Below are positions 1 through 64,000 of a stretch of DNA of 64,000 nt, piece after piece; position 1 is the first letter of the stretch, and each line of letters begins with the position of its first letter. The notes beneath the pieces were generated by a model. The model was not told the origin of the DNA. It ran no database searches and was given only the letters and a program-made list of their open reading frames with translations. Both the position numbers and the translations under genes were made by a program. The stretch is from an uncultured virus (IMG/VR IMGVR_UViG_2703719318_000005). Taxonomy: Duplodnaviria; Heunggongvirae; Uroviricota; Caudoviricetes. Where the stretch lies: the IMG/VR virus record IMGVR_UViG_2703719318_000005. One strand, written 5' to 3'.

Positions 1-579
1 ATGAATTGCAGTACAGTATATGTTTTTATAGGTAGCGCATTAGATAATAATATTATAAGAAAAAGCTTCAAAACGGATGGGATTTGTTTTGTGGATAAAG
101 ACTCTTTAACTGATGTTGAAGCTGATTATCAAACAAAAGTTAACTACATAAATTTAAACGATTCTCAATCAATAGAAAAAATATTTGAAGACATTGAGGG
201 CATAAAAAGTATAGTAGTATGTCCGAGTATTAACAATGAATTAAAATACGATAAATTGTTATTAGATGTGGATAGGGTACTTAGAAAACTAGTTATATTT
301 TCAAAGGGAATTTATCCAACTGCTATGAGAAATAAAGGAATTAAAGTATGGTTTTTAGATTCTAACGTAGCTAATAATGAAAATTATGTATTAACAAAAT
401 CTTTTAGTGCTGGAGTAAATGCTATTTCAAAAACCTTTGGTATGGAGTTGGCTAGAAAAAGTACAATAGTAAATTATATAAAATTAAATGATATTGATAA
501 TTTTGAGAAAATAAGTGATTTTATTGATTTGGTATTGGATAAATCAATATATTTAGATATGCAGAATTTAATTGTGTGA
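1..579 (+). CDS. Degenerate SDR/FabG-like protein
   Basis: SDR-like C-terminal half (YVLTKSFSAGVNAISKTFGMELA) but no intact TGxxxGxG motif; overlaps the next SDR gene. Confidence 0.55.
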   Translation: MNCSTVYVFIGSALDNNIIRKSFKTDGICFVDKDSLTDVEADYQTKVNYINLNDSQSIEKIFEDIEGIKSIVVCPSINNELKYDKLLLDVDRVLRKLVIFSKGIYPTAMRNKGIKVWFLDSNVANNENYVLTKSFSAGVNAISKTFGMELARKSTIVNYIKLNDIDNFEKISDFIDLVLDKSIYLDMQNLIV

Positions 580-1324
580 GATGAATGATATGGATAAAAA
601 AATTGCGTTAATAACAGGTGGGAGTGGAGGCATAGGGGCTAAAATATGCAGTAAATTAGCTGAAAATAAATACTATGTTTATATAAACTGTAGAAATGAA
701 GATAAGGCAAAGAAACTATTAGATGAGATAATAGCATTAGGAGGAGAAGGAGAGGTTTTGGTCTTTGATCTTAACTCTAAAGAATCACTGATAGAAGGAA
801 TAAATAAAATTAAATTTAGTAAAATTGATATTCTTGTAAATAACGCAGGGGTGTTAAGAGATAATATTATTTATAATATGAAGATGGAAGATTATGATTT
901 GGTTTTTAAAACCAACTTTATAGCATGTTTAGATATGTATGATGCTGTACTTAGTAGGCTAGAAAAATCAGAAGCTCCAGTGGTAATTAATATGTGTAGT
1001 ATATCAGGTGTTAGACCAAGAACTGGACAACTAGCCTATGGTGTATCAAAAGCAATGTTAATTGAATGGACAAAAAGTATGGCGAAATGCAATGAAAATA
1101 TAAGATATTATGCTGTATCACCAGGTCCTGTAGAAACAGAATTAATTAAAACCTCTAAGTGGTATAATGATAAAAAATCAATTAAAAGAATACCTTTAGG
1201 GAGATATGCTAAACCTGAGGAGATTGCGGATTTTATATCTTACATCATTGATAATCCTAAAATATTTAAAAGTGGAAGCAACATAATATTAGATGGGGGA
1301 TTTTTACAAACCACAAAGGAATAA
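572..1324 (+). CDS. SDR family oxidoreductase, 3-oxoacyl-ACP reductase-like
   Basis: TGGSGGIG, NNAG, YGVSK catalytic motif, VSPGPVET, IPLGR, DGG. Confidence 0.9.
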   Translation: MCEMNDMDKKIALITGGSGGIGAKICSKLAENKYYVYINCRNEDKAKKLLDEIIALGGEGEVLVFDLNSKESLIEGINKIKFSKIDILVNNAGVLRDNIIYNMKMEDYDLVFKTNFIACLDMYDAVLSRLEKSEAPVVINMCSISGVRPRTGQLAYGVSKAMLIEWTKSMAKCNENIRYYAVSPGPVETELIKTSKWYNDKKSIKRIPLGRYAKPEEIADFISYIIDNPKIFKSGSNIILDGGFLQTTKE

Positions 1325-1328
1325 TTAC

Positions 1329-1364
1329 AAAAAAGGTTATACGATTTTTCGTGTAACTTTTTTT
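1329..1364 (+). terminator. Intrinsic terminator
   Basis: AAAAAAGGTTATACGA-TTTT-TCGTGTAACTTTTTT hairpin (G-U pairs allowed) right after the SDR stop. Confidence 0.8.
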
Positions 1365-1470
1365 GTCTAAAGAATTTTTATATAAGTTTTAGAGCTGTAA
1401 AATGATTAATAATTGTAAATGTTAAAAATATACATAGGTAATGGTAAAAGTATTAGGGAGGATGGCAATT

Positions 1471-1680
1471 TTGCCTAGATCGAAGAATGGATATAGTATA
1501 AATGTACACTATCCTAGTGATAAATCAGCTTTAGTTCAATTAAGAAAAAGAATGGGAAAAGCTTATGTTAAATTCATACAAGATTACATTAAGACCTTGC
1601 CTATAGACGATAATAAGAAGAATGAACTTTACTTTAATGTAATAGAAAAACTGAAAATAGATAAAAATGCAAGTTATTAA
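1471..1680 (+). CDS. Small protein (~69 aa), candidate recombination directionality factor
   Basis: GGGAGG RBS before TTG at 1471; lies directly upstream of the recombinase; function inferred from position only. Confidence 0.5.
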   Translation: MPRSKNGYSINVHYPSDKSALVQLRKRMGKAYVKFIQDYIKTLPIDDNKKNELYFNVIEKLKIDKNASY

Positions 1681-1733
1681 GGGTAATTTCTATTTGGTTT
1701 GTGAATTATATAATTATTAAGGTAGGGATCAGA

Positions 1734-3368
1734 ATGAAGGCAGCTATATATTCTCGTAAAAGCAAATATACTGGCAAGGGCGAAAGCATTGAAAATCAAA
1801 TTCAGTTATGCAAAGAATATGGATTGAAGTATTTAGAAATGTCCAAAGAGGATTTTATTGTATACGAAGATGAGGGCTTTTCAGGTGGAAATACTAAAAG
1901 ACCTCAATTTCAGAAAATGTTAAAGGATGCTAAAGAGAGAAAGTTTAATATATTGATATGCTATAGATTAGATAGAATAAGCAGAAATGTATCGGATTTT
2001 TCTAATTTGATCAATGATTTAAATAGATATAGTGTGGATTTTGTTTCTATCAGAGAACAGTTTGATACTACTACGCCAATGGGGAGAGCTATGATGTATA
2101 TAGCATCCGTTTTTTCTCAATTGGAGAGAGAAACTATTGCTGAAAGAATAAGAGATAATATGATAGAGCTTGCTAAGACCGGAAGATGGCTTGGGGGAAT
2201 TACACCTACTGGTTTTCAATCGGAAGCTATAATAAAGGTGGATTCAGGTGGAAAAGAAAGAAAAATGTTTAAATTATCTGTTGTTGAGGAAGAAATTAAT
2301 GTAGTTAAACTAATTTATAATAAATATATTGAGTTGAAATCAATAACTAAAGTTGAAAAATATTTAATAATTAATAAGATCAATACTAAAAACGGACTAG
2401 ATTTTCAAAGATATTCATTGAAGTTTTTACTTGGAAACCCTGTATACGCTGTAGCTGATAAAAATATGTATGAGTATTTAATTAGTAAAAATTATGAGGT
2501 TTATTCAGAATTAAAAGATTTTAATGGAATACATGGACTCATAGCCTACAATAAAACCTGTCAAAATAAAGAACAAAGTATAAATAGATTTAGAAATTCA
2601 AGCGAATGGATTATAGCTGTTGGAAAGCATCAGGGGGTTATTCCAAGTGATATTTGGATTGAGGCACAGAATTTATTAGAACAAAATAAATCAAAGGCCT
2701 ATAGGAAAGTTAAAAGTAATCAATCTATTTTATCTGGTGTTTTAAGGTGTGCATATTGTGGAAGTTATATGAGACCAAAGGCAGTGCAAAGAAAAAATTC
2801 TGATGGTGAACAGGTTTTTTATTATTTGTGTGAAATGAAAGAAAAAAGCAAAAAAACTCGCTGTAATGTTTCAAATATTAATGGAAATGTTTTAGATAAA
2901 TTAATAATTAACGAATTGAAAAAAATCATCAAAGAAAAATTCCCCTTATTTCAGGATATGAATTTTAAAAAAACATTAATAGAATGTAATTATATGGGCT
3001 CAGAAAATGAATTAATAGAAAAGAAAATATCTGAAATTGATTTATCTATTATGAATATAATGAGTTCAATTGAAAAAGGTCAGCCAGAAAGTGTTTTAGA
3101 AATAATGTATAAACGTATGGAGAAGCTTGACAAAGAAAAGAAGGATTTAAATAAAAGGTTGTCACAAGCAAATAGTGTAGGTAAAAATTCTAAGTCTAAC
3201 TCCATAAATATGGAATTTATTTATAAGAGCTTATGTAGTTTTAATGATAGTTCCTGGGAGCTTATGAATGTAGAGGATAAAAGAAACCTAATAAAGAGTG
3301 TGGTAGATAAAATTTTATGGGATGGTAAAAAAATTGATATGCTATTATTGGGAAGTGAAATATCCTGA
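1734..3368 (+). CDS. spoIVCA: Large serine recombinase, SpoIVCA-like
   Basis: AIYSRKS catalytic Ser motif, DEGFSGG, RLDRISR, recombinase domain, zinc ribbon (CAYCG...YYLC), coiled coil. Confidence 0.85.
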   Translation: MKAAIYSRKSKYTGKGESIENQIQLCKEYGLKYLEMSKEDFIVYEDEGFSGGNTKRPQFQKMLKDAKERKFNILICYRLDRISRNVSDFSNLINDLNRYSVDFVSIREQFDTTTPMGRAMMYIASVFSQLERETIAERIRDNMIELAKTGRWLGGITPTGFQSEAIIKVDSGGKERKMFKLSVVEEEINVVKLIYNKYIELKSITKVEKYLIINKINTKNGLDFQRYSLKFLLGNPVYAVADKNMYEYLISKNYEVYSELKDFNGIHGLIAYNKTCQNKEQSINRFRNSSEWIIAVGKHQGVIPSDIWIEAQNLLEQNKSKAYRKVKSNQSILSGVLRCAYCGSYMRPKAVQRKNSDGEQVFYYLCEMKEKSKKTRCNVSNINGNVLDKLIINELKKIIKEKFPLFQDMNFKKTLIECNYMGSENELIEKKISEIDLSIMNIMSSIEKGQPESVLEIMYKRMEKLDKEKKDLNKRLSQANSVGKNSKSNSINMEFIYKSLCSFNDSSWELMNVEDKRNLIKSVVDKILWDGKKIDMLLLGSEIS

Positions 3369-3394
3369 GCTTAAAATGTTTCCGGAGTGTGAGA

Positions 3395-3493
3395 ATAGAA
3401 AATGAGATACTAATGCTTATAAGAAATAATAAAAAGAGTAAAAATGAGGTATACCTTCAAGATCCAATTGGTGTAGACAAGGAAGGTAATGAA
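3395..3493 (+). other. sigK: Internal fragment of sigK (middle piece of a split gene)
   Basis: Translates to IENEILMLIRNNKKSKNEVYLQDPIGVDKEGNE, matching the conserved SigK segment ARCIENEILM...DPIGxDKEGNEISL; flanked by non-sigK DNA and an in-frame TAA. Confidence 0.92.
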
Positions 3494-3520
3494 TAACATC
3501 TATGATGTTAGACATATACC
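3488..3520. other. Putative attL of the prophage
   Basis: sigK homology stops after AATGAA; followed by palindrome TAACATC-TAT-GATGTTA and the integrase stop codon. Confidence 0.6.
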
Positions 3521-5029
3521 TCAAAACCTTGTATATAGCTGTAAATCAAAGTCATCGTTACGTTGATTTTTTGATTTTATATACTTAGCTTCTATCAAAA
3601 TACTTTTCAACAGCTGATTTTTTTCAGTAATATCCTTTGAACTTTTATATTCTTTAATAGCATCACGTATTTTTGATAAATTTAAGTTTTTGCTCTTGTC
3701 TTCCTTCTTTAGCAATTCTTTTAATGAATTCATTTCAGTACTTACTTTATTAGATCTATCTGCCAAATTATTCGAACGTTCAACAAATGTATTGTTATCA
3801 TATATTCCTTGCTCAAGTAAATCAAACAATTTCATTTTTTGACTATTTAGTGTTGATAATTTCTTTTCTAAAACTGATATCTGAATCTTATATGTATCAA
3901 TTTTAGAATTATTTTTATTGATTTTTTCCATATTTGACTCATAGTTGTTTAGTAGTGTTTCTAAAGCATTAAGTAGTGCTTTTTCAACATAATCAAATCG
4001 GGCACTTTTATTGCCACATTTTTTCATGCATATTATATGTGGAAGTCTGTTACCGTATTTTCTTAAAACCATTTTACTTCCACATACACCACATGTTATT
4101 ATACCTGCAAGGGGATTGACAGCACCATTTTTTAGCTGATATGGTACATGATATTTATTTTTTAATATTTCCTTAGCCTGATTAAATATCTCATCACTAA
4201 TTATAGGTTTATGTTTACCATCTGCTACAATCCATTCTGATTTGTTCCTTGTCCTAGTGTCTTTTACTTTGTTAGGATTTTTAGATTTTTTAATTTCTTT
4301 TTTCCTCCATGTTACTTTTCCTATATAAACAGGGTTTTTCAATATAAAAAGTATACTGCTAGATTCGAATTCTCTGCAATTTTTTGTGCTATATCCAAGA
4401 GCATTTAGACGATTTGCTATTATTCCTGCACCATTTCCGTCGGTATACAATTTAAAAATTAATTTTACTATTTCAGCTTCTTTAGGGTTTGGTTTTAGAG
4501 TTCTATTTTTATTTATAAAAGTTATATCATAGCCAAATGGGGGGTTAGCTGATATATAATTTCCATCTTCTATGCTTCTTACTCTGCCACCTTGCATACG
4601 TCTGTTTATCATTTTCAGTTCTTTTCTACTCATAAATGCTTCAAATTCAGAATACTCTTCGTCAAAATCGTTATCCAAATCATAAGTTTTCATTGGTGTT
4701 ATTATTTTTGTATGGGAATTTTTAAAGGTTTCTAAAACAATTCCTTGGTCTTTCATATCTCCACGACCTAAACGCTGCATATCCATAACTAAAACACCAG
4801 TATACATTTTAGCTTCAACTTCTTTTAAAAGCTCAAGCATTTTAGGTCTGAAAAATAAGCTCTCACCACTTACTATTTCTTCTTTTATTTCTACTATATT
4901 TAGTTTCTTTTCCTTAGCAAACTTAAGCAAAGCTTTTCTGTGTTTTAATAATGTTTCACCTTCACCTAAAGTTTTTTCTAGTTCCTCATCGGCTCTTGAT
5001 TTTCTTAAATAAATGCAAATCTTATCCAT
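3521..5029 (-). CDS. Prophage large serine integrase
   Basis: IYLRKSR, MDMQRLGRG, PPFGY, zinc ribbon CGVCG, coiled coil. Confidence 0.92.
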   Translation of the reverse strand: MDKICIYLRKSRADEELEKTLGEGETLLKHRKALLKFAKEKKLNIVEIKEEIVSGESLFFRPKMLELLKEVEAKMYTGVLVMDMQRLGRGDMKDQGIVLETFKNSHTKIITPMKTYDLDNDFDEEYSEFEAFMSRKELKMINRRMQGGRVRSIEDGNYISANPPFGYDITFINKNRTLKPNPKEAEIVKLIFKLYTDGNGAGIIANRLNALGYSTKNCREFESSSILFILKNPVYIGKVTWRKKEIKKSKNPNKVKDTRTRNKSEWIVADGKHKPIISDEIFNQAKEILKNKYHVPYQLKNGAVNPLAGIITCGVCGSKMVLRKYGNRLPHIICMKKCGNKSARFDYVEKALLNALETLLNNYESNMEKINKNNSKIDTYKIQISVLEKKLSTLNSQKMKLFDLLEQGIYDNNTFVERSNNLADRSNKVSTEMNSLKELLKKEDKSKNLNLSKIRDAIKEYKSSKDITEKNQLLKSILIEAKYIKSKNQRNDDFDLQLYTRF

Positions 5030-5049
5030 TAGCAACACTTCCATTAAAA

Positions 5050-5253
5050 TTAATTGTTTTCTTTATATTCAATTATATCGCTTATATTACATTTTAAGTA
5101 TTCACACAATTTATCTATTATTTGAAGCGCAATAAAGTCACCATTATTTATTCTTGTCATTGTGCTTTTACTGATTACTTTACTGACTACTAAGTCTTTT
5201 TTCTCTAAATCTTTATCTATAAGCGTTTTAAAAAAAGGTTTATAACTTATCAT
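5050..5253 (-). CDS. Cro/C1-type HTH protein (67 aa)
   Basis: MISYKPF...IIDKLCEYLKCNISDIIEY pattern; directly upstream of the integrase. Confidence 0.8.
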   Translation of the reverse strand: MISYKPFFKTLIDKDLEKKDLVVSKVISKSTMTRINNGDFIALQIIDKLCEYLKCNISDIIEYKENN

Positions 5254-5340
5254 AAAAAAACTCCCTTCATATCACGATATTATTGTAATGCAAATTACAT
5301 TACAAGTCAATACAATAGGAATATAAATAAAGCAAAAGGA

Positions 5341-5370
5341 TTGACTTCTGAACCTTATATGTGATATTAT
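5341..5370 (+). promoter_or_regulatory. SigA-type promoter for the HTH-TPR gene
   Basis: TTGACT-N18-TATTAT with extended TG. Confidence 0.5.
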
Positions 5371-5587
5371 GAATTTATGGAAATTTATTAAATAAATAAT
5401 AATAAATTTAAATGGCTGTAATAATTATAATTTTTTATAAAAATTGTTAATAATAGAGAAACTCTGTAGGCATATGGTCTCGCAAACTTCTACCTACAGA
5501 GTTAAAAGGGAAGTCCTTCCCCCTGACAATAATAACACATACAGCAAAAAATCGGAAGACTTCTATTTATAGAATAGGAGGATTAAT

Positions 5588-6775
5588 ATGTGTAAATTAG
5601 AACCTTATCAAAGGTTAAAAAAGATAGTAGAAGAATTAGGTGTAAGCCAAACAGAATTATCTTGTAAATATCTAGGGAGAGCAACTATAAACAAAATTCT
5701 TAATGGAGAGAGACCCTTAGGAGCAGCTCAGGCATATAAGTTTATACAAAGATTTAAAGACTTTGGGTATGATACAGATATTGAATTAATATTAGGCGTG
5801 CCTGCAAAAACTATAAATGGTATAGTAACGAAATTTTTAAGCAATACAAAGAAATATTACTTAGAGTTTGATGAATTGATAGACAAGTTATATAAGGATA
5901 AGGCTATAGAAGTTATTTGGGAAGTTATACAAGAATTAGATGACCAAGATGTTTATAAAAATGCAAATACTATATTGAAATATTTAACAAAATTAATGCA
6001 ATATGATTTAGATGAAAATACATATCTAGAAGTTAATTTAGAGCTGATTAAAATTTATACAGCAACAGGAAACTATGAACGTGCAATTTCAGGATTTAAT
6101 TCAGTTAAAAATTTTAATACATTAGATAGGGAGAGTAGAGTTAAGTGTCTTTTGAATGTAGCTTTAGCATACTACAATCTTAGAGAATATAAATTATCAA
6201 TAGATATTGCATCCAGAGTCATGAGACTTAGAATTTTTGATAAATACTATTTTAAAGCAGCAATAATAAAAGCTAATGTGCTTTACACAAAAGGCAGTAT
6301 TATGGCGAGTATTAAAGAGTATGAGAAAATTTCAATAACGGCCAAGAAACATAATTTCTTGAATTATGTTTCAACAAGTGAAAGCAACATAGGGTATGTG
6401 TTTACAGAACAAAATAAATTAGACTTAGCAAAAATATATTTGGACCAGGCAATGAAAAATTTTGATACATTAGATAACTATTACAAACTAAATGTTTATG
6501 ATAATGTATTCTATTTGAAACTTAAAAATAATACAGCCGATTTTAGTTCATTTGAAAAAGTAATGACTTTAGCTTTCAATGTTAATGATAATTTCAGGAT
6601 TAAAAATAATATAAAACAATTTGTAAGCTATGCTATTAAGAATAAAAAAAACAAAGAATTTTTTGCAAAGATATTAGGGTTCCTGAATCCAAAAGGCTTA
6701 GAATTAGAATCAAGTTTAAAATTAAAGATAATGGAATATTTAGCAGGTAAAACATTTGAAAACATGATAAAATAG
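5588..6775 (+). CDS. HTH plus TPR-repeat regulator, RRNPP/AimR-like peptide receptor
   Basis: N-terminal XRE-like HTH (LGVSQTELS...TINKILNGER) followed by TPR-like repeats (LNVALAYYNLREY, SNIGYVFTEQNKLDLAKIYLDQAM); followed by a small signal-peptide ORF. Confidence 0.8.
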   Translation: MCKLEPYQRLKKIVEELGVSQTELSCKYLGRATINKILNGERPLGAAQAYKFIQRFKDFGYDTDIELILGVPAKTINGIVTKFLSNTKKYYLEFDELIDKLYKDKAIEVIWEVIQELDDQDVYKNANTILKYLTKLMQYDLDENTYLEVNLELIKIYTATGNYERAISGFNSVKNFNTLDRESRVKCLLNVALAYYNLREYKLSIDIASRVMRLRIFDKYYFKAAIIKANVLYTKGSIMASIKEYEKISITAKKHNFLNYVSTSESNIGYVFTEQNKLDLAKIYLDQAMKNFDTLDNYYKLNVYDNVFYLKLKNNTADFSSFEKVMTLAFNVNDNFRIKNNIKQFVSYAIKNKKNKEFFAKILGFLNPKGLELESSLKLKIMEYLAGKTFENMIK

Positions 6776-6838
6776 CACTATACAATTGTGAAATATCACA
6801 CTTTTGTGATATACTAATTTTGAGGGGAGGGAATTTAT

Positions 6839-6943
6839 ATGAAAAAAATATTAGCAAGTAAAACAGTAGGTACTTTAGTAGCTGTAGCATTAATATTTAT
6901 ACCTGTTATAAGCTTTGTAATAGGAAGCCCGGGAGTTTCATAA
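6839..6943 (+). CDS. 34-aa secreted signalling pro-peptide (AimP/Phr-like)
   Basis: GGGGAGG RBS; MKKILASKTVGTLVAVALIFIPVISFVIGSPGVS has a basic N-terminus, hydrophobic core and short polar tail. Confidence 0.8.
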   Translation: MKKILASKTVGTLVAVALIFIPVISFVIGSPGVS

Positions 6944-6958
6944 AATTTAATAATGTGC

Positions 6959-7025
6959 AAGTGACATATTCGACAAAATGTATGTCACTTTTTATATTGT
7001 TTTACAGTTAAAAAAATGCTATAAC
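6959..7025 (+). promoter_or_regulatory. Inverted repeat (operator and/or terminator) followed by a SigA promoter
   Basis: AAGTGACATA-N12-TATGTCACTT, then TTGTTT-N17-TATAAC with extended TG. Confidence 0.6.
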
Positions 7026-7052
7026 ATATATAATATACTTGGGAGGTTATAT

Positions 7053-7172
7053 ATGGAGGAACTGAAGAAAATTTTGATTCGAATTGAGAACATAGAAAAA
7101 CTAGCTGAACATATTAATATTGCTGTATACAATATAGAAAATAAAATACTTAAATCCAAAAAAGAACAATAA
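7053..7172 (+). CDS. 39-aa protein in an aimX-like position
   Basis: GGGAGG RBS; converges with the repressor gene. Confidence 0.6.
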   Translation: MEELKKILIRIENIEKLAEHINIAVYNIENKILKSKKEQ

Positions 7173-7174
7173 AT

Positions 7175-7552
7175 TTATTGCTCTTTTTTTATTTTCTCTT
7201 CTTCAATTATCTTATTTAATGTTTCTTTTATCGTATAGGTGATTAATTTTTGTAAATCACTGTCTATATTCTGAGTATTTGTAATTAATCCTTTTTGTAC
7301 TAATCGTTTAAGCAGTTCATCTACTACATATTCTTTTCTTTTTTCAATTTCAACATCTAATTTATCAACTCTTAATTCATCCAATGTCAAATTAAAATAA
7401 TTTGCTAAAGTTTGTAGGGTTTCATCAGAACCAGTTTTGTGACCTTCTTCTATTTTACTAATCATACTTACCGACAATCCAGTTTCATCAGCAAGTTGTT
7501 TTTGTGTTATACCCTTTGATTTTCTTAATTTCTTAAGCTTTTCACTTAGCAT
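7175..7552 (-). CDS. CI-like XRE repressor
   Basis: MLSEKLKKLRKSKGITQKQLADETGLSVSMISKIEEG HTH; AAGGAG RBS; divergent from the Cro-like gene. Confidence 0.85.
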   Translation of the reverse strand: MLSEKLKKLRKSKGITQKQLADETGLSVSMISKIEEGHKTGSDETLQTLANYFNLTLDELRVDKLDVEIEKRKEYVVDELLKRLVQKGLITNTQNIDSDLQKLITYTIKETLNKIIEEEKIKKEQ

Positions 7553-7584
7553 TTTATTTCTCCTTTTTTGTTTTTCTGTGTCTA

Positions 7585-7733
7585 TTTTGTCACAGTCTGT
7601 GACAAAAGTCAAGGAAAGCAGACTATTTTTAGGCAAAATGTGTGTAAATAAATAAATTGTACAAGCCAGATAAGCACCAAGAGGTGATAAATTATCACGA
7701 TATGTTTGAATATTATCACCAATCGAGTGATAA
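7585..7733. promoter_or_regulatory. Genetic switch operators
   Basis: Palindromes TTTTGTCACAG-T-CTGTGACAAAA (7585-7607), GTGATAA-A-TTATCAC (7684-7698), TTATCAC-N7-GTGATAA (7713-7733). Confidence 0.7.
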
Positions 7734-7757
7734 TTGTACCAGAGAGGAGGAAAGTAC

Positions 7758-8054
7758 ATGGAAGATAGACAACATATAACTACTTTTAAAATTCTAAGAC
7801 TTGCATCAGGAAAAACAGCCAAAAGCGTAGCATCAGCATTAAATCTTAAAGAATCCAGCTACCGAAGATACGAGTGCTCAGATAGATTACCATCTGTAAA
7901 CACATTACAAAGGTTAGCTACGACATACAAATGCTCATTAGAAGCAGTAACACACGCCTACAACTATCACAAAAGTGTGAGAGACATGAAAAGGAAGAGT
8001 AAATTAAGGAACAGATTAAAGAAAAAAAGCCAAATTAATAATTATGGTGCATAG
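7758..8054 (+). CDS. Cro-like XRE regulator
   Basis: HTH (LRLASGKTAKSVASALNLKESSYRRYE); AGGAGG RBS. Confidence 0.8.
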   Translation: MEDRQHITTFKILRLASGKTAKSVASALNLKESSYRRYECSDRLPSVNTLQRLATTYKCSLEAVTHAYNYHKSVRDMKRKSKLRNRLKKKSQINNYGA

Positions 8055-8095
8055 TATGAAAGTAAAGTGAATAAAATTTTAATGAGGTGGTGTAC

Positions 8096-8245
8096 ATGCC
8101 TAATGTAACAATTATAAGACCTAATATCACCCCAGAGCAAGAAAAGAAAGCACTTGAGTTTTTTTCAGCTGCTTTAGGTAGTTTAATTGAAAAAAAGTAT
8201 GGAATTGAAGTTAGAATTGAAACACATAGGAAAACATCAAAATGA
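8096..8245 (+). CDS. 49-aa hypothetical protein
   Basis: GAGGTGG RBS; MPNVTIIRPNITPEQEKKALE... Confidence 0.6.
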   Translation: MPNVTIIRPNITPEQEKKALEFFSAALGSLIEKKYGIEVRIETHRKTSK

Positions 8246-8507
8246 TTAAGTTTGAGATTAAAAAGTGATTAACTTTAAATAGGCTATTCAGCCTATTATA
8301 AAAAACTATTATGTAAATAAAAATAAACACTTATCTAATATATTCTATTAATTATCATTCAAGAATATGACAAAAACACTTCAATAAAATCTTAAGACAG
8401 CGCAAGTGGAACATAAAAGAGTGTCAGTACTCTACTGGTTACTTACTATTGTTACTGGTTACTGATCTATTGATACTGTAGGAATTTAAATTAGGAGGAA
8501 TTGAATA

Positions 8508-8732
8508 GTGGAGAATAATATTTCAAAACAAAAATTAGAATGGATGAGAAAAGTGGGAGTAAAGAAGTTTGAAGAACCACTGCAGTATTATTTAGGAGCT
8601 AACATATTTTATTCCGAGAAGTTTTTGGCTGAAACACCCCTTGAAGAGCTAGAAAAAAAGAGTAACCAAATACTAGCTGATAAAGGGGCGCCAATAATAA
8701 TTGAAAATGGCTCAAAACATTATATAGATTAA
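8508..8732 (+). CDS. Hypothetical phage protein
   Basis: AGGAGG RBS, GTG start. Confidence 0.6.
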   Translation: MENNISKQKLEWMRKVGVKKFEEPLQYYLGANIFYSEKFLAETPLEELEKKSNQILADKGAPIIIENGSKHYID

Positions 8733-9073
8733 ATTGAAATAATGCTCTTAAATTTGCTTAAATAATCAATAACTTCTTTTAAGCCATTTTTAAAACGGTT
8801 TTCCATATAAAGTATACCTTTATCGGAAAGGTAAGAATCACATACAACATTTTCAGCATAAGCACATATTAATAAGCTAGAATCTTTCAGCTCGCTACAT
8901 GCTGCATCAATATCACTGTATTGCATTTTTGTATTGATACATTCATAAATGTTGGCTGAACTACCAAAAGCTATAGCTATATCTTTTGAAATGCCGTTTT
9001 TACGTTTTTGACAGTATTGTTTATATAATAAGCAAATTAAAGCATCAGCATTTTTAGTAAGCTGTATATCCAT
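8729..9073 (-). CDS. Reverse-oriented accessory protein, possibly winged-helix
   Basis: AAGGGGA RBS before MDIQLTKNADALI. Confidence 0.65.
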   Translation of the reverse strand: MDIQLTKNADALICLLYKQYCQKRKNGISKDIAIAFGSSANIYECINTKMQYSDIDAACSELKDSSLLICAYAENVVCDSYLSDKGILYMENRFKNGLKEVIDYLSKFKSIISI

Positions 9074-9140
9074 AAAATATACATCCCCTTTCATCAAAAT
9101 TTTACCATAAGGGGACAAGCAATACAAAGGAGTTGATAAA

Positions 9141-9926
9141 TTGAATTTAACACCAATAGAGTTTAAGAAACAAAGAGTTTTAAGTACGGAATTATTAGCA
9201 AAAGTATATGAAACAGATATGAACAACATTCAAGCTAACTTTTCAAGAAATAAAGATCACTTTAAAGAAGGAATACATTACTATTTACTTCAAGGCGAGG
9301 AATTAAAGCAGTTTAAGAACCAACCTACTATTAGTCAGCTGGTTTCTAAACATGTAAGCCAACTATACTTGTGGACAGAGCGGGGAGCAAATCGACATTG
9401 TAAAATATTAGATACAGATAAAGCGTGGGAACAATTTGACAACTTAGAAGAAACTTATTTTAGAGTTAAAAAAGCAGAACCACAATGCATAGAGGACTTA
9501 ATTATTATGCAAGCACAAAGCCTTAAAGATATGCGATTACAGCTACAAGAAACTAAGGAGCAGACAACAGCAGTAAAACAAGAAGTACAAGCTATGCGTG
9601 ATGTAATTACTATAAAACCAAGTGAAGAGTGGAGAAAGCAGACCAATGTACTTATAGCAAAAATATGTATGAGAGTAAAAGACTATAAAAAACCTAAGGA
9701 GGAAATTTATAAAGCACTTCAAGAGCGTGCAGGATGCGATTTAAAGATTAGGCTTAAGAATATGAGGGCGAGGTTACTACTTAATGGATCTACTAAAAGT
9801 AAGGTGGACAAGCTTAATTATTTAGATGTAATCACAGAAGATAAAAAGCTTATTGAAATATATGTAGCCATAGTTAAAGATATTGCCATTAAAAACAGTA
9901 TAAAGGTTAAGGAGGAAATTCAGTAA
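9141..9926 (+). CDS. ORF6N-domain antirepressor-like protein
   Basis: QRVLSTELLAKVY, NFSRNKDHF, LYLWTERGANRHCKILDTDKAW. Confidence 0.85.
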   Translation: MNLTPIEFKKQRVLSTELLAKVYETDMNNIQANFSRNKDHFKEGIHYYLLQGEELKQFKNQPTISQLVSKHVSQLYLWTERGANRHCKILDTDKAWEQFDNLEETYFRVKKAEPQCIEDLIIMQAQSLKDMRLQLQETKEQTTAVKQEVQAMRDVITIKPSEEWRKQTNVLIAKICMRVKDYKKPKEEIYKALQERAGCDLKIRLKNMRARLLLNGSTKSKVDKLNYLDVITEDKKLIEIYVAIVKDIAIKNSIKVKEEIQ

Positions 9927-10234
9927 TGATAAATATAACTTCATTAGAAGAAAGAGCAAATGACTTATTCAAACAATACGGACTTTATGGATCGGCAACT
10001 CAAATGTTTATTACTAGATTTTTTTACACTCATGACTTGGCAGATTTAACAATTTTGAGAGTGGCTAACTTACCAGATAAATTAAGAAAAGACTTAGCAA
10101 GTATATTAAGGGAGTATTTTAAAAACAAGCAAACTGCCCCTGAGGTGGAAGCTCAAGAACAGCTTGAAAAGTTTGTGCCAGAAGATAGTAATGGAACAAA
10201 TTATGAAAGAGGCCAAAAACACACAACTAGTTAA
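9926..10234 (+). CDS. Hypothetical phage protein
   Basis: Translationally coupled ORF. Confidence 0.55.
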   Translation: MINITSLEERANDLFKQYGLYGSATQMFITRFFYTHDLADLTILRVANLPDKLRKDLASILREYFKNKQTAPEVEAQEQLEKFVPEDSNGTNYERGQKHTTS

Positions 10235-10505
10235 AAATATTTTCTTTAATAAATTTCCATTGGTCTTTATTTAACCATCCTTGGTAATTAGTTGTTAATA
10301 CTTCCGTTACTATCATTGTGTCGTTATCATCTAGGTACGAATTAATATTGTTTGAAATTTGGGTGGCAGTAAGATTAGATTTAATTAAATATGAAGACTT
10401 CCAATAAGTACACCATGAAGAAGAAGAATCTTTTATAGCTTTAATGACATCTTCATATTTTTGACCCGGACTATCAAGATCATAAGTTATCATATATGCA
10501 GCCAT
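10227..10505 (-). CDS. Small Cas2/VapD-like ferredoxin-fold protein (stand-alone)
   Basis: YMITYDL N-terminal motif, SSYLI, DDNDTMIV; GAGGTGA RBS. Confidence 0.6.
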   Translation of the reverse strand: MAAYMITYDLDSPGQKYEDVIKAIKDSSSSWCTYWKSSYLIKSNLTATQISNNINSYLDDNDTMIVTEVLTTNYQGWLNKDQWKFIKENIFN

Positions 10506-10531
10506 ATATATCACCTCACTTTCAGATGATA

Positions 10532-10560
10532 TATTCTACAAAAACACTGTAAAAACCTTT
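10532..10560 (-). promoter_or_regulatory. SigH-like promoter
   Basis: Minus strand AAAGGTTTTT...TGTAGAATA. Confidence 0.5.
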
Positions 10561-10586
10561 AAAAAATATAAAAAGGAGGAAATAAC

Positions 10587-11051
10587 ATGAGAGATATTAA
10601 GAAATACACAAATAAAATGACTAAAGGGGAGTTCATAAAGAAAGCAGACAAAGAGACATGGTGTCCTAATGCGTATGGATTAAAATGTTTTAGCGATATA
10701 GATTTAGACAAATGCGTCCTTGACTTTATAACATGTCATGAATGCTTTGAGATAGCACTTCAAAATATTAAATTCAAGGAGGAAGAGAAAATGAATAACG
10801 CAACAGTAAAAACTATAATGACACTTGGTGCAATGCTAGGAAGAGACTATGATTATGAATTCATAAAACATAGCAATGAGAGCAAAGTCAGCATTTATAA
10901 GAAGGGTAAGTTGATTAAAACTGATTGTGTTGATGCTGTAGAGATAACAAACGAAGATGAATTTAAAATTTGGGTTTGGAATTGGTTATATAGAACTAAG
11001 TATCAGAGTAAAGAAGCAGCTGCAACAATATCTACTAACCGCATGATTTAG
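10587..11051 (+). CDS. Hypothetical phage protein
   Basis: AGGAGG RBS. Confidence 0.6.
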   Translation: MRDIKKYTNKMTKGEFIKKADKETWCPNAYGLKCFSDIDLDKCVLDFITCHECFEIALQNIKFKEEEKMNNATVKTIMTLGAMLGRDYDYEFIKHSNESKVSIYKKGKLIKTDCVDAVEITNEDEFKIWVWNWLYRTKYQSKEAAATISTNRMI

Positions 11052-11063
11052 GAGGTAGAAACT

Positions 11064-11204
11064 ATGGAACTAAAACCAAAACAGAGGGAATTTTTGAGAC
11101 ACCTGGGACTAGCAGTTAAAAATTTCGAGTTAGTTTCTAGTAGCTGCAGCAATTGGAGTTTTCGTAACAGAAAAACTGGTGCAAAACTAGATTATAGATT
11201 TTAA
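11064..11204 (+). CDS. 46-aa hypothetical protein
   Basis: AGGAGG RBS; MELKPKQREFLRHLGL... Confidence 0.55.
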   Translation: MELKPKQREFLRHLGLAVKNFELVSSSCSNWSFRNRKTGAKLDYRF

Positions 11205-11220
11205 GTTAGGGGTGGAGCGT

Positions 11221-11388
11221 TTGAAGCATGGAAAAAGACCAACATTGAAGCAGAGAGAAAGAATTTCAAAGTTGAAGTATAAGGGAAGAAATCTTAATCC
11301 TGAAAACTGGCTAGTAGTTAAGGACACATCAGAAGAATTTGTATTAGTAAATAAAAATTCAGGACATCAAGAAAAATATTCCAAATAA
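11221..11388 (+). CDS. 55-aa conserved phage protein
   Basis: KHGKRPT...LNPENWLVVKD pattern common in Firmicutes phages. Confidence 0.6.
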   Translation: MKHGKRPTLKQRERISKLKYKGRNLNPENWLVVKDTSEEFVLVNKNSGHQEKYSK

Positions 11389-11407
11389 AAAGGGAGGATT
11401 ATTTATT

Positions 11408-11647
11408 ATGAAATCGACAGGAGTTGTAAGACAATTAGATCCACTAGGAAGAATAGTTTTGCCAATTGAAATAAGAAGAACATTTGATTTAAAAGAAAAG
11501 GATGCTTTAGAAATATATGTAGATGGTGAGAACATTGTACTTAAGAAATATAATCCAGCATGTATTTTCTGTGGAGAAGCAAGCGAGGTTGTTAACTATA
11601 AAGGTAAGAAGATTTGCAAGAAATGTTTGGAAGAATTAAGAAGGTGA
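11408..11647 (+). CDS. abrB: AbrB/SpoVT-family transition-state regulator
   Basis: MKSTGVVRQLDPLGRIVLPIEIRR...LKKYNPACIFCG...ICKKC. Confidence 0.9.
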   Translation: MKSTGVVRQLDPLGRIVLPIEIRRTFDLKEKDALEIYVDGENIVLKKYNPACIFCGEASEVVNYKGKKICKKCLEELRR

Positions 11648-11652
11648 TTTTA

Positions 11653-12105
11653 ATGGAGCGAATAACACCAATACATCCAACTCAAAGAACTAAACAACAA
11701 TTACACCATAAACCTACTACAGACTTTCAGAATATTCTTGAAAATAGACTTGATATTGACCATGAGCAGATATATGACACTGAAACTAATGAGACTATAT
11801 GTGACATAGACAATATGGATGAAGCTACTTTGAATAAATTATTGGAGGAGCATCCTATTGAATATGACAAAATAGGTCGTATGAATTACAATCCTATATT
11901 TCACGCTAGAATGAGACAACCTTGGACAGTAGATGAACTTAATTATGTGATTAATTGGTATGACAAAGTTGGACCAGATGAACTAAGTTTTGCGTTAGAA
12001 AGAACAATCAAAAGTGTTATGCAGAAAGCTACAGACTTAAGGAAACAAGGAAAGATGCCACAGATTCAAGGATACCACAAAAGAGTTTCCAATATTTCAT
12101 GTTAG
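11653..12105 (+). CDS. Hypothetical phage protein
   Basis: AAGGTGA RBS; C-terminal helical domain. Confidence 0.6.
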   Translation: MERITPIHPTQRTKQQLHHKPTTDFQNILENRLDIDHEQIYDTETNETICDIDNMDEATLNKLLEEHPIEYDKIGRMNYNPIFHARMRQPWTVDELNYVINWYDKVGPDELSFALERTIKSVMQKATDLRKQGKMPQIQGYHKRVSNISC

Positions 12106-12222
12106 GAGGTTGAAAATGACATTTAAAGACGTAGCAAAGTCATTTACAGCGGTTGAGATTGTACAAGGTATATTTGGTATGTTAATAGCACTTATAGCTA
12201 TATATGTTGGTTATGTGGCTAT

Positions 12223-12798
12223 GTGGTGTATGTGATTGACAAAGGGGAAATGGAGAAAATGTATAAAGAAGAAGAAATTAATTTTGAATATGAAAATATT
12301 CGAAAATTAACGAGTAAAGAAACAGGTGAAGAAATTAAGCTTAAAAGTTTTGTGGAAGTACTGTTTAATAATGGTTTTAGTGTTACTGGGTTTATAACCC
12401 AAATGTCTCGGAAGTCATTAATCATAGAAACAAGTATTAAATATACACCTGCAGGAATAGAGACTACAAAAAATTTGGCGCTACTAAGAGATGTTAAGAG
12501 TATTGAATCCATAGATATCGAAGAATATGGCTACGAAGAATATGAAGAAGGAACTATAGAACCTAATTGGAAAACTTATTCAACTTATATGGGACCAGTT
12601 CCGCTTAAAACACATGATGGAAGAGAGTTATCTGAGAAAGAATCCATCTTAATTAAAGCAACAAAAAATAGGCTTAAATCATTCTATAGGAATTCTACGC
12701 CTATAGAATGCATAATTGATTATGTTGAAAAGAACGATTTTTGGAAAAGAAAGCCTTGGGATTTAGCACAAGACTACTATAATGACATTATTTGTTAA
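12223..12798 (+). CDS. Hypothetical phage protein
   Basis: ORF in early operon. Confidence 0.55.
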   Translation: MVYVIDKGEMEKMYKEEEINFEYENIRKLTSKETGEEIKLKSFVEVLFNNGFSVTGFITQMSRKSLIIETSIKYTPAGIETTKNLALLRDVKSIESIDIEEYGYEEYEEGTIEPNWKTYSTYMGPVPLKTHDGRELSEKESILIKATKNRLKSFYRNSTPIECIIDYVEKNDFWKRKPWDLAQDYYNDIIC

Positions 12799-12811
12799 AG
12801 GAGGAGCGATT

Positions 12812-13072
12812 ATGTGGATTAGAAGTCAAGATAAGAGGATTTTAGTAAATGCTAATTCGATAAATTTAAACTACGCAAATTCAGATGAAATATTAGGATA
12901 TGTGAATAGTGAAAGAGTTGGGAATCCGTTAGGTAGATATGAAACAGAAAAGAGAGCTTTAGAGGTTCTAGATGAAATTCAGGTGCAAATTCAATCATGT
13001 GTATCTTTCGATAAAATGCAAGGTCCAACACGAACTTTTATGCAACCAGTGTATCAAATGCCAGAAAACTAA
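12812..13072 (+). CDS. Hypothetical phage protein (MWIRSQ family)
   Basis: AGGAGG RBS; LGRYETEKRALEVLDEI. Confidence 0.65.
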   Translation: MWIRSQDKRILVNANSINLNYANSDEILGYVNSERVGNPLGRYETEKRALEVLDEIQVQIQSCVSFDKMQGPTRTFMQPVYQMPEN

Positions 13073-13154
13073 AAAAGGACTCTCGCCAAAGAGCCCAAAG
13101 TAAAATAACCAAATTAATTATAAAAGATAGTAAGTAAAAAATCAAATTGGAGGA

Positions 13155-13697
13155 TTGAATATGAGATTTAAAGTTGAAGTTGATATTGATTGGATAAATG
13201 AAGATTGTGGAATAGATGAAACAGTTTCAGAAGAGATAAAGAGCAAACTAACTGATAAGGTTTTTACAACAGTTGAGAAGCAGATTCAAGAAAAGCTTAC
13301 AGAAAAGATTTCAAAGCAAGTAGATGCAGTTTTAGATAAGAAAATAATGCAGACATATGACGAGTTCCTTTCTAAGGGATTCAATATCTATGACCGCTGG
13401 GGAGATTTGAGAGAAGAAAATGTGAATGTTAAAGAGCTTCTAAAAAAGAAACTAGATACATTCATGTCAGAAAATGTAGACGAGGAAGGACGATCTGATA
13501 GGTACAATGGCAAGCCAAGATATGCGGTAATACTTGACAATCAATCACAGAAACAAATAAATGAGTTTCTTGGAAAACTATCACGTAATGTTATTGAAGG
13601 AATCAAGGAAGATATAAATAATGAGGCGGTTAAGAAAATTACAGAGAGCATTTTATCAGATTACAGCTTAAAAAAACTGGTTAATCCTATGGCATGA
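13155..13697 (+). CDS. Hypothetical phage protein
   Basis: GGAGG RBS, ORF. Confidence 0.6.
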   Translation: MNMRFKVEVDIDWINEDCGIDETVSEEIKSKLTDKVFTTVEKQIQEKLTEKISKQVDAVLDKKIMQTYDEFLSKGFNIYDRWGDLREENVNVKELLKKKLDTFMSENVDEEGRSDRYNGKPRYAVILDNQSQKQINEFLGKLSRNVIEGIKEDINNEAVKKITESILSDYSLKKLVNPMA

Positions 13698-13711
13698 ATC
13701 GAGGTGTAAGT

Positions 13712-13921
13712 ATGGATGTTAAAAGTGTGATATATCCTAGCAAATGGGATGAAGTAACTTTCTACAGTAATGGCACGTTGGAAATAGCTGATAACAATAA
13801 TTCAGTAAAAATAAAGAGCAAAGATATGATAGAAAAAATAGTTAAAAAATATTTAGTGAATCTTGATGATAGTGATTTAAAAAAAATCATGAAAAATGTT
13901 GAGGAGGAACGTAATGAGTAA
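13712..13921 (+). CDS. Hypothetical phage protein
   Basis: GAGGTG RBS. Confidence 0.55.
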   Translation: MDVKSVIYPSKWDEVTFYSNGTLEIADNNNSVKIKSKDMIEKIVKKYLVNLDDSDLKKIMKNVEEERNE

Positions 13922-15875
13922 AACAATTATTTTAAAAGGTTTATACCTTAAGAATTTTAAGGGAATAAAGGAACTTGATATAGATTTTGGAAAGGTAACA
14001 AATATTTTTGGAGACAATGGATATGGAAAGACTACAGTATTTGATGCGTTTACATGGTTGCTATTTGATAAGGATAGCCAAGACAGAAGTAAGTTTGATG
14101 TACAACCGCTTGATGGAAATAATAATGTGATTCACATGTTAGAAACAGAGGTTACAGGAGCTATTGAAATAGATGGAGTTAAAACTATTCTAAAAAAAGT
14201 TCTAAAAGAAAAATGGGTAAAAAAACGCGGAGAAGTTGAAAGCGAACTCAAAGGAACTGAAACATCTTATTATGTGGACGAAGCACCTTTTAAGCAAGGC
14301 GAGTATAAAAAGATGATTCAAAGTATAACCGGTGATGAAAATATTTTTAAATTACTTACTAATCCTTTGTATTTTAGTTTAGGTCTTAAATGGCAGGACA
14401 GAAGAAAAATAATATTTAATCTTAATGGTGATGTAGATATTTCAGATGTTATTAATTACAAGAGCAGCCTTGGAGAACTACAAAATTATCTTAATCCTAA
14501 TGAAGATATAGAAATCTTTAAAAAGAGAATTAAGGCGCAGATAGCAAAACTTAAAAAGGATAAGGAAAATATTCCTGCACGAGTTGATGAATGTAGCAGA
14601 TCCATAAGAAGCGATATTGATTTTGAACTACAGGAAACCAATAAGAAAAACCTTACTGACAATATTAAAGTTCTAGATGAACAGATACTCGACAGTAGCA
14701 AAGTAGATGATGAAATTCTAGAAAAGAGAAAAAAACTTTATGATTTAAAAGCAAATTTAAATTCTTTAGAGTTTAAGTTGAATTCCAAAGCACAAGAACC
14801 TTTGAAAGAATTAAAACAGAAAAAAAATAAATTGGAACAAAATAATCATAGCATTGGATTAAAAGCTGACAGGATAAAGAATGAATTAAAACTAAATGAA
14901 GATAACATTTCAATACTAGAAACTTCAATAGCCGATTTAAAAAAGCAATGGTATGAAGTAAATGCCAAAACTTTAGAGTTCAGTAAAAATGAATTCATAT
15001 GTCCTACATGCAAAAGAGAGTTCGAAGCAGCAGACATAGAAGCCAAAAAACAAGAGATGACAGAGAATTTTAATCAAGATAAATCTAATAAATTAAAAAA
15101 AATCAACGATGAGGGACAATTTAAAACTAATAATCTTAATACTCTTAAGCAAGAGGTTGAGCAGCTTAAAAATGAATACGATACGTATTTAAAACAGTTA
15201 TTTGAACTTTCAGAAGAGAAAAAGGTACTTGATAAGCAAATATTGGAGTTTAAACCTAATTTTGATTTTAGCAATAATCAAGAGTACCAGGAACTTAAAA
15301 AGGAAATTGCTGATTTAGAAGCTGAACTAGCTAAACCTTCTGATACAAATTCACAGGTGCAAGAGATTAGACATAAAAAGTCTAATTTAGAAATTGAACT
15401 AGATGGCATAAATAACTTGCTCTCTTATAAAGAACAAAATAAAGCCCTTGAAGACAGGAAAGCTGAACTTATGAGAGAAGAAAAAAAGTTAGCACAACAA
15501 ATAGCAGCATTAGAAAAACAAGAATACCTAACAGAAGAATTTACACGAACTAAAGTTGAATTATTAGAAAGTGGTATAAACAATAGATTTAAATATGTTA
15601 AATTTAAGCTTTTTGAAACACAGGTAAATGGTGCCTTAAATGAGACATGTGAAGCTTTAATTGATGGAGTACCTTTTAGTAATGCAAATACTGCAAGTCA
15701 ATATAATGCTGGAATTGATATTATAAATGCTTTATCAAAATTTTATGAGGTACAAGCACCTATATTTTTGGATAACAGGGAATCAGTAAGCAAAATAATT
15801 CCAAGTAATTCTCAGATAGTTAATTTAATAGTTTCAGATGATAAAAAATTAAGAGTAGAAAGTGAGGAAATATAG
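13914..15875 (+). CDS. SMC/Rad50-like AAA ATPase
   Basis: LKNFKGI, Walker A GDNGYGKT, long coiled coil with CPTC hook, PIFLDNRE. Confidence 0.9.
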   Translation: MSKTIILKGLYLKNFKGIKELDIDFGKVTNIFGDNGYGKTTVFDAFTWLLFDKDSQDRSKFDVQPLDGNNNVIHMLETEVTGAIEIDGVKTILKKVLKEKWVKKRGEVESELKGTETSYYVDEAPFKQGEYKKMIQSITGDENIFKLLTNPLYFSLGLKWQDRRKIIFNLNGDVDISDVINYKSSLGELQNYLNPNEDIEIFKKRIKAQIAKLKKDKENIPARVDECSRSIRSDIDFELQETNKKNLTDNIKVLDEQILDSSKVDDEILEKRKKLYDLKANLNSLEFKLNSKAQEPLKELKQKKNKLEQNNHSIGLKADRIKNELKLNEDNISILETSIADLKKQWYEVNAKTLEFSKNEFICPTCKREFEAADIEAKKQEMTENFNQDKSNKLKKINDEGQFKTNNLNTLKQEVEQLKNEYDTYLKQLFELSEEKKVLDKQILEFKPNFDFSNNQEYQELKKEIADLEAELAKPSDTNSQVQEIRHKKSNLEIELDGINNLLSYKEQNKALEDRKAELMREEKKLAQQIAALEKQEYLTEEFTRTKVELLESGINNRFKYVKFKLFETQVNGALNETCEALIDGVPFSNANTASQYNAGIDIINALSKFYEVQAPIFLDNRESVSKIIPSNSQIVNLIVSDDKKLRVESEEI

Positions 15876-16121
15876 ATGTTAGTTACAGTAAAAGCATTAT
15901 CGAAAAAAGCTTTAGAAGAAAGAGAGTACAGGGATAAAGTTCAAATATGCATGGATGGAAAAGAAGTTTTTAATGTTATGGATGATGAACCAGAAGACTC
16001 AAATTTGAGTAGAAGTTTTAGCGATGTATATAAGATTCCTAAGTTATTAGAAAAAGCTTATAAAGCAGGCAAAAATGGTGAAGAACTTAAAATTGAATAT
16101 GAAGAAGTGGAGGAGATATGA
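15876..16121 (+). CDS. Hypothetical phage protein
   Basis: Coupled ORF. Confidence 0.6.
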   Translation: MLVTVKALSKKALEEREYRDKVQICMDGKEVFNVMDDEPEDSNLSRSFSDVYKIPKLLEKAYKAGKNGEELKIEYEEVEEI

Positions 16122-16408
16122 TGGATAAAAAAGGAGAGTATAACATATCAAAAGCTATTCAGGTACAACAAAAACTATGCAGAGAAAGAAATTTCCCACA
16201 TTTTGCACCTGAGGATGGTAGATGCTGGTGTTGTAATAAAAATATTTATGAAGAAATTGGTTGGAAATATGATAGTGCATCACATAGACATGTTCAAGTT
16301 CCATTGGATTCAGACCAAGTTGGATTTACTACCGGAATAACAGTTGAAAAGGCTGGTGAAGAATTTATAACAGGATGCCCACATTGTAGTAGAACATATT
16401 GTGATTAA
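16118..16408 (+). CDS. Cys-rich hypothetical phage protein
   Basis: PHFAP..GRCWCC, ITGCPHCSRTYCD. Confidence 0.65.
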   Translation: MMDKKGEYNISKAIQVQQKLCRERNFPHFAPEDGRCWCCNKNIYEEIGWKYDSASHRHVQVPLDSDQVGFTTGITVEKAGEEFITGCPHCSRTYCD

Positions 16409-16438
16409 AAAATTTAATTTAGAAAGTAGGAGATATAA

Positions 16439-17362
16439 ATGGCAAATCAAGTTCAAACTACTGTAAATAAAGCAGTAACAGTACAGGAAAAAAATATAAC
16501 AGAAGAAGTTTTAAGTAGAGTAACTGATTTAAGTAAGAAAAAAGAATTAGTTATACCACCAGGATATAGTGCAGCAAATGCATTAAAAAGTGCATGGCTA
16601 TTACTTCAAGAAACGGTTGACAGAAATCAGAAACCAGCTTTACAAGTGTGTTCAAAATCAACTATAGCTAATACGTTGTTAGATATGACTATACAAGGAC
16701 TATCTCCAGCTAAAAAGCAATGTTATTTCGTAGTGTACGGAAGTCAACTTCAATTAATGCGTAGCTATATGGGAACTGTAGCAGTAACTAAAAGGTTAAA
16801 AGGCATTAAAGATGTAAAAGCCTATTGCATATACGAAGGTGATGAATTTGAGGAAACATATGATCTAGAGACAGCAACTTTAAAAATATCTAAGTTTAAG
16901 CCAAGCTTTGAAAATATAAATCTTGAAAAAATCAAAGGTGCATTTGCAGTAATTATTGGTGAAAATGGTCCTATTCACACAGAAGTAATGAATATTGAAC
17001 AAATAAAAAAAGCTTGGGGACAAGGTGTTGCATATAAAACAGGTAAATCTAAAGCACATAATAACTTTACAGATGAAATGGCAAAGAAAACTGTTATTAA
17101 TAGAGCTTGTAAGATGTACGCTAACACATCAGATGATAGTGATTTACTCATAGAAGCCTTTAATAATACTGATAAAACTTATGATGATGATAAAGTTATT
17201 GAAAATGTAGAACATGAAGTAACTGAGGAAATTAAAGATAATGCCAATAAAAAAACTTTAGATATTCAAGAGCCCCAAAGGGTAGAAATTAAGCCGGAGC
17301 AAACAATTATAGATGTTGAACCTCAGAAAGTTGAAACCAAACAGGAAGGACCAACATTCTAA
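16439..17362 (+). CDS. recT: RecT-family single-strand annealing protein
   Basis: GLSPAKKQCYFVVYG, DEMAKKTVINRACK. Confidence 0.9.
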   Translation: MANQVQTTVNKAVTVQEKNITEEVLSRVTDLSKKKELVIPPGYSAANALKSAWLLLQETVDRNQKPALQVCSKSTIANTLLDMTIQGLSPAKKQCYFVVYGSQLQLMRSYMGTVAVTKRLKGIKDVKAYCIYEGDEFEETYDLETATLKISKFKPSFENINLEKIKGAFAVIIGENGPIHTEVMNIEQIKKAWGQGVAYKTGKSKAHNNFTDEMAKKTVINRACKMYANTSDDSDLLIEAFNNTDKTYDDDKVIENVEHEVTEEIKDNANKKTLDIQEPQRVEIKPEQTIIDVEPQKVETKQEGPTF

Positions 17363-18093
17363 TGAAACTGAAAGTATTAGGAAGTGGTAGCAGTGGAAAC
17401 TGCTATCTACTTCAAAATGGAAAAGAAACTTTAGTACTAGAATGTGGACTACCTTATAAAACTATTCTGAAAGGCTTAAATTTCAATCTTTCTAATGTGG
17501 TTGGGTGTTTGGTCACACACGAACATAAAGACCATTCTAAAGCTATAAATGAAGTCCTGAACAATAGCATAGATGTTTATAGCAGTAAAGGAACACTAAA
17601 AGCTATGAATATAAAAAATTATAGAGCAAAAATAATTGAGAGTGAAGAGCAATTTTTTATAGGGGATTTTACAGTACTTCCATTTGAAACTGAGCATGAT
17701 GCGGTAGAATCACTCGGATTTTTGATACAGAATAGTGACTTGGGAAAGCTTTTATTTATTACGGATAGTTACTACTGTAAGTATAATTTTTCAGGTCTAA
17801 ACCATATCCTGATTGAATGTAATTATAGCAAATCTATCTTAGATAAAAATATTAAAAATGGATTTATACATCCTACACTAGCAAATAGGCTTTTAAAATC
17901 TCATTTCAGTTTAGATCATGTAAAAGAGTTTCTAAAAGCAAATGATTTAAGCAAATGTAGAGATATAGTTTTAGTACACTTATCAAATAATAACAGTAAT
18001 GCTGCAGAGTTTAAAGAAGAGATTGAAAGACTTACAGGTATTCCAGTTTACATTGCAAACAAAGGATTAGAATTAGAACTATTTAAGGAGTAA
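17362..18093 (+). CDS. MBL-fold metallo-hydrolase
   Basis: LGSGSSGN, THEHKDH, ECNY, HLS. Confidence 0.9.
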   Translation: MKLKVLGSGSSGNCYLLQNGKETLVLECGLPYKTILKGLNFNLSNVVGCLVTHEHKDHSKAINEVLNNSIDVYSSKGTLKAMNIKNYRAKIIESEEQFFIGDFTVLPFETEHDAVESLGFLIQNSDLGKLLFITDSYYCKYNFSGLNHILIECNYSKSILDKNIKNGFIHPTLANRLLKSHFSLDHVKEFLKANDLSKCRDIVLVHLSNNNSNAAEFKEEIERLTGIPVYIANKGLELELFKE

Positions 18094-18097
18094 TTTT

Positions 18098-18937
18098 ATG
18101 GGAGAAGGTAAAGGCTGGATAAGCATATATAGAATTATTCAAGAGCATTGGCTGTGGCAGGAGAAACCTTTTGATAAAGCACATGCCTGGATTGACCTTC
18201 TCCTGTCAGCCAATCATAAAGAAAATAAGGTTTTATTAGGGAATGAATTGATTTTAATTGAAACTGGAAGTTTTATAACTTCACAATCCAAGCTTATGAA
18301 TCGTTGGGGTTGGGGCAATACAAAGATAAGGAATTTTCTAAAGCTATTAAGTAATGATGGCATGATTAAATGTTCCGGAGAAAACTACACATTAATTAAA
18401 ATTATTAATTACGAAATGTACCAAAAGCAAACTGATATAAGCCAAGTAGTACCAATGGATAGCGGGGATAGGCAAATCGACAACAAACTGGTGACAAACT
18501 ACCAACAAACTGGTGACAAACTGCGAGCAAATACAAACAATAATGATAATAATGATAATAATATATATTGTCCAAACTCGGTTGAGTTTCGACTAGCATC
18601 TTACCTCTTTAAATATATTAAACGTAATAATGAGAAAGCTAAGGAACCAAACTTACAGAAATGGTCCAAGACCTTTGATTATATTCTTAGGATTGATAAA
18701 AGAGATATAGAAGAAGTTAAGAGCATTATTAAGTGGTGCCAGAATGATAGTTTTTGGTTTAAGAATATTCTAAGTCCAGACAAGTTGAGAAAGCAATATG
18801 ATAGATTACTGGTTAGTATGAAGGATCCAAAGCCAAAAGAAAAGAGAGAGGACAACTTCAACAATTATCAGCAGCGTAAATATGATTATGATGATTTAGA
18901 AAAGAAACTTTTAGGTTGGGATAAGGAAGGAGAGTAA
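18098..18937 (+). CDS. Phage replication initiator / replisome organiser
   Basis: GWISIYR...HWLW...AWIDLLLSANH N-terminus; FWFKNILSPDKLRKQYDRL C-terminus; internal iterons. Confidence 0.8.
   Translation: MGEGKGWISIYRIIQEHWLWQEKPFDKAHAWIDLLLSANHKENKVLLGNELILIETGSFITSQSKLMNRWGWGNTKIRNFLKLLSNDGMIKCSGENYTLIKIINYEMYQKQTDISQVVPMDSGDRQIDNKLVTNYQQTGDKLRANTNNNDNNDNNIYCPNSVEFRLASYLFKYIKRNNEKAKEPNLQKWSKTFDYILRIDKRDIEEVKSIIKWCQNDSFWFKNILSPDKLRKQYDRLLVSMKDPKPKEKREDNFNNYQQRKYDYDDLEKKLLGWDKEGE
18481..18522 (+). repeat. Iteron-like direct repeat, probable phage origin
   Basis: CAACAAACTGGTGACAAACT at 18481-18500 and 18503-18522, followed by an AT-rich tract. Confidence 0.7.
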
Positions 18938-18939
18938 AA

Positions 18940-19386
18940 GTGGTAAGTGAAGCAAAATTAAATAAGATGTTTAAGGGATTAGACAGTTTAGAACCAAATG
19001 CAGCCATAGCAAAAGCAGCAAGTAAATTTAAACTTTCTAAAAGCACAGTTAAAAATTATTACAGTGAGTGGAGGAGCAATTATATGGGTGAGAAATTAGT
19101 AGATTCAGTAAAGGAGAATAAATCGGCAACTAATAAAAAGAGTGTACAAACTAAAAATGAGCATACAGTATCCAAGGAGGACACAAAAGAAAATTTAGGA
19201 CTAACTATACAAGAAATTAGGCTCAACGGTGTTAATGGCGAATATAGAGTATGTAAAGAGGGTATAGAACTTCATGGAGAAGAACAAACACTAGCATTTC
19301 AAAATATAAAGCAGTGGGAAGAATTTAAAGCGGAAATAGACAGTGTCTTTGAATATGGCAAGAGTAATAAAATACTTGCTAGTTAG
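18940..19386 (+). CDS. Hypothetical phage protein
   Basis: ORF with RBS. Confidence 0.55.
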   Translation: MVSEAKLNKMFKGLDSLEPNAAIAKAASKFKLSKSTVKNYYSEWRSNYMGEKLVDSVKENKSATNKKSVQTKNEHTVSKEDTKENLGLTIQEIRLNGVNGEYRVCKEGIELHGEEQTLAFQNIKQWEEFKAEIDSVFEYGKSNKILAS

Positions 19387-19396
19387 GATGATAAGT

Positions 19397-20107
19397 ATGC
19401 TAGAACTAAATAAAATTTACAACATAGATTGCGAAGAAGGCATGAAGCAAATTCCGAATAAATATTTTGAATTAGCTATAGTTGATCCACCGTATTTCAA
19501 AGGACCCAATAGTCGAGGATATTATGGCAGGCGAATAAACAAGCTAAATATAAAAAGGCGTGACTATACAGAAATTAAAAGCTGGGATATACCAGACGAG
19601 CAGTACTTCAAAGAACTTAAAAGAGTATCAAGGAATCAAATTATATGGGGCATAAATTATTATGATGTTTATTTAGGACCTGGAAGGATTGTTTGGGACA
19701 AAGTTAACGGAAAAAGTTCTTATAGTGATTGTGAAATTGCTTACTGCAGTATGCATGATTCAACAAGGTTATTTAGATATATGTGGAATGGTATGAACCA
19801 AGGTAAGTCTATTAGTGAAGGATGGATAATGCAGGGTGATAAAGCAAAAAACGAAAAGAGAATACATCCAACGCAAAAGCCTGTTAACCTGTATAAATGG
19901 TTATTAATGAACTATGCAAATCAAGGAGATAAAATTTTAGATACTCATGTTGGAAGTGCATCAAGTTTAGTAGCATGTCATGAAATGGGTTTTGATTTCC
20001 TAGGATTTGAAAAGGATAAAAATATATTTGAGCTGGCCAGCAAAAGATTGTTTTCTTCAATGAGCCAAATTAATATGTTTAATTCTATTAAGGACGTGGT
20101 TATGTGA
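19397..20107 (+). CDS. N6A/N4C DNA methyltransferase (beta class)
   Basis: DPPY, HPTQKP, ILDTHVGSAS. Confidence 0.9.
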   Translation: MLELNKIYNIDCEEGMKQIPNKYFELAIVDPPYFKGPNSRGYYGRRINKLNIKRRDYTEIKSWDIPDEQYFKELKRVSRNQIIWGINYYDVYLGPGRIVWDKVNGKSSYSDCEIAYCSMHDSTRLFRYMWNGMNQGKSISEGWIMQGDKAKNEKRIHPTQKPVNLYKWLLMNYANQGDKILDTHVGSASSLVACHEMGFDFLGFEKDKNIFELASKRLFSSMSQINMFNSIKDVVM

Positions 20108-20202
20108 TTAAGTTTTGGGCAGATAAGATAATTCAGCTATGTGAGCAAGGAGTTTCTTTTATAGATGCTTGCAAGATAGTTAAGGAGTGGAGGAAATGAA
20201 GA

Positions 20203-20565
20203 ATGGGTAGTTTACTAAAAACAATCTTAGAATATGGTGAGAAGAATTTTGTTGATAAAGATATAAATAATGATACAGCAGCAGAAATGTTTTTACACAA
20301 TATTCATCCAAAACAAATAGTTTTAGATATGTTTGATATACCATTTATGTTCTACGAGGTAAGTTATGAGTATACAACAGCGCGTGGAAATTACAAACAA
20401 GGTAAAAAGTATTTTGTACTTAATACCTATAGTCCACAGGAAAACATGAAAAAAGAATTAGAAAACTATATAAAGGAGTTTAATAAGAAAAATCCACAAA
20501 GGCAACTTTTAAATGTAAAGTTTCTTGAAAGTAAATGTCTTGGCTATGTAAGTTTAAGTGCATAA
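20203..20565 (+). CDS. Hypothetical phage protein
   Basis: GGAGG RBS. Confidence 0.65.
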   Translation: MGSLLKTILEYGEKNFVDKDINNDTAAEMFLHNIHPKQIVLDMFDIPFMFYEVSYEYTTARGNYKQGKKYFVLNTYSPQENMKKELENYIKEFNKKNPQRQLLNVKFLESKCLGYVSLSA

Positions 20566-20589
20566 ATTAAATATAGTTCTACGCTTTCA

Positions 20590-20799
20590 ATTCCTCTTTA
20601 AGAGGTTGGCATAGTAATATCTTAGGATAGCTTCTTAGGGTGTTATGAAAAATATAGGTTAAAACCGTAAAAGAGCACACCTAAGGGCAACCTTATCTTA
20701 TGAGCCTATAACGCAGATAACAGGGTCGTGAGGGTTAAAGTAAATCATAGGAATAAGAATGTTTTTGCCTATTCAGCTAAGCAATTTAAGTTGAATAGG
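20590..20799 (+). ncRNA. Putative structured RNA / leader
   Basis: GC-enriched intergenic region with several nested stems; the last hairpin reaches the downstream start codon. Confidence 0.4.
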
Positions 20800-21785
20800 T
20801 GAGAAAAGTGTTAGAACAAGATAGTAAATTAATTATAGCTGATGCATTAGGATCAGCAAGAAACAGAATCGAAAGCCACAATAGAATTGCAGTATCTATA
20901 AGTGGTGGAAGTGACAGCGATACGGTGCTTGATATTATAAAAAAATGTAAAACTGAAAAAGATATATTTTTTATAAATTTTAATACTGGATTAGAATATC
21001 AAGCAACTAAGGATCATTTAAAATATCTAGAAAATAAATATAAAATAAAAATAGAGACAATAAGACCTGAGAAGCCAGTACCATTATGTGTTAAGCAATA
21101 TGGAGAGCCGTTTCTTAACAAAAGAGCAAGCGAAATGATAATGCGATTGCAAAGACACAATTTCACCTGGGAAGATAAGAGTTTTGAAGAATTGTATAAA
21201 CAGTATCCTAATTGTAAGAGTGCTTTACGTTGGTGGTGTAATTGCTATGATAGCTACTCTTTAAATATAAGCAATAACAAATTTTTGAAAGAGTTTTTAA
21301 TTGAATATCCTCCAGAATTCCAAATATCAAATTTATGCTGTCATTACGCAAAGAAAGTAGTTGCAGCAGAATTCAATAAATCCCATAATATAGATTTGGT
21401 TGTAAATGGAATAAGAAAAGCAGAAGGAGGAATAAGATCAGTAAGCTACAAAAGTTGTTTTACACCAGCAAAAGATAAAAAAAAGTGTGATGTATATCGA
21501 CCTATATTTTGGTTTACAGACGATATAAAAAGGCAATATGAATTAGAAAATAATATAGTGCACAGCAAGTGCTATACGGAATATGGACTAAAGCGTACAG
21601 GCTGTACAGGATGCCCATATGGAAAAAACTTTGAGTTTGAATTAATGGTATTACAAAAGTATGAGCCTAAACTTTATAAAGCAGCGGCAAATGTTTTTAA
21701 GAATTCATATGAATACACTAGACAGTACAGGAAGTATGTTAAGCTAAAAAACAATAATGGCAATGTTCAACTATCATTGTTTTAA
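20799..21785 (+). CDS. PAPS reductase-family (PP-loop) protein
   Basis: SISGGSDS, NTGLEY, CCHYAKK, GIRKAEG, RTGCTGCP. Confidence 0.88.
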   Translation: MRKVLEQDSKLIIADALGSARNRIESHNRIAVSISGGSDSDTVLDIIKKCKTEKDIFFINFNTGLEYQATKDHLKYLENKYKIKIETIRPEKPVPLCVKQYGEPFLNKRASEMIMRLQRHNFTWEDKSFEELYKQYPNCKSALRWWCNCYDSYSLNISNNKFLKEFLIEYPPEFQISNLCCHYAKKVVAAEFNKSHNIDLVVNGIRKAEGGIRSVSYKSCFTPAKDKKKCDVYRPIFWFTDDIKRQYELENNIVHSKCYTEYGLKRTGCTGCPYGKNFEFELMVLQKYEPKLYKAAANVFKNSYEYTRQYRKYVKLKNNNGNVQLSLF

Positions 21786-21870
21786 AGAAGATGAGAGCGT
21801 GAAACCAATAGAGTCACTACCTTGGTAGGTTAGGAAGTTGAATGAAATGTGAAGAAATGGAGTTGGAAAA

Positions 21871-22074
21871 ATGAGTTGCCAAGCAGTTAAAAATGGTAAA
21901 GTTAAAAGGAAAGGTAAACCAAGTATTGAATGGCATGATGATAGCGGAAAACCTGTATATTATTGTTATGGTTGGGCTGATTATGGTACAGAAGATTTAA
22001 TAGAAACATGTTCAAAATGCCCTAAAAACGTAATATACGCACAGAGAGATTTAGAAGCAATAAATGAAAAATAA
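21871..22074 (+). CDS. Hypothetical phage protein
   Basis: ORF with RBS. Confidence 0.55.
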   Translation: MSCQAVKNGKVKRKGKPSIEWHDDSGKPVYYCYGWADYGTEDLIETCSKCPKNVIYAQRDLEAINEK

Positions 22075-22168
22075 TTCGTAATTCAAATAAAAGAAAAAAT
22101 ATCACGATTTTGGCTAAACAATCATCAATATGGATATTTTTATCACAGAAATAGCTAAATAATCACAA

Positions 22169-22399
22169 ATGTTACAAGGAAGTGAGAACGTGAAAAAAGA
22201 CGTTTTAAAGGTAATAGTTAAAGAAGGACGTGGACAGGACTTTGAAAAATATTGTAAAGAGAAAGGCATATTTTGTAGACGATATTCTTTAGAAATGCTT
22301 AAAACAAGATATAGAGCAGAGTGTAAATTAGAACAACTAAAAGGTGCTGAAATATTTATTAAGAGCGTTGAAGATATGCCGAAAGCAACTTTGGATTAA
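22169..22399 (+). CDS. Hypothetical phage protein
   Basis: ORF. Confidence 0.5.
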   Translation: MLQGSENVKKDVLKVIVKEGRGQDFEKYCKEKGIFCRRYSLEMLKTRYRAECKLEQLKGAEIFIKSVEDMPKATLD

Positions 22400-22504
22400 G
22401 TCGTATTTCAAAAATAATATGTATTAAATCTAAAATCAGGGTGTCATTTGGCTACAGCTGCAAATTTCTATTATCAAATGACACTCAATTGAAAAGGAGA
22501 GCTT

Positions 22505-22840
22505 ATGGAAATTAGTGAATTAAAAGCGAAAATAGAAAAGCAGAAGGAAATAAATACAAAGTTATATAAGCAAATTGGTACTGCAACACATGAAGACCCA
22601 CGCAACTTAAAAGCACAACCAATATTGAAGCAATGGCGAAAGGAAAGTGACAAATTAAGAAGTTTACTTAAAGAATTGCAGGAGATGGAATTAGTTAAAA
22701 AAGAACATGATAGAAAGTTAAAAGAATCAAAAACATTTGTTAATAGTTTTGGAGAAGCTACAAAAAGGAACGTAACATGTAGCACATATGAAAAAGCACA
22801 AAAAAGAATCTCTAAGGAAATTTTAAATTTTATAAGGTAG
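22505..22840 (+). CDS. Hypothetical coiled-coil protein
   Basis: AAGGAG RBS. Confidence 0.6.
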   Translation: MEISELKAKIEKQKEINTKLYKQIGTATHEDPRNLKAQPILKQWRKESDKLRSLLKELQEMELVKKEHDRKLKESKTFVNSFGEATKRNVTCSTYEKAQKRISKEILNFIR

Positions 22841-23159
22841 GTGGGATTGAATAATGGATAAATTATCACCTAAGCAACAAGGATTATGGACATATAACAT
22901 GCTAAAAAAGAGAAAAGCAAGGGCGGCAAAGCTAAAAGAAAGAGGAGACATGGAAGCAAGGCAGTTTCTTATTGTTAGCAGTATAACAGCAAATAAGAAA
23001 TACAATAATTCAAAACCGAGGTAATGAAATGATTAAAGCATGGAATAAATGGAAGAAAGGTTGTAGTTTACCTTTCAGTACATTTTTAAAGATTTATATA
23101 TATGACAGATTAATTATAAGAACCGTAAGATTATTTAATCATATAAGGAGGAAATTTAA

Positions 23160-23690
23160 TTGAAATTAGTGACTGCTGAACCTAAAAATAAAAAGATGGC
23201 AAATAAAGGGATGTACTTTGAAAATGAAGTTAAGAAAGCGAACGATTATTACAAAATGAATGGTCAAGCTTTAATTCAGAAGATAAGTACTCCATGGCAA
23301 GTTAGAAGAGCAGGGAAGAAAATAATATCAGCGTTTCCGGTTGGGAAAAGTACTTTGGATTTTAGAGGCACCGTAAAAGGTGGATTATCAATAAGCTTCG
23401 ATTGTAAAGAATCAGAAGATGAAAGAGGATTACCACTTGCTCATGTGCAGCCACACCAAATTGAGTATATGAGAAATGCACTTTCGGTAAATGAAACAAC
23501 ATTCCTACTATGCTTTATAAAACCGTTAGATAAGAGATTTTATATACCAGGAAGTATAGCTATTCAATATTGGGATAGATGGCAGCAGAATAAGGGAAAA
23601 AGAGGTTTTAACTTCATACCTCTTGACGTTATGAAAGAAGTAAAGTTTAAGGATATATATTTAGATTATTTGGAAACATTGGAGGGTTAA
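23160..23690 (+). CDS. recU: RecU Holliday junction resolvase
   Basis: NKGMYFE, KSTLDFRG, FDCKE, HQIEY. Confidence 0.88.
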   Translation: MKLVTAEPKNKKMANKGMYFENEVKKANDYYKMNGQALIQKISTPWQVRRAGKKIISAFPVGKSTLDFRGTVKGGLSISFDCKESEDERGLPLAHVQPHQIEYMRNALSVNETTFLLCFIKPLDKRFYIPGSIAIQYWDRWQQNKGKRGFNFIPLDVMKEVKFKDIYLDYLETLEG

Positions 23691-23693
23691 AAA

Positions 23694-24101
23694 ATGGTAC
23701 AAATTGGTGAAAAAGAAGATTTATCAAGAGCAGTTTTAAATGTGGATTTAAATAGTCCAATTTTTAAAACTATGATAAGAAAATTAAATGATCAAATAAA
23801 GAAAGTACTGATTAAAGTCTACAACGAAGAGTTTGAGAGCGGAGATATATCGCTCAAACTTACATTAACTGTTCCTACACAATATAAAGATTTTCCAGTA
23901 GAAAGCAATATACCAGGAGAACCACCAACAATGAAAACCTATGAATATAAGGCACTTCAATTTAAAAGCAACATTACAACTACACTAAAAAAGACAAATA
24001 AGATAGACAATGAATACCGCAGTGAAAAAGAACTAAAGAATAATGATGGTGAATTTGTGGAAGTTCCAATTGAGGACCCACAAATCAGCTTATTTGACTA
24101 A
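23694..24101 (+). CDS. Hypothetical phage protein
   Basis: ORF ending in QISLF (beta-clamp-binding-like motif). Confidence 0.6.
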   Translation: MVQIGEKEDLSRAVLNVDLNSPIFKTMIRKLNDQIKKVLIKVYNEEFESGDISLKLTLTVPTQYKDFPVESNIPGEPPTMKTYEYKALQFKSNITTTLKKTNKIDNEYRSEKELKNNDGEFVEVPIEDPQISLFD

Positions 24102-24155
24102 TTAATTCTATAAGTCCCTAGTACAAGCTGGGGACTACCTAAGGAGGTAGGAACA

Positions 24156-24425
24156 ATGTGTGATTGTATAAAACAAATAGAAGAAGAAATAAAAATTAAT
24201 TTTCCAGAAAGTGCACCAGCACTAAAAGTATCAAAAGTTAAAGAGGTAAAGTTTGAAAATTTATACTGGGACTTAGAAGACAATTGCAGAATGGGAGTAA
24301 GTATGCCTATAAGAGTTGATTATGAGAGAAAAACGAAAAAAGGTAATGTTATTAGCAAGCATGAGATTTTAAATATGCAGCCAAAGTATTGTCCATTTTG
24401 TGGGAAACCTTATAAGGAGGAATAG
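24156..24425 (+). CDS. Zn-finger hypothetical protein
   Basis: MCDC...YCPFCGK. Confidence 0.65.
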   Translation: MCDCIKQIEEEIKINFPESAPALKVSKVKEVKFENLYWDLEDNCRMGVSMPIRVDYERKTKKGNVISKHEILNMQPKYCPFCGKPYKEE

Positions 24426-24427
24426 CA

Positions 24428-24955
24428 ATGAAAGATTATCTTAATTCAGATGAAAAGAATCAGATAATGGTGTTTATGTCTATACTTCAAGTTATGGATG
24501 GAAACAGAGGTATTAATGGTCCTAAAATAGTATCAGTTTTAGAAGATTGGAGTAAAAGAAAGAATCTCACTAAAGAAGAACATAAGTATTTAAAATTTAC
24601 CAATACCTATCTTAGTAAGTTCTGTGAGAGTGTATATAACAGGTTAAACAGTAAAGAGCAAAAGCAGTTAGATAAAAGATTAAAGAAGTTTGATTTTAGG
24701 TTAGTAGATGATTATACACTTGAAAAAGTTTATAGAGATATGAGCAATAAGATGCAAAATGCAGTTATTCCAAGAGAAGAATTTTGTAAATGGTGCGAGG
24801 AAATAATGGAATGTAACTGCAAGGAATGTACTAAAGACTGGAAAGGCTGTAGGCTTCATGAGGTCTTTGAAAATAACTTTGTCCCTGAAAGTAGCTGGGA
24901 AATGGATAACTGCAGGTATGCATATAAGAACATTGAAAAGGAGAAAGCAATATGA
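24428..24955 (+). CDS. Conserved Clostridium phage protein
   Basis: MKDYLNSDEK N-terminus, Cys-rich C-terminus. Confidence 0.65.
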   Translation: MKDYLNSDEKNQIMVFMSILQVMDGNRGINGPKIVSVLEDWSKRKNLTKEEHKYLKFTNTYLSKFCESVYNRLNSKEQKQLDKRLKKFDFRLVDDYTLEKVYRDMSNKMQNAVIPREEFCKWCEEIMECNCKECTKDWKGCRLHEVFENNFVPESSWEMDNCRYAYKNIEKEKAI

Positions 24956-25296
24956 CACCAGGAGAAATAATTGAAAAGATAAAGGCTGCTCAAATAGCTT
25001 TAACCAAGGGCAATTCAGAAATTAAGACATTGGGAATTAAGAAAGCAGAAACAGAAAGAAATTATAAAATTGCATTAAATAAAAAGGTACTCGTATTAAA
25101 AACAGAAAAGTATCCAGCAACATTAATACAGGATCTATCACGTGGAGATGAAAAAGTAGCACAACTTAGAATGAATAGAGATATTGCAGAATCTGCATAC
25201 TATACAGCTATAAGTGCATCAGATAATATACGATTAGAAATTGAAACTTTAAGAAGTATGCTGACATGGTTAAGAGTTGAATTAAAAAATACTTAG
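24952..25296 (+). CDS. Hypothetical coiled-coil protein
   Basis: Coupled ORF. Confidence 0.6.
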   Translation: MTPGEIIEKIKAAQIALTKGNSEIKTLGIKKAETERNYKIALNKKVLVLKTEKYPATLIQDLSRGDEKVAQLRMNRDIAESAYYTAISASDNIRLEIETLRSMLTWLRVELKNT

Positions 25297-25307
25297 GTGG
25301 TGGTTGT

Positions 25308-26156
25308 ATGGTTAGCACACAATTAAGTATCTTTGATATAGATTTTATAGCACCTAAGGGAGAAGTCACAGAAAACAAGGTATTGGATACAAAAATAGAT
25401 AAATCGGACACAAAAAAAGATGAATCGTACACAAAAAGTCTCACTCAAAATTCTGTAACTAAAATTGAGAAAAGTAAAAAGTCACTAGAATTAACACCTG
25501 AGCAGCAAAAATTCTTAGACAAAAATGAAGTCTTAGGAAATGAGAGTCTTGAAACTTTAACAAGGATAATCTTACAATCATGCGGATGGATGGCTATAGA
25601 AGGTGTATGTAAAGAATTAAATGTAGTTAGTACCTCTTATATTGATGCTACAGGTGAAACAGAGTTTATAGTCGAAAAGAAAAGCTCTGTATTACCATCG
25701 GACAAGATTATATATCATAAAACCGATTTTGAGATAAATAATATACAGCAGCAGAGATTGCAAGAAGTTAAGCAAAAATACCAGGGGCAAATAAAGAGGA
25801 TCATACACCGACATGGAGATGAAAACATTCTTGTAGAGTTAGGAAACAAGCTATTAGACATTATAGCCACAGGTTGGGTCCTGGAATTTAAAGAGACTAT
25901 ACATGTAGATTGTGTAGAAGATGAAGTCTTAGAGGATTTTATAGTAAAAAAGGATGTTGGAAGTTTAGTCAAAGTAGGAGACTACGTAAGAGCTTGCATA
26001 GGAACTAAGAAAAGGATTGTTGAAGGGACTATAACTAGAGAATACGGACTTGGAAACTCTATTCTAAACATAAGTTTTAAAAAAGAAAACGGAGTAAGAG
26101 CGTGTACTGCAATAGGTAGATTTGCTATAAAAGCTATTTTAAAATCTCAAGTATGA
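25308..26156 (+). CDS. Hypothetical phage protein
   Basis: QLSIF motif at N-terminus. Confidence 0.6.
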   Translation: MVSTQLSIFDIDFIAPKGEVTENKVLDTKIDKSDTKKDESYTKSLTQNSVTKIEKSKKSLELTPEQQKFLDKNEVLGNESLETLTRIILQSCGWMAIEGVCKELNVVSTSYIDATGETEFIVEKKSSVLPSDKIIYHKTDFEINNIQQQRLQEVKQKYQGQIKRIIHRHGDENILVELGNKLLDIIATGWVLEFKETIHVDCVEDEVLEDFIVKKDVGSLVKVGDYVRACIGTKKRIVEGTITREYGLGNSILNISFKKENGVRACTAIGRFAIKAILKSQV

Positions 26157-26175
26157 GCAATTTGGAGGGATAATA

Positions 26176-26793
26176 ATGGAAATAAATAGAATGCTAGGTA
26201 TAACAGAAAGCTATAAAGCTCCAAAAACTATTATGGATATTTTATATGACCATGAAAAAAGGGAAAAAATATTTTTGGAATTTTTAAAGGTATACAGCAA
26301 TGATGTTTCTTATGATTGGTTTCATGAATATTTTGAAAATGAACATTCTGATAGGAAGGAAAAGAAACAGGATTTTACACCAAATTCGGTTTCGGATATT
26401 TTAACAAAGGTAGTAGATACTAAAGAGGGAACAGTGTATGATGTTGCATCAGGAACTGGTGGAATAATTATTCGAAAGTGGTGGGATGAATGTTCAAAAT
26501 CAACTCCATTTTCATACAGACCTAGCGAACATCTTTATTGTTGTGAGGAGCTTAGTGATAGAGCGATACCATTTCTACTTTTCAACTTAATGATAAGAGG
26601 CATGAACGCTATTGTTTTACATTGTGATATTTTATCAAGGGAATGCAAAGGAATCTTCTTTGTAAACAATGCAAAAGATGATTTGCTAAGTTTCTCAAGC
26701 TTAAATTTAATGCCCTATACAAAGAATGTTGAAGATTATTTTGAAGTAAAGTTTACCAATTTTAGGTATCCTTCAATAACGGAGGTGAGCTAA
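26176..26793 (+). CDS. Short N-6 DNA methylase-like protein
   Basis: QDFTPNSV, YDVASGTGG SAM-binding motif; no NPPY seen. Confidence 0.75.
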   Translation: MEINRMLGITESYKAPKTIMDILYDHEKREKIFLEFLKVYSNDVSYDWFHEYFENEHSDRKEKKQDFTPNSVSDILTKVVDTKEGTVYDVASGTGGIIIRKWWDECSKSTPFSYRPSEHLYCCEELSDRAIPFLLFNLMIRGMNAIVLHCDILSRECKGIFFVNNAKDDLLSFSSLNLMPYTKNVEDYFEVKFTNFRYPSITEVS

Positions 26794-26997
26794 ATGCAAG
26801 AATATAGAACCGAATATTGTTTGAAAGATGATGAAGCAGCATTTTACGAAGACGATAAAGTAGATATACAAAGTAATGATAAAAGAATAGTTGGAACTAT
26901 AGCAGTAATCACGGCTTACAGATTATTTATAGATACAGAAAAAGGAACACGTGATTTTGTAAACATAAGCGATATTAGGAGTGTGAAGAAGCTATGA
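26794..26997 (+). CDS. Hypothetical phage protein
   Basis: GGAGGTG RBS. Confidence 0.55.
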   Translation: MQEYRTEYCLKDDEAAFYEDDKVDIQSNDKRIVGTIAVITAYRLFIDTEKGTRDFVNISDIRSVKKL

Positions 26998-27923
26998 AGC
27001 TATCTGAATACTATGATAAATGGATTACAACTTATAAGAAAAATAACGTAAGATCAGTAACTTATCAAAAATATTTAATGACAGGTAAATCACTAAAAGA
27101 GATTGAACCTGATTGCGATATTTCCAAAATTGATAGAGGGATATATCAGAAAATTGTAAATAAATATGCTGAAGCACATGAACACTTAACAGTAATGGAT
27201 TTTCACAGACAAATTAGAGCTAGTGTTTTAGATGCAGCGGATGAAGGAATTATTGAAAGAGATTTTACAAGGAGAGTCCAAATTGGTGGGAAGCCAAAAA
27301 CTAGAAAGCTAAAAAAGTTTTTAGAAGAAGATGAAGCTAAAATATTTATTGCTGATTTAAATATCAATACCAAGGAACTTAATTGGGATCACTTCTTACT
27401 GTTATTAATTAATACTGGATTACGTTATGCTGAAGCATTAGCACTAACACCTAGTGATTTTGATTTTATAAGTAGAACAATTGATGTTAATAAATCGTAT
27501 GACTATAAGTCAAAAACCAAAACCAATAGATTTCAACCCACGAAAAATGTATCATCAAATCGTATTATATCACTAGATTTAAAAACAGCATGGATATTAA
27601 GACCGCTGATAGAAAAGCTTAATCCTACAGAACCGATATTTCCTTACTGGTATGGTGGGGGGCATGTAATAATATATAATTCGACCATAAATGATATTAT
27701 AGCTAGACATTGTAATAACGTAGGAATCAACAAAATAACAGTGCATGGGCTAAGACATACACATGCGAGTCTTTTAATAGCGAAGAAAGTTAGTATACAA
27801 GCAGTGGCTAAAAGATTGGGACATGCTAATACAATAACAACTCAGTCGACGTATATTCATCCACTGAAAGCAGCAATGAAGGAAGCAGACGAAAAGATTG
27901 AAAGCATTTTAGTAAATATGTAA
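26994..27923 (+). CDS. Tyrosine recombinase
   Basis: TGLRYAE, HGLRHTHAS, RLGH, TYIH catalytic residues. Confidence 0.92.
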   Translation: MKLSEYYDKWITTYKKNNVRSVTYQKYLMTGKSLKEIEPDCDISKIDRGIYQKIVNKYAEAHEHLTVMDFHRQIRASVLDAADEGIIERDFTRRVQIGGKPKTRKLKKFLEEDEAKIFIADLNINTKELNWDHFLLLLINTGLRYAEALALTPSDFDFISRTIDVNKSYDYKSKTKTNRFQPTKNVSSNRIISLDLKTAWILRPLIEKLNPTEPIFPYWYGGGHVIIYNSTINDIIARHCNNVGINKITVHGLRHTHASLLIAKKVSIQAVAKRLGHANTITTQSTYIHPLKAAMKEADEKIESILVNM

Positions 27924-27973
27924 AACATTTAAGCAAGGAATAGAAATTTAAATAGTTCTTAATAGGTGTTGAT

Positions 27974-28135
27974 ATGAAAGTAATGATAATGGCATTTAGA
28001 AAGAATAGTTGGTATGGAACTATAGGGTTTGTTGGCAAGCATTACGCAGTTTTGAGTCAAGACAACTATAGTTATAAGGTTAAGGTTGGTAAAGAGGTAA
28101 AGAATGTAAATAAATGTGATGCGGTGGTGATTTGA
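27974..28135 (+). CDS. 53-aa hypothetical protein
   Basis: AGGTG RBS. Confidence 0.45.
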   Translation: MKVMIMAFRKNSWYGTIGFVGKHYAVLSQDNYSYKVKVGKEVKNVNKCDAVVI

Positions 28136-28305
28136 TGAGACTTATAGATGCAGATAAGCTTGTTGAAGAAATAAGAAAAAATGATTTAGAGTTTATGCAA
28201 CAAATGGACATAGTTGATTGCTTAAAAGATATTATAGACAGGCAACCCACAGTTACAAAAACCGTGGAAATTAAAAAGATTGATGTTTTTGATAATGGAA
28301 AATAG
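28135..28305 (+). CDS. 56-aa phage protein (MRLIDAD family)
   Basis: MRLIDADKL...IIDRQPTV. Confidence 0.65.
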   Translation: MRLIDADKLVEEIRKNDLEFMQQMDIVDCLKDIIDRQPTVTKTVEIKKIDVFDNGK

Positions 28306-28316
28306 GAGTTGATTAA

Positions 28317-28544
28317 ATGATTAAGTCAATAGAAGGTTTAGGATTTAAAGGTGAGTATCTTAAAATGATATTTTTTATGGAAAGCGTTTTTAATATGAAT
28401 GTTGCAAAAATGGGTTCAGAAGAAACAATGTTAGGTTGGATTAATAAGAACTTAGAAAATGCAAAAGAAAGGACAGAAGGACTTACAGATAGAGAAAAAT
28501 TCATCATAGCATTTACAGTTTTACAAACTAAATTAGTTGAATAG
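28317..28544 (+). CDS. Hypothetical phage protein
   Basis: AGGAG RBS. Confidence 0.55.
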   Translation: MIKSIEGLGFKGEYLKMIFFMESVFNMNVAKMGSEETMLGWINKNLENAKERTEGLTDREKFIIAFTVLQTKLVE

Positions 28545-28555
28545 GAGTTGATAGT

Positions 28556-29083
28556 TTGATAGACAAAGAGACCTTTAGAAAGACAGAACGTAAAATATAT
28601 AATTACTTTAAAAAAGATAGAGTGATAAATAGTCTTAAGCATAAGGCAAATATTTTAAATAAACAAGTAGATCAGATAGAGAATCAATTAAAGACAACTA
28701 ATATAGATATTCCTGAGGAGTCTCGAGCAATGACTTATGAAGAGAGAGTTCAGACAAGCTCTACTGGCGAAAGCTATGCCGAAAGAACACTCATGAACAT
28801 TACGGAAAAAAAGATAATGGAACTGGATAGAAAGAAAAAAGAAATTGCAGATATAGAAGAGCAGATAAGAGACATTGAAGTCGATAGTATTATTATAGGG
28901 GATAATATAAGAACATTAAAGAAATATTATTATAAACCACTGGAATTAAAATACAGAGAAGAGTTACCTGACTGGTTAGTAGGGAATAGGCTCCATATAT
29001 CGCAAAGTCAAGCTTGTAGGCGCAGGAAAGAAGCAATTAAAAAAGTTGCAGATTGGGAGGTTTGGAACATAAAAGTTAAGTAA
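28556..29083 (+). CDS. ArpU/RinA-like late transcriptional regulator
   Basis: Last early gene; C-terminal sigma-4-like HTH (LELKY...LHISQSQACRRRKEAI). Confidence 0.75.
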   Translation: MIDKETFRKTERKIYNYFKKDRVINSLKHKANILNKQVDQIENQLKTTNIDIPEESRAMTYEERVQTSSTGESYAERTLMNITEKKIMELDRKKKEIADIEEQIRDIEVDSIIIGDNIRTLKKYYYKPLELKYREELPDWLVGNRLHISQSQACRRRKEAIKKVADWEVWNIKVK

Positions 29084-29205
29084 ACATTTAAGAATAGGGA
29101 ATAAAGGCTAAATCATGCATTAAATATGCATAAAAGACGCATATCACAACTTAAAATTAAGATATATAATAGTATCATGGAAAATTAAATATAAACCAAA
29201 GTTAG

Positions 29206-29233
29206 AGCACTGGTAGAAATACTGGTGCTTTTA
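29206..29233 (+). terminator. Hairpin with GAAA loop and T tract
   Basis: AGCACTGGTA-GAAA-TACTGGTGCT-TTT. Confidence 0.65.
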
Positions 29234-29286
29234 ATTTAGTTGCTAATTAAGGAAAAGGTGGCTGATATTAAATTATTTAGTAGAAA

Positions 29287-29457
29287 CTACTTTTCTTTAC
29301 GTACCCCTTTGAATGGATCATCACTTGATGTTTTTCCATTTATAAATCTTCCAGTACTTGTATCTCTTTCAACCCAAGTATCAGTTTTAGGATTATGAGT
29401 TTGAGAACGTCCCTTAACAGGACCTTTACGATAACCATTACCAGTATTTGAAGCCAT
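29287..29457 (-). CDS. 56-aa basic conserved small protein
   Basis: GGAGG RBS; RKGPVKGRSQ..NPKT..WVERD..TGRF...PFKGVRKEK is a widespread small-protein pattern. Confidence 0.75.
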   Translation of the reverse strand: MASNTGNGYRKGPVKGRSQTHNPKTDTWVERDTSTGRFINGKTSSDDPFKGVRKEK

Positions 29458-29499
29458 ATATATCAATCCTCCATAATAATCAGCCACCTTTTATGGTAA

Positions 29500-29527
29500 T
29501 ATTCAACATAAAATGTAAAATTCCTCT
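29500..29527 (-). promoter_or_regulatory. SigH-like promoter
   Basis: Minus strand AGAGGAATTT...TGTTGAATA matches the AGGA/GAAT consensus. Confidence 0.6.
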
Positions 29528-29578
29528 AAAAGCAAGAAGGATATTGTTTTCTTTTGTTGAAATATTATACAAAGGGAG

Positions 29579-30172
29579 ATGATGTCAATTATTATTAAAT
29601 ATATATTTAAATTAATATGGAGACTTCTGGTCCAAGGTATTGGATTAGTATATATACTACTTAAGCTATTGGTAATACCAGGAATTATCTTTGATTTATT
29701 GATTATATTTTTGAATTTTATATTGTTTGAAAAAGTAAATGATTTTTTCTTTATGAGTAAAATAAGAAAAGAAATAATGCAAGGAATGACATTAAAGAAA
29801 TATAAGAGCATTTTAAAAAATGATTATTACAAAGATAGAATTGCTTTATTATATCAAATACAAAATATTGATAAAGATAATATAATTAATGATAAAAATA
29901 TGGAAAAAATTAATGGTAAAAGAATAAAATGTACTACAAATGAAATTATATATAATCTAGTATTAAAGAAAATAATTAAAAACAGCAATATTGAGAAGGA
30001 TAAGAAATCAATGGTTATACAATCACAGCCAATTGAAAAAATGACATTAATAAATTTCAAAGTTTTATGGAAAAATTTATTAAATAAAAGGTTCTGGAGG
30101 TTTGTATACAGAAAAGAGAAGATAGCTAAATACTTTTTCACAGTTAATAGGAATACCTTTAGATTAAGTTAA
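29579..30172 (+). CDS. Membrane-anchored basic hypothetical protein
   Basis: Hydrophobic N-terminus, very AT-rich. Confidence 0.55.
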   Translation: MMSIIIKYIFKLIWRLLVQGIGLVYILLKLLVIPGIIFDLLIIFLNFILFEKVNDFFFMSKIRKEIMQGMTLKKYKSILKNDYYKDRIALLYQIQNIDKDNIINDKNMEKINGKRIKCTTNEIIYNLVLKKIIKNSNIEKDKKSMVIQSQPIEKMTLINFKVLWKNLLNKRFWRFVYRKEKIAKYFFTVNRNTFRLS

Positions 30173-30237
30173 TAATTTTAAAAGGCAAGCACATGACTAT
30201 TTGATATAGCAGACAAGCTGTTTTAAGGGGTGATAGT

Positions 30238-30678
30238 ATGCAGATAAAAAAGAAATATCGATGTGAAAAAGGCAGAAAATGCACTGTGAATATTTCAGTT
30301 GAAAGTAAAAAAAATACTCTTCAAAAAATATTCAAACAATTCATTGGAGAGTGTAACGAAATATATGATAACATTGAATATATTAATATTATGGATTTAA
30401 ATAATAAGGAGCTATTAGAAAAAAATAAAATAGAATATGTTACTAAGATTACCAATAAATTTGTTGAAGAAATTAATTATATACCAATAGGATTAATTGA
30501 TTTTACGAGTATAAGTAATAATTCAAGTGAGTTGAAATTATATATTAATAATTCTGATTTATATAAAGCTGAGCAAATATTAGAGAACATAGAAGAAGCC
30601 ATAACTATTAAGCATGAATCAGTAAAAATGAAAAATAGATGTTATGGGATGAGTAATAAAATTATACAACTAGATTAA
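30238..30678 (+). CDS. Hypothetical protein
   Basis: GGGGTGA RBS, followed by a terminator. Confidence 0.55.
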   Translation: MQIKKKYRCEKGRKCTVNISVESKKNTLQKIFKQFIGECNEIYDNIEYINIMDLNNKELLEKNKIEYVTKITNKFVEEINYIPIGLIDFTSISNNSSELKLYINNSDLYKAEQILENIEEAITIKHESVKMKNRCYGMSNKIIQLD

Positions 30679-30725
30679 AGAGCTCTTAACAGGCTCTTTT
30701 TTAGTTTGAATGTAGGTGGAATTAA

Positions 30726-30878
30726 TTGAATAAGATTAGAAAATTATTATGTAAGATTGGAGTATATAAACATACAATTGAATCACCTAATGATATGACA
30801 ATTAGATATAAAGGTATACTGCTAGTACCACAAGTGAAATTCTGCGAAGTATGTGGTAAGCTTATTGAAATTAGATAA
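30726..30878 (+). CDS. 50-aa Zn-ribbon-like small protein
   Basis: KLLCKIG...FCEVCGK; AGGTGG RBS. Confidence 0.5.
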   Translation: MNKIRKLLCKIGVYKHTIESPNDMTIRYKGILLVPQVKFCEVCGKLIEIR

Positions 30879-30938
30879 TAGCAATAAGGGTTCTTAATGG
30901 GACTCTTTTTTTATACCCAAAATTAAGGAGGAATCAGG

Positions 30939-31307
30939 TTGATTTTTGATATACAAATATTAAAAATAAATTATGATGTAGATTGGCAGGATGTATATAA
31001 TGAGAACTTTAAACAAAGAGAATTTAGACTAAGTGGATACAAAATAGAATATTTTTTAAATAAATATATAAGAACTAAGAGTTCCAGAATAAAAAGAAAA
31101 CTTTATAAGAGGATATGGAATATATGGATGAATATATAGGATATATAAATGGTACAAGTAATAATATAGTAGGTGTTCATATGGCTGGAGAAGAAGGATC
31201 GGAACTTATTAATTTTAAAGGTGGAGAAAAAATATAGCTTAGAGAAACAACTTAAAAAGTTTATTGAAACCAATACTACAATAAGAACAGTTAATAAGGA
31301 GATATAG
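30939..31307 (+). pseudogene. Frameshifted ORF containing a tape-measure-type GEEGxE motif
   Basis: 66-aa ORF continues in another frame as GYINGTSN...AGEEGSELINFKGGEKI. Confidence 0.4.
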
Positions 31308-31310
31308 TAT

Positions 31311-31460
31311 ATGCAGACATTAAGATGCACTAAATGCGGTAAAGTTCTGTTAGAAGCAGAAGGAGAAGCTTACATAAGAAAAAAATGCCCTAAGTGTAAG
31401 ACTATAAATGAATTCCACATAGAGAAAGGCATTATACAACCAATACATAAATCAAATTAA
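31311..31460 (+). CDS. Com-family zinc-ribbon protein
   Basis: LRCTKCGKVLLEA...KKCPKCKTIN. Confidence 0.75.
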   Translation: MQTLRCTKCGKVLLEAEGEAYIRKKCPKCKTINEFHIEKGIIQPIHKSN

Positions 31461-31475
31461 AGAGAGGTTTTATAA

Positions 31476-31853
31476 ATGAAAGAATTAGCCACTATTCAAA
31501 AAAGAGAAAAACTAAATGAAGTCTGGACAATAGATGAAAAAGGACCAGGAGGAGCACATCATAACTATATAATAGTAAGCAATGAAGTTAACTTTAAAAA
31601 TCAACAACCTTTATTTGCTACTGAAATACAATTCCAAAAGGGCGCAAGAAAAGAAGAAAGTTCAACACATGGTGTTATAGATACAGACCTATTAGAAATA
31701 GTAAGAGATAGGTTAAAGTCTTTTCAATCAGGGCAATATTCATCAAGAGAAAATGCATGTGCATTAACTCATATAGAAGAAGCTTTGATGTGGCTTAATC
31801 GAAGAGTAGAAGACAGAATTGAAAGAGATGTATTAGGGACAAATAATAAATAA
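31476..31853 (+). CDS. tad1: Tad1 Thoeris anti-defence (gcADPR sponge)
   Basis: [14 protein letters not shown]...GPGGAHH...FQKGARKEE...[19 protein letters not shown]...[27 protein letters not shown], closely resembling clostridial Tad1. Confidence 0.88.
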
Positions 31854-31871
31854 TTAAATATAAGCACACCA

Positions 31872-31920
31872 AGCGTGTCAGTTATTCCTTAATTGGAGTA
31901 ATTGGCACGCTTTATTTTTT
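31872..31920 (+). terminator. Long hairpin terminator
   Basis: AGCGTGTCAGTTATTCC...GGAGTAATTGGCACGCT then T tract. Confidence 0.75.
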
Positions 31921-31938
31921 GCATTTAAATAGTGGGAG

Positions 31939-32223
31939 GTGGTGAGATTACATATGACGGATTTATTAAAGAGAAAAGGAATTTTTAGAATATCAAGAGA
32001 CTTAATTATTAAAGAGCCAAAAGGTGTAATGGAGATTTTAAAAGATATCTTGATAATTAAAGCAGAAAATAACTTTGCTACAAATGATGTTGTTTATTGG
32101 GGATGTTCTGAGCATTTTGAAATTTTAGAACCAGCTGAAATCCTACCAACTTATAATGCTGAAATAACTAAAGAGGAGAATGGAATTATGGTTATGTGGT
32201 ATAAAGTAAACGAAACAAAGTGA
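31939..32223 (+). CDS. Hypothetical phage protein
   Basis: GGAGGTG RBS. Confidence 0.55.
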   Translation: MVRLHMTDLLKRKGIFRISRDLIIKEPKGVMEILKDILIIKAENNFATNDVVYWGCSEHFEILEPAEILPTYNAEITKEENGIMVMWYKVNETK

Positions 32224-32233
32224 GGTGGTGATA

Positions 32234-33142
32234 ATGAATAATGCTAGAGCACCAGATAAAAAAGAACTAATACGTAAAGCATATGAAGCAGGAGAAGGAA
32301 GTTTTCAATATCTTGCGGATAAGTATGGTGTTAAAGTTGGCACTATAAAGAGTTGGAGTAAAAGAGATAGAGAAAATGGTGAACCGTGGATAAAGATAAA
32401 GAGGAAAACAAGGCATGCAACCAAAAGAAAAAAGAAAGCAACCAAACAAAAAACCGAAGCTAATGCAACCGAAATGAAAACAGAAAAGGTTGCAAAAGAT
32501 GGAAAAGAAGAAAAAACTTTTTCTAATGATAAAATGGTTGAAGCTTATAAACTTACAGAAAGACAAAAATTATTTGCTGAGATATATGTTAGAACACCAA
32601 TAGCATATAAAGCAGCAATAAAGGCTGGGTATTCTCCTAGTACTGCATACGTAGAAAGTTCTAGATTGCTAAGAGTTGCTAAGGTGAAAGCCTATATAGA
32701 TTACTTAAAAGAATTAAAGAGGCAATCCATAATGTTAGAAGTAGAAGATCTAGTTGATTTGAATATGCGAATAGCATTTGGAGATATAAAAGATTATGTA
32801 AGTTTTGGACAAAGAAGAGTACCAATAATTAATAATGGTAAAGTAGTTATGATGGAAAACTCAGTAACAGGGCAAGAAGAAGTATTGACTAAGAAAATAA
32901 ATGTAGTAGAGCTTAAAGAAGACTTCGAGGTTGATGGAGAAATAATATCAGAAATAAAAACCAGTAGGCAAGGAACTAGCGTAAAGTTAGAAGATAGGCA
33001 GAAAGCTATTCAATGGTTAACTGATTACTTTGGTTGGAATCCGGATAGCAAATATAAAAAGGATTTTGATAATAAGAAGTTGCAACTTGAGAGAGAAAGA
33101 CTAGATCACCAAAAGGAAGTAGACAAAAATAAAATGTGGTAA
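32234..33142 (+). CDS. Terminase small subunit-like protein (HTH plus Terminase_2-type domain)
   Basis: LADKYGVKVGTIKSWSKR HTH; LTERQKLFAEIY..AAIKAGYS. Confidence 0.8.
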   Translation: MNNARAPDKKELIRKAYEAGEGSFQYLADKYGVKVGTIKSWSKRDRENGEPWIKIKRKTRHATKRKKKATKQKTEANATEMKTEKVAKDGKEEKTFSNDKMVEAYKLTERQKLFAEIYVRTPIAYKAAIKAGYSPSTAYVESSRLLRVAKVKAYIDYLKELKRQSIMLEVEDLVDLNMRIAFGDIKDYVSFGQRRVPIINNGKVVMMENSVTGQEEVLTKKINVVELKEDFEVDGEIISEIKTSRQGTSVKLEDRQKAIQWLTDYFGWNPDSKYKKDFDNKKLQLERERLDHQKEVDKNKMW

Positions 33143-33156
33143 GGAGGTAATGTATT

Positions 33157-33321
33157 ATGCCAGGAACAAAGAAGGATGAAAAGATAATAGTGTTAAGAAA
33201 ACAAAGTTCACTTATTGACTCAAAAATAGATGAAGAAGAAGACAAGTATAAAAAGAAATTTGGTTGTAAGGTTGTTATACTTGAACCAGGGTTAGAGTTG
33301 GTGGATATAATAAATGGCTAA
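33157..33321 (+). CDS. 54-aa hypothetical protein
   Basis: AAGGAGGT RBS. Confidence 0.5.
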   Translation: MPGTKKDEKIIVLRKQSSLIDSKIDEEEDKYKKKFGCKVVILEPGLELVDIING

Positions 33322-34012
33322 GTATTCTATATTACAGAACTTCTATGCTTCAAGTAAGTGGAGATCACTAAGATTTAATCTTATTATGGAAAGAAGCAAC
33401 TCAAAAGGAATTGTTATATGTGAGAAATGTAAGAAACCAATACTGAAACCTATAGATGTACATGGTCATCATAAGATAGAACTGACACCTGAAAATGTTA
33501 ATGACTATAGTATAAGTCTTAATCCTGATAATATAGAATTGATATGCCATGAGTGCCATGATAAGGAGCATCATAGGTTTGGGTATAGACCATCTAAGAG
33601 AGTCTACTTAGTATATGGACCACCAATGAGTGGGAAGAGTACATTCGTAAAAGAAAACATGGAACGTGGTGACTTAGTAATTGATATGGATAAGTTATAT
33701 AAAGCAATATCGTTGCAATCAAACTATGATAAACCTGATAATCTTTTAATGAATGTAATAGGAGTTAGAAACCTATTGATAGATAATGTAAAGACAAGAT
33801 ATGGTAAGTGGTATAACGCTTGGATAGTTGGAGGATATGCTGATAAATACAAAAGAGAAATGACAGCAGATGCACTAGGTGCAGAGTTGGTATATATGGA
33901 TGTTAGTAAAGAGGAATGCTATTCAAGACTTAAGCAAGATGAAGAAAGACAATACAGAATAAAGGAATGGCAGGAATATATTGACCGATGGTTTCAAAGC
34001 TACTCAGTGTGA
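33314..34012 (+). CDS. HNH endonuclease fused to a P-loop domain
   Basis: CEKC..HGHHKI..NIELICHECHDKEH; GPPMSGKST. Confidence 0.88.
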   Translation: MAKYSILQNFYASSKWRSLRFNLIMERSNSKGIVICEKCKKPILKPIDVHGHHKIELTPENVNDYSISLNPDNIELICHECHDKEHHRFGYRPSKRVYLVYGPPMSGKSTFVKENMERGDLVIDMDKLYKAISLQSNYDKPDNLLMNVIGVRNLLIDNVKTRYGKWYNAWIVGGYADKYKREMTADALGAELVYMDVSKEECYSRLKQDEERQYRIKEWQEYIDRWFQSYSV

Positions 34013-34119
34013 GAATCCCCCCCACATTTCTAAAAAACGAAAGGTCGGTAAGACCGGTGTGAATACCCAATTTCAACACAAGCCTTAAAATTTAAAAATC
34101 GGCTGAGAGGTGTGGAAAA

Positions 34120-34446
34120 ATGTCGAAACAAAAGGTATATGAACAAGAATTAGAGAAATTGAACAATTTATTTAAGGAAGTTGAAGAATCTAGAAGGCAA
34201 TTAACAGAAGGCTTAATTGAATCAGCAGCCTTTTTATTTGCAGAGAATAAAGAAATTGAAGGGTTGTTAAATAAAACAGGAATGATTAAAGTACATCCCA
34301 AACATCCAGAATTACAAAAGAATATTCCAGCAGCTGAACAATATAGAAAGAATTTAAATAGTTATTCTATAGTAATTAAATCTTTAAATAGTGTTCTTGA
34401 TACAGTAAATAATGATGATGACGACGACATGGATGAGTTTGAATAG
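34120..34446 (+). CDS. Terminase small subunit (cos/HK97-type)
   Basis: Between HNH and TerL; acidic tail. Confidence 0.7.
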   Translation: MSKQKVYEQELEKLNNLFKEVEESRRQLTEGLIESAAFLFAENKEIEGLLNKTGMIKVHPKHPELQKNIPAAEQYRKNLNSYSIVIKSLNSVLDTVNNDDDDDMDEFE

Positions 34447-34460
34447 TAGGTATAGTTCTT

Positions 34461-36197
34461 ATGAATATAATAGATTTAACTTATAACGGTCAATATTCTT
34501 GGCTTTTAGAATACGTTAATAAATGCAAAAGCGGAGAAATAATTATTGGTCATGAATTAATGTTACAACTTGATATACTTTTAGAACACTTTAATGATCC
34601 TAACATAAATATAGATTTATCTGATGCACATAAAAGAATTAAATTCATAGAAACTAAATGTAAACATAGTGAAGCACCTTTTGCAGGGAAACCATTTATA
34701 TTACTACTTTATCAGAAAGCCTTTATAGAAGCTATTTACAGCTTCAAAATATATGATGAAGAGATAGGAAGAAATGTACGTTTATATCAAGACGTGCTTT
34801 TTTTAGTTGGTAGAAAAAACGGTAAAACTCCTTTAATTTCCGCCATTTGTTTGGCTGAATGGTTCTGTGGCCCTATGGGATTAAAGATATTATGTTCAAG
34901 TAATGACTATGAATCAGCAGGCTTGATGTTTGATGCTATGAATTCAATGCGTGAAGATAGTCCTTCATTGGAAAAGTTAACTAGAAAAACTATAAAAGGC
35001 ATGTTCTTTGGTAATCCTAAAAAGAGAAAAAAGAAGGGAAAATTTTCATATCAGAACAAAGGTACAATAAAGAAAATATCAGCTAAAACAGGAGCTAAAG
35101 AAGGACGTAATATTGGTGTTGGTGCCGTAGATGAAGTACATGAATTGAAAGATAATAGTTCTATAATGCCTATTAGGCAAGCACTATCAACTCAAGATGA
35201 ACCACTATATTTTGAGCTTACAACAGAAGGAATTGTTAATGATGGCTATTTAGATGATAGATTAAAAGAAGCAAGACAAGTACTTAGTTATGAACTTGAT
35301 AGACCTCGTTGGCTTATATGGCTTTATACTCAGGATACTGAGCAAGAAATTTGGCAGAATGAAGAAAGCTGGTATAAATCTAATCCTAGTCTTGGGGTTG
35401 TAAAGAAAAGAAGCTTTTTAAGACAAATGATTGATGAAGCTAAAACAAGTAAACCAACTAGAGTTTTTGTACTTAGTAAGGATTTTAATGTAAAACAAAA
35501 TAATTCGGCTGCATGGTTAATGGCTGATGATATTAAAAATGAAACTACTTTTAATATTGAGGATTTTAGAAATTGTTTTGGAATTGGTGGAGTTGATTTA
35601 AGTAAAACAGGAGATTTGACCAGTGCTAGAGTTATGCTTATGAAACCTAATGATGAACATAAATATTTTTACCAGCATTATTTTATACCTGAAAGCAAAC
35701 TTGAAAAGCTCAGTAAAGAAGATTTAGAAAGATTTAAAGAGTGGATAAGGCAAGATTTTATAACTGTATGTCCAGGTAATGAAAATGATTTTAGCTTAGT
35801 TACAGCTTGGTTCTACAAGTTATTTAAGGACTATAATATAAGAATATTTATGACTGGCTATGATAAATGGAGCGCTATTTATTGGGTTAAAGAAATGGAG
35901 AGTTATGGATTTGACTTAAAGAGAATAAATCAGGATTTCGGAACTATGAGCGATGCAATGAAATTAGTTGAAAGTGATCTTAAGAGTAATCTTATAGTTT
36001 ATAATAATAATCCAATTGATAAATGGTGTCTTGAAAATACGGCATTTGTTTTAAATACTAAACAAGATATAATGCCTGTTAAAGTGCAGGGGCAAGATGA
36101 TAAAAAGATAGATGGAGCTGTTACAATGATAATTTGCTATAGAGTATACATTGATAATAGACCAGATTATTTACAATTAGTTAAAAGAACCGCTTAA
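34461..36197 (+). CDS. Terminase large subunit
   Basis: GRKNGKT, DEVHE, GGVDLS..DL, KIDGAV. Confidence 0.95.
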   Translation: MNIIDLTYNGQYSWLLEYVNKCKSGEIIIGHELMLQLDILLEHFNDPNINIDLSDAHKRIKFIETKCKHSEAPFAGKPFILLLYQKAFIEAIYSFKIYDEEIGRNVRLYQDVLFLVGRKNGKTPLISAICLAEWFCGPMGLKILCSSNDYESAGLMFDAMNSMREDSPSLEKLTRKTIKGMFFGNPKKRKKKGKFSYQNKGTIKKISAKTGAKEGRNIGVGAVDEVHELKDNSSIMPIRQALSTQDEPLYFELTTEGIVNDGYLDDRLKEARQVLSYELDRPRWLIWLYTQDTEQEIWQNEESWYKSNPSLGVVKKRSFLRQMIDEAKTSKPTRVFVLSKDFNVKQNNSAAWLMADDIKNETTFNIEDFRNCFGIGGVDLSKTGDLTSARVMLMKPNDEHKYFYQHYFIPESKLEKLSKEDLERFKEWIRQDFITVCPGNENDFSLVTAWFYKLFKDYNIRIFMTGYDKWSAIYWVKEMESYGFDLKRINQDFGTMSDAMKLVESDLKSNLIVYNNNPIDKWCLENTAFVLNTKQDIMPVKVQGQDDKKIDGAVTMIICYRVYIDNRPDYLQLVKRTA

Positions 36198-36209
36198 GGT
36201 GGTGATAAT

Positions 36210-36407
36210 GTGATAAGAAAAGTAAAAAAGACAATAAGTTTATTTGCTAATGTTATTTCTAAGATGCTTGATGATATATTTTGCATTTTGGGAATAACAT
36301 TTTTAGATATTGGAGCTTTTAAAATAAGTTCAGCAGTAGGATATATAGTTGTGGGCGTATGCTTTTTAGTATTCGCTTTTTTTATTGCAAAAAAGAGAGG
36401 AGAATAA
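36210..36407 (+). CDS. Small membrane protein
   Basis: Two hydrophobic segments; typical gene between TerL and portal. Confidence 0.65.
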   Translation: MIRKVKKTISLFANVISKMLDDIFCILGITFLDIGAFKISSAVGYIVVGVCFLVFAFFIAKKRGE

Positions 36408-36410
36408 TAC

Positions 36411-37676
36411 ATGTTTTTGCAGAGTTTACTTAATACAAATAATAAAAAGAATACACAAATGCAATATGCAAAAATGTTAAATGGAAGTGTCCCTATCTTT
36501 TCGCAATTTGGTCAGAACATATATGCTTCAGATATAGTTCAGAACTGCATTGATGTAATAGCAACTGAATGTAGTAAGCTTCAACCTAAGCATATATTTA
36601 TAAACTCAAAAGGTATTCAAAAAATACCTAAAAGCACTGTTAATAAGTTATTTCAATTCGCACCTAATGAGCTTATGACTATAAGTGAATTCATTGAAAA
36701 AACAGTTTGGCTGCTTTATATGAATTATAACGTATTTATTTACCCTACGTATACCACATATAAGGATGCTATGGGGAATCAACAAATTTATTATACTGGT
36801 TTTTATCCTTTAAATCCTATACAGACGGATTTTTTAGAAGATACAGCTAATAATTTATTTGTTAAATTTCATTTTCGTAATGGTGAGGACTATACATTGC
36901 CATATAGTGATGTAATTCATATAAGAAAGAAATTTAGTGTGAATGATATTATGGGCGGTGGATTGAATGGACAGCCAGATAATTCAGCATTGTTAAAAGT
37001 ACTTGAAATAAATGATACAGTATTGCAAGGGGTTGGAATGGCAGTAAAATCAACACTTTCTATCAGAGGAATTTTAAAAATAAATACTATGTTAGATGAT
37101 GTAAAACAGCAAAAAGAAAGAACTGCATTTGAAGAAAAAATTAAATCTGGTGATAGTGGAATACTGCCTATGGATTTGAAGGGTGAATATACACCTATTG
37201 ATGTAGATCCTAAATTAATTGATAAAGATACGATGGAATTCATAGATAGTAAAGTTTTGCGTTGGTATCATGTTTCATTGGCAATCATAAGTGGCAATTA
37301 TACCGACAATGAATACCAGGCATTTTATGAGCAGTGTCTTGAACCTGTATTAATTAGGCTTGGCCAAGCATTTTCAAAGTGCTTGTTTAGTCAAAGACAA
37401 TTGGATGTAGGAAATATGATTGTATTTTATCAAAAGGATATGACATATTTAAGCACTCAGTCAAAGCTTGATTTATTAAATATAGCAGGAGCACAAGGAC
37501 TTTTAACTGACGACCAAAAGCTATCTATATTGGGTTATCCTCCATTATGTGATGGCACAGGAGGAAGAAGGACCATAAGTCTTAACTATGTTGACACTAA
37601 TGTAGCTACGCAATATCAACTTATGAATGCAAATAAAAATAATGCGAATGGAGGTAATAATAATGGCAAAGAATAA
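36411..37676 (+). CDS. HK97-family portal protein
   Basis: Position, size, PNELMT and DVIHIR motifs. Confidence 0.9.
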   Translation: MFLQSLLNTNNKKNTQMQYAKMLNGSVPIFSQFGQNIYASDIVQNCIDVIATECSKLQPKHIFINSKGIQKIPKSTVNKLFQFAPNELMTISEFIEKTVWLLYMNYNVFIYPTYTTYKDAMGNQQIYYTGFYPLNPIQTDFLEDTANNLFVKFHFRNGEDYTLPYSDVIHIRKKFSVNDIMGGGLNGQPDNSALLKVLEINDTVLQGVGMAVKSTLSIRGILKINTMLDDVKQQKERTAFEEKIKSGDSGILPMDLKGEYTPIDVDPKLIDKDTMEFIDSKVLRWYHVSLAIISGNYTDNEYQAFYEQCLEPVLIRLGQAFSKCLFSQRQLDVGNMIVFYQKDMTYLSTQSKLDLLNIAGAQGLLTDDQKLSILGYPPLCDGTGGRRTISLNYVDTNVATQYQLMNANKNNANGGNNNGKE

Positions 37677-38373
37677 ATTTCCTAAAACAGGTGAAAAAAC
37701 AAAACGTAATTTTGCTATGGCAGATTTACGAGCATTAGATTCACCAGAAGATGGTGAAGGTTCGACTATAAGCGGACATGCCGCAGTATTTGACCAGACA
37801 GTAAATATAGCTAATTGGTTTAATGAAGTAATAGAAAGAGGGGCATTTGATAATACTGATTTTAAAGATGTTTTACTAAGCGTTAATCATGATTTGGATA
37901 AAATACCACTAGCCAGAAGTAGAAACAATAATGCTAACTCAACATTACAGTTAAGCGTTGACAATGTGGGACTAGCAATTAGAGCAGACCTTGATACTGA
38001 AAATAACAATGATGCAAAAAGTTTATATAGTTCAATCTCCAGAGGGGATATGGATGGTATGAGCTTTATTTTTTATGTTGCAGAAGAGAGATGGGAAGAT
38101 TTAGACACTGATATGCCTACAAGACATATTCTTGCAATTGATAAAGTCGTTGAAGTTTCTGTTGTAAGTTTTCCAGCTTATGATGGTACAGATATAGCAC
38201 TTTCAAGAGATAAAGAAGCGTTGGATAACGCAAAACTTGTGTTGGATAATGCAAGAGCTGAAAAATTGAAATTGGATAATCTCAATAAAGATGAAGAGTT
38301 GGATAACTCTGAAAAAAGGCAAGATCTTGAATTTGAAAAGCTCAAATATGAGATGTTAGCAGATTTAAAATAA
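37663..38373 (+). CDS. HK97-family prohead protease
   Basis: GHAAVF, NHD, GMSFIF, EVSVVSFPAY. Confidence 0.92.
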   Translation: MAKNKFPKTGEKTKRNFAMADLRALDSPEDGEGSTISGHAAVFDQTVNIANWFNEVIERGAFDNTDFKDVLLSVNHDLDKIPLARSRNNNANSTLQLSVDNVGLAIRADLDTENNNDAKSLYSSISRGDMDGMSFIFYVAEERWEDLDTDMPTRHILAIDKVVEVSVVSFPAYDGTDIALSRDKEALDNAKLVLDNARAEKLKLDNLNKDEELDNSEKRQDLEFEKLKYEMLADLK

Positions 38374-38390
38374 GGGAAGGATGATATTAA

Positions 38391-39806
38391 ATGAAAGACA
38401 AATTGTTAAAACTTATCAAAGAAAAAGAAGATATGAAGGATCAAAGAAAAAAAGAGTATGCAAAAGACGTTGAAAATGCAAAGGATTCTACGGAATTGAG
38501 GAGCTTATACACTCAGTATAATAAAGATATAAACTCTTTGGATTCCGAGATTGGTGAGTATAGGAATATGCTTGATGAAGTTGAAGCAGAAGAACAGAGA
38601 AATGCTGAACAGAATCAAGATGATCCTAATATCGCAAGTATGGAACCTAAAATAGGGGCAGAGGAAAGGGGTGCAAAACCACAAGGTTCTCTTAATCCTG
38701 TTGGAACATATCAAACCAATATAGATGAACCATTAGACCAAAGGTCACAGATTGAGACGTTGAGAACAAAATTTGAGCAAAGAGGGCAAGACTTAAAGGA
38801 CAAGAAAAAAGTAACTTTTGATATGAGAACAGAATTACCTATTGCACGTTCAATTACAGTTACTACTAATACTTTAGTAATCCCAAATCAATCTAGTAAT
38901 ACTTTAAATCAAACTTTTAATCAAGTTTCTTCAATAGTTGATTTAGTGCATGCAATTCCAATGCTAGGTGGAGAAACATATACAAAAGGATTTAAGAAAC
39001 CTATAACTGATGAAGCAGATTATACAGCAGAAGGTGGACAGTATAAAAACACAGATTCCGTATGGGACAAAGTAACAATATCTAAAACATATATAACAGA
39101 TTATACAGAAATCTCTAAACAGTCTATAAAGTTACCAAACATAGATTATCAGTCACAAGTTGGAACAGATTTAAGAAACACATTAAGAAGAAAACTTGCA
39201 AGAGAAATTCTTGTAGGAGATGGTACCGCTGGACATCTTGTTGGAATATTTAACGCACCTGACAATGTAGTACCTAAGTCAAGCGATTTAGAACTATCTA
39301 TAATAGATGCAGATACACTTGATAAAATTGTATTTAGCTATGGTGGAGACGAAGACGTAGAAGGTGCAGCATATTTAATATTAAGCAAAAAAGACTTAGC
39401 AGCCTTTGCAGCTATAAGAGGATCAAATGGAGATAAACTTTATAAAATAATAGTCAATGGTAATGTAGGAACAATAAGTTCAAATGATAGTTTTTCAGTT
39501 AATTATGTATTAAATAGTGTTTGTCCTTCACTAGTAACATCAAGTAGTGGAACATACTGCATGGCTTATGGAGTGTTACAAAATTATGAAATGCCAGTTT
39601 TCTCAGATATTGATGTAGAAATGTCTACAGATTATAAGTTTGGTGAAGGTATGGTTGCTTATTCTGGAGATGTATATGCTGGTGGTAATGTTGCAGCATA
39701 TAAAGGATTTTTAAGAATAAAAAAAGCTGAAACAGCAACTAATGCAACAACTAATGCAACAACTAATGCAACAACTAATACAACTAATACTAATACAACT
39801 AAATAA
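38391..39806 (+). CDS. HK97-type major capsid protein
   Basis: N-terminal delta-domain coiled coil, ILVGDG motif, position. Confidence 0.9.
   Translation: MKDKLLKLIKEKEDMKDQRKKEYAKDVENAKDSTELRSLYTQYNKDINSLDSEIGEYRNMLDEVEAEEQRNAEQNQDDPNIASMEPKIGAEERGAKPQGSLNPVGTYQTNIDEPLDQRSQIETLRTKFEQRGQDLKDKKKVTFDMRTELPIARSITVTTNTLVIPNQSSNTLNQTFNQVSSIVDLVHAIPMLGGETYTKGFKKPITDEADYTAEGGQYKNTDSVWDKVTISKTYITDYTEISKQSIKLPNIDYQSQVGTDLRNTLRRKLAREILVGDGTAGHLVGIFNAPDNVVPKSSDLELSIIDADTLDKIVFSYGGDEDVEGAAYLILSKKDLAAFAAIRGSNGDKLYKIIVNGNVGTISSNDSFSVNYVLNSVCPSLVTSSSGTYCMAYGVLQNYEMPVFSDIDVEMSTDYKFGEGMVAYSGDVYAGGNVAAYKGFLRIKKAETATNATTNATTNATTNTTNTNTTK
39736..39803 (+). repeat. 12-bp tandem repeat encoding a TTNA tail of the capsid protein
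   Basis: CAACTAATGCAA x3 plus degenerate CAACTAATA copies. Confidence 0.85.
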
Positions 39807-39824
39807 TGCATAGGTGGTGGGCTT

Positions 39825-40079
39825 ATGACGGATGATGAATTAGTAGTTGAATATAAAAAGGATGCAGGAATGCCTCTTACAATTTCTAATTTAGACAATC
39901 AAATTATAGGGAAAATAAAGACAGTTAAGGCTTATATAATCAATGCTGGTGTAAGTGATACTGCAATTGAAAGTGATTTAGCTACTGGCACTATTATTTT
40001 AGGTATAAACGATCTATTAAATAGTAGTACATTTAGTACATTATTTGAAACAATGCTCACTCAACTAGCAAATAGTTAG
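39825..40079 (+). CDS. Head-tail connector (gp6-like)
   Basis: Position and size. Confidence 0.7.
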   Translation: MTDDELVVEYKKDAGMPLTISNLDNQIIGKIKTVKAYIINAGVSDTAIESDLATGTIILGINDLLNSSTFSTLFETMLTQLANS

Positions 40080-40090
40080 GAGAGGTATTT

Positions 40091-40432
40091 ATGTTTAACT
40101 TCAATGGAGCAAAAAGCACACTTATAAGAATTAAAAAATCTGTTATTTCTCGTGATAAAAATGATAACGAAATAACAGATTTTGTAGATATAATTGATGA
40201 AGATATTCTCTGTGAATGGAAAAATAAATTTGGTAAAGAGCTGTATGAAGCAATAAAAATAAATGCCAAAGAACTTGCAAGAATAAGATTATGGTACATT
40301 CCGGGAATAGATGAAACATGTAAAATTGTAAGAACTGAAGACGAAGCAATATTTGAAATTATTAATATTGATGATGTTGAAAATAAGCATATAAAATTAG
40401 AAATTGAAATTAAAAGATATGTTACAGGGTAG
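40091..40432 (+). CDS. Head closure protein
   Basis: Position; IFEIINIDDVENKH motif. Confidence 0.75.
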   Translation: MFNFNGAKSTLIRIKKSVISRDKNDNEITDFVDIIDEDILCEWKNKFGKELYEAIKINAKELARIRLWYIPGIDETCKIVRTEDEAIFEIINIDDVENKHIKLEIEIKRYVTG

Positions 40433-40440
40433 GTGATTAG

Positions 40441-40872
40441 ATGGGCGTTGAAGCATCAGCAACAGACATAGGAGCATTAATTGATAGAGCTGAACAGCTT
40501 GGACTAAAAGTTAGTAGTTTGGAAAATGCCTCTTTACGTGCAGGGGCAGAAATACTCTTAAATGAAGCTAAAGAAAACTTGCAAAAGCCAACAATGCACC
40601 ATTTAGGAGCTAAAGAATTTGAAAAAAACAGTGTTGTAACTAAAAAACTCTTAGAAAGTATTGAAATCGGTAATCCAAAGAAGGATAAATTCAGGGGTGG
40701 GAAATATATAAAAGTTTTCACAAGCTATCCAACAGCACATTTAGTTGAATTTGGACACGCAGGTCCAGCACCAGCTCCACCACATCCATTTATGAGAACT
40801 GCTTATCAGAACAAAAAAGAAGAAGTTAAGAGAACTATAATTGAAGTTCTAAGGGCAGGAATAAAGTTATGA
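40441..40872 (+). CDS. HK97 gp10-like tail component
   Basis: AHLVEFGH..PPHPFMR. Confidence 0.85.
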   Translation: MGVEASATDIGALIDRAEQLGLKVSSLENASLRAGAEILLNEAKENLQKPTMHHLGAKEFEKNSVVTKKLLESIEIGNPKKDKFRGGKYIKVFTSYPTAHLVEFGHAGPAPAPPHPFMRTAYQNKKEEVKRTIIEVLRAGIKL

Positions 40873-41198
40873 TCGCATTAAGCGTTGTATTAGAACCAAC
40901 AGGAGTACCAGTAAGACATTTAAGCTATAGCGGTAAAGAAACAACATATATAACATACTCTTTTTACAATACACATGGAGGTGCTTATGCAGAAAATAGA
41001 GAAATAGCCACAGTTTATCATCTACAAGTGGATATTTGGACGAAGGATACATTTGAAGACTTAGCAGATCAAGTAAGAACGTTGATGATAGATGCTGGTT
41101 ATTATAGAAGAGATGAAAAAGAATTTTATGAAAGTGAAGTACAAATCAAACACTACATGTTTGATTTTGAATATGCAGAGAGTTCTCAAGAAAATTGA
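40869..41198 (+). CDS. Tail terminator
   Basis: LQVDIW motif, position. Confidence 0.7.
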   Translation: MIALSVVLEPTGVPVRHLSYSGKETTYITYSFYNTHGGAYAENREIATVYHLQVDIWTKDTFEDLADQVRTLMIDAGYYRRDEKEFYESEVQIKHYMFDFEYAESSQEN

Positions 41199-41241
41199 GG
41201 ACTCTTTTATTTTACAAAAAATTAGAAGGGAATGATAGATA

Positions 41242-42165
41242 ATGCCTAACATGGGTATAGAAAAATTATGTATATCAAAACAACTTACAGATACTGCAAC
41301 AAGTATGACATTTACTGTTCCGCAGTACTATGAATTTGTACAAGAATTAGGTATAAAGCCAAAAACCAACTCCGCCAGTGCATATGCAGAAAACCGAAAG
41401 GTTGACCAAGATGTAGAATTTGATTCAGCAGATATGTCCCTGAGCACATACCAACTAACAAATGCCCAAAGAGCTTTTATTTTAGGGCAAGATACAGACC
41501 AATATGGTGGGGCTATAGGTTCACAGGGTGATGAGGTTCCTTGGATTACATGTTTATATAAAGCAAAAATTAGAGTTGGAGGACAAAACTATTATAGATA
41601 TGGAGTTGTGTATAAGACGCAATTTCAAACTCCAGATGATGATTATAAAACACAAGAAGGTAAACCTGATTTTTCACAGGTGCCAAAACTGACAGGCTCA
41701 GCACAACCAACAGAATGGAGTTATAAAAATTCTAAAGGAATAACGAAACACCCTTGGGAATACCATCTTGATACATGTGATCCTAACTGCCCAAAGGATA
41801 TCGACGATTGGTGGTTTGATAGTGTTTATATACCTACTATTGCACCAATAAATAAAATAGCACTAGCATCTAGTGTACCAACCAATAATGATACAAGCAT
41901 ACCATTATCAGAAAAACCAACGTTAACATTTAACAATTTGATATCAGATTATAGCAACGTATTATTTTACAATGTTACAGATGGCGTAATAGTTGTTAGT
42001 ACTAAAACGTTGGATGTTACTGGTAAAATTCTAACAATTACACCTACTACGAGTTTAATAGCAGGGAAAACTTACAATATTATAGCTCAAGGTATAGTGG
42101 ATGTTTATGGACAGATACTAGATACTCAGTTAATTAAATTTACAACAGTAACATCAGCATCTTAA
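41242..42165 (+). CDS. Major tail protein with C-terminal Ig-like domain
   Basis: Position; PTLTFN...ILTITP..L..GKTY Ig-like tail. Confidence 0.8.
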   Translation: MPNMGIEKLCISKQLTDTATSMTFTVPQYYEFVQELGIKPKTNSASAYAENRKVDQDVEFDSADMSLSTYQLTNAQRAFILGQDTDQYGGAIGSQGDEVPWITCLYKAKIRVGGQNYYRYGVVYKTQFQTPDDDYKTQEGKPDFSQVPKLTGSAQPTEWSYKNSKGITKHPWEYHLDTCDPNCPKDIDDWWFDSVYIPTIAPINKIALASSVPTNNDTSIPLSEKPTLTFNNLISDYSNVLFYNVTDGVIVVSTKTLDVTGKILTITPTTSLIAGKTYNIIAQGIVDVYGQILDTQLIKFTTVTSAS

Positions 42166-42226
42166 AAGAGGACTTAATGTTCTCTTTTTTTACATAATAA
42201 AAAATTGAAAGGCAAAGGTGATATAA

Positions 42227-42559
42227 ATGAGTGAAATAAGCGATTTAAGACAAGAAGGAGTAAGAATAAATCTAGGTGGAAAAGAAAGAAATATATATTA
42301 TGATCTTAATGATTTATGTGATTTTCAAAAAAAATTTGGGAGCCTTCAAAAAGCACTTGAAGCAGGTGCTCAGCCAATGGGAGTAAGATACTTTTTATGG
42401 GTAGGATTAAAGCGTGAAAATGAAAAACTTACAGAAGAAAAAGCGGCAGAATTAGTAACATCTCCAAGGTATATAGAAATAAGAAATGTAATAGAAGAAG
42501 CTTTAGTTGGATCAATGCCAAAACAAAAAAACGAGGATGCCAAGGAAACCAACAAGTAG
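42227..42559 (+). CDS. Tail assembly chaperone (G)
   Basis: Between major tail and tape measure genes. Confidence 0.75.
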   Translation: MSEISDLRQEGVRINLGGKERNIYYDLNDLCDFQKKFGSLQKALEAGAQPMGVRYFLWVGLKRENEKLTEEKAAELVTSPRYIEIRNVIEEALVGSMPKQKNEDAKETNK

Positions 42560-42738
42560 ATGAAGGTTTTCCTTGGACACGTATGTTAATAATTGCAACT
42601 ACAAAATTAAACATTCCAGAAGAAAATTTTTGGAAAATGACAGCAAGAAAATTTTTTATGTTGTGGGAAGATTATCAGGAATTTAACGGCATGATAAGCG
42701 AAGAAGAAAAGGTTGTATACGCTAATGAGATATTTTAG
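42526..42738 (+). CDS. -1 frameshift extension of the tail chaperone (GT)
   Basis: Slippery A AAA AAC at 42526-42532; -1 frame open to 42738 (...EENFWKMTARKF...). Confidence 0.7.
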   Translation, partial: KKRGCQGNQQVDEGFPWTRMLIIATTKLNIPEENFWKMTARKFFMLWEDYQEFNGMISEEEKVVYANEIF

Positions 42739-42773
42739 TATTTCTTATTTTTGAAGAAAGGAGGTAAAAATAC

Positions 42774-45700
42774 ATGGCACAAGAAGATATAGCAGACTTA
42801 GCGATCAGACTTTCTATGGAAGATGCTAGTTTCACGCAAGGAGTACAGAATTTAAAACGTAATTTAGGAGTTATTGATGCAGGGTTCAAAGAATCTATTG
42901 CAGGACTTAAAGATTGGGGTAAAAATGTAGATGCTTTAAAAAACAACGCTTCAGCTCTTGGTGAAAAGATAGAAACACAGCAGAAAATAGTTAAAGAATA
43001 TCAAGAACAATTAAATAAAACCAAACAATCTCTTCAAGAAAGCAGTCAAAAAATGCTTGATTTAAAAGAGAGAGTTCAATCAGCCAAAACAGCTTGGGAA
43101 GAAAGTAAGCAAGAGTTAGGAGCAAATGCCGAAGCTACTCAAAAGCTTAAGAAAGATTATAGCGAATTAAACGCAGAATATGAAAAATCAGAACAAAAAG
43201 TAAGAAGCAATGCTAAATCTATGGATGGTTATAACATCCAATTAGATAAGCAACAGGCGAAATTGAAAGAAATGCAAGCTGAGCTTGCTACAACAAACAA
43301 ACATATTGCAGAACAAAGCTCTGTTTGGCTTGCAACTGGTAAACAACTAGAAACTGCATCTAAAAAAATGAAAACAGTTGGAGAAGGTTTCACTACTCTT
43401 GGAGCTACTATGAGTACTCATTTTACTGTGCCTATTGTAGCAGGTCTAGGACTAGCAACCAAGGCATCAGCCGATTTTGAACATGAAATGGCTGATATAC
43501 AAAAGGAAATAGCAGCCAAGGGTGAAGATGTAAAATCTGTTATGGGGGAAATGTCAAGCTTATCTTTAAAATGGTCCGAAGATTTTGGACAATCAACAGA
43601 AAATATAAATGAGAGTTTACTGACTTTGGTTAAAGATGGATATAGTGGTAGCGAATCCATGCAGATAATGGGCACTGCACTAAATACCGCAAGAGGTGCC
43701 AATGAAGACTTAGCAGCAATAGTTGATGGATTAGGCTCTAGCTTAGAAGCTTATAAGATGAAAACAGACAATGCAGCGGAAACAACTTCCAATATGGCTC
43801 ATTTAGCTGATACTTTTGCATATATAGCAAATCACACAAAAGCAAGCGTTATAAGTTTAAGTGAAGGATTTAGTACTGTTGGACCTACAGCAAGTGCATT
43901 ACATCAACCAATGGAAGAAGTAGCAGCATCATTAGGTGTATTACAATCAAACGGTATAGATGCAAGTACCGCAGCGACATCTCTTCAAGCTGGACTTGTA
44001 AACCTAACTAAGCCAACGAAAAAAATGAAAGAAGCACTAGACGAGATGAAATACAGTGCTTTTGATAGTCATGGTAAGATGAAAGAACTTACTACAATTA
44101 TAACTGAGATGAATTCAAAGATGGCAGGATGGACAGAGCAGCAGAAACAGGCTGCAATTGCTGCAATTTTTGGTAAGGAAAGTTTAGCTAGTTGGAATGT
44201 ATTAATGGGAAAAGGTGGAGACTACTTAAAAAATTTATCCACAAACGCCAATAATGCAACAGGTGAAGTCAAAAAATTATCTGATAGCATGAAAGATACA
44301 TCTAAAAACAACTTTAAGGAGCTTGAGGAGTCTGTACATGCACTAGGTGTAGCATTTGGAAAAGATGTTTTACCAGTAATAACACCATTAGTTAAGGACA
44401 TTACAGAAGATGTTAACGCATTCAGCAACTTAGATGATGCAACTAAGAAAAATATAATAGAAATTGGTGGACTAATAGCACTAGGTGGTCCACTTATAGC
44501 TTTTACAGGAAAAACTATAAAAGGTATTGGTAATATAACAGGAGGCTTAAGCAAACTCAGCGATTGGTTTGGTAAGAAGCTAGTTGAAAAGGGCATTAAG
44601 GATAATACAACTGCGCAGGACACCAATACTAAATCTGTAGCTACTAATACAGAAACACTTGTTACCAATACTAAAGCGGAAGCAGAGAATACAGCAGCTA
44701 CAGGACTAAATACAAAGGCTAAGGAAACCAATTCTAAAGCCAATGGAGATTATAAAAATACAATAGACGATTTGGGAAATACTGTCGAGAACTCTACTAA
44801 GAAAACAGGTACAGCAGCAGAAGAAGTAGAAAATCTAGGCAAAGCTACAGCAAGTACAGCAGAAAAAACAGGGGCAGCAGAAAAAACAGTTGGAAAACTA
44901 GCAAGTACAGCCGCAGAAACAGCAGGTAAGGCAGGAATTGCCGCAAGTGCAGTTGAAGGTTTAGGAAGTGTAGCGGGAGGAGCAGAAGCAGGACTTGCAA
45001 GTGCGGAAGGTGGTGCAGTGGCATTAGGTGGAGCAGTTGCAGGAATAGCAGCACCTATCGCAATTGGAGTTGGCGCAATAGCACTGGTAGGAGCAGCAGG
45101 TTATGAAATCCATAAAAAATTAACTGATAATACTATACCTACTATAGATTTGTTTGCCGACGATGTAGAAACTCAATCAACCAATATAACAAATTCTACA
45201 AATGATATGGCTACTGGTGTAGTAACCTCCGTTACTAAGATTTCAGATAGTACTAAACAAGCAGTAGGAGCATATGAAAAGCTAAATGACAGTGTTACAA
45301 AGACCGAAGAAGATATATATATAAACTCAGACAAATTCAGTACACAAACAAAGAATACAGTAATAAATAATTTTTCAGATATTGTCAACGCCAATACTGG
45401 TTTTGATGACGAAATAAAAGGCGATAGAATTAGGGCATTTTCTGAGATTGTAGAGGGCACTAATACTCTTACTACAGAAAATAAAGACACTATAGTTAAC
45501 CAATATAAAGATTTATTGCATCAAACAGATGGGCTGACTTTGCAACAAAAGGATACAATAATAAAGAATCTTAAGGATACTATGACTAATAGTGTTGGTA
45601 TAACAGCTAGTCAGGTGCAACAAATTAAATCTAAGTATGATGAAATGACCAATATGGTCAATAGTGCAACAGATAAGCGAGTAAGCCATGAAACAAGTGT

Positions 45701-48179
45701 TTTACAAGGATTGTTTTCTAAAAGTACTTCTATAACCGCAGATGAACAACAAGCAATTTTAAGTAATATAACTCGCTATGGAACTGCTCAAAAGGATGAA
45801 ACATCCGCATATGAACAGCAGATATTACAAATATATAGTAATGCTGCAAGCCAACATAGGAAAACTACTCAACAAGAAAATCAACAAATTGCTCAAATTA
45901 GAGATACCATGAACAAAAATGCAGTACAAACACTTTCCAAGAGCGAAGTTGACAGTAAAATAATCATGCAAAGACTTAAAGATTACAATAAAAATATGAC
46001 AGATCAACAGGCAAGTGATACTGTCCAAGCAGCAGAGAAGGCTCGACAAGGAGCTGTAAAGGCTGCAAATGATAAATATAATCAAACTATGGCAACAATA
46101 ATTCAAGAGAGAGATGGAACACATTCTATAACTGAAGACCAAGCAGATAAGATGATAAAAGAAGCCAAGAGGCAACGAGATGAATCAATTAACAAAGCAG
46201 ATGACATGAAAGAGGGCGTAATAAAGAAAGTACAGGCTCTTGATGGCGATGCTGTATGGAATATGGATACATCGACAGGAGAAATGCTAGGGGCTTATGA
46301 CAAACTTAAAAAGAATATAGGCGAAACATTTAATCAGCTAGGAAAAGATATTCAAGACATAATAGGTGGCATTAATTCATGGCTCGACAAACATCCTATC
46401 ATAGCTAAAATCGGCAAGTCTATTGGTGATTTAGCAACTGCTAACTGGGGAGGTCTTGCCGGAGATGTTAAAAGCTTATTAGGATTTGCTAAAGGAACAG
46501 AAAATGCACCTCAAGGATGGGCATGGGTAGGCGAAGAAGGACCTGAATTAATGTGGTTCCAAGGCGGAGAGCAAGTAATACCACATGGAGATAGTCAAAC
46601 TATAGTTCAGCAAATGCAAAAAACAGGCGGCTCCACACCTGCAATGACAGCAGATAGTGACAAACTCAAAACTACAGAAACTTATGGTGAAAATTTAAAC
46701 GTTAATTTCGGTAAAGGATTAACTAATTCAGTAGATTATGCTATAAATCCTTTGAATAATATGACTTCTAAATTAAACACCACTATGGACGTTACTGCAA
46801 ATAGGTATATAGGCTATGGAAAAAAGAATGTTCAGAACTTAGGCACAGGGATTAGTCAAAGCGCTAACGTTGCAACTACAGCCTTAGGAAATTTAACAGA
46901 TACCCTGAATACTAATATGGGTACATTCTCCATAAATGCAGTTAATTACGGTATGAATACAAGTAAAAGTGTTGGTGCCGGAATAACTAACAAATCACAA
47001 GAGGTTATAGGTGCACAGCAAGGTGTAACTAATACTCTAAACAGTAACCTAAGTAAATTCGCTACAGATGCAACAAGCTACGGAACGCACACAGACAGTT
47101 CTATACAGGTAGGATTGCAAAATAATTCTAATGCAATCTATACAACTGTAAGCAATATAACTTCTACAATCGGAATTCTACTACAAAGTTTTGCAAATGG
47201 ATGTAATATCTATGGAACAGAAGCAGTGAATTCTGTTAGTGCAGGTATTCAGCAATCAGAAAGCAATTTAACGAATATAGTAAAAGACTTAACAGATAAG
47301 GTTACAAATGCATTTAACGAAGGATTCGACGTACACAGCCCTTCTCGAAAGCTGTTTTGGACTGGTACTATGGTGGGACAAGGGCTTATGAATGGTATTC
47401 AATCTAAAAACCTTGGAGGATTTATAAAGAAATGGTTAGGCAATTTAACTGGCAATGTACAGGTTGCTGGAGGGAATATATCTTCCATACTTGCGGCTGC
47501 ATTGAATATAGATGGAGAGCCTTTAACATGGTTACCAGCTTTAGAAATGATAGCTTCTCGAGAAAGTGGAACTCCAGGAGTTTTAGGAACAGGAGATGCA
47601 AGCCTTGTAAATTCTATTGGTGTAGGAAATGAATTTGCGACCGGACTTATGCAAATGTTACCAAGCACATTTCAGTCATATATGAAAGCCGGATTTGGGA
47701 GCATAACAAATGGTTTGGACAATGCAGTTGCAGCAATTCGTTATATTGCCGATAGATACAAGACTCCGTTTGCAATTCCGAACTGGAACAATTCTTCTTA
47801 CATTGGTTACGCTACAGGAACAGATAACGCAAGCAAAGGTTGGAGACTCACTGGGGAAGAAGGTCCTGAGTGGGTATATTTTTCTGGCGGAGAAACAGTT
47901 TTAAACAACAAAAACACATCTAACATAATGGATAACTTTAAAGGTCTATTAAACGCAGTAAAAAACACAAAACTTTCAATACCAGATGTAAGCGGCACGC
48001 ACTATAACACTACTAATAATGTAACTAACAATAACTATAATACTCCAAGCGGTACCGGTGGAGATGTAAATATTAATCTATACAATCCTAACATATATGG
48101 ATATAAGGATGTTAAAAAGCTTATGAGAGATGCTTATAATATACAAGTCAACTACCAGCAAGGGAAAGGAGCATATTAA
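42774..48179 (+). CDS. Tape measure protein with lytic transglycosylase domain
   Basis: 1801 aa, TP901-type core, RESG...ATGLMQ SLT motif, two GEEGPE motifs. Confidence 0.93.
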   Translation: MAQEDIADLAIRLSMEDASFTQGVQNLKRNLGVIDAGFKESIAGLKDWGKNVDALKNNASALGEKIETQQKIVKEYQEQLNKTKQSLQESSQKMLDLKERVQSAKTAWEESKQELGANAEATQKLKKDYSELNAEYEKSEQKVRSNAKSMDGYNIQLDKQQAKLKEMQAELATTNKHIAEQSSVWLATGKQLETASKKMKTVGEGFTTLGATMSTHFTVPIVAGLGLATKASADFEHEMADIQKEIAAKGEDVKSVMGEMSSLSLKWSEDFGQSTENINESLLTLVKDGYSGSESMQIMGTALNTARGANEDLAAIVDGLGSSLEAYKMKTDNAAETTSNMAHLADTFAYIANHTKASVISLSEGFSTVGPTASALHQPMEEVAASLGVLQSNGIDASTAATSLQAGLVNLTKPTKKMKEALDEMKYSAFDSHGKMKELTTIITEMNSKMAGWTEQQKQAAIAAIFGKESLASWNVLMGKGGDYLKNLSTNANNATGEVKKLSDSMKDTSKNNFKELEESVHALGVAFGKDVLPVITPLVKDITEDVNAFSNLDDATKKNIIEIGGLIALGGPLIAFTGKTIKGIGNITGGLSKLSDWFGKKLVEKGIKDNTTAQDTNTKSVATNTETLVTNTKAEAENTAATGLNTKAKETNSKANGDYKNTIDDLGNTVENSTKKTGTAAEEVENLGKATASTAEKTGAAEKTVGKLASTAAETAGKAGIAASAVEGLGSVAGGAEAGLASAEGGAVALGGAVAGIAAPIAIGVGAIALVGAAGYEIHKKLTDNTIPTIDLFADDVETQSTNITNSTNDMATGVVTSVTKISDSTKQAVGAYEKLNDSVTKTEEDIYINSDKFSTQTKNTVINNFSDIVNANTGFDDEIKGDRIRAFSEIVEGTNTLTTENKDTIVNQYKDLLHQTDGLTLQQKDTIIKNLKDTMTNSVGITASQVQQIKSKYDEMTNMVNSATDKRVSHETSVLQGLFSKSTSITADEQQAILSNITRYGTAQKDETSAYEQQILQIYSNAASQHRKTTQQENQQIAQIRDTMNKNAVQTLSKSEVDSKIIMQRLKDYNKNMTDQQASDTVQAAEKARQGAVKAANDKYNQTMATIIQERDGTHSITEDQADKMIKEAKRQRDESINKADDMKEGVIKKVQALDGDAVWNMDTSTGEMLGAYDKLKKNIGETFNQLGKDIQDIIGGINSWLDKHPIIAKIGKSIGDLATANWGGLAGDVKSLLGFAKGTENAPQGWAWVGEEGPELMWFQGGEQVIPHGDSQTIVQQMQKTGGSTPAMTADSDKLKTTETYGENLNVNFGKGLTNSVDYAINPLNNMTSKLNTTMDVTANRYIGYGKKNVQNLGTGISQSANVATTALGNLTDTLNTNMGTFSINAVNYGMNTSKSVGAGITNKSQEVIGAQQGVTNTLNSNLSKFATDATSYGTHTDSSIQVGLQNNSNAIYTTVSNITSTIGILLQSFANGCNIYGTEAVNSVSAGIQQSESNLTNIVKDLTDKVTNAFNEGFDVHSPSRKLFWTGTMVGQGLMNGIQSKNLGGFIKKWLGNLTGNVQVAGGNISSILAAALNIDGEPLTWLPALEMIASRESGTPGVLGTGDASLVNSIGVGNEFATGLMQMLPSTFQSYMKAGFGSITNGLDNAVAAIRYIADRYKTPFAIPNWNNSSYIGYATGTDNASKGWRLTGEEGPEWVYFSGGETVLNNKNTSNIMDNFKGLLNAVKNTKLSIPDVSGTHYNTTNNVTNNNYNTPSGTGGDVNINLYNPNIYGYKDVKKLMRDAYNIQVNYQQGKGAY

Positions 48180-48904
48180 TGACACCTTATTTGATTTTTA
48201 AAGATATAAATTCTTTAGATATAAAAGAACTTTATATACAAACTTTCCCTTTACCGGAGCCAGGTATTGAGACAAGACAAGTTAGCAAAATACAAGTACC
48301 TGGGCGAAGTGGAAGCTTAAGACTAAGAGAGAGTGGTATTTACGGTGAAGATACCTTTGGAGATACAGAGGTTTCAATCACTATATTGTATAGAGGTAAC
48401 AATATAGATTTTATAAGCAGATGGTTACAAGGCGATGGAAAATTGATCTTAAGCAACCATACAGACCGTTACCTCAGAGCACATATAGACAATGCGATAC
48501 CTATAGAAAAACTATTAGTACACAATTTTAGAACTTTTACGGTTACTTTTACATGCTATCCATATGCTTTTTTAAGCTCTGGAGATGTGCCTTTAGAATG
48601 GACACCTACATCAAGCACTTGGAAAACAATAATTATGAATAAATACGATTTAAGCTTACCGAACTTAAAAATTTTTGGACAAGGCGATATAGGCATGAGA
48701 ATAAATGGAGTAGAAACAGATTTTTATTCTGTAGATCAATATATAGAATGTGATTCTGAATTACAACAATGCTACAAAGGAAGCCAAAATTTAGGCATGA
48801 ATATGAGTGGAGAATTTCCAGCATTAAGTCATGGCAAAAATGAGATTGAATTTACTGGCAACATTCAAAAGGTAATATTAATTCCAAGATGGAGAACTTT
48901 ATAG
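48179..48904 (+). CDS. Distal tail protein (Dit)
   Basis: VPGRSG, FTCYPY, FPAL..GKNEI, PRW. Confidence 0.85.
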   Translation: MTPYLIFKDINSLDIKELYIQTFPLPEPGIETRQVSKIQVPGRSGSLRLRESGIYGEDTFGDTEVSITILYRGNNIDFISRWLQGDGKLILSNHTDRYLRAHIDNAIPIEKLLVHNFRTFTVTFTCYPYAFLSSGDVPLEWTPTSSTWKTIIMNKYDLSLPNLKIFGQGDIGMRINGVETDFYSVDQYIECDSELQQCYKGSQNLGMNMSGEFPALSHGKNEIEFTGNIQKVILIPRWRTL

Positions 48905-48915
48905 GAGGAACGATA

Positions 48916-49323
48916 ATGAAAAATTTTAATATTATTCAGTTATACAATGTTATACAAAAGGAAAAGTCTAATGGTAGTGTAAAGTTTAGATATGGCCTTT
49001 TACGAAATGAGTCAATAATTAAAAGTTTAATTGAACCATTAATGGCAGTTCAATTAGAAATGCAAAAAATGTTAGAACCATATAAAAAGGACTTGAATAA
49101 TCTTGATAAAAATGATTCTGATTATATGATTAAAGTTAATCAATTAAAAGAGAAATATAAAGATACTATAAAGCTTTATGATGATAAATCTAAAGAATGG
49201 GAACAAATATTAAGTGAAGATGTAGATGCCACCAAGATATTTGAGATAAGTATAGATGATGTCCCACAAAATATACAAACTGAAAGTATGGAAATACTTT
49301 TATTCTGGGGAATTTTAAAATAA
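48916..49323 (+). CDS. Hypothetical phage protein
   Basis: AGGAGG RBS. Confidence 0.65.
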   Translation: MKNFNIIQLYNVIQKEKSNGSVKFRYGLLRNESIIKSLIEPLMAVQLEMQKMLEPYKKDLNNLDKNDSDYMIKVNQLKEKYKDTIKLYDDKSKEWEQILSEDVDATKIFEISIDDVPQNIQTESMEILLFWGILK

Positions 49324-49338
49324 GGGGGGGAATGGACC

Positions 49339-50280
49339 ATGTTTTACGGATATTATTCGCTAAATTTGGAATTTAACAAGTCTATAACTGGACTTCCAGA
49401 TGTAAAAACCTCAGACCATAAATCAAGAGGACTAGATATAACAGTAATCAGTAATGGAGTTGTACAGAATACAACAGGAATGATTTTATGGTGTAGTGGA
49501 AAAACACCAAATGGTCGTACAGTTACACAACAAGCAGAATTGGAGGATGCTAGTGTAGGGCATTACATGCTTACTTTCCCTGATTCTATGTTAAATAAAG
49601 TAGGAGAAGTTAGCATTGAGTTAACACTTATAGATGGAGCTCAAACTCTTAGTACAAATACAGGAACTATCAATGTAATAGAAGCGGTAACTTCATTTGA
49701 AGATATGGAAGATGATCCTAATTATCCATCGTTGCTAAAGGCTATGAATATTATCACTGACATGAAAGCACAAATTGCAGCAATGCAAACTCAAATAGAC
49801 AGCTTGGAAAAGTTTGAGACAGGGTGTATTGTTATGTCACCAGTGGCTTTGGACTCACGTTTTTGGTTACCTATGGATGGTAGCATTACAGATTTGACTA
49901 ACTACCCAGCATTAAAATCAATATACCCAAATGGATTGCCAAACATATCTGGAAAAGTTCCAGTACAAATAGATAGTTCACAGGCTGAATTTAATACTCT
50001 TAATCAAACTGGAGGAGAAAAGGTGCACACTTTATCTACTGCAGAAATACCAAGCCACACACACCAATCCTATATTTACACTTCGCAAAGGGAAACACCA
50101 GCACATTACTGTTTGGTAGTACAAGGCTATGGTGGTAATTATGGATTCACCGACCGTGTAATGATATACAACAATGGGTTAACACCACAGGATGGCTATA
50201 TCTGTTCAGTAGGCGGTGGAGCTTCTCATAACAATTTACAGCCTTATTGTGTTATAGGAAAATTTTATGTTCACATATAA
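49339..50280 (+). CDS. BppU-like baseplate protein with tail-collar/fibre C-terminus
   Basis: BppU-type N-terminus; GGEKVHTLS.AEIPSHTH...GGGASHNNLQPY. Confidence 0.8.
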   Translation: MFYGYYSLNLEFNKSITGLPDVKTSDHKSRGLDITVISNGVVQNTTGMILWCSGKTPNGRTVTQQAELEDASVGHYMLTFPDSMLNKVGEVSIELTLIDGAQTLSTNTGTINVIEAVTSFEDMEDDPNYPSLLKAMNIITDMKAQIAAMQTQIDSLEKFETGCIVMSPVALDSRFWLPMDGSITDLTNYPALKSIYPNGLPNISGKVPVQIDSSQAEFNTLNQTGGEKVHTLSTAEIPSHTHQSYIYTSQRETPAHYCLVVQGYGGNYGFTDRVMIYNNGLTPQDGYICSVGGGASHNNLQPYCVIGKFYVHI

Positions 50281-50285
50281 GGTAG

Positions 50286-53200
50286 GTGAGACTTTTGATA
50301 ATACTTTATGATAAAAATAAGACCAATGGATTTAATAGAAATGATTTAGTTCTCCATAATGTAACCAAATGTGATGTTACATGGGAGAAAAACGGACAAT
50401 TTCAAATAGATTTGGTATATCCAATAATCCAAGGTGATACTGCATGGCAACAAATAGTTAAGGGTGCAATTATAAAATGTCCTGTAGCATATCAGCAGGA
50501 CCAGTTATTTAGGCTTAACACTCCATCAAAAAAGATGGACGAAAACAGCGGATATTTTTACTTGGAGATAACCGGCTATCACATTACTTACGACCTCAAC
50601 GACAATTTTCTTGAAGATGTTAGGCCAACCCAAAAAAGTGGTATTGAAGCAGGACGATATATTTTAGCCAATACACAATACTCACATCCCTTTAGATGGG
50701 TAGGGGATATTACAGATATAAACACAGCCTATTATATTAGAAAGAACCCAATAAACGCTCTTATAGGTGATGATGATAATTCTTATTTAAGTCGCTGGGG
50801 CGGAGAGCTTGTAAGGGACAATTTTAATATTGGTATGTACAAGCAAGCAGGGCAAAACAGGGGAATAGTAATACGATATTCTAAAAACTTAACAGGATTT
50901 GAACAAACTGGAGACGACAGCAACCTTATGACAAGGTGTTTACCTTATTGCACCATAGATACATCTTCTACGGATACTACAGGCACAACAACCACAGCAG
51001 AGACTAATACAGATGAAGACTTAAAACCAGTGCTGAAACTTCCTGAAAAGTATATTGACAGTCCTTTGATAAGCAATTATTCGCACCCATATGTAAAAGC
51101 AGTTGAGGTGCAGCTTACGACAGACCAGCAAAAACTTACGGATGAACAAAAATATACGGTAATGCGTAATTATGTGGCTGATTTATACAGCAATAAGCAC
51201 GTAGATGTGCCAGTATATAGCTATAGCGTAAACTTTATAGACCTTGCTAATACAGAGGAATATAAAGAATATGCTATATTGGAAGAAGTCAAACCATATG
51301 ACTATGTAACTGTAAAGGCTTTAGATGTAGATGTAATTGCAGAACTTGTAGGATATACTTTCAATAGCTTAATTAAGCAATATAACACCCTAACTCTTGG
51401 CAACATACAGAATGATATTATAAGGCACAATCAAAAGTCTTTATTTCAAATCAGCAAGCAGAACGAGCAAAGCATAAGGATACTACAAGCTCAAATGCAA
51501 GATGTACCTAATAGTATGCTAGATATTGTTACTCAAACAACAAGCGGTGGTAATAACTTGTTTGACCACTCTATATTAGAAGATAAATATACAAGTGAAT
51601 GGACTAATAACGGTGCGAGTGTGGTTTCTGATAACACTCTTCATGACACCGACAAAGTGTGGGAACTTCCGGCGGGTGCAAATGTAACAAAGCAAGACAT
51701 AATTCTTAACCCTGACAGTTATAAAGGTCAGCAACTTACTTTCAGCTTAAGTGCTAAATATAGTGGATTAGATATAACATATGACAGCAGTTTAGGGGCT
51801 GTTAGTTCAGCTAAACTAGGAAGTATCTCAATTAAATATAAGAAGTGTTTAGCTAACAGTATAGCAGGAAATTGGATTACTAATGGTAATACAGGTATTA
51901 TTACGGATTATATACCTATAGATGCTGGAAAAGCTTTTACGATATCTAATTCAGAAGGCTACGCTTACAAGTTGCTTGCGTATGACAGCAGTTATAATTT
52001 TGTAGAAGATTTTACGTCTAGTACATCAACCCCAAATTATCCTTTTATACGAGTAGAAATAGATAAATCGAATATGTATCCTGAGTCTATAACAGGATTT
52101 AGTATATATGAGAATACAGAGAGAGAATTTCAAGACGTAGCATATTTGTATGCTGATAGCGTAAGTAGTGATTGGAAAGTATGTTCAACTACATTTGCAC
52201 TGGCAACGGCAAATTCAAGTGATGTAATTACTCATGTGAATTTTACAGCTTCAAATGAAGATAGTTCTGGGACTATTTATGTGGCTGGCTTTATGCTGAA
52301 CACCGGAACTGTACGTTCTGATTATTCCCAAAGTAGTAATGATACTGTACAAACACTAAGAGTTCATGAAGTAATAACTGATTATGTGCAGTCCAAGAAA
52401 GCTGACATAGATAATCTACATGCTGCTTTAATAACTGTAGATGATTTACAAGCTAAAAGTGTTGAAGTTGATAATTTAAAGGCTAGTGTAGGCGAATTTA
52501 TAAACTTAGATACTAACACCTTAAAGGCTCAAATTATTACTGCCAACAATATAAAAACTGGTACAATTACAGCAGATAGTGGAATTATCGCAACTGGTGC
52601 AATCCAAACTGCTCAAATAGCGGATGGTTCAGTAACAGATGAAAAAGTTGTAAGTATGACAGCAAATAAATTAACAGCTGGTGAAATTGATGCGAGTAAA
52701 ATAGAGGTTATTAACTTAAACTGTGCAAGCCTTACAGTTGGAACTATTAACGGACAGCAGATTTCTAAAGGGGCTATAACAATAGATAAGCTAGAAAGTT
52801 CTATTGGAACAGCCATTGAAAGTGCACAGGGGAAGAGTAAAAATTTTTATGGAGCTGATATACCTTCTAATCCATCTAAAGGCGACTTATGGATGAAGCC
52901 TGTTGATGGTGGAATAAAGCCACAACAATGGGATGGCAGTTCTTGGGTTGATATGACAGATATAACAGCAATTAAAGCACAGGAGGGACTAAATAATTTA
53001 AGTGTTGGGGTTAATAACTTAATTAGGAATGGAGATTTTAGTCAAGGCGTAAAACCAGGAACTACAGCACCTTATTATTGGGGATTTTGGGGACCAGAGA
53101 GTCCAGAGGTTTTTGGCTCACAAGGAGTAGCTCCTTATAATCTACCACGCACACTTTATATTGGGCATAGAACAGTTAATAGTGGTATATCTCAAGATGT

Positions 53201-55193
53201 AACAAATTTTGTGAAACCCAATACAACTTATACTGTACTTTTTAGTTCGCACAAGGAGGGTGTAGATAATGTATATACTCAAATAGAATATTATGATAGT
53301 AATAGCACTTACTTGAGTGATAATGTTTTTAGTTATAACTATTCAATACCTGATACGCTTCAGTGTTTTACATTCACTACTCCAAGTAATTTTGGTAAGG
53401 CACTATTTGCTCATGGTGGTACTGCTCAAATATGGCAGAGTGGTTATTTAACTACATTAGGAAATGTAACACTTGTAGAAGGCAATAAAGCACCAAGTGG
53501 ATGGGTGCCAAATCTAGCTGATATGGAGGATGCCAGCTTTTTAAGAACAGGAACAATAAATGCAGATAGAATTGGAGCTAATTCCATAACCGCAGATAAA
53601 CTTGTGGCTGGAAGTATAACTTCAGCAAGTGGCGTTATAGGTGCTTTAGATGCAGGCGCTATTACTACAGGTGTAATAAATGCAGAAAGACTAGGAGCAG
53701 AGACTATTACTACAGATAAGATTTATTGCAATGGAAGTTTAAACAATGTTGCTCTTAATGTAAATGTTAATTATTCATCTGGCACTCAAAGTTCAGGAGG
53801 TATGTGTGCTCAAGGGCACCTTAGTACTGGAGTGTGGGGAGTTACTCAATACCCATCTACAGCCATAGTAGACTTAGGTGGGGAAATAAATCAAATTAGA
53901 GAAATTTCATTTGACACGTTCTTCCCAACAGATGGTCGTTACATACCTAAAAGTTATTTATTACAAGGTTCTACTGATGGTACTACTTGGACAACTATTG
54001 CAGATGTAACTGACTTTATACCAACTAGCGGTACTTTTATACGTCATGCCTTATATGGAGCTTTTAGGTATATATCTTTAATAGTAAGAGCACCTCAAGA
54101 TAATCAAAGCTCTGTTAATATATCTAACTTTAAAGTTATGTGTATGCAAGGTGGTACTATAATAGATGGCAATATGATTTTAACAGGTTCTATAGAAGCA
54201 ACCAGGATTCATGCTAACACCATTACAGGAGATAAGTTAGTAGAAGATGCAATTACGGCTAGAGAAATAGCTTCTAAAACTATAACCGCCAATGAAATAG
54301 CGAGCAATACAATAACGGCAGATAAAATACAGGCTGGTACACTTACAAGTGCTAGTGGAGTTTTTGGCGATATAAGTGCAGATAATATAAAAACAGGAAC
54401 TTTAGATGCAAGTATAGTAAATGTAACTAATTTAAATGCTAGTAACATTACTAGCGGAACTATTACAGCAGACAGGATAAATGGTGGTACTTTAACTTTG
54501 GGTGGTGGAAACAATGGTAATGGACTAGAAATTGTTAAAGATGATAGAGGACTAGAAATTGTACGAGTGGATAACAACGGATTAACCATTACAATGCAGT
54601 TAACTCCAGATGGCTATGGATTAAATCGGGCTTTTGAAATAAAAGCTTATAATGGAGATGTACTAATGACAATAGATGGTCAAGGACAAATGAACTACTA
54701 TGGTGCTATGGCTGTACGTTCTCTTGAAACTACTGGAAATATGATTACTTATGCAGATGGTAAACAGGCTTTGAAAACAGCAAATGTTATTGAAATGTCT
54801 GTAATAAATGACGCTAACAATGATAATTCAACATATTTAGCAGTAAATACCTCATTACACAATAGAGGTATACAGTCTTGGATATCTGATATAAGATTAA
54901 AAGAAAATATAAAAGACAGTGAAGTTGATGCTTTATCAAAGATATGCGCTATAAAGTGCAGACAATTCGATTGGAAAGAGAGTCATACCCATCAAGACTT
55001 GGGTGTTGTATCACAAGAGCTTAGAAAAATTGAACCTACAATGGCTTATGGAGTTAAACAACCTGATGATAGCCTACTTTATCAACCAGATGAGTCTATA
55101 CTGATACCCTATTTAATTAAATCTGTTCAACAGCTTAAACAAGAAATAGAAACCTTAAAAACTGAAATATCACAATTGAAAGGAAGTATATAA
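50286..55193 (+). CDS. Tail spike / central fibre: prophage-tail N-terminus, carbohydrate-binding-like inserts, C-terminal S74 chaperone
   Basis: RWGGEL.RDNF, IRYSKNL, NLIRNGDF, discoidin-like (VDLG...GSTDG.TW), SDIRLKENI. Confidence 0.88.
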   Translation: MRLLIILYDKNKTNGFNRNDLVLHNVTKCDVTWEKNGQFQIDLVYPIIQGDTAWQQIVKGAIIKCPVAYQQDQLFRLNTPSKKMDENSGYFYLEITGYHITYDLNDNFLEDVRPTQKSGIEAGRYILANTQYSHPFRWVGDITDINTAYYIRKNPINALIGDDDNSYLSRWGGELVRDNFNIGMYKQAGQNRGIVIRYSKNLTGFEQTGDDSNLMTRCLPYCTIDTSSTDTTGTTTTAETNTDEDLKPVLKLPEKYIDSPLISNYSHPYVKAVEVQLTTDQQKLTDEQKYTVMRNYVADLYSNKHVDVPVYSYSVNFIDLANTEEYKEYAILEEVKPYDYVTVKALDVDVIAELVGYTFNSLIKQYNTLTLGNIQNDIIRHNQKSLFQISKQNEQSIRILQAQMQDVPNSMLDIVTQTTSGGNNLFDHSILEDKYTSEWTNNGASVVSDNTLHDTDKVWELPAGANVTKQDIILNPDSYKGQQLTFSLSAKYSGLDITYDSSLGAVSSAKLGSISIKYKKCLANSIAGNWITNGNTGIITDYIPIDAGKAFTISNSEGYAYKLLAYDSSYNFVEDFTSSTSTPNYPFIRVEIDKSNMYPESITGFSIYENTEREFQDVAYLYADSVSSDWKVCSTTFALATANSSDVITHVNFTASNEDSSGTIYVAGFMLNTGTVRSDYSQSSNDTVQTLRVHEVITDYVQSKKADIDNLHAALITVDDLQAKSVEVDNLKASVGEFINLDTNTLKAQIITANNIKTGTITADSGIIATGAIQTAQIADGSVTDEKVVSMTANKLTAGEIDASKIEVINLNCASLTVGTINGQQISKGAITIDKLESSIGTAIESAQGKSKNFYGADIPSNPSKGDLWMKPVDGGIKPQQWDGSSWVDMTDITAIKAQEGLNNLSVGVNNLIRNGDFSQGVKPGTTAPYYWGFWGPESPEVFGSQGVAPYNLPRTLYIGHRTVNSGISQDVTNFVKPNTTYTVLFSSHKEGVDNVYTQIEYYDSNSTYLSDNVFSYNYSIPDTLQCFTFTTPSNFGKALFAHGGTAQIWQSGYLTTLGNVTLVEGNKAPSGWVPNLADMEDASFLRTGTINADRIGANSITADKLVAGSITSASGVIGALDAGAITTGVINAERLGAETITTDKIYCNGSLNNVALNVNVNYSSGTQSSGGMCAQGHLSTGVWGVTQYPSTAIVDLGGEINQIREISFDTFFPTDGRYIPKSYLLQGSTDGTTWTTIADVTDFIPTSGTFIRHALYGAFRYISLIVRAPQDNQSSVNISNFKVMCMQGGTIIDGNMILTGSIEATRIHANTITGDKLVEDAITAREIASKTITANEIASNTITADKIQAGTLTSASGVFGDISADNIKTGTLDASIVNVTNLNASNITSGTITADRINGGTLTLGGGNNGNGLEIVKDDRGLEIVRVDNNGLTITMQLTPDGYGLNRAFEIKAYNGDVLMTIDGQGQMNYYGAMAVRSLETTGNMITYADGKQALKTANVIEMSVINDANNDNSTYLAVNTSLHNRGIQSWISDIRLKENIKDSEVDALSKICAIKCRQFDWKESHTHQDLGVVSQELRKIEPTMAYGVKQPDDSLLYQPDESILIPYLIKSVQQLKQEIETLKTEISQLKGSI

Positions 55194-55194
55194 A

Positions 55195-55479
55195 ATGGAG
55201 TATACAAACATTCAAAATTCAACAAAAGATGGCTTGAGTGAGGTTTTAAAAATACCTGTAAGAGCTTATGACCTTAATGGTAATCACACTGACTTAGGTG
55301 TGTTGTATAGTGAAATGGCCGTGGTAGAACCTGATCTTGCACATAAATATCCTGGACTCGAAGATTACATGCCTAATGAAAGTGCACTTTTTAGCTATTT
55401 CATAGATTCAATTCAAAGGCTTAATGGAAAAATAACTAGTTTAGAATCAGAAATAGCAGACTTAAAGGCATCCAAATAG
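55195..55479 (+). CDS. Stand-alone S74 chaperone-like protein
   Basis: Aligns by eye to the C-terminal domain of the preceding gene. Confidence 0.6.
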   Translation: MEYTNIQNSTKDGLSEVLKIPVRAYDLNGNHTDLGVLYSEMAVVEPDLAHKYPGLEDYMPNESALFSYFIDSIQRLNGKITSLESEIADLKASK

Positions 55480-55510
55480 GTGTCTATTTTTATTTTTAGG
55501 AGGTAATAAA

Positions 55511-55768
55511 GTGAGTGAGAATTATGACAAAGAATTATGTGAAGAGCACCACAAAGTTATAAATGATAAACTTGATCTGCACAATTTGAGATTGAACGAA
55601 CATAGTGACAGACTTAAGAAATTGGAGACAAGGTCCTCCGCAGTTGATGAAAAAGTTGAGAATCTATGTGAGCAGTTAAAAAATTTAGTCAGCACATTAA
55701 AATGGGGTTTTGGTATATTAGTTACCATTACCCTTTTTGTTTTGGGATATTTAATAAAAATAAAATAA
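55511..55768 (+). CDS. XhlA-like lysis protein
   Basis: Coiled coil plus C-terminal TM helix; LCEQLKNLVSTLKW. Confidence 0.8.
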   Translation: MSENYDKELCEEHHKVINDKLDLHNLRLNEHSDRLKKLETRSSAVDEKVENLCEQLKNLVSTLKWGFGILVTITLFVLGYLIKIK

Positions 55769-55781
55769 AGAAGGGATCAAA

Positions 55782-56762
55782 TTGAAAAATAAAATAATAA
55801 GTTTAGTAGTAGCATTTACTTGTGTATCTGCTACTTTTTTTATGCCCAAAAATGTACATGCTCAGACATATAAGGGTATTGATATTTATGAATATGACAA
55901 CATACAGGATTGGAACACTGTAAAGAATAGTGGGGTTTCTGTGGTTATACAGAAGGCCACAGAAGGACTATATCATAATGATAGTTTACTCAATTATAGA
56001 TACCCTAAAATAACTAGTATAGGACTTAAAATTGGCTATTATCACTTTGCAAACAATTCAGGAGATCCTGTAGGTGAAGCACAACACTTTTTAAGCAGAA
56101 TACAAGGACTTCATTCAGACACTTGCTTATGGTTGGACATAGAAAATCAACCAAATTGGAAAAAACAACAGGCTATAGCTTATACAAATCAGTTTATATC
56201 TTATGTACAGAGTCAAGGTTATAAAATAGGGGTTTACACAGGTTTAAGCTTCTATTATGAATACCTTCAAGGGAATATACCTAGTAACATTCCTTTATGG
56301 TTAGCAAGCTATGGACGACAGCCTTTACAGTATCCAAGCTTAGTAAGTTGGCAGTATTCAGAAAGTGGAAACTTACCAGGTGTTGTTGGGAATGTAGATA
56401 CTGATTATTTCAATGACAGCATTTTTACAGGACAAGCACCTAATAGTACAAGTACTGCAACTACCAAAACCAATATAGATACATCCATATCAAGCCTACA
56501 AAATGAATTAAATAGACAAGGTTATGGAAATTTAAAAGTGGACAATATTGCAGGAAGAAGAACCTTATCAACATGCCCAACAGTTCACAAAGGTTCAAGA
56601 GGGAATATAACTAAGTGGATTCAGCAAAGACTTGGAGTTACTGCAGATGGCATAAATGGGTACCAAACTCAAGTAGCTATTAAAAATTTTCAAAGAGCAC
56701 AGGGGCTATATTTAGATGGAATAGTTGGCAAAAATACATGGAGAGCATTACTAGGACTATAG
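55782..56762 (+). CDS. GH25 endolysin with signal peptide and peptidoglycan-binding domains
   Basis: GIDIY, KATEG, GYYHFA, LDIE, WQYS, DGIVGKNTW. Confidence 0.92.
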   Translation: MKNKIISLVVAFTCVSATFFMPKNVHAQTYKGIDIYEYDNIQDWNTVKNSGVSVVIQKATEGLYHNDSLLNYRYPKITSIGLKIGYYHFANNSGDPVGEAQHFLSRIQGLHSDTCLWLDIENQPNWKKQQAIAYTNQFISYVQSQGYKIGVYTGLSFYYEYLQGNIPSNIPLWLASYGRQPLQYPSLVSWQYSESGNLPGVVGNVDTDYFNDSIFTGQAPNSTSTATTKTNIDTSISSLQNELNRQGYGNLKVDNIAGRRTLSTCPTVHKGSRGNITKWIQQRLGVTADGINGYQTQVAIKNFQRAQGLYLDGIVGKNTWRALLGL

Positions 56763-56812
56763 AAATATAGTTCTTTTTAATATAAAAAATATAATTTTGG
56801 AGGTAAATATAA

Positions 56813-57376
56813 ATGGAAAAATATAATTTTATAATTGCAATGGTAATAATTTTAGGGGTATGTGGAGCAGGATTTGTTTTTGCATATTTAAAAAAGAAAG
56901 GATTTAAAACAGGCACCGTTTTAGCTGAAGCACAAACAATAGTTGGAGATGTAGGAACTGCAATAAGGGCGGCGGAGTCTTTAGCACCTAATAACAGAAC
57001 ATTAAATTTATTAGATACAATTGATAAAATAGTATATAAATCTGTTATGGGAACAAATCAAATGTATATATCATCACAGTTACCAGCAGATCAAAGAAAA
57101 GATAATGCAAAAAAACTTATATCAGCAGGACTAAAAATAGCTAACATAAGCGAGACTCCATCTTTAGATATATTTATAGATGCAGTACTAGAGCAGACTA
57201 TATATGACTCTAAAACAGATACAGAAAAGAAAAACCAAGAACAAAACACTTTGCAGGCTCAAATTACTCAGCTTACAGCAGAAAAAGCACAATTACAGGC
57301 TAGCAATACAGATTTAGCAAATAAAAATACAGAGCTTAGCAATAAGCTAAACACAGTGTTAAGTACTGTAAAATAA
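56813..57376 (+). CDS. Holin-like membrane protein with coiled-coil tail
   Basis: N-terminal TM helix, next to endolysin. Confidence 0.6.
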   Translation: MEKYNFIIAMVIILGVCGAGFVFAYLKKKGFKTGTVLAEAQTIVGDVGTAIRAAESLAPNNRTLNLLDTIDKIVYKSVMGTNQMYISSQLPADQRKDNAKKLISAGLKIANISETPSLDIFIDAVLEQTIYDSKTDTEKKNQEQNTLQAQITQLTAEKAQLQASNTDLANKNTELSNKLNTVLSTVK

Positions 57377-57619
57377 TAATAAGTTTTTAAATATAAATTA
57401 CTTAAAAATAGTTATTTTATATAAAAACAAATCATAAATAAAACAATGTAAATAAATTGAATTAAAGTAAAAATAAATACTATAGTGTAAATTTTGTTGA
57501 ATCTTACAAGTACATGCTTTATAATAAAGTGAAAGGTAATCGAAAAAGATTACTTTATGCGATATAGAATTATATATAATATCTAAGAACTTATGATTTG
57601 GATGGGGGAAACTTATTTT

Positions 57620-58699
57620 ATGGAGTTGAAGGAATATAAAACTATATTAATGGAGACAATTACTAATGAATATCCTTTGTATTTTCAAAAAACTTTGTTG
57701 AAAAAATTTCAAGATAAGGGTTTGATTTTTAGGGATGGAAGAAAAACTAATGTTGATAATCTTTTAGATGTTACATGTTATAGTAAAGAAAGAGATCAAT
57801 TAAAGCTTGCAATAGAGAGCATGGATAATTGTATTAAAGAATGTGAAGAATTTGAGTATGAAAAAGGATATAGATATTGTGCTATTTTTAAATTTAGGCA
57901 ATATAATGAAAATATTGTTAATAAATTAGTAAATGAAAAACAAATTTTTAAGTATAATGAGAATAATATTTTTGATGATAATTTGTATGAATATCCAGCG
58001 TTTCCAACATATAAAGAAAACGGAGATTATGCATTTTTAAAGTTTGGTTTTATGCTGAATAATAAAGAAGAAACTAATAGCTTTATGAAATATCCTGTTT
58101 TAGTGGTAATAAATAAAAAATTAAAAATAATAGAAATAAGATTAGATACTGTATCTTTTAAATATAAGAACAAGGAAAATTTTTATGAAGATAAAATTGG
58201 TAGAGTAAAATCATGGATTAGAAGGTATTTAGATTTATCAATAGAAGATATAGATTTTCAAGCTGTAACTAAATACATGAGAAGTAATAAAGCTGATGAA
58301 GTTACTATAACTGCCCTTAAAATGGTTAGAGATGGTATGGTGGCAAGTTTAGATGCGTGTTCTAATGAAGAAATGACTATACCAATTTTGGGTGAATTAA
58401 AAGAATTAATATTAAAATGTAATACTATGTTTGTGGTTAACGATGATACTATCAAAATAAAAGAATTGCTAAACAATTTTATAAAAAAGATAGAAGAAAC
58501 TTCTGACTTACCATCGGTAAAAATATTTTGGCATATAAAAAGAATAAAACTATTAGTTATGCATTCATATAAAGAAAAATCATACAGCTTATTTAAATAT
58601 TCTGATGAATTGGAAGATAAGGAGAGAATGAATTATGTTACAAACTACCTTGTTGAATGTGAAGAAGAGCTTAGAAAACAATTCCAAATTGAACAATAA
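57620..58699 (+). CDS. Hypothetical protein, gene 1 of candidate defence operon
   Basis: AT-rich ORF with GGGGGA RBS, overlaps gene 2. Confidence 0.7.
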   Translation: MELKEYKTILMETITNEYPLYFQKTLLKKFQDKGLIFRDGRKTNVDNLLDVTCYSKERDQLKLAIESMDNCIKECEEFEYEKGYRYCAIFKFRQYNENIVNKLVNEKQIFKYNENNIFDDNLYEYPAFPTYKENGDYAFLKFGFMLNNKEETNSFMKYPVLVVINKKLKIIEIRLDTVSFKYKNKENFYEDKIGRVKSWIRRYLDLSIEDIDFQAVTKYMRSNKADEVTITALKMVRDGMVASLDACSNEEMTIPILGELKELILKCNTMFVVNDDTIKIKELLNNFIKKIEETSDLPSVKIFWHIKRIKLLVMHSYKEKSYSLFKYSDELEDKERMNYVTNYLVECEEELRKQFQIEQ

Positions 58700-59003
58700 A
58701 CAGATAGAGTTATTAGTAGACAACATGGAGTTATGGGATTTAAATCATATAGTATATCCAAGCCAAATTAAAAGCATGTTATTCATTAAATATAAGAGTG
58801 TGTATGAAGTTTTAGATGTAATAAGAGATTTAGGAATTTTAGAATATAATTATCAAATTTATTGCAGTAAATGTGAACGATTTTTAGACAAAAAAATATT
58901 AAGAAGCTTAAATGAATTTCCAGAAGTATTATACTGTGATGAAAATCATAAATTGAAATCTTTAGAAGATACTATTTTAATATATAGGGTGATTAAAGAA
59001 TGA
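58635..59003 (+). CDS. Small protein with Cys/His motif, gene 2 of operon
   Basis: CSKC...CDENH; ATGA overlap with gene 3. Confidence 0.65.
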   Translation: MLQTTLLNVKKSLENNSKLNNKQIELLVDNMELWDLNHIVYPSQIKSMLFIKYKSVYEVLDVIRDLGILEYNYQIYCSKCERFLDKKILRSLNEFPEVLYCDENHKLKSLEDTILIYRVIKE

Positions 59004-59785
59004 GTGACTTAGGAGGATTAAGTCTGTTAGAAAAGATAAATATGGATATAGAAAAAGCTGATTTCAATAGTGATAAAGAGCGTGAAGATATCAAACTCAA
59101 AGTATTAAATAAATATACTCGATGGAGTTGCAATGATTATTTACAGTATGAAAGATTACTTGATAAATTGAAGGAAGAGAAAGATAAGAAACACTGTAGT
59201 CAGGTTGAAATTGGCAAGGCATTAGAAAATATAGTGACATTTATATTTGAAAAAAGTTATTTTTATAAGGTATATCCTAATAAAAGGACAAGTACTCATG
59301 AAATAGATCAGTTTGTAGTGCTAAGTGATAAGGGAGAACAAGCAATTTATGATTATCACTTTTCACGTAAATTATTAATATCAGAGCAAGACTATTTTTT
59401 ATGTGAGTGTAAAAATTATAAAACCAAAGTTCAAGCTACATGGGTTGGAAAGTTCTATACTTTGCTAAAAGTATCAGGAGATTGTACTGTAGGTATAATT
59501 TTTTCGTGTAATGGACTAACAGGAAAAGAAAATAATTGGTATGATGGACATGGATTGACTAAAACAATTTATAGAATAAGCAATAGTACCCAACACACAT
59601 ATATTCTTGATTTCAATCTAAATGACTTTAAGCTATTATTAGACAATAAAAATACAATATTTAGTATAATACTTAATAAGAAAAGGGCGTTAGTAGCTAA
59701 TGTAAAATCAGTAAATTTGATAGATAGTGATTACCTAAACAATAATGAAATTGAGAAAATATATAAAGAAATATCTCAAGGATAG
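59000..59785 (+). CDS. PD-(D/E)xK restriction-endonuclease-like protein
   Basis: GKALE...HEIDQFV...CECKNY...GIIFS, Mrr-like arrangement. Confidence 0.75.
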   Translation: MSDLGGLSLLEKINMDIEKADFNSDKEREDIKLKVLNKYTRWSCNDYLQYERLLDKLKEEKDKKHCSQVEIGKALENIVTFIFEKSYFYKVYPNKRTSTHEIDQFVVLSDKGEQAIYDYHFSRKLLISEQDYFLCECKNYKTKVQATWVGKFYTLLKVSGDCTVGIIFSCNGLTGKENNWYDGHGLTKTIYRISNSTQHTYILDFNLNDFKLLLDNKNTIFSIILNKKRALVANVKSVNLIDSDYLNNNEIEKIYKEISQG

Positions 59786-59820
59786 AATAATGTTATACTA
59801 GTAATATGATTAATTATTAA

Positions 59821-59851
59821 AAAAGCTGCGAATTAGTTTTCGTGGCTTTTT
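59821..59851 (+). terminator. Intrinsic terminator
   Basis: AAAAGCTGCGAA...TTCGTGGCTTTT. Confidence 0.7.
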
Positions 59852-60085
59852 AGTCATTAAATAAGCTTTTAGCAGCCACTTCTACAGTAATAAACAAAAT
59901 ATTTTTACATAATTAAATGCACTTTATATTCTAAAAACAGTATTTTATATTGCAAAAACCTCTTAAATCCCAAAATAAAGCATTATCCTTTAGCGAGTAA
60001 AAGTTATAAAATAAAATAACTTTTACTCAATTTATAAAAAAGTATCCCTAGAGTAGTAAAAACTATTTTAGGGATCTTTTTATAA

Positions 60086-60505
60086 TTAATAATTTTTTAA
60101 TACACGCCAAGTATTAGGACCAACGACACCGTCAGAACTTAAACCATGGTTGCTTTGAAAATTCCTAACAGCAGTATCAGTTTCATTACCAAAAATGCCG
60201 TCAGCACTTGTGTAGATATTTGCTAAATATCCTGCACGTTGTAAACACCACTGAACTTGTTCAACGAAATATCCAACATCACCTTCGTGTATAGTACCAC
60301 CTTCAGCTATAATTGTATCGGCAGTTCTGCTATCCCATGAACTACGAAGCTTTGATGATGTAATATTAGATGGTGCTTGTGTAGTTACCTTAGAAGAAGT
60401 TTTGTTTATTTGTTTTGTATTACCAGTAGCAGCAAAAGCACTAGAAGAAATTAAGACAGTAGAAACAATTCCTAAAGATAAAGCTTTTAATTTTAAGTTT
60501 TTCAT
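60086..60505 (-). CDS. Secreted peptidoglycan-binding protein
   Basis: Signal peptide ending AFA; ADGIFG..T..AVRNFQ...GLSSDGVVGPNTW. Confidence 0.85.
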   Translation of the reverse strand: MKNLKLKALSLGIVSTVLISSSAFAATGNTKQINKTSSKVTTQAPSNITSSKLRSSWDSRTADTIIAEGGTIHEGDVGYFVEQVQWCLQRAGYLANIYTSADGIFGNETDTAVRNFQSNHGLSSDGVVGPNTWRVLKNY

Positions 60506-60818
60506 TTTAAATCTCCCTTAAATTTCATTATTTGTATTTTTAATACAAATAAAGTGTACAACTTATCGGAATAAATGTAAAATGATGTATTTGACTGGTT
60601 TTTATTGTAATCATCTAAATAAGATAATCTACGACGATTAAATGTAAAATTGTTACTTTAATTCAAAGTTTATTCGATTTTAAATATAAGGGATGGCACG
60701 AAAAGTAAAAAAATATGGCACAAATGTGATAAAACTTTTGGCATTTTATATGTTAATATACATATATAGTTAGTTGTTGCTGATAACTAACTATATATTA
60801 AAAAACTGGAGGTTAGCA

Positions 60819-61550
60819 ATGATGCTTAATTTATTTAGAAAAAGTAAAGAGTTAAAAGAGAAAAAATGTAAATTCAATAGTGCGGTTAAATTTGCAAATT
60901 CTGTTTTGAATGAGTTTAATAATTCATTAATGCTAGGAAGAATTGATACTAAAGATGTTCAAACACACCCCCTAATTGATGTTGTACGCTTGTTAGGGAG
61001 AAGATTACAAACTCAATATTTATCATACTTATTATTTACAGAAGAGTCAGAAGAAGTGAAAGATATTACTGTAGATGAAATTATGTTTAGTATTTCGGAT
61101 CCATTAACACAAAATGATGAAACTTTATATAATTTGATATCCAAAGTAGATATCAAAAGGAATGTACATTTAAAAAATGATTTGGTTTTGCCGTGGCCAT
61201 GGAAAAGAGAACGCTTAATAAGAACAATTGCTTATATAGGCGAAGGGAAAAAATCTGGGAAATGGAAACAAGACTTTCAAAATCATTTTGTACAACTATG
61301 GTTACCATTAGGTATTGCATGGGTTAATGGTGGAAACCATTCAATAGCTGAAGGAATTGTACAAGGTGAGGGTGTAATAGAAGTTAATGAAATATATGAT
61401 ATAAGCCCATTATATAAATATGTATTTTGTGATGGTTTATATTATAGGAGAATATATGATAACAGTATAATTTCACCTGTTAAGAATGTTGAATTTGCAG
61501 CAATATTTGAAATAGGACGCATTATGATAAAAAATTCTATTTCCTTTTAA
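60819..61550 (+). CDS. Conserved hypothetical protein (DUF6710-like)
   Basis: LPWPWKRERL, WKQD..NH, GGNHSI motifs. Confidence 0.6.
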   Translation: MMLNLFRKSKELKEKKCKFNSAVKFANSVLNEFNNSLMLGRIDTKDVQTHPLIDVVRLLGRRLQTQYLSYLLFTEESEEVKDITVDEIMFSISDPLTQNDETLYNLISKVDIKRNVHLKNDLVLPWPWKRERLIRTIAYIGEGKKSGKWKQDFQNHFVQLWLPLGIAWVNGGNHSIAEGIVQGEGVIEVNEIYDISPLYKYVFCDGLYYRRIYDNSIISPVKNVEFAAIFEIGRIMIKNSISF

Positions 61551-61567
61551 GATAAGAAATAATTTTT

Positions 61568-61957
61568 TTATTTCTTCCCATACTTCTTTAAAAGAAACTC
61601 TACATATGTAAGGGTTTCTTCATTAATATCCTCACAAGAGTTTATCCAGCCTAAGTTTTTAAGACCAAGCTTTATGTAGTCTTTAATACTTTCAAGTTGG
61701 GTATTCTCTTTTTGGTTATCTAAATATCCTGCATAAATTAATAGCTGTTCTTTATCCAGATCTAATCCAGTAGCAAGTTTAACCACGGTATCCGTGTCAG
61801 ATGTAGTTATACTGCCTTTTTCAATTCTGCTAATTGTAGTATTGCTTAAGCCTGTCAACTCAGAAAGTTTTCTTTGAGAATATCCTCTAAGTTCACGTAT
61901 TCTTTTTAGATATTGTCTGAAAGTTTCATTTTCTGTTTTTAATAATTTATTCTCCAT
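61568..61957 (-). CDS. XRE-family regulator
   Basis: LKRIRELRGYSQRKLSELTGLSNTTISRIEKG. Confidence 0.88.
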   Translation of the reverse strand: MENKLLKTENETFRQYLKRIRELRGYSQRKLSELTGLSNTTISRIEKGSITTSDTDTVVKLATGLDLDKEQLLIYAGYLDNQKENTQLESIKDYIKLGLKNLGWINSCEDINEETLTYVEFLLKKYGKK

Positions 61958-62021
61958 AACGCACCTCACCCAAATACTAATATGTAAATTATACCATTAA
62001 ATATATATTTAAGGTAACCTA

Positions 62022-62570
62022 AAAAATAAAAGCTCCAGCAATTCACTGAAGCTCTTACGTAAACAAATTAGATGTTTTGGAGTATGATTCAAAATGAAAC
62101 ATAGTTGTAAATATAGAAATGAATGTATCCCACGCACATAATTAATATGCGTTAAAAAATAAATACTATACACATTAAGGAATTTGTTATCTTTGTAAGG
62201 TGTATTAATAAGCAAAAAGGACGAGGGGGTTAGTTCACGTCCTTATATATATATAAATTATTAATTTGGAAAAAATGATATCTTATGTTGCATTTTTATT
62301 ATTACCAAAATGAATTAATGTATGTAAACATATTTAATAATTAAGCTAGAAATGCACATGATAAATAAGGAATAAAATTAATTTTAGGAGCTGTTTAAAT
62401 GAAAATATTAGGCATAGTGTTTATTGTAATAAGTATCATATCAGGTATTGCAGCAACAAAATTAACTGGTGAGATTGGAATAATCACTGTAATTGCATGC
62501 ATGGTTTTTGGATTGGCAGGAATAGGAGTTATGTTTAAGAAGGAAAAATAAAAGCTCCAGCAATTCACTG
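62022..62570. repeat. 27-bp direct repeat with hairpin character, two copies
   Basis: AAAAATAAAAGCTCCAGCAATTCACTG at 62022-62048 and 62544-62570. Confidence 0.8.
62399..62551 (+). CDS. 50-aa two-helix membrane peptide
   Basis: AGGAG RBS; MKILGIVFIVISIISGIAATKLTGEIGIITVIACMVFGLAGIGVMFKKEK. Confidence 0.65.
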   Translation: MKILGIVFIVISIISGIAATKLTGEIGIITVIACMVFGLAGIGVMFKKEK

Positions 62571-62666
62571 GAACTTTCACCTATATTTGATAAGAGAATA
62601 TTTTTAATAGTTAGTTTATCCATTTCTTAATTATTGCCATAACCTAGATAAGTATACATATTAAAA

Positions 62667-63749
62667 TTAAATATCCTCATGAGATTTTTTACGTGATATT
62701 TTTCTATAGTCCTTATATGAAGTAAGTAGTTCTTTTATCTCATATATCACTAAAAGTGAAGGTACTTCCATCTCAGTTAGAAATTCATCTAAAGCTAATT
62801 TTTCTCCATCTGCATCATCCTCAAGTTTCAAGTTATAAAGTATTCCGTACCCTTGTCTTATACGCTTGTTTGATATAGCTAACTCTATAGTTTTAAATAC
62901 TTCATAATTTGCTATATCTGTATCTTTGAAAGTATACTTCAAGACTTCTACAATTCCAGAGCTGTCCATTTCCCTTATATCCGCAATAAAACAATCTTCT
63001 ATTTTAAAATTACTATAGTTTTTCTCATTTACTCGTAGTTCTTTAAAGTACATAGTCCATAGTTTCATAATCTGTATATCAATTAAACTATAAAAATTAT
63101 AAGATTTTCTTTTATCACTGTACTCTCCGACAATATTTTTTTGAAATAAACTAGGATCGTATTCATGACTGAAAAATAAGCAATGAAAATGTGGATGATA
63201 AGTATTACTTTCTTCGTTATAGGTAATTTCAAGTACTTTTAAAGCACCTTCAAACCCCATTAATCTATCCTTAAAACCTTTTGTGGTTTTGCCTTCTAAA
63301 TCGTATGAATACGCACCGAATAATTTTTTAAAAGATTTATTCATTTTTTCTATTGTTCTTTTAAGTTCTATTCCTTGTACATTAGGAATTGTAAGTGTAA
63401 CCAAGTAAGGGTAATATCCATCTAGCAGTAGATTATTAAGCGGTACTTTAAGATTATGAATGGCACAGGCTAAATTAAATTTGCGGCAATTGGGACAAAA
63501 ACGGTTATTCATGCACCTGTTAACTTTTTGTAAGTCTAATAACTTATTATTTTTATATAGATCCCAAAGCCATATATCCATACAGTTTTTTATACGTTCA
63601 CTTTTCTTCTTTAAAGTTTCGGAATATGCAAAATGCTGTTCGCTTCTCATTTCTTCACTCATTCTTATATACCATGCTGCATATTTACTATTATAGTCAA
63701 TTCTTTTTTGCTCCATTTTTTCAAGAGTTTCGTTCTCAAAATCCATCAA
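62667..63749 (-). CDS. rep: Rolling-circle replication initiator (Rep_1 / pC194 family)
   Basis: C..RFCPNC, LVTLTIPN (motif I), LEITYN..YHPHFH (HUH), EVLKYTFKD (motif III). Confidence 0.9.
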   Translation of the reverse strand: MMDFENETLEKMEQKRIDYNSKYAAWYIRMSEEMRSEQHFAYSETLKKKSERIKNCMDIWLWDLYKNNKLLDLQKVNRCMNNRFCPNCRKFNLACAIHNLKVPLNNLLLDGYYPYLVTLTIPNVQGIELKRTIEKMNKSFKKLFGAYSYDLEGKTTKGFKDRLMGFEGALKVLEITYNEESNTYHPHFHCLFFSHEYDPSLFQKNIVGEYSDKRKSYNFYSLIDIQIMKLWTMYFKELRVNEKNYSNFKIEDCFIADIREMDSSGIVEVLKYTFKDTDIANYEVFKTIELAISNKRIRQGYGILYNLKLEDDADGEKLALDEFLTEMEVPSLLVIYEIKELLTSYKDYRKISRKKSHEDI

Positions 63750-63818
63750 CCATGCTCCCTTAAGCTTATTAAGTCTGCAATCCCTTTATTTAAGCCAAAA
63801 TTACACTTGTTTGTATAA

Positions 63819-63912
63819 GTATCGAGTATATATAAAAGACTACTAGGCATTAGCATCGAAACCGTTCTACTATTTATGCTGACGCACGAAATTTTCGATG
63901 CTAATGCCTAGT
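63819..63912 (-). other. Putative double-strand origin and large hairpin
   Basis: Minus strand GTCTTTTATATATACTCGATAC resembles the pC194-type nick site CTTGATA; 20-bp perfect inverted repeat at 63842-63861/63893-63912. Confidence 0.6.
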
Positions 63913-64000
63913 GTTGTAATAAAGCACGTCCTTAACGAAATTGTAATTTGCCGAAAAATAGGGGCTTTCAAACTTAATTGGCTTACTGGTAGTCCCATCC

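Follow-up and report, generated by a model that had tools for sequence, protein, structure and literature searches.

A sigK gene probably interrupted twice, by a skin-type element and by a sigK-targeting prophage, in a Clostridium close to C. acetobutylicum

Interruption of sigK is the standard example of a DNA rearrangement tied to bacterial development. As far as the accessible text of the PhiS63 report describes it, the skin element of Bacillus subtilis (skinBs), with a 5-nucleotide core, lies in a different region of sigK from PhiS63, skinCd and skinCt (PMC3442830, for PhiS63). PhiS63 of Clostridium perfringens and the phiCT phages of C. tetani are described as residing in sigK (PMC3442830, PMC5553647), and the core published for PhiS63 is GTAATGAAAT, at nucleotide 427 of the gene (PMC3442830). 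Two small proteins, Skr of B. subtilis (64 aa) and CD1234 of C. difficile (72 aa), are reported to be directionality factors under the control of a mother-cell sigma factor (PMC6957869, PMC5025042). In the accessible portions of this literature all described interruptions, including those in a survey of 15 genomes (10.1101/2022.02.25.481979), divide the gene into two fragments, and no doubly interrupted sigK is described. Each of the two elements presented here is of a known kind; their joint occupancy of one sigK is what is new.

The window analysed is a stretch of 64,000 nucleotides from the record of an uncultured virus of the Caudoviricetes (IMG/VR IMGVR_UViG_2703719318_000005), and its features are collected in Table 1. 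Near its left end two genes converge, and the limits of the gap between them are set by the stop codon of the left gene at 3366-3368 (plus strand) and that of the right gene at 3521-3523 (minus strand). As the original prediction had it, both are large serine recombinases arranged tail to tail: Pfam finds Resolvase, Recombinase and Zn_ribbon_recom domains in each. The two proteins, LSR1 and LSR2, are 22% identical.

Table 1. Features of the window around the interrupted sigK, with coordinates in the window
Feature	Coordinates	Strand	Description
Element 1 right-hand cargo	1-1324	+	192-aa ORF 1-579; short-chain dehydrogenase/ketoreductase 572-1324
Small ORF	1462-1680	+	72 aa from ATG 1462; 79 aa from 1441; directly upstream of LSR1
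LSR1	1734-3368	+	544 aa; motif YSRKS with Ser10; Resolvase, Recombinase, Zn_ribbon_recom
LSR1-LSR2 gap	3369-3520		152 bp; between convergent, tail-to-tail genes
attR of element 1	3369-3404	+	Element-side arm 3369-3394 and 10-bp core ATAGAAAATG 3395-3404
sigK middle piece	3395-3493	+	33 codons; SigK residues 110-142
attL of element 2	3485-3520	+	Core GGTAATGAA 3485-3493 and phage-side arm TAACATCTATGATGTTAGACAT...
LSR2, phage integrase	3521-5044	-	507 aa; large serine recombinase, three LSR domains
HTH_26 protein	5050-5253	-	67 aa; upstream of LSR2, lysogeny region
Element 2 prophage	3494-64000, on to at least 66824		PHROGs scan and G001

Within the gap, the frame 3395-3493 reads as IENEILMLIRNNKKSKNEVYLQDPIGVDKEGNE. 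All 33 residues are identical to residues 110-142 of P0003, a SigK of 234 aa labelled as C. acetobutylicum, which bears out the earlier recognition of a 33-codon internal SigK piece. A tblastn search within the window matched 3371-3493 to P0003 residues 102-142 (E 8e-16) and detected no further sigK-like stretch there, the next match (E 0.06) being an HTH protein. When the piece itself was used as a database query, 1436 proteins were returned, nearly all of them SigK.

The piece is bounded by two junctions of different kind, each with its own large serine recombinase, as had been proposed. Both known kinds of sigK site are likewise occupied here: the IEN site, used by the LSR1 clade, and the phage GNE site, used by relatives of LSR2 and carrying the PhiS63 core. 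The piece measures 99 bp and still holds, about 80 bp from each other, the half-sites that the gene contributes to the two junctions. The original prediction placed the skin element of B. subtilis at the IENE codons with an AATGA core, and pointed to AATGA at both ends of the piece. The motif is indeed present at 3401-3405 and 3488-3492, but the two copies fall in distinct cores, the first overlapping the element 1 core and the second lying in that of element 2. The pairing is a coincidence, and the copies are not the paired cores of one element.

A single close match to the left part of the window, the genome G145, was found among 401 representative genomes of Clostridiaceae (383 scored). Window positions 1-3493 align without gaps to G145 C1:2280231-2283723 at 98.8% identity (43 mismatches), and the similarity breaks off precisely at 3493. 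G145 carries element 1 alone, and its sigK is split into two pieces with 10.36 kb between them. The 5' piece has ...TYAARCIEN as its end, at a position that corresponds to about 7.3 kb to the left of the window start. The 3' piece (127 aa) starts with (V/M)RIENEILM and runs through to the natural stop, and an identical protein is present in the protein database as P0001. No intact sigK was found in G145, where the next best sigma match, 45% identical, is a sigE-like gene in a sigE/sigG cluster. The 10-bp sequence ATAGAAAATG occurs at both ends of the G145 element (L107 3256-3265 and 13626-13635). Seen whole in this genome, element 1 is about 10.4 kb long and lies inside the sigK frame, flanked by both parts of the gene and by the direct-repeat core; the window, which starts about 7.3 kb inside the element, shows only its right junction. 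The core of this junction is identical, and its arm similar, in another genome, G492. The middle piece itself shows no difference from G145 in 99 positions, against about 1.2 expected from 43 differences in 3493 bases, and this is uninformative. The lack of stops across 33 codons also carries little weight as a sign of use, although the piece might still be in use, as was suggested.

The genes at the left edge of the window are the last ones of a ketosynthase/ACP cluster that is whole in G145 (L107 3636-11555). There, element 1 encodes an alpha/beta hydrolase, an ACP-like protein, three ketosynthase-like proteins, two proteins without family assignment, a short-chain dehydrogenase of the ketoreductase type, the small ORF and LSR1; phage genes were not found in this whole copy. 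In having a ketosynthase/ACP/ketoreductase cargo, element 1 departs from the phage-like skin elements of the accessible literature. The reading frame of LSR1 is open from 1701, its likely start being the ATG at 1734, which is preceded by AAGGTAGGGA, and LSR1 is 99% identical to the G145 copy. The whole G145 arrangement is also present in single contigs of three sequencing runs from two studies, and in runs X1 and X3 one contig spans the whole stretch, with 94-102 differences in 16,001 bases. No contig joining across element 1, as expected of the excised form, was found in the three runs, contigs being assemblies that drop rare forms.

Homologues of the small ORF upstream of LSR1 were found in 6 of 30 LSR1-type loci, including the copy in G145 (tblastn E<=6e-5). 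Five lie directly upstream of the recombinase gene and in the same orientation, and the sixth (L116) is on the opposite strand. The five homologues other than the G145 copy are more distant, with 62-70 aa and 23-49% identity. Three elements of about 1.6 kb consist of only the small ORF and a shortened recombinase of about 455 aa. These elements intervene in sigK in three genomes (L118 ~1245-2855, L120 ~1358-2998 and L126 ~1229-2849) and are smaller than the 2.6-kb minimum given for such elements in the accessible part of the preprint by Galperin (10.1101/2022.02.25.481979). A motif like AACATAATA..(N)..CATATA(A/C)AT is present upstream of the small ORF in all three. In the window, the sporulation-type promoter motifs that precede the small ORF fall short of a call, and no convincing sporulation-type promoter was seen upstream of the small ORF and LSR1 when these regions were compared by eye with a consensus. 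By its position and size, like those of Skr and CD1234, the small ORF is a candidate recombination directionality factor of LSR1.

At the right junction the comparison with G145 is direct, since the site of element 2 is unoccupied there. G145 has GAAGGTAATGAA followed by ATATCACTAATTG, whereas the window has GAAGGTAATGAA followed by TAACATCTATGATGTTAGACAT and then the 3' end of LSR2. Immediately after the core, G145 continues with ATATCAC and the window with TAACATC. Element 2 is thus inserted between the G-N-E and I-S-L codons of sigK. The core is annotated as AGGCAATGAA at both ends in the record of phiCT453A. LSR2 is 65% identical to the recombinases of phiCT453A, phiCT19406A, phiCTC2A and phiCT9441A of C. 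tetani and 60% identical to the PhiS63 integrase, in comparisons that span 99% of the length. The phage-side arm (..ACATGTTAGACAT..) is similar in 8 related loci, with the same break after AATGAA. Judged from these sequences, the right junction is a canonical attL of a sigK-targeting temperate phage.

In all five related genomes tested, the LSR2-type gene adjoins the 5' piece of sigK, from residue 1 or 2 to residues 143-148, and the 3' piece is located elsewhere. In G232 it lies at a distance of 51 kb on the same contig, and in G208 at 8 kb. Besides the split sigK on C6, G208 has a second sigK-like locus (C3:15897-16579) with overlapping matches to residues 2-125 and 119-229, which suggests a frameshifted or second copy. 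The sigK parts of G699 (C1:178364-181922, L151) are oppositely oriented: a 5' piece on the minus strand has an LSR2-type gene as its neighbour, and a 3' piece with stops is found 1.3 kb away on the plus strand.

The body of element 2 has the gene content of a whole tailed phage, with PHROGs modules for lysogeny, replication, packaging, head, tail and lysis. Its genes include a repressor, an anti-repressor, RecT, DnaD, methylases, terminase, portal, capsid, tail, tape measure and endolysin, and an HTH/Rep_1/FtsK module starts at about 61.5 kb. An IMG/VR provirus of 59650 nt (G001), with a CheckV completeness of 100, is identical to the window from position 7175 to its end and extends the sequence by 2.8 kb, to coordinate 66824. 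The prophage is absent from G145 and from the three runs with the G145 arrangement. No sequencing run with both elements was found, the best word share being 0.40, and there was no near match to the phage body among 50,697 phage records. In the lysogeny region, a 395-aa protein with HTH and TPR domains (5588-6775, plus strand) is followed by a 34-aa signal-peptide-like ORF (6839-6943, plus strand). We take this layout to resemble peptide-based phage or RRNPP-type communication systems. A tyrosine recombinase with a Phage_integrase domain is encoded in the middle of the prophage (26994-27923, plus strand), in addition to LSR2 at its edge.

Towards the right end, lysis genes at about 55.8-57.4 kb are followed by unassigned genes and then, on the opposite strand, by the HTH/Rep_1/FtsK module. 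This module covers window 61568-64000 and L003 1-3200 (to 66824) on the minus strand, and also L188 907-7218. Host synteny was considered for the same region, and discarded: window 60-62.5 kb and G145 at 3.417 Mb share only two short similarities at gene level, one of 226 bp at 92% and one of 413 bp at 67%. The related provirus G1190 shows a matching tandem of lysis genes and Rep_1/FtsK module, together with a lysogeny region 78% identical to that of the window. Large serine recombinases, 40% and 44% identical to LSR1, are present at both its ends, so the far right end of the window's element may hold a further recombinase. In G1190 the Rep_1/FtsK module is followed by the recombinase that is 44% identical to LSR1, with a 58-aa RDF-like ORF beside it. 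The module may represent a nested mobilisable element or a second recombination module.

A further comparison of G1190 (L189 8471-10421) with window 3521-5253 shows that the HTH_26 protein and the TPR regulator are kept and that an LSR1-like recombinase (40%) replaces LSR2. Another recombinase stands in the place of LSR2, evidently through an exchange of the integrase module among phages that are related. The HTH_26 protein, whose homologue precedes this different recombinase, is probably not a specific partner of LSR2.

Outer pieces of sigK had been expected in the flanking sequence. A 5' piece with the expected end, ..TYAARCIEN, exists in the 98.8% identical G145, but no 3' piece belonging to this strain turned up as far as 66824. 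The search covered the window and the 2.8 kb beyond it taken from G001, and neither a 3' piece nor an attR was detected there by tblastn, by the TIGR02846 model, by a 26-base pattern with 3 mismatches allowed or by a search for the inverted arm. Exact-pattern scans for the 3' piece or attR, two in viral and two in metagenome contig collections, gave no match, and a search of genome contigs with SigK returned only intact genes of other species. The prediction that joining the pieces restores the reading frame held: the G145 5' piece, the window's middle piece and the G145 3' piece give 705 nt encoding 234 aa without an internal stop. The joined SigK is 97.4% identical to P0003 over 234/234 residues with no gaps. 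As the outer pieces are those of G145, this join tests geometry and frame, and not the presence of outer pieces in this strain.

An LSR1-type gene is present in 33 genomes (E<=1e-120) of a sample of the class Clostridia (401 drawn, 399 scored). Of 30 such loci fetched, with recombinases 41-65% identical, 23 adjoin a sigK piece broken at residue ~110-120; the pieces either start at residue ~110 (I-E/A-N-E-I-L-M) or end at residues 114-121. Among 401 Bacilli genomes sampled, one has an LSR1-type gene (46% identical), located directly upstream of a sigK piece that starts with RIANEILM, i.e. at the I-A-N-E codons. LSR2-type genes were found in 27 genomes of the Clostridia sample (E<=1e-100), and only 4 of 29 LSR2-type loci adjoin sigK, all at the GNE site. 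More distant relatives of LSR2 evidently use other targets. G770, which was considered as a complex case, proved to have an ordinary two-piece sigK cut at the IEN site.

A second three-piece sigK is present in G492, a genome of a different lineage whose SigK is about 63% identical to P0003. Its 5' piece ends with ATAGAAAATG followed by CTATCC, next to an LSR1-type gene. The middle piece lies between ...ATAGAAAATG and GGAAATGAA followed by TTACCTTCAATAGG, where it adjoins an LSR2-type gene. Ahead of the 3' piece stands ...CCTATTGAAGGAAATGAA, and each of the two phage-side arms is the inverted copy of the other. When joined, the three pieces align with SigK over residues 10-228 without a gap. 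A separate 8.5-kb contig (C3:1-8526; L180-L184) carries the middle piece together with the LSR2-type gene, whereas the 48 kb between the outer pieces are continuous on another (C10:108360-157014), without the middle piece and without N gaps. No k-mers are common to the C3 ends and this 48-kb stretch. Assembly collapse, mixed strains or a real rearrangement are possible reasons for this discrepancy. In addition, two 70-aa ORFs from metagenomes, P0241 and P0242, read (V/M)VIENEILM...DKEGNE and continue with non-sigK residues, and look like middle pieces.

These observations suggest that the sigK of a Clostridium close to C. acetobutylicum has probably been interrupted twice, by a resident skin-type element and by a later sigK-targeting prophage, and that both excisions would be needed. 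As the resident of the lineage, element 1 would be a non-phage skin-type element of ~10.4 kb that uses the core ATAGAAAATG and occupies the I-E-N codons. Element 2 would be the later arrival, a siphovirus-like temperate prophage of more than 63 kb with a PhiS63/phiCT-type integrase and the core GGTAATGAA. The 3' sigK piece would then be located at the far end of the prophage, both excisions would take place in the mother cell, and the small ORF would act as the directionality factor of LSR1. With only 22% identity between the recombinases and no relation between their sites, each pair of junctions should depend on its own enzyme, and a whole sigK should thus need both excisions. The arrangement might in this way form an AND-gate on late sporulation, as the original prediction proposed. 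Several points fit this scheme less well. Up to 66824 neither the 3' piece nor the attR of element 2 was found, no excised form was seen in contigs of the three runs, no clear sporulation promoter was recognised in the window, and no directionality factor was identified for LSR2. In C. acetobutylicum SigK is reported to be needed also before Spo0A (PMC8102284), and such an early role is a poor fit with a gene that is rebuilt only in the mother cell. Moreover, the far end of element 2 is uncertain, given the additional Rep_1/FtsK module on its right side.

The phage insertion might instead be a recent accident, in which case the prophage would exit by ordinary induction only, the strain would sporulate poorly or not at all, and the middle piece would not yet have decayed. 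The prophage looks intact, is rated 100% complete and is absent from G145 and from the three runs, the lack of differences in the middle piece is uninformative, and neither a sporulation promoter nor a directionality factor was recognised for LSR2. We nevertheless regard such an accident as unlikely, since phages of the same family are reported in sigK of readily spore-forming C. tetani strains (PMC5553647) and PhiS63 is reported to excise precisely (PMC3442830). The three-piece sigK of G492 and the two metagenome ORFs also speak against it, and their recurrence suggests that a three-piece state is tolerated.

It is less likely still that sigK is dead and that a rearrangement involving the several elements with recombinases at the right end has removed its 3' piece or carried it elsewhere. 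Insertion by serine integrases is conservative, and in G145, which is 98.8% identical, the middle and 3' pieces form one uninterrupted stretch; both points weigh against this improbable loss, in spite of the lack of an attR or 3' piece within 63 kb of attL. A Rep_1/FtsK module is found where attR would be expected, only ~2.6 kb separate attR from the endolysin in phiCT453A, and in G1190 the module is paired with a further large serine recombinase. However, the tandem of lysis module and Rep_1/FtsK module is also found in G1190, so it may be part of the element. That the window is an assembly chimera of a G145-like contig and a prophage contig is hardly credible, for although G492 shows that such loci assemble badly, the break falls exactly at the known phage core, beyond which come the conserved arm and, in canonical orientation, the cognate integrase, a junction that a chance misjoin would not reproduce.

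Double interruption by a resident element and a later prophage is thus the reading we prefer, and a bolder form of it can be considered, which we put forward tentatively as falling somewhat short of probable. The three-piece sigK would be a working and recurrent state, in which two orthogonal systems, that of a resident element with biosynthetic cargo and that of a live phage, fire in the mother cell and splice in a 99-bp 'exon', and it would have arisen independently in at least one further lineage at genus level, that of G492. In such a working state the 99-bp piece would be just long enough for one half-site of each junction. If this were true, late sporulation would have to wait for two excisions independent of each other, and lysogeny of a temperate phage in an already split gene need not abolish sporulation.

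With two unrelated serine recombinases needed for one natural gene, this sigK would allow a direct test of how excision is timed against the sporulation cascade. The case also bears on whether phages and host-resident elements share mother-cell signals, and on the delay or failure that a second lock might add. It would be a natural example of the two-input recombinase logic of synthetic biology, and provides a ready pair of orthogonal enzymes and sites. For relatives of C. acetobutylicum, a split sigK raises the question of how the early role of SigK, as described for that species (PMC8102284), is served.

Among the described systems, PhiS63 and the phiCT phages, which are the site-A prophages of C. 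tetani, are like element 2 in having the integrase at the edge of the prophage, oriented opposite to sigK and adjoining the upstream sigK part. Their cores, GTAATGAAAT and AGGCAATGAA, correspond to GGTAATGAA here at the same codons, and all are whole tailed phages. In contrast to these phages, the upstream sigK part is only 99 bp here, because another element is already present 80 bp upstream, and element 2 has more than 63 kb, as compared to 34-47 kb, and an extra Rep_1/FtsK module. Element 1 is like the skin-type elements, namely B. subtilis skin and those of the 15 genomes as far as the survey's accessible text describes them (10.1101/2022.02.25.481979), in having the large serine recombinase, SpoIVCA-like in those elements, at its edge, directly upstream of and co-directional with the downstream sigK part. 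It shares with them a short direct-repeat core and a cargo that varies between elements, and the small ORF before the recombinase corresponds in position to skr in the description of the B. subtilis skin (PMC6957869). It differs in its cargo, a ketosynthase/ACP/ketoreductase cluster without phage genes.

In skinCd of C. difficile, the constitutive recombinase CD1231 and the small mother-cell factor CD1234 are reported to give cell-specific excision (PMC5025042), and the same working model is adopted here. The 3' end of the skinCd recombinase gene faces the upstream sigK part, as does that of LSR2. This likeness is drawn from descriptions, and skinCd differs in that no CD1234-like gene was identified beside LSR2. 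The nifD, fdxN and hupL elements of Anabaena differ from the sigK case in organism, gene and cell type, and LSR1 and LSR2 both score weakly against the XisF model. As described in the accessible text, these elements likewise reassemble developmental genes through element-encoded recombinases in a terminal cell (PMC4191935).

What the first reader, a model, noticed from the sequence alone, without database searches (positions are those of the whole stretch)
3395..11647. Possible peptide-controlled gating of host sporulation by the phage
The phage sits in sigK, so its integrase must act for sporulation to finish. The integrase operon is divergent from the RRNPP-like receptor across one shared intergenic region, and the phage also encodes an AbrB-like regulator. 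Inference: excision for sporulation and excision for lysis may be distinguished by, or tied to, phage-density signalling.
Basis: inference. Interest (0 to 1): 0.7.

Follow-up and report, generated by a model that had tools for sequence, protein, structure and literature searches.

The report
Sporulation-aware phage peptide switch in Clostridium
This Clostridium prophage interrupts the sporulation gene sigK and carries a peptide-signalling module that likely decides between lysis and dormancy rather than timing sigK repair; an invariant DNA site matching the binding box of the host's sporulation master regulator suggests the host's sporulation state likely feeds into that decision.

Summary
The prophage abuts a middle piece of sigK (3395-3493) at the PhiS63/skinCt site; a second recombinase element interrupts sigK on the left. 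The gating idea is weakly supported. The receptor-peptide pair belongs to a five-gene module laid out like Bacillus extended arbitrium (receptor, peptide, small ORF, convergent repressor, cro). The full module recurs in four other phages with unrelated integrases or none beside it, and a remnant keeps receptor and peptide; 0 of 60 loci with this sigK-type integrase carry it. A 49-aa ORF behind cro tracks the integrase family (37 of 60 loci), is the likely excision factor, and has its own sigma-E-like promoter, as SPbeta sprB does. The AbrB gene is an early lytic gene; deleting its likely C. acetobutylicum counterpart had no reported sporulation effect. New: the perfect Spo0A core TTCGACA sits about 60 nt upstream of the small ORF's predicted start site in 6 of 6 receptor loci (21-34% identical lineages; one found after the prediction), versus 2 of 36 outgroup loci. 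Untested in the lab.

The parts
1441..1680 (+). 79-aa ORF, likely directionality factor of the left sigK element (CD1234-like position)
   Evidence: homologues beside the same recombinase in L020, L022, L024; function inferred
1701..3368 (+). large serine recombinase of a second element interrupting sigK
   Evidence: Pfam Resolvase/Recombinase/Zn ribbon; 52-66% to recombinases in the same arrangement in L020, L022, L024
3395..3493 (+). middle piece of sigK between two insertion sites
3486..3493 (+). attL core GTAATGAA, PhiS63/skinCt-type site
3521..5029 (-). prophage serine integrase, PhiS63/phiCT family
   Evidence: 60% to PhiS63, 65% to phiCT453A integrase
5050..5253 (-). HTH_26 small regulator upstream of the integrase
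   Evidence: 92% to the gene beside a different integrase in L003
5588..6775 (+). HTH-TPR (RRNPP-type) receptor
   Evidence: Pfam weak HTH_3/TPR; model pLDDT 90, TPR superhelix, matches include Rap and PlcR; NprR/Rap by profile
6839..6943 (+). 34-aa propeptide, basic N-end, hydrophobic core, C-end GSPGVS
   Evidence: similar ORF after the receptor in 6 of 6 loci
6959..6990 (+). terminator-like hairpin with GTGAC-N18-GTCAC arms
   Evidence: z -3.35; hairpin in 5 of 6 loci, absent in G184
6969..6975 (+). TTCGACA, perfect Spo0A core (TGTCGAA on the minus strand)
   Evidence: 6 of 6 loci vs 2 of 36 outgroup loci; core motif from PMC3485338
6997..7025 (+). predicted sigma-A promoter (TTGTTT-17-TATAAC) of the small ORF
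   Evidence: same register in the aligned loci; predicted only
7053..7172 (+). 39-aa AimX-like ORF, likely antirepressor
   Evidence: 36-41 aa ORF convergent on the repressor in 5 of 6 loci; binding not tested
7175..7552 (-). short HTH repressor without autocleavage domain (AimC-like)
7758..8054 (+). cro-like gene (AimL-like), head of the early lytic operon
8049..8077 (+). sigma-E-like promoter match GCATAGT-14-AATAAAAT directly before the candidate excision factor
   Evidence: consensus recalled
8096..8245 (+). 49-aa candidate recombination directionality factor of the sigK integrase
   Evidence: homologue in 37 of 60 integrase loci; replaced together with the integrase in L003
11408..11647 (+). 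AbrB-like regulator in the early lytic operon

Best explanation
The receptor and peptide are likely the sensor of an arbitrium-like lysis-lysogeny switch, and sigK is likely restored at sporulation by a separate, peptide-independent promoter. Proposed steps. Without peptide, the receptor would turn on the 39-aa ORF past the hairpin; that protein would disable the repressor; the cro operon, which holds the candidate excision factor and AbrB, would then be read, giving excision and lysis. Peptide from neighbouring lysogens would shut this off. In the mother cell the excision factor would be made alone from its sigma-E-like promoter, giving attB without lytic genes, as in SPbeta. The invariant TTCGACA at about -60 of the small ORF's promoter is most likely a Spo0A site (about 0.6), giving the host's sporulation state a second input where Bacillus phi106 has a LexA site. 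Its sign is open; I favour activation at entry into stationary phase slightly, because the spacing to the -35 is fixed. Shown: gene layout, distribution, motif conservation. Inferred: every binding and regulatory step.
For: Layout equals aimR-aimP-aimX-aimC-aimL (Kabel et al.) in window, G040, G105, G184, L139; G188 is a remnant with receptor and peptide only. Neighbouring recombinases differ: sigK serine, another serine (22% identity), two tyrosine (one behind a tRNA array), none beside the module in L139. 0 of 60 sigK-type integrase loci carry the receptor, peptide or HTH_26 by tblastn, and two receptor profiles find only short HTH proteins (46 of 60 have over 4 kb upstream; loci include duplicates). 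Integrase and post-cro ORF are the two genes exchanged between window and L003 while the genes between are 47-92% identical. ATA-N16-18-ATANNNT before the ORF in 8 of 22 non-redundant regions, including the window, vs shuffle mean 2.0, max 6. SPbeta reduced to sprA+sprB still excises at sporulation and sprB has its own mother-cell promoter (PMC4191935). TTCGACAA is the only 7-8-mer common to 5 lineages (0 of 5000 shuffles give a common GC-containing 7-mer), 13-28 nt after the peptide stop, 20 nt before the -35; background 1 per 19.5 kb; recognition helices of the receptors differ; no LexA-type box in the interval.
Against: No expression or binding data. The small ORF has no family match and no profile similarity to the repressor C-end. 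Excision-factor identity rests on co-occurrence; 23 of 60 loci lack a detected homologue. The window's SpoIIID-like box is degenerate (GTATGAA vs GTACAA/GGACAA in 11 of 22 relatives, a motif picked from the same data; the recalled Bacillus consensus is met in only 3 of 22, within shuffle range). Only six loci (five lineages) could be read. The box could be the receptor's own site. Fold matches are generic TPR and AimR is not among the listed top matches.
Confidence: 0.6

Rival explanations
1. One reading: peptide or receptor state controls sporulation-time excision, so spore yield depends on phage density.
For: The SpoIIID-like box before the candidate excision factor is degenerate here. An 11-mer TATCACGATAT is shared by the cro promoter and the HTH_26/integrase leader (about 0.2 such matches expected by my rough estimate, and absent in G040). 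The G040 phage also sits in a gene split by several SpoIVCA-like elements. A Bacillus arbitrium peptide raised spore counts independently of AimR (abstract).
Against: Module present with tRNA-site, comM and non-adjacent-integrase phages; absent from 60 same-family integrase loci; GTGAC/GTCAC arms are absent from the 334-bp divergent region; SPbeta precedent.
Confidence: 0.12
2. TTCGACAA is the receptor's own operator half-site or a promoter element, with no host sporulation input.
For: It lies where AimR-type receptors act; ACAA-N20-TTG(T/C) reads as a weak inverted repeat in 5 of 6 loci; TCGACA-17-TATATT scores as a sigma-70 promoter in the window.
Against: Invariant over receptors 21-34% identical with different recognition helices, two residues shorter in L139's group; the TTCG part has no symmetric partner; the alternative -10 is not kept in register in the other loci.
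Confidence: 0.3
3. The motif is the -10 of a sigma-H promoter firing antisense over the peptide gene.
For: TGTCGAAT is the -10 of C. difficile sigma-H promoters such as spo0A and lplA (PMC7438776); 5 of 6 loci read TGTCGAAT on the minus strand.
Against: The -35 AGGA at 17-19 nt is complete in 0 of 6 loci (best 3 of 4 in one).
Confidence: 0.07
4. The phage AbrB is a density-controlled sporulation hijacker (Bernard et al. signature).
For: Same receptor-repressor-operon-abrB signature published as putative (PMC10075063 section 11); 72-81% identical to chromosomal and phage AbrBs.
Against: It lies 3.6 kb into the cro operon; AbrB-like genes occur in 66 phage records none of which hit the receptor; G105 and G184 module phages have no nearby copy; a review reports no sporulation change for the cac1941 deletion (PMC8102284; primary paper not seen; identity of cac1941 with the phage gene inferred).
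Confidence: 0.1

Closest known systems
Extended arbitrium aimR-aimP-aimX-aimC-aimL of Bacillus phages phi106, Wbeta (10.1101/2025.11.23.689978; parts 1 and 3 of 7 and passages read)
   Same: Five-gene order and orientation, short repressor without cleavage domain, 29-80 aa ORF convergent on the repressor, terminator after the peptide gene, a host-regulator site near aimX.
   Different: Clostridial; receptor not shown to be an AimR homologue; Spo0A-core match instead of a LexA site; the main text has no occurrence of 'Clostridi' or 'sporulation'.
PhiS63 / skinCt sigK-intervening phages (PMC3442830, passages)
   Same: Same integrase family (60-65%), same site and orientation.
   Different: No receptor-peptide module; here sigK is split twice.
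SPbeta sprA/sprB (PMC4191935, passages)
   Same: Active prophage with a peptide system in a mother-cell gene; excision factor read from a lytic operon and from its own sporulation promoter.
   Different: There shown by experiment; different target gene and repression system.
skinCd CD1231/CD1234 (PMC5025042, passages)
   Same: Excision timed by a small factor under sigma-E and SpoIIID, not by the recombinase.
   Different: Defective element, no lytic route.
RRNPP_Detector viral QSS with abrB/spo0E (PMC10075063 section 11 and supplement rows; 10.1101/2021.07.15.452460 parts 1-2 of 4)
   Same: The 76% identical protein AAK79911.1 and its peptide are listed as a relaxed prophage QSS; the sporulation-hijack idea is already in print.
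   Different: No antirepressor, Spo0A box or sigK link in the parts read.
C. acetobutylicum QsrA-H (PMC7376267, section 5 and passages)
   Same: HTH-TPR receptor followed by a propeptide.
   Different: Those peptides end in L-P-W motifs; CA_C1949 was listed among 11 regulators but no peptide was recognised; they form the low-scoring outgroup here (under 154 bits vs over 350).

Membership tests
RRNPP quorum-sensing pair | 250-460 aa HTH-TPR receptor | tested here: met
RRNPP quorum-sensing pair | adjacent co-directional secreted propeptide | tested here: met
   6 of 6 loci by sequence; homologue scored PrediSi-positive
RRNPP quorum-sensing pair | receptor binds the mature peptide | not testable with these tools
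   needs experiment
Extended arbitrium | five-gene layout R-P-X-C-L | tested here: met
   5 of 6 loci
Extended arbitrium | receptor homologous to AimR | tested here: inconclusive
   no hit in 50,697 phage records; AimR not among the shown rows; works-like, not filed as member
Extended arbitrium | X binds and inactivates C | not testable with these tools
   no complex model obtained; no profile similarity
PhiS63/skinCt sigK elements | integrase family, site and orientation | tested here: met
PhiS63/skinCt sigK elements | sigK 3' half beyond attR | tested here: inconclusive
   not in the contig; present in relatives
SPbeta-type two-route excision | excision factor with own mother-cell promoter | tested here: inconclusive
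   sigma-E-like match present, SpoIIID-like box degenerate, factor identity inferred
Spo0A regulon | perfect TGTCGAA core in a promoter region | tested here: met
Spo0A regulon | Spo0A binding and regulation | not testable with these tools
   needs EMSA and spo0A mutant

The most novel reading that the evidence does not exclude
A clostridial arbitrium-like clade computes an AND gate of phage density and host Spo0A~P at its antirepressor promoter: a lysogen entering sporulation lyses when few lysogens are near and is allowed to finish the spore, with silent mother-cell excision from sigK, when peptide is high. Phage density would then set spore yield, through lysis rather than through sigK repair.
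Probability: 0.3. Interest if true: 0.85.

Novelty: new variant of a known kind. Interest (0 to 1): 0.62.

Why it matters
Arbitrium-type switches are characterised in Bacilli; my ten paper searches listed no clostridial five-gene module and no Spo0A site in one. If right, it gives a concrete point where sporulation and phage signalling meet, and it can be tested at once in C. acetobutylicum ATCC 824, an industrial, genetically tractable strain that encodes a 76% identical receptor in a predicted intact prophage and has spo0A mutants.

Tried and rejected
Genome-contig scan with the receptor alignment found nothing. DNA pattern scans for the box context gave no new receptor locus: 7 of 8 viral matches were unrelated coding DNA; the genome pattern was too narrow and hit only G105. 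Scans with receptor subgroups gave one new locus from five scans (L139); about 30 further receptors have no readable DNA. Order-level search repeated the same 4 of 383 genomes. AimX-like vs repressor profile: no similarity; their shared KKEQ end comes from the shared terminator palindrome. ESM Atlas for the 49-aa ORF: best score 0.79, unnamed. Rfam: nothing at gathering level. No complex prediction was obtained, so both proposed protein contacts stay open. Sequencing runs: no RNA holder listed. No receptor tree was obtained. LexA box search negative. Earlier findings: none returned. sigma-E consensus could not be read from text (figure only), so it is recalled. Supplements of the bioRxiv preprints are closed and the RRNPP_Detector table was cut when stored; either could bear on novelty.

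Full report
Observation. The window is most of a 66.8 kb provirus record with intact-looking head, tail and lysis genes. Bases 3395-3493 are a 33-codon piece of sigK. On its right it ends at GTAATGAA, the core used by PhiS63, followed by a convergent serine integrase 60-65% identical to those of PhiS63 and the phiCT phages. On its left a second serine recombinase (1701-3368) and a 79-aa ORF end another element, so sigK is split twice; L020, L022 and L024 show the same arrangement and G007 has sigK in three pieces. The 3' half of sigK is not in the contig. Of 21 genome loci with this integrase family, 17 show a sigK piece. The integrase and an HTH_26 gene are divergent from the receptor across 334 bp, and the AbrB-like gene is real.

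What the receptor belongs to. The 395-aa protein models as HTH plus TPR superhelix (pLDDT 90) with Rap and PlcR among generic TPR matches and NprR and Rap by profile. It is followed by a 34-aa propeptide, a hairpin, a 39-aa ORF, a convergent 125-aa repressor and a cro gene. This is the order of the Bacillus extended arbitrium locus, where AimX is an antirepressor of AimC. Receptors of the same clade were found in 4 of 383 scored genomes (18 were not scored) and one more viral contig. G040, G105, G184 and L139 have all five genes; G188 is a remnant next to a truncated comM-type gene. Their recombinases differ: a serine recombinase only 22% identical in G040, tyrosine recombinases in G105 and G184 (the latter behind a tRNA array), and partition and Rep genes with a resolvase farther off in L139. 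Conversely 0 of 60 loci with the sigK-type integrase carry the receptor, peptide or HTH_26 gene (duplicates included, 46 with over 4 kb upstream).

How sigK would be restored. In SPbeta and skinCd the timing of excision is set by a small directionality factor, not by the recombinase. The 49-aa ORF 8096-8245, first gene behind cro, has homologues in 37 of 60 integrase loci, and it and the integrase are the two genes exchanged between the window and L003. I infer that it is the factor. A sigma-E-like ATA-N16-18-ATANNNT precedes it in 8 of 22 non-redundant regions including the window (shuffles mean 2.0, max 6); GTACAA/GGACAA is present in 11 of 22, 9 of them at -39 to -47, and GTACA also occurs before 3 of 5 host sigK genes, but the motif was picked from these data and the window's copy is degenerate. 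SPbeta, which has arbitrium, still excises at sporulation when cut down to sprA and sprB. So two routes are likely: repressor-controlled for lysis, mother-cell promoter for sporulation.

AbrB. It is 3.6 kb into the cro operon. Similar genes are in 66 phage records, none of which hit the receptor, in 3 of 60 integrase loci, and near the module in the window, G040 and G188 but not G105 or G184. G040's receptor is identical to the named protein AAK79911.1, listed in a predicted intact prophage of ATCC 824; the phage abrB (81% identical) is then probably cac1941 (inferred), whose deletion had no reported sporulation change (review).

The new point. TTCGACAA lies 13-28 nt after the peptide stop in all six loci, whose receptors are 21-34% identical apart from the window-G040 pair at 76%. 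I noted this on five loci and L139, fetched later, met it. It is the only 7-mer pair common to the five lineages (4 of 5000 shuffles gave any common 7-mer, none GC-containing), and it sits 20 nt before a predicted -35, about -60 from the start of the small ORF's transcript. Of 36 outgroup HTH-TPR loci, 2 have any TGNCGAA within 450 nt; background is 1 per 19.5 kb and 2 in the window. TGTCGAA is the Spo0A core, also for a clostridial Spo0A. The hairpin arms change between lineages and G184 has no hairpin, so the motif behaves as a DNA site; receptor recognition helices differ, which favours a host protein. Rivals: the receptor's own site, or a sigma-H -10, whose -35 is missing in 6 of 6. In phi106 a LexA site holds the comparable position; none is found here.

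Known and new. sigK phages, two-route excision, extended arbitrium and the sporulation-hijack hypothesis are in print. The C. acetobutylicum receptor-peptide pair is a row in a supplement. A clostridial five-gene module with a Spo0A-core site was not listed in ten searches; most subscription papers and the preprint supplements were not searchable. Papers seen as passages or named sections only; 10.64898/2026.08.23.746533 as abstract only.

Verdict. Observation confirmed; peptide gating of sigK repair unlikely (0.12); arbitrium-like switch with separate sporulation excision likely (0.6 as a whole), with a probable Spo0A input as the part worth testing. New variant of a known kind, interest 0.62.

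Noticed in passing
L083 12206-12487 and 15825-16391; L082 13878-14255 (G040): The related prophage sits in an FAD-dependent oxidoreductase gene that appears split by three SpoIVCA-like recombinase elements; possibly an unrecognised rearranged mother-cell gene.
   Followed up: partly
G000 C1 66511-66609 and 66684-66821 (beyond the window): Two small ORFs 56-64% like the post-cro ORF of the G040 phage lie at the contig end; may belong to a third recombinase element or be relics of an integrase-module swap.
   Followed up: partly
window 5459-5505: Hairpin in the receptor leader whose loop is inverted between the window and G040; no Rfam match.
   Followed up: partly
window 62667-64000 to C1 66494: Rep / FtsK-like / lipoprotein mini-element at the phage's far end, also present at the end of the G040 phage.
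   Followed up: no
L086 13217-13477 (G184): Module-bearing phage encodes a SpoIIID homologue (phrog_11726) and a sigma-factor-like gene in its early operon.
   Followed up: partly
L139 7264-7434: Propeptide with a tandemly repeated DPGTLPPL unit, in a phage with partition and Rep genes (likely plasmid-like).
   Followed up: no
window 7585-7609 and 7684-7733: Inverted repeats TTTTGTCAC-N5-GTGACAAAA and TATCAC-N-GTGATA, likely repressor/Cro operators; the TGTG(A/C)C half-site co-varies with the arm left of the Spo0A-box match in G184.
   Followed up: partly
window 1-1324: Two short-chain-dehydrogenase-like genes lie upstream of the left recombinase, probably cargo of the left sigK element.
   Followed up: no
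window 57593-59788: Three-gene moron after the lysis module, the last resembling a restriction-type nuclease; possible defence cassette.
   Followed up: no

Follow-up and report, generated by a model that had tools for sequence, protein, structure and literature searches.

Peptide-controlled choice between lysis and lysogeny has so far been demonstrated for Bacillus phages with AimR only. In the phages phi106, phiW23, Wbeta and Waukesha92, the system forms an extended module, aimR-aimP-aimX-aimC-aimL, in which the small protein AimX binds to AimC and prevents it from oligomerising, and this five-gene order is reported for about 75% of the Bacillus arbitrium systems (Kabel et al., bioRxiv 10.1101/2025.11.23.689978). 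That survey covers 5,491 Bacillus genomes and its accessible text does not mention Clostridia, and according to the accessible parts of PMC13389391, PMC13748020 and PMC9765709, AimR systems are kept within Bacilli. For C. acetobutylicum, Kotte et al. describe 11 RRNPP regulators, CA_C1949 among them, and give no peptide for CA_C0957, CA_C0958 and CA_C1949 (PMC7376267). Clostridium prophages were already predicted to carry RRNPP pairs, for which a link to sporulation was drawn (bioRxiv 10.1101/2021.07.15.452460), and RRNPP_detector, with its RBS filter off, yields one C. acetobutylicum prediction beyond the described pairs (PMC10075063). A link of phage development to sporulation is known from phi29 and Nf, where Spo0A boxes 26-27 bp upstream of the early -35 help to suppress lysis (PMC2731898; also PMC12991052). 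A literature search on arbitrium-type modules in Clostridia, on the locus tags of the genes treated below and on a Spo0A link of such modules found no paper that describes them, and the C. acetobutylicum locus tags were found in Kotte et al. alone.

Gene order and prophage context

The DNA analysed here is a stretch of 64,000 nucleotides of an uncultured virus (IMG/VR record IMGVR_UViG_2703719318_000005), called the window in the following. Its positions 5588-8054 hold, in this order, an HTH-TPR receptor (R), a propeptide (P), a hairpin, a 39-aa ORF (X), a repressor on the opposite strand (C), and a cro-like gene (L) (Table 1). This is the extended arbitrium order (aimR-P-X-C-L), previously described only from Bacillus. 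An earlier note on this DNA had proposed an arbitrium-like cassette at 5588..7189, composed of HTH-TPR ORF, peptide ORF, repeat, 39-aa ORF and repressor; all of these were confirmed in position, and the module extends further, as the cro-like gene at 7758 is its fifth member.

Table 1. Features of the module and its surroundings in the window.
Feature	Position	Strand	Basis
sigK internal fragment (host), prophage left junction	3389..3496	+	TIGR02846 positions 109-141, E 3e-15
Large serine recombinase, prophage integrase	3521..5044	-	Pfam Resolvase, Recombinase, Zn ribbon
67-aa Cro/C1 HTH protein	5050..5253	-	HTH_26 E 7e-12
Candidate receptor promoter TTGACT-18-TG..TATTAT	5341..5370	+	10/12 in consensus scan; same motif in L001
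Hairpin in receptor leader, 11-bp arms	5460..5503	.	22-nt loop inverted in L001
Receptor, 395 aa: N-terminal XRE HTH and TPR superhelix (RRNPP type)	5588..6775	+	Sequence, HMM, model
Candidate propeptide promoter, extended -10 TG-a-TATACT	6788..6815	+	Consensus scan; L001 comparison
Propeptide, 34 aa, tail ...SFVIGSPGVS	6839..6943	+	RBS 6822-6830, basic start, hydrophobic core
Terminator-like hairpin, 10-11 bp stem and T run, between propeptide and small ORF	6959..6993	+	Comparison of loci
Perfect Spo0A-box sequence TGTCGAA in hairpin loop	6969..6975	-	Consensus from PMC2731898
Candidate small-ORF promoter TTGTTT-17-TATAAC, extended -10	6997..7025	+	Position kept in 7/7 loci
39-aa ORF (X), AimX-like candidate antirepressor	7053..7172	+	RBS 7041-7046; position kept in loci
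Palindrome over two facing stop codons, possible two-way terminator	7158..7189	.	Window and L001 only
Repressor, 125 aa, AimC-like: HTH and helical C-terminal part	7175..7552	-	HTH families; PDB match
Divergent control region, candidate repressor operators	7588..7732	.	Palindromes 7588-7604, 7684-7698, 7714-7732
Cro-like HTH, 98 aa, AimL-like; heads early operon	7758..8054	+	HMM; homologue at same place in 7/7 loci
ORF6N anti-repressor-family protein, early operon	9141..9926	+	HMM

When viral contigs were scanned with receptor, cro-like protein and repressor as queries, the receptor family turned up in six records (L001, L002, L005, L008, L014 and L058; the duplicates L003, L004, L007, L011-L013, L056, L057, L059 and L060 were counted once, and L006 was dropped as a chance match). 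Together with the window these are seven loci in two lineages, one formed by the window and L001, the receptors of which are 76% identical, and the other by the remaining five (55-91% mutual identity), with 24-26% receptor identity between the two. The order R-P-X, followed by a short HTH repressor on the opposite strand and an HTH gene on the same strand, is found in 7/7 loci, i.e. in the window and in 6/6 IMG/VR records with a receptor homologue, and all five ORFs are uninterrupted in each of them. None of 38 control loci that were found only via the HTH similarity of the repressor has such a receptor. Genome contigs, metagenomes, viral contigs, INPHARED phages and PLSDB plasmids gave no further locus, in scans that depend on tblastn similarity or on exact matches to short motifs and from which absence does not follow. 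As ParM-like and Rep-like genes lie upstream in the second lineage (HMM on L002, below cut-off), its records may be phage-plasmids.

The module lies in a prophage that also encodes terminase, portal, capsid and endolysin, and in which the cro-like gene is followed in the early operon by an anti-repressor-family gene and replication genes. The recombinase has a Cro/C1 HTH protein beside it, as also in L001 (1739-1996). On its other side, 25 bp lie between the end of the sigK fragment and the integrase stop codon. This fragment is flanked by the phage integrase and, at its other end, by a further serine recombinase (1701-3368), and sigK therefore appears to have been cut by two elements, with the prophage as the second. 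A search for the 3' part of sigK in the window and at the end of G001 was negative, which is why the insertion in sigK rests on the left junction.

This neighbourhood bears on the question of what the receptor-peptide pair controls. The module adjoins the integrase, the left end of the prophage abuts the sigK fragment, and prophage-borne QsrG has been linked to sporulation (bioRxiv 10.1101/2021.07.15.452460; PMC10075063), so that the pair could control integrase and excision or host genes (sporulation, solvents) as Qsr does, and merely adjoin the immunity region. This is improbable, because the second lineage has ParM-like and Rep-like genes and not an integrase upstream, yet R-P-X-C-L is intact, and because the peptides lack the L-P-W ending of Qsp and, in the window lineage, also the 39-50 aa length. 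Of the two outputs that had been proposed, lysis-lysogeny is favoured and excision control is the less likely target.

Receptor and propeptide

When 1.84 billion representatives were searched without a profile, 37 matched the receptor at E <= 0.001, the majority of them without genomic context. In an alignment of 22 homologues (the 20 full-length ones among these matches and two closer relatives), Pfam TPR_12 is found in 22/22 and HTH_3 in 17/22, with the window protein itself below the curated cut-offs, and N190, N267 and N302, which we take to be peptide-binding residues, are kept in at least 90%. The predicted model (pLDDT 91) has an HTH and a TPR superhelix, and the nearest bacterial folds are RapF (Z 19.1, rmsd 7.2, 306 aligned) and NprR (Z 18.8, rmsd 8.5, 315 aligned). 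Like these two, however, also eukaryotic LGN ranks at the top, and as it ties with RapF and NprR, which are thus level with generic TPR proteins, the fold match has to be regarded as that of a generic TPR protein. A phmmer search of the PDB with the single receptor sequence gave nothing significant, and the ESM Atlas returned unnamed Bacillota HTH-TPR clusters only.

AimR entries are absent among the matches listed in four fold searches, which leaves an AimR fold possible. Membership in the AimR family was rejected: the AimR HMMs NF038310 and PF22871 gave no match at E <= 1 with the receptors of the window, L002, L005 and L008 (4/7), and hhalign of the receptor against AimR of Waukesha92 gave 2%, in the HTH part only. 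Since these HMMs miss the receptor while scoring Bacillus controls well over the cut-off (70 bits for NF038310; 282 bits for AimR of Wbeta and 376 bits for AimR of Waukesha92; NCBIfam), it is a separate RRNPP lineage. From sequence and model, the protein is predicted to work as an RRNPP receptor outside the AimR family, and as it is not an AimR, the sign and mechanism of AimR are not simply transferable to it.

The 34-aa ORF with the RBS at 6822-6830 carries 3 K/R and no D/E in its first 8 residues, reaches a hydropathy of 3.2 in its best 12-residue stretch, and has the signal-peptide shape and the ...IGSPGVS end that had been described for it. Contrary to the earlier note it is not unannotated, as its exact sequence is already in NCBI/UniRef, where it stands, like that of the 39-aa protein, without assigned function. 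Its candidate promoter overlaps with an inverted repeat, ATATCACA-N4-TGTGATAT (6793-6812), that is kept in L001. In 7/7 loci, a signal-peptide-like ORF, recognised by hydropathy only, adjoins the receptor. In the window lineage, the propeptides are 34-36 aa long and have almost no spacer past the hydrophobic core, a feature that we regard as SHP-like, and the mature peptide would be a C-terminal 5-9-mer. The tails read FVIGSPGVS, FVIGSPSVS, GTSDPGGLPPL, GKSDPGGLPPL (twice), RVSEPGTGGAI and STDPGTLPPL, and they change with receptor distance: tails are identical at 91% receptor identity (L008/L014), differ by one change at 76% (window/L001), and the L005 tail differs at 55-59%. In L058, DPGTLPPL occurs twice within the propeptide, and so does SEPGT in L005; propeptides of the RRNPPA type can hold a repeated signal motif (PMC9765709).

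The homologue in C. acetobutylicum deserves attention here. The repressor, peptide and X of L001 are identical to proteins listed under the name C. acetobutylicum (AAK79909.1 in the case of the repressor), and the cluster of the receptor includes AAK79911.1. By elimination and from the gene numbering, we take the L001 receptor to be CA_C1949, which is thus probably the C. acetobutylicum homologue, and this regulator probably does have a peptide ORF, with the tail ...IGSPSVS. The L001 pair may be the additional prediction of RRNPP_detector, and the pair of the window may already be among the predictions of bioRxiv 10.1101/2021.07.15.452460. RNA-library contigs cover the L001 peptide, X and repressor in 4/4 runs from 4 studies, which indicates presence only, the runs having been chosen from 24 and the contigs being unstranded and without DNA control. 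These contigs have a gap at 4281-4341 and edges near predicted starts, to which no evidential weight is given.

A decayed or orphan system without signalling would agree with the small number of relatives and with the report of Kotte et al., who give no peptide ORF for CA_C1949 (PMC7376267). Against this stand the five intact ORFs in 7/7 loci, the RNA contigs over the L001 peptide, X and repressor, and the codons of the peptide tail: the last 11 propeptide codons of window and L001 differ by 5 synonymous and 2 non-synonymous changes, which points to purifying selection on the tail. Decay is thus very improbable. With a TPR superhelix behind an N-terminal HTH (HMM, model, fold search), a conserved adjoining peptide ORF in 7/7 loci and tails that track receptor distance, the arbitrium-like reading of the earlier note is supported.

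Hairpin, Spo0A box, small ORF and repressor

Between propeptide and X, perfect 10-bp arms (6959-6968 and 6981-6990) are followed by 5 T (6989-6993), and a T run lies directly 3' of the stem in 7/7 loci. As the 109-nt spacer folds by itself with z -1.6 only, the evidence for a stem beyond chance rests on the comparison of loci, in which 5/11 stem pairs change on both sides and 98.5% of the cells pair (ungapped, six loci, two lineages), a value reached by 0/500 shuffles, with slid controls at 26-65%; as the six loci form two lineages, few independent changes are behind these statistics. Rfam gave no match at gathering score in 5000-8200. The element downstream of the hairpin reads as a promoter, in L008 as a palindrome ATTGTA-N18-TACAAT.

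The loop of the hairpin holds the reverse of a perfect 0A box. TTCGACA is perfect in 5/7 loci; L008 has the variant TGTTGAA, L014 differs at two positions, and TATTC(G/A)A is kept through three different stems. In the four loci with a perfect box that were counted, the -35 of the small ORF follows 20-21 nt downstream of it, and L058 aligns with these four. The perfect box has only 2 copies in the 64-kb window, and among the control loci, 3/38 carry such a copy in the 470 nt downstream of the HTH gene.

The 10-bp inverted repeat at 6959-6990, for which an EMSA had been suggested, is more likely a terminator stem with a Spo0A box than an operator alone. In the alternative, the receptor would bind the repeat as its own operator, and TTCGACA would resemble a -35 or be there by chance, without being a Spo0A site. 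Symmetric changes suit an operator no less than an RNA stem, TCGACA-17-TATATT at 6970-6998 is listed by the scan as a 10/12 promoter, and the box is imperfect in L008 (1 mismatch) and L014 (2 mismatches). A T run lies right behind the stem in 7/7 loci, however, a -10 at that spacing is missing from L001, L005 and L058, the box motif persists through the three stems although it is partly stem in one lineage and loop in the other, and the L008 variant TGTTGAA is a proven, bound Spo0A site in phage Nf (PMC2731898), so that this alternative is rather unlikely. The repeat thus more likely behaves as a terminator stem than as a simple operator, and the chance that Spo0A binds the candidate box in its loop, as judged from the motif, is somewhat better than even. 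As reverse-oriented 0A boxes upstream of promoters can also activate, either sign of a Spo0A effect is possible; if Spo0A binds, repression is the modestly favoured outcome.

Behind the hairpin, X has a promoter-like element with an extended -10, TG-c-TATAAC (7017-7025), and a weak -35, TTGTTT (6997-7002). The "good SigA promoter" of the earlier note is therefore in place but not as good as thought, with its weak -35 and missed by the consensus scan. That scan gave 21 promoter-like matches in 5000-8500 versus 23.9 in shuffles, and as this is chance level, the support for the promoter is its position, conserved in 7/7 loci. No operator of the receptor was identified, and the element at 6997..7025 is also a candidate receptor site.

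X runs head-on into the repressor gene and meets it stop to stop in the window. An ORF of 39-41 aa with an RBS and EELK or similar is present at the same place in 7/7 loci, and X has the position and the size (<75 aa) of AimX, with no sequence match to the solved AimX in the PDB. In the window/L001 lineage, X and repressor both end with KKEQ, which is absent in the second lineage and results from the palindrome over the stop codons; a mimicry of the repressor tail by X, as seen by eye, was rejected (hhalign of X versus repressor, probability 0.7%).

The output could also be antisense transcription into the repressor gene, with the 39-aa ORF being incidental, as was the former model for Bacillus (bioRxiv 10.1101/2025.11.23.689978). 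X indeed faces the repressor, in the second lineage with a 4-nt overlap, and evolves fast (7 synonymous versus 13 non-synonymous codon changes between window and L001). But the ORF and its RBS are kept in 7/7 loci, a hairpin lies across the facing stops in window and L001, and start-codon mutants in Bacillus indicate that the protein acts and not the RNA (bioRxiv 10.1101/2025.11.23.689978). An antisense output is thus quite improbable, and the most likely product of the 39-aa ORF is, by analogy, an AimX-type antirepressor of a five-gene module.

The presumed target of X agrees with this. The repressor (125 aa) lies within the AimC range of 80-140 aa, has matches to HTH families only, and no peptidase or auto-cleavage domain was found in it. 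In the PDB, both the fold search and the profile search rank 9SF2_A first, 'Phage Phi106 repressor in complex with AimX' (by fold E 4e-4 with 29% identity; by profile E 6e-14, in the HTH part only, positions 3-73), and the fold search has SinR/SinI in third place. The palindromes of the divergent control region are kept in L001, and a similar TCAC-N6-GTGA is found in the other lineage.

The proposed switch and known systems

The following mechanism can be proposed. The propeptide, the anatomy of which is observed, would be exported and cut to a short C-terminal peptide. As long as there is little peptide, the free receptor would bind DNA at or just behind the hairpin and turn on X, either by activating the weak -35 promoter of X, to which we give an even chance, or, somewhat less probably, by terminator read-through as by AimR. 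As in the Bacillus experiments, X would then bind the C-terminal part of the repressor and stop its oligomerising, which would free the cro-like early operon and lead to lysis, whereas accumulated peptide would enter the TPR groove and inactivate the receptor, favouring lysogeny. Spo0A~P on the conserved hairpin-loop box is probably the host input; it would most likely damp lysis in sporulating cells, and phi106 has a LexA site there. It is quite likely that the module is such a lysis-lysogeny switch, with X under positive control of the free receptor and neutralising the repressor, the receptor silenced by the peptide, and Spo0A as a gate on X. More tentatively, a switch of small antirepressor, short repressor and cro may have been combined with an AimR-unrelated receptor, by convergence or swap, with X gated by Spo0A and not by LexA.

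If this is true, the phage integrates its own density with the sporulation decision of its host, and a prophage in sigK could refrain from lysis during its excision for spore formation. A non-AimR five-gene module in Clostridium prophages and probable phage-plasmids would extend the design beyond the AimR family, and surveys with AimR HMMs would overlook such modules. There is now a candidate ligand for a C. acetobutylicum receptor that was published as peptide-less, and as this organism is harmless, genetically tractable and of industrial use, the candidate is directly testable with few synthetic peptides. The switch may bear on prophage induction during solvent fermentations, and with the conserved Spo0A box, the link of phage dormancy to sporulation, long under discussion, can be tested at one site of 7 bp.

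The logic of the switch is known; what appears to be new are its receptor lineage, its host class and its Spo0A input. As far as described, the extended arbitrium modules share with the window the gene order and strands, a short repressor without auto-cleavage domain, a small ORF that faces the repressor, a terminator after the peptide (in phi106 likewise between peptide and X; bioRxiv 10.1101/2025.11.23.689978), a cro-like head of the early operon, and, in the window as a candidate, a host-regulator site beside X, whereas the window differs by a receptor outside the AimR family, a Clostridium host, a Spo0A-box sequence in place of their LexA site, and an apparent internal promoter of X. Like in the window, phi3T/SPbeta have a terminator between aimP and aimX, which in their case is receptor-controlled, but their AimX acts on MazF or as RNA, and their AimR binds downstream of the terminator, where the accessible text describes no promoter, while the window apparently has one (PMC10769878). 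Qsr/Qsp of C. acetobutylicum also combine an HTH-TPR receptor with a downstream signal-peptide ORF, but Qsp are 39-50 aa long with conserved L, P and terminal W, and the window peptide sits in a phage immunity region (PMC7376267); as the peptides of the window lineage are 34-36 aa long and the L-P-W ending is lacking in these loci, membership in Qsr/Qsp was rejected. SinR-SinI, again with an XRE repressor that has a helical C-terminal part, is a chromosomal biofilm switch, and no similarity in sequence was found between X and the repressor tail. The Spo0A control of phi29 and Nf finally resembles the window in the 0A box shortly upstream of the -35 (26-27 bp there, 20-21 here), but those phages, in the accessible description, have neither a peptide signal nor a repressor switch (PMC2731898).

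Inverted sequences within the proposed switch module

Since the facing stop codons of X (the 39-aa ORF) and the repressor form a palindrome, both products have a C-terminal KKEQ; the palindrome is shared with the viral locus L001 and is missing from the other lineage. Upstream of the receptor gene there is a hairpin, for which no Rfam match was obtained at the gathering score in window 5000-8200. Its loop has opposite orientations in the window and in L001, and likewise appears inverted by eye between L002 and L008 of the second lineage: each lineage may have undergone a micro-inversion between the hairpin arms.

Coordinates of the features
Feature	Location	Remark
Second large serine recombinase, then sigK fragment	window 1701-3496	
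Receptor-upstream hairpin	window 5460-5503; L001 2154-2196; L002 3836-3876; L008 3861-3900	
X/repressor palindrome	window 7158-7189	at facing stop codons
DNA methyltransferase-like ORFs (two)	window 19343-20107, 26176-26793	replication region
PAPS-reductase-like ORF	window 20799-21785	replication region; weak NCBIfam matches
Tyrosine integrase	window 26994-27923	PHROG 1
Three-gene cargo block	window 57593-59785	3' of lysis genes; 368, 122, 261 aa
Rolling-circle-type Rep-like and FtsK-like ORFs	window 62667-63749; L055 1094-2924	labels by eye
ParM-like, ParR-like and Rep-like genes	L002 1136-3826; L008 1260-3840; L058 1445-3838	adjoining module

Neighbouring and accessory genes

In L002, L008 and L058 the module has ParM-like, ParR-like and Rep-like genes as neighbours, which makes the second lineage resemble phage-plasmids of clostridia. 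The cargo block is possibly a defence system. Its last product (261 aa) resembles a PD-(D/E)XK nuclease by eye; two of the three proteins were searched against NCBIfam, neither with a match. Midway through the early/replication region lies a tyrosine integrase gene, in addition to the serine integrase that the prophage already carries.

Prophage flanks

On the right, the Rep-like ORF is followed, past the window end in G001, a sequence reaching beyond it, by the FtsK-like ORF with small genes; together they look like another integrative element flanking the prophage, all these labels having been assigned by eye. On the left, the sigK fragment comprises 35 codons and stops at the prophage integrase, and no 3' part of sigK was found in the window or at the end of G001. 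It seems that sigK has been interrupted twice, by a skin-like element and by the present prophage.
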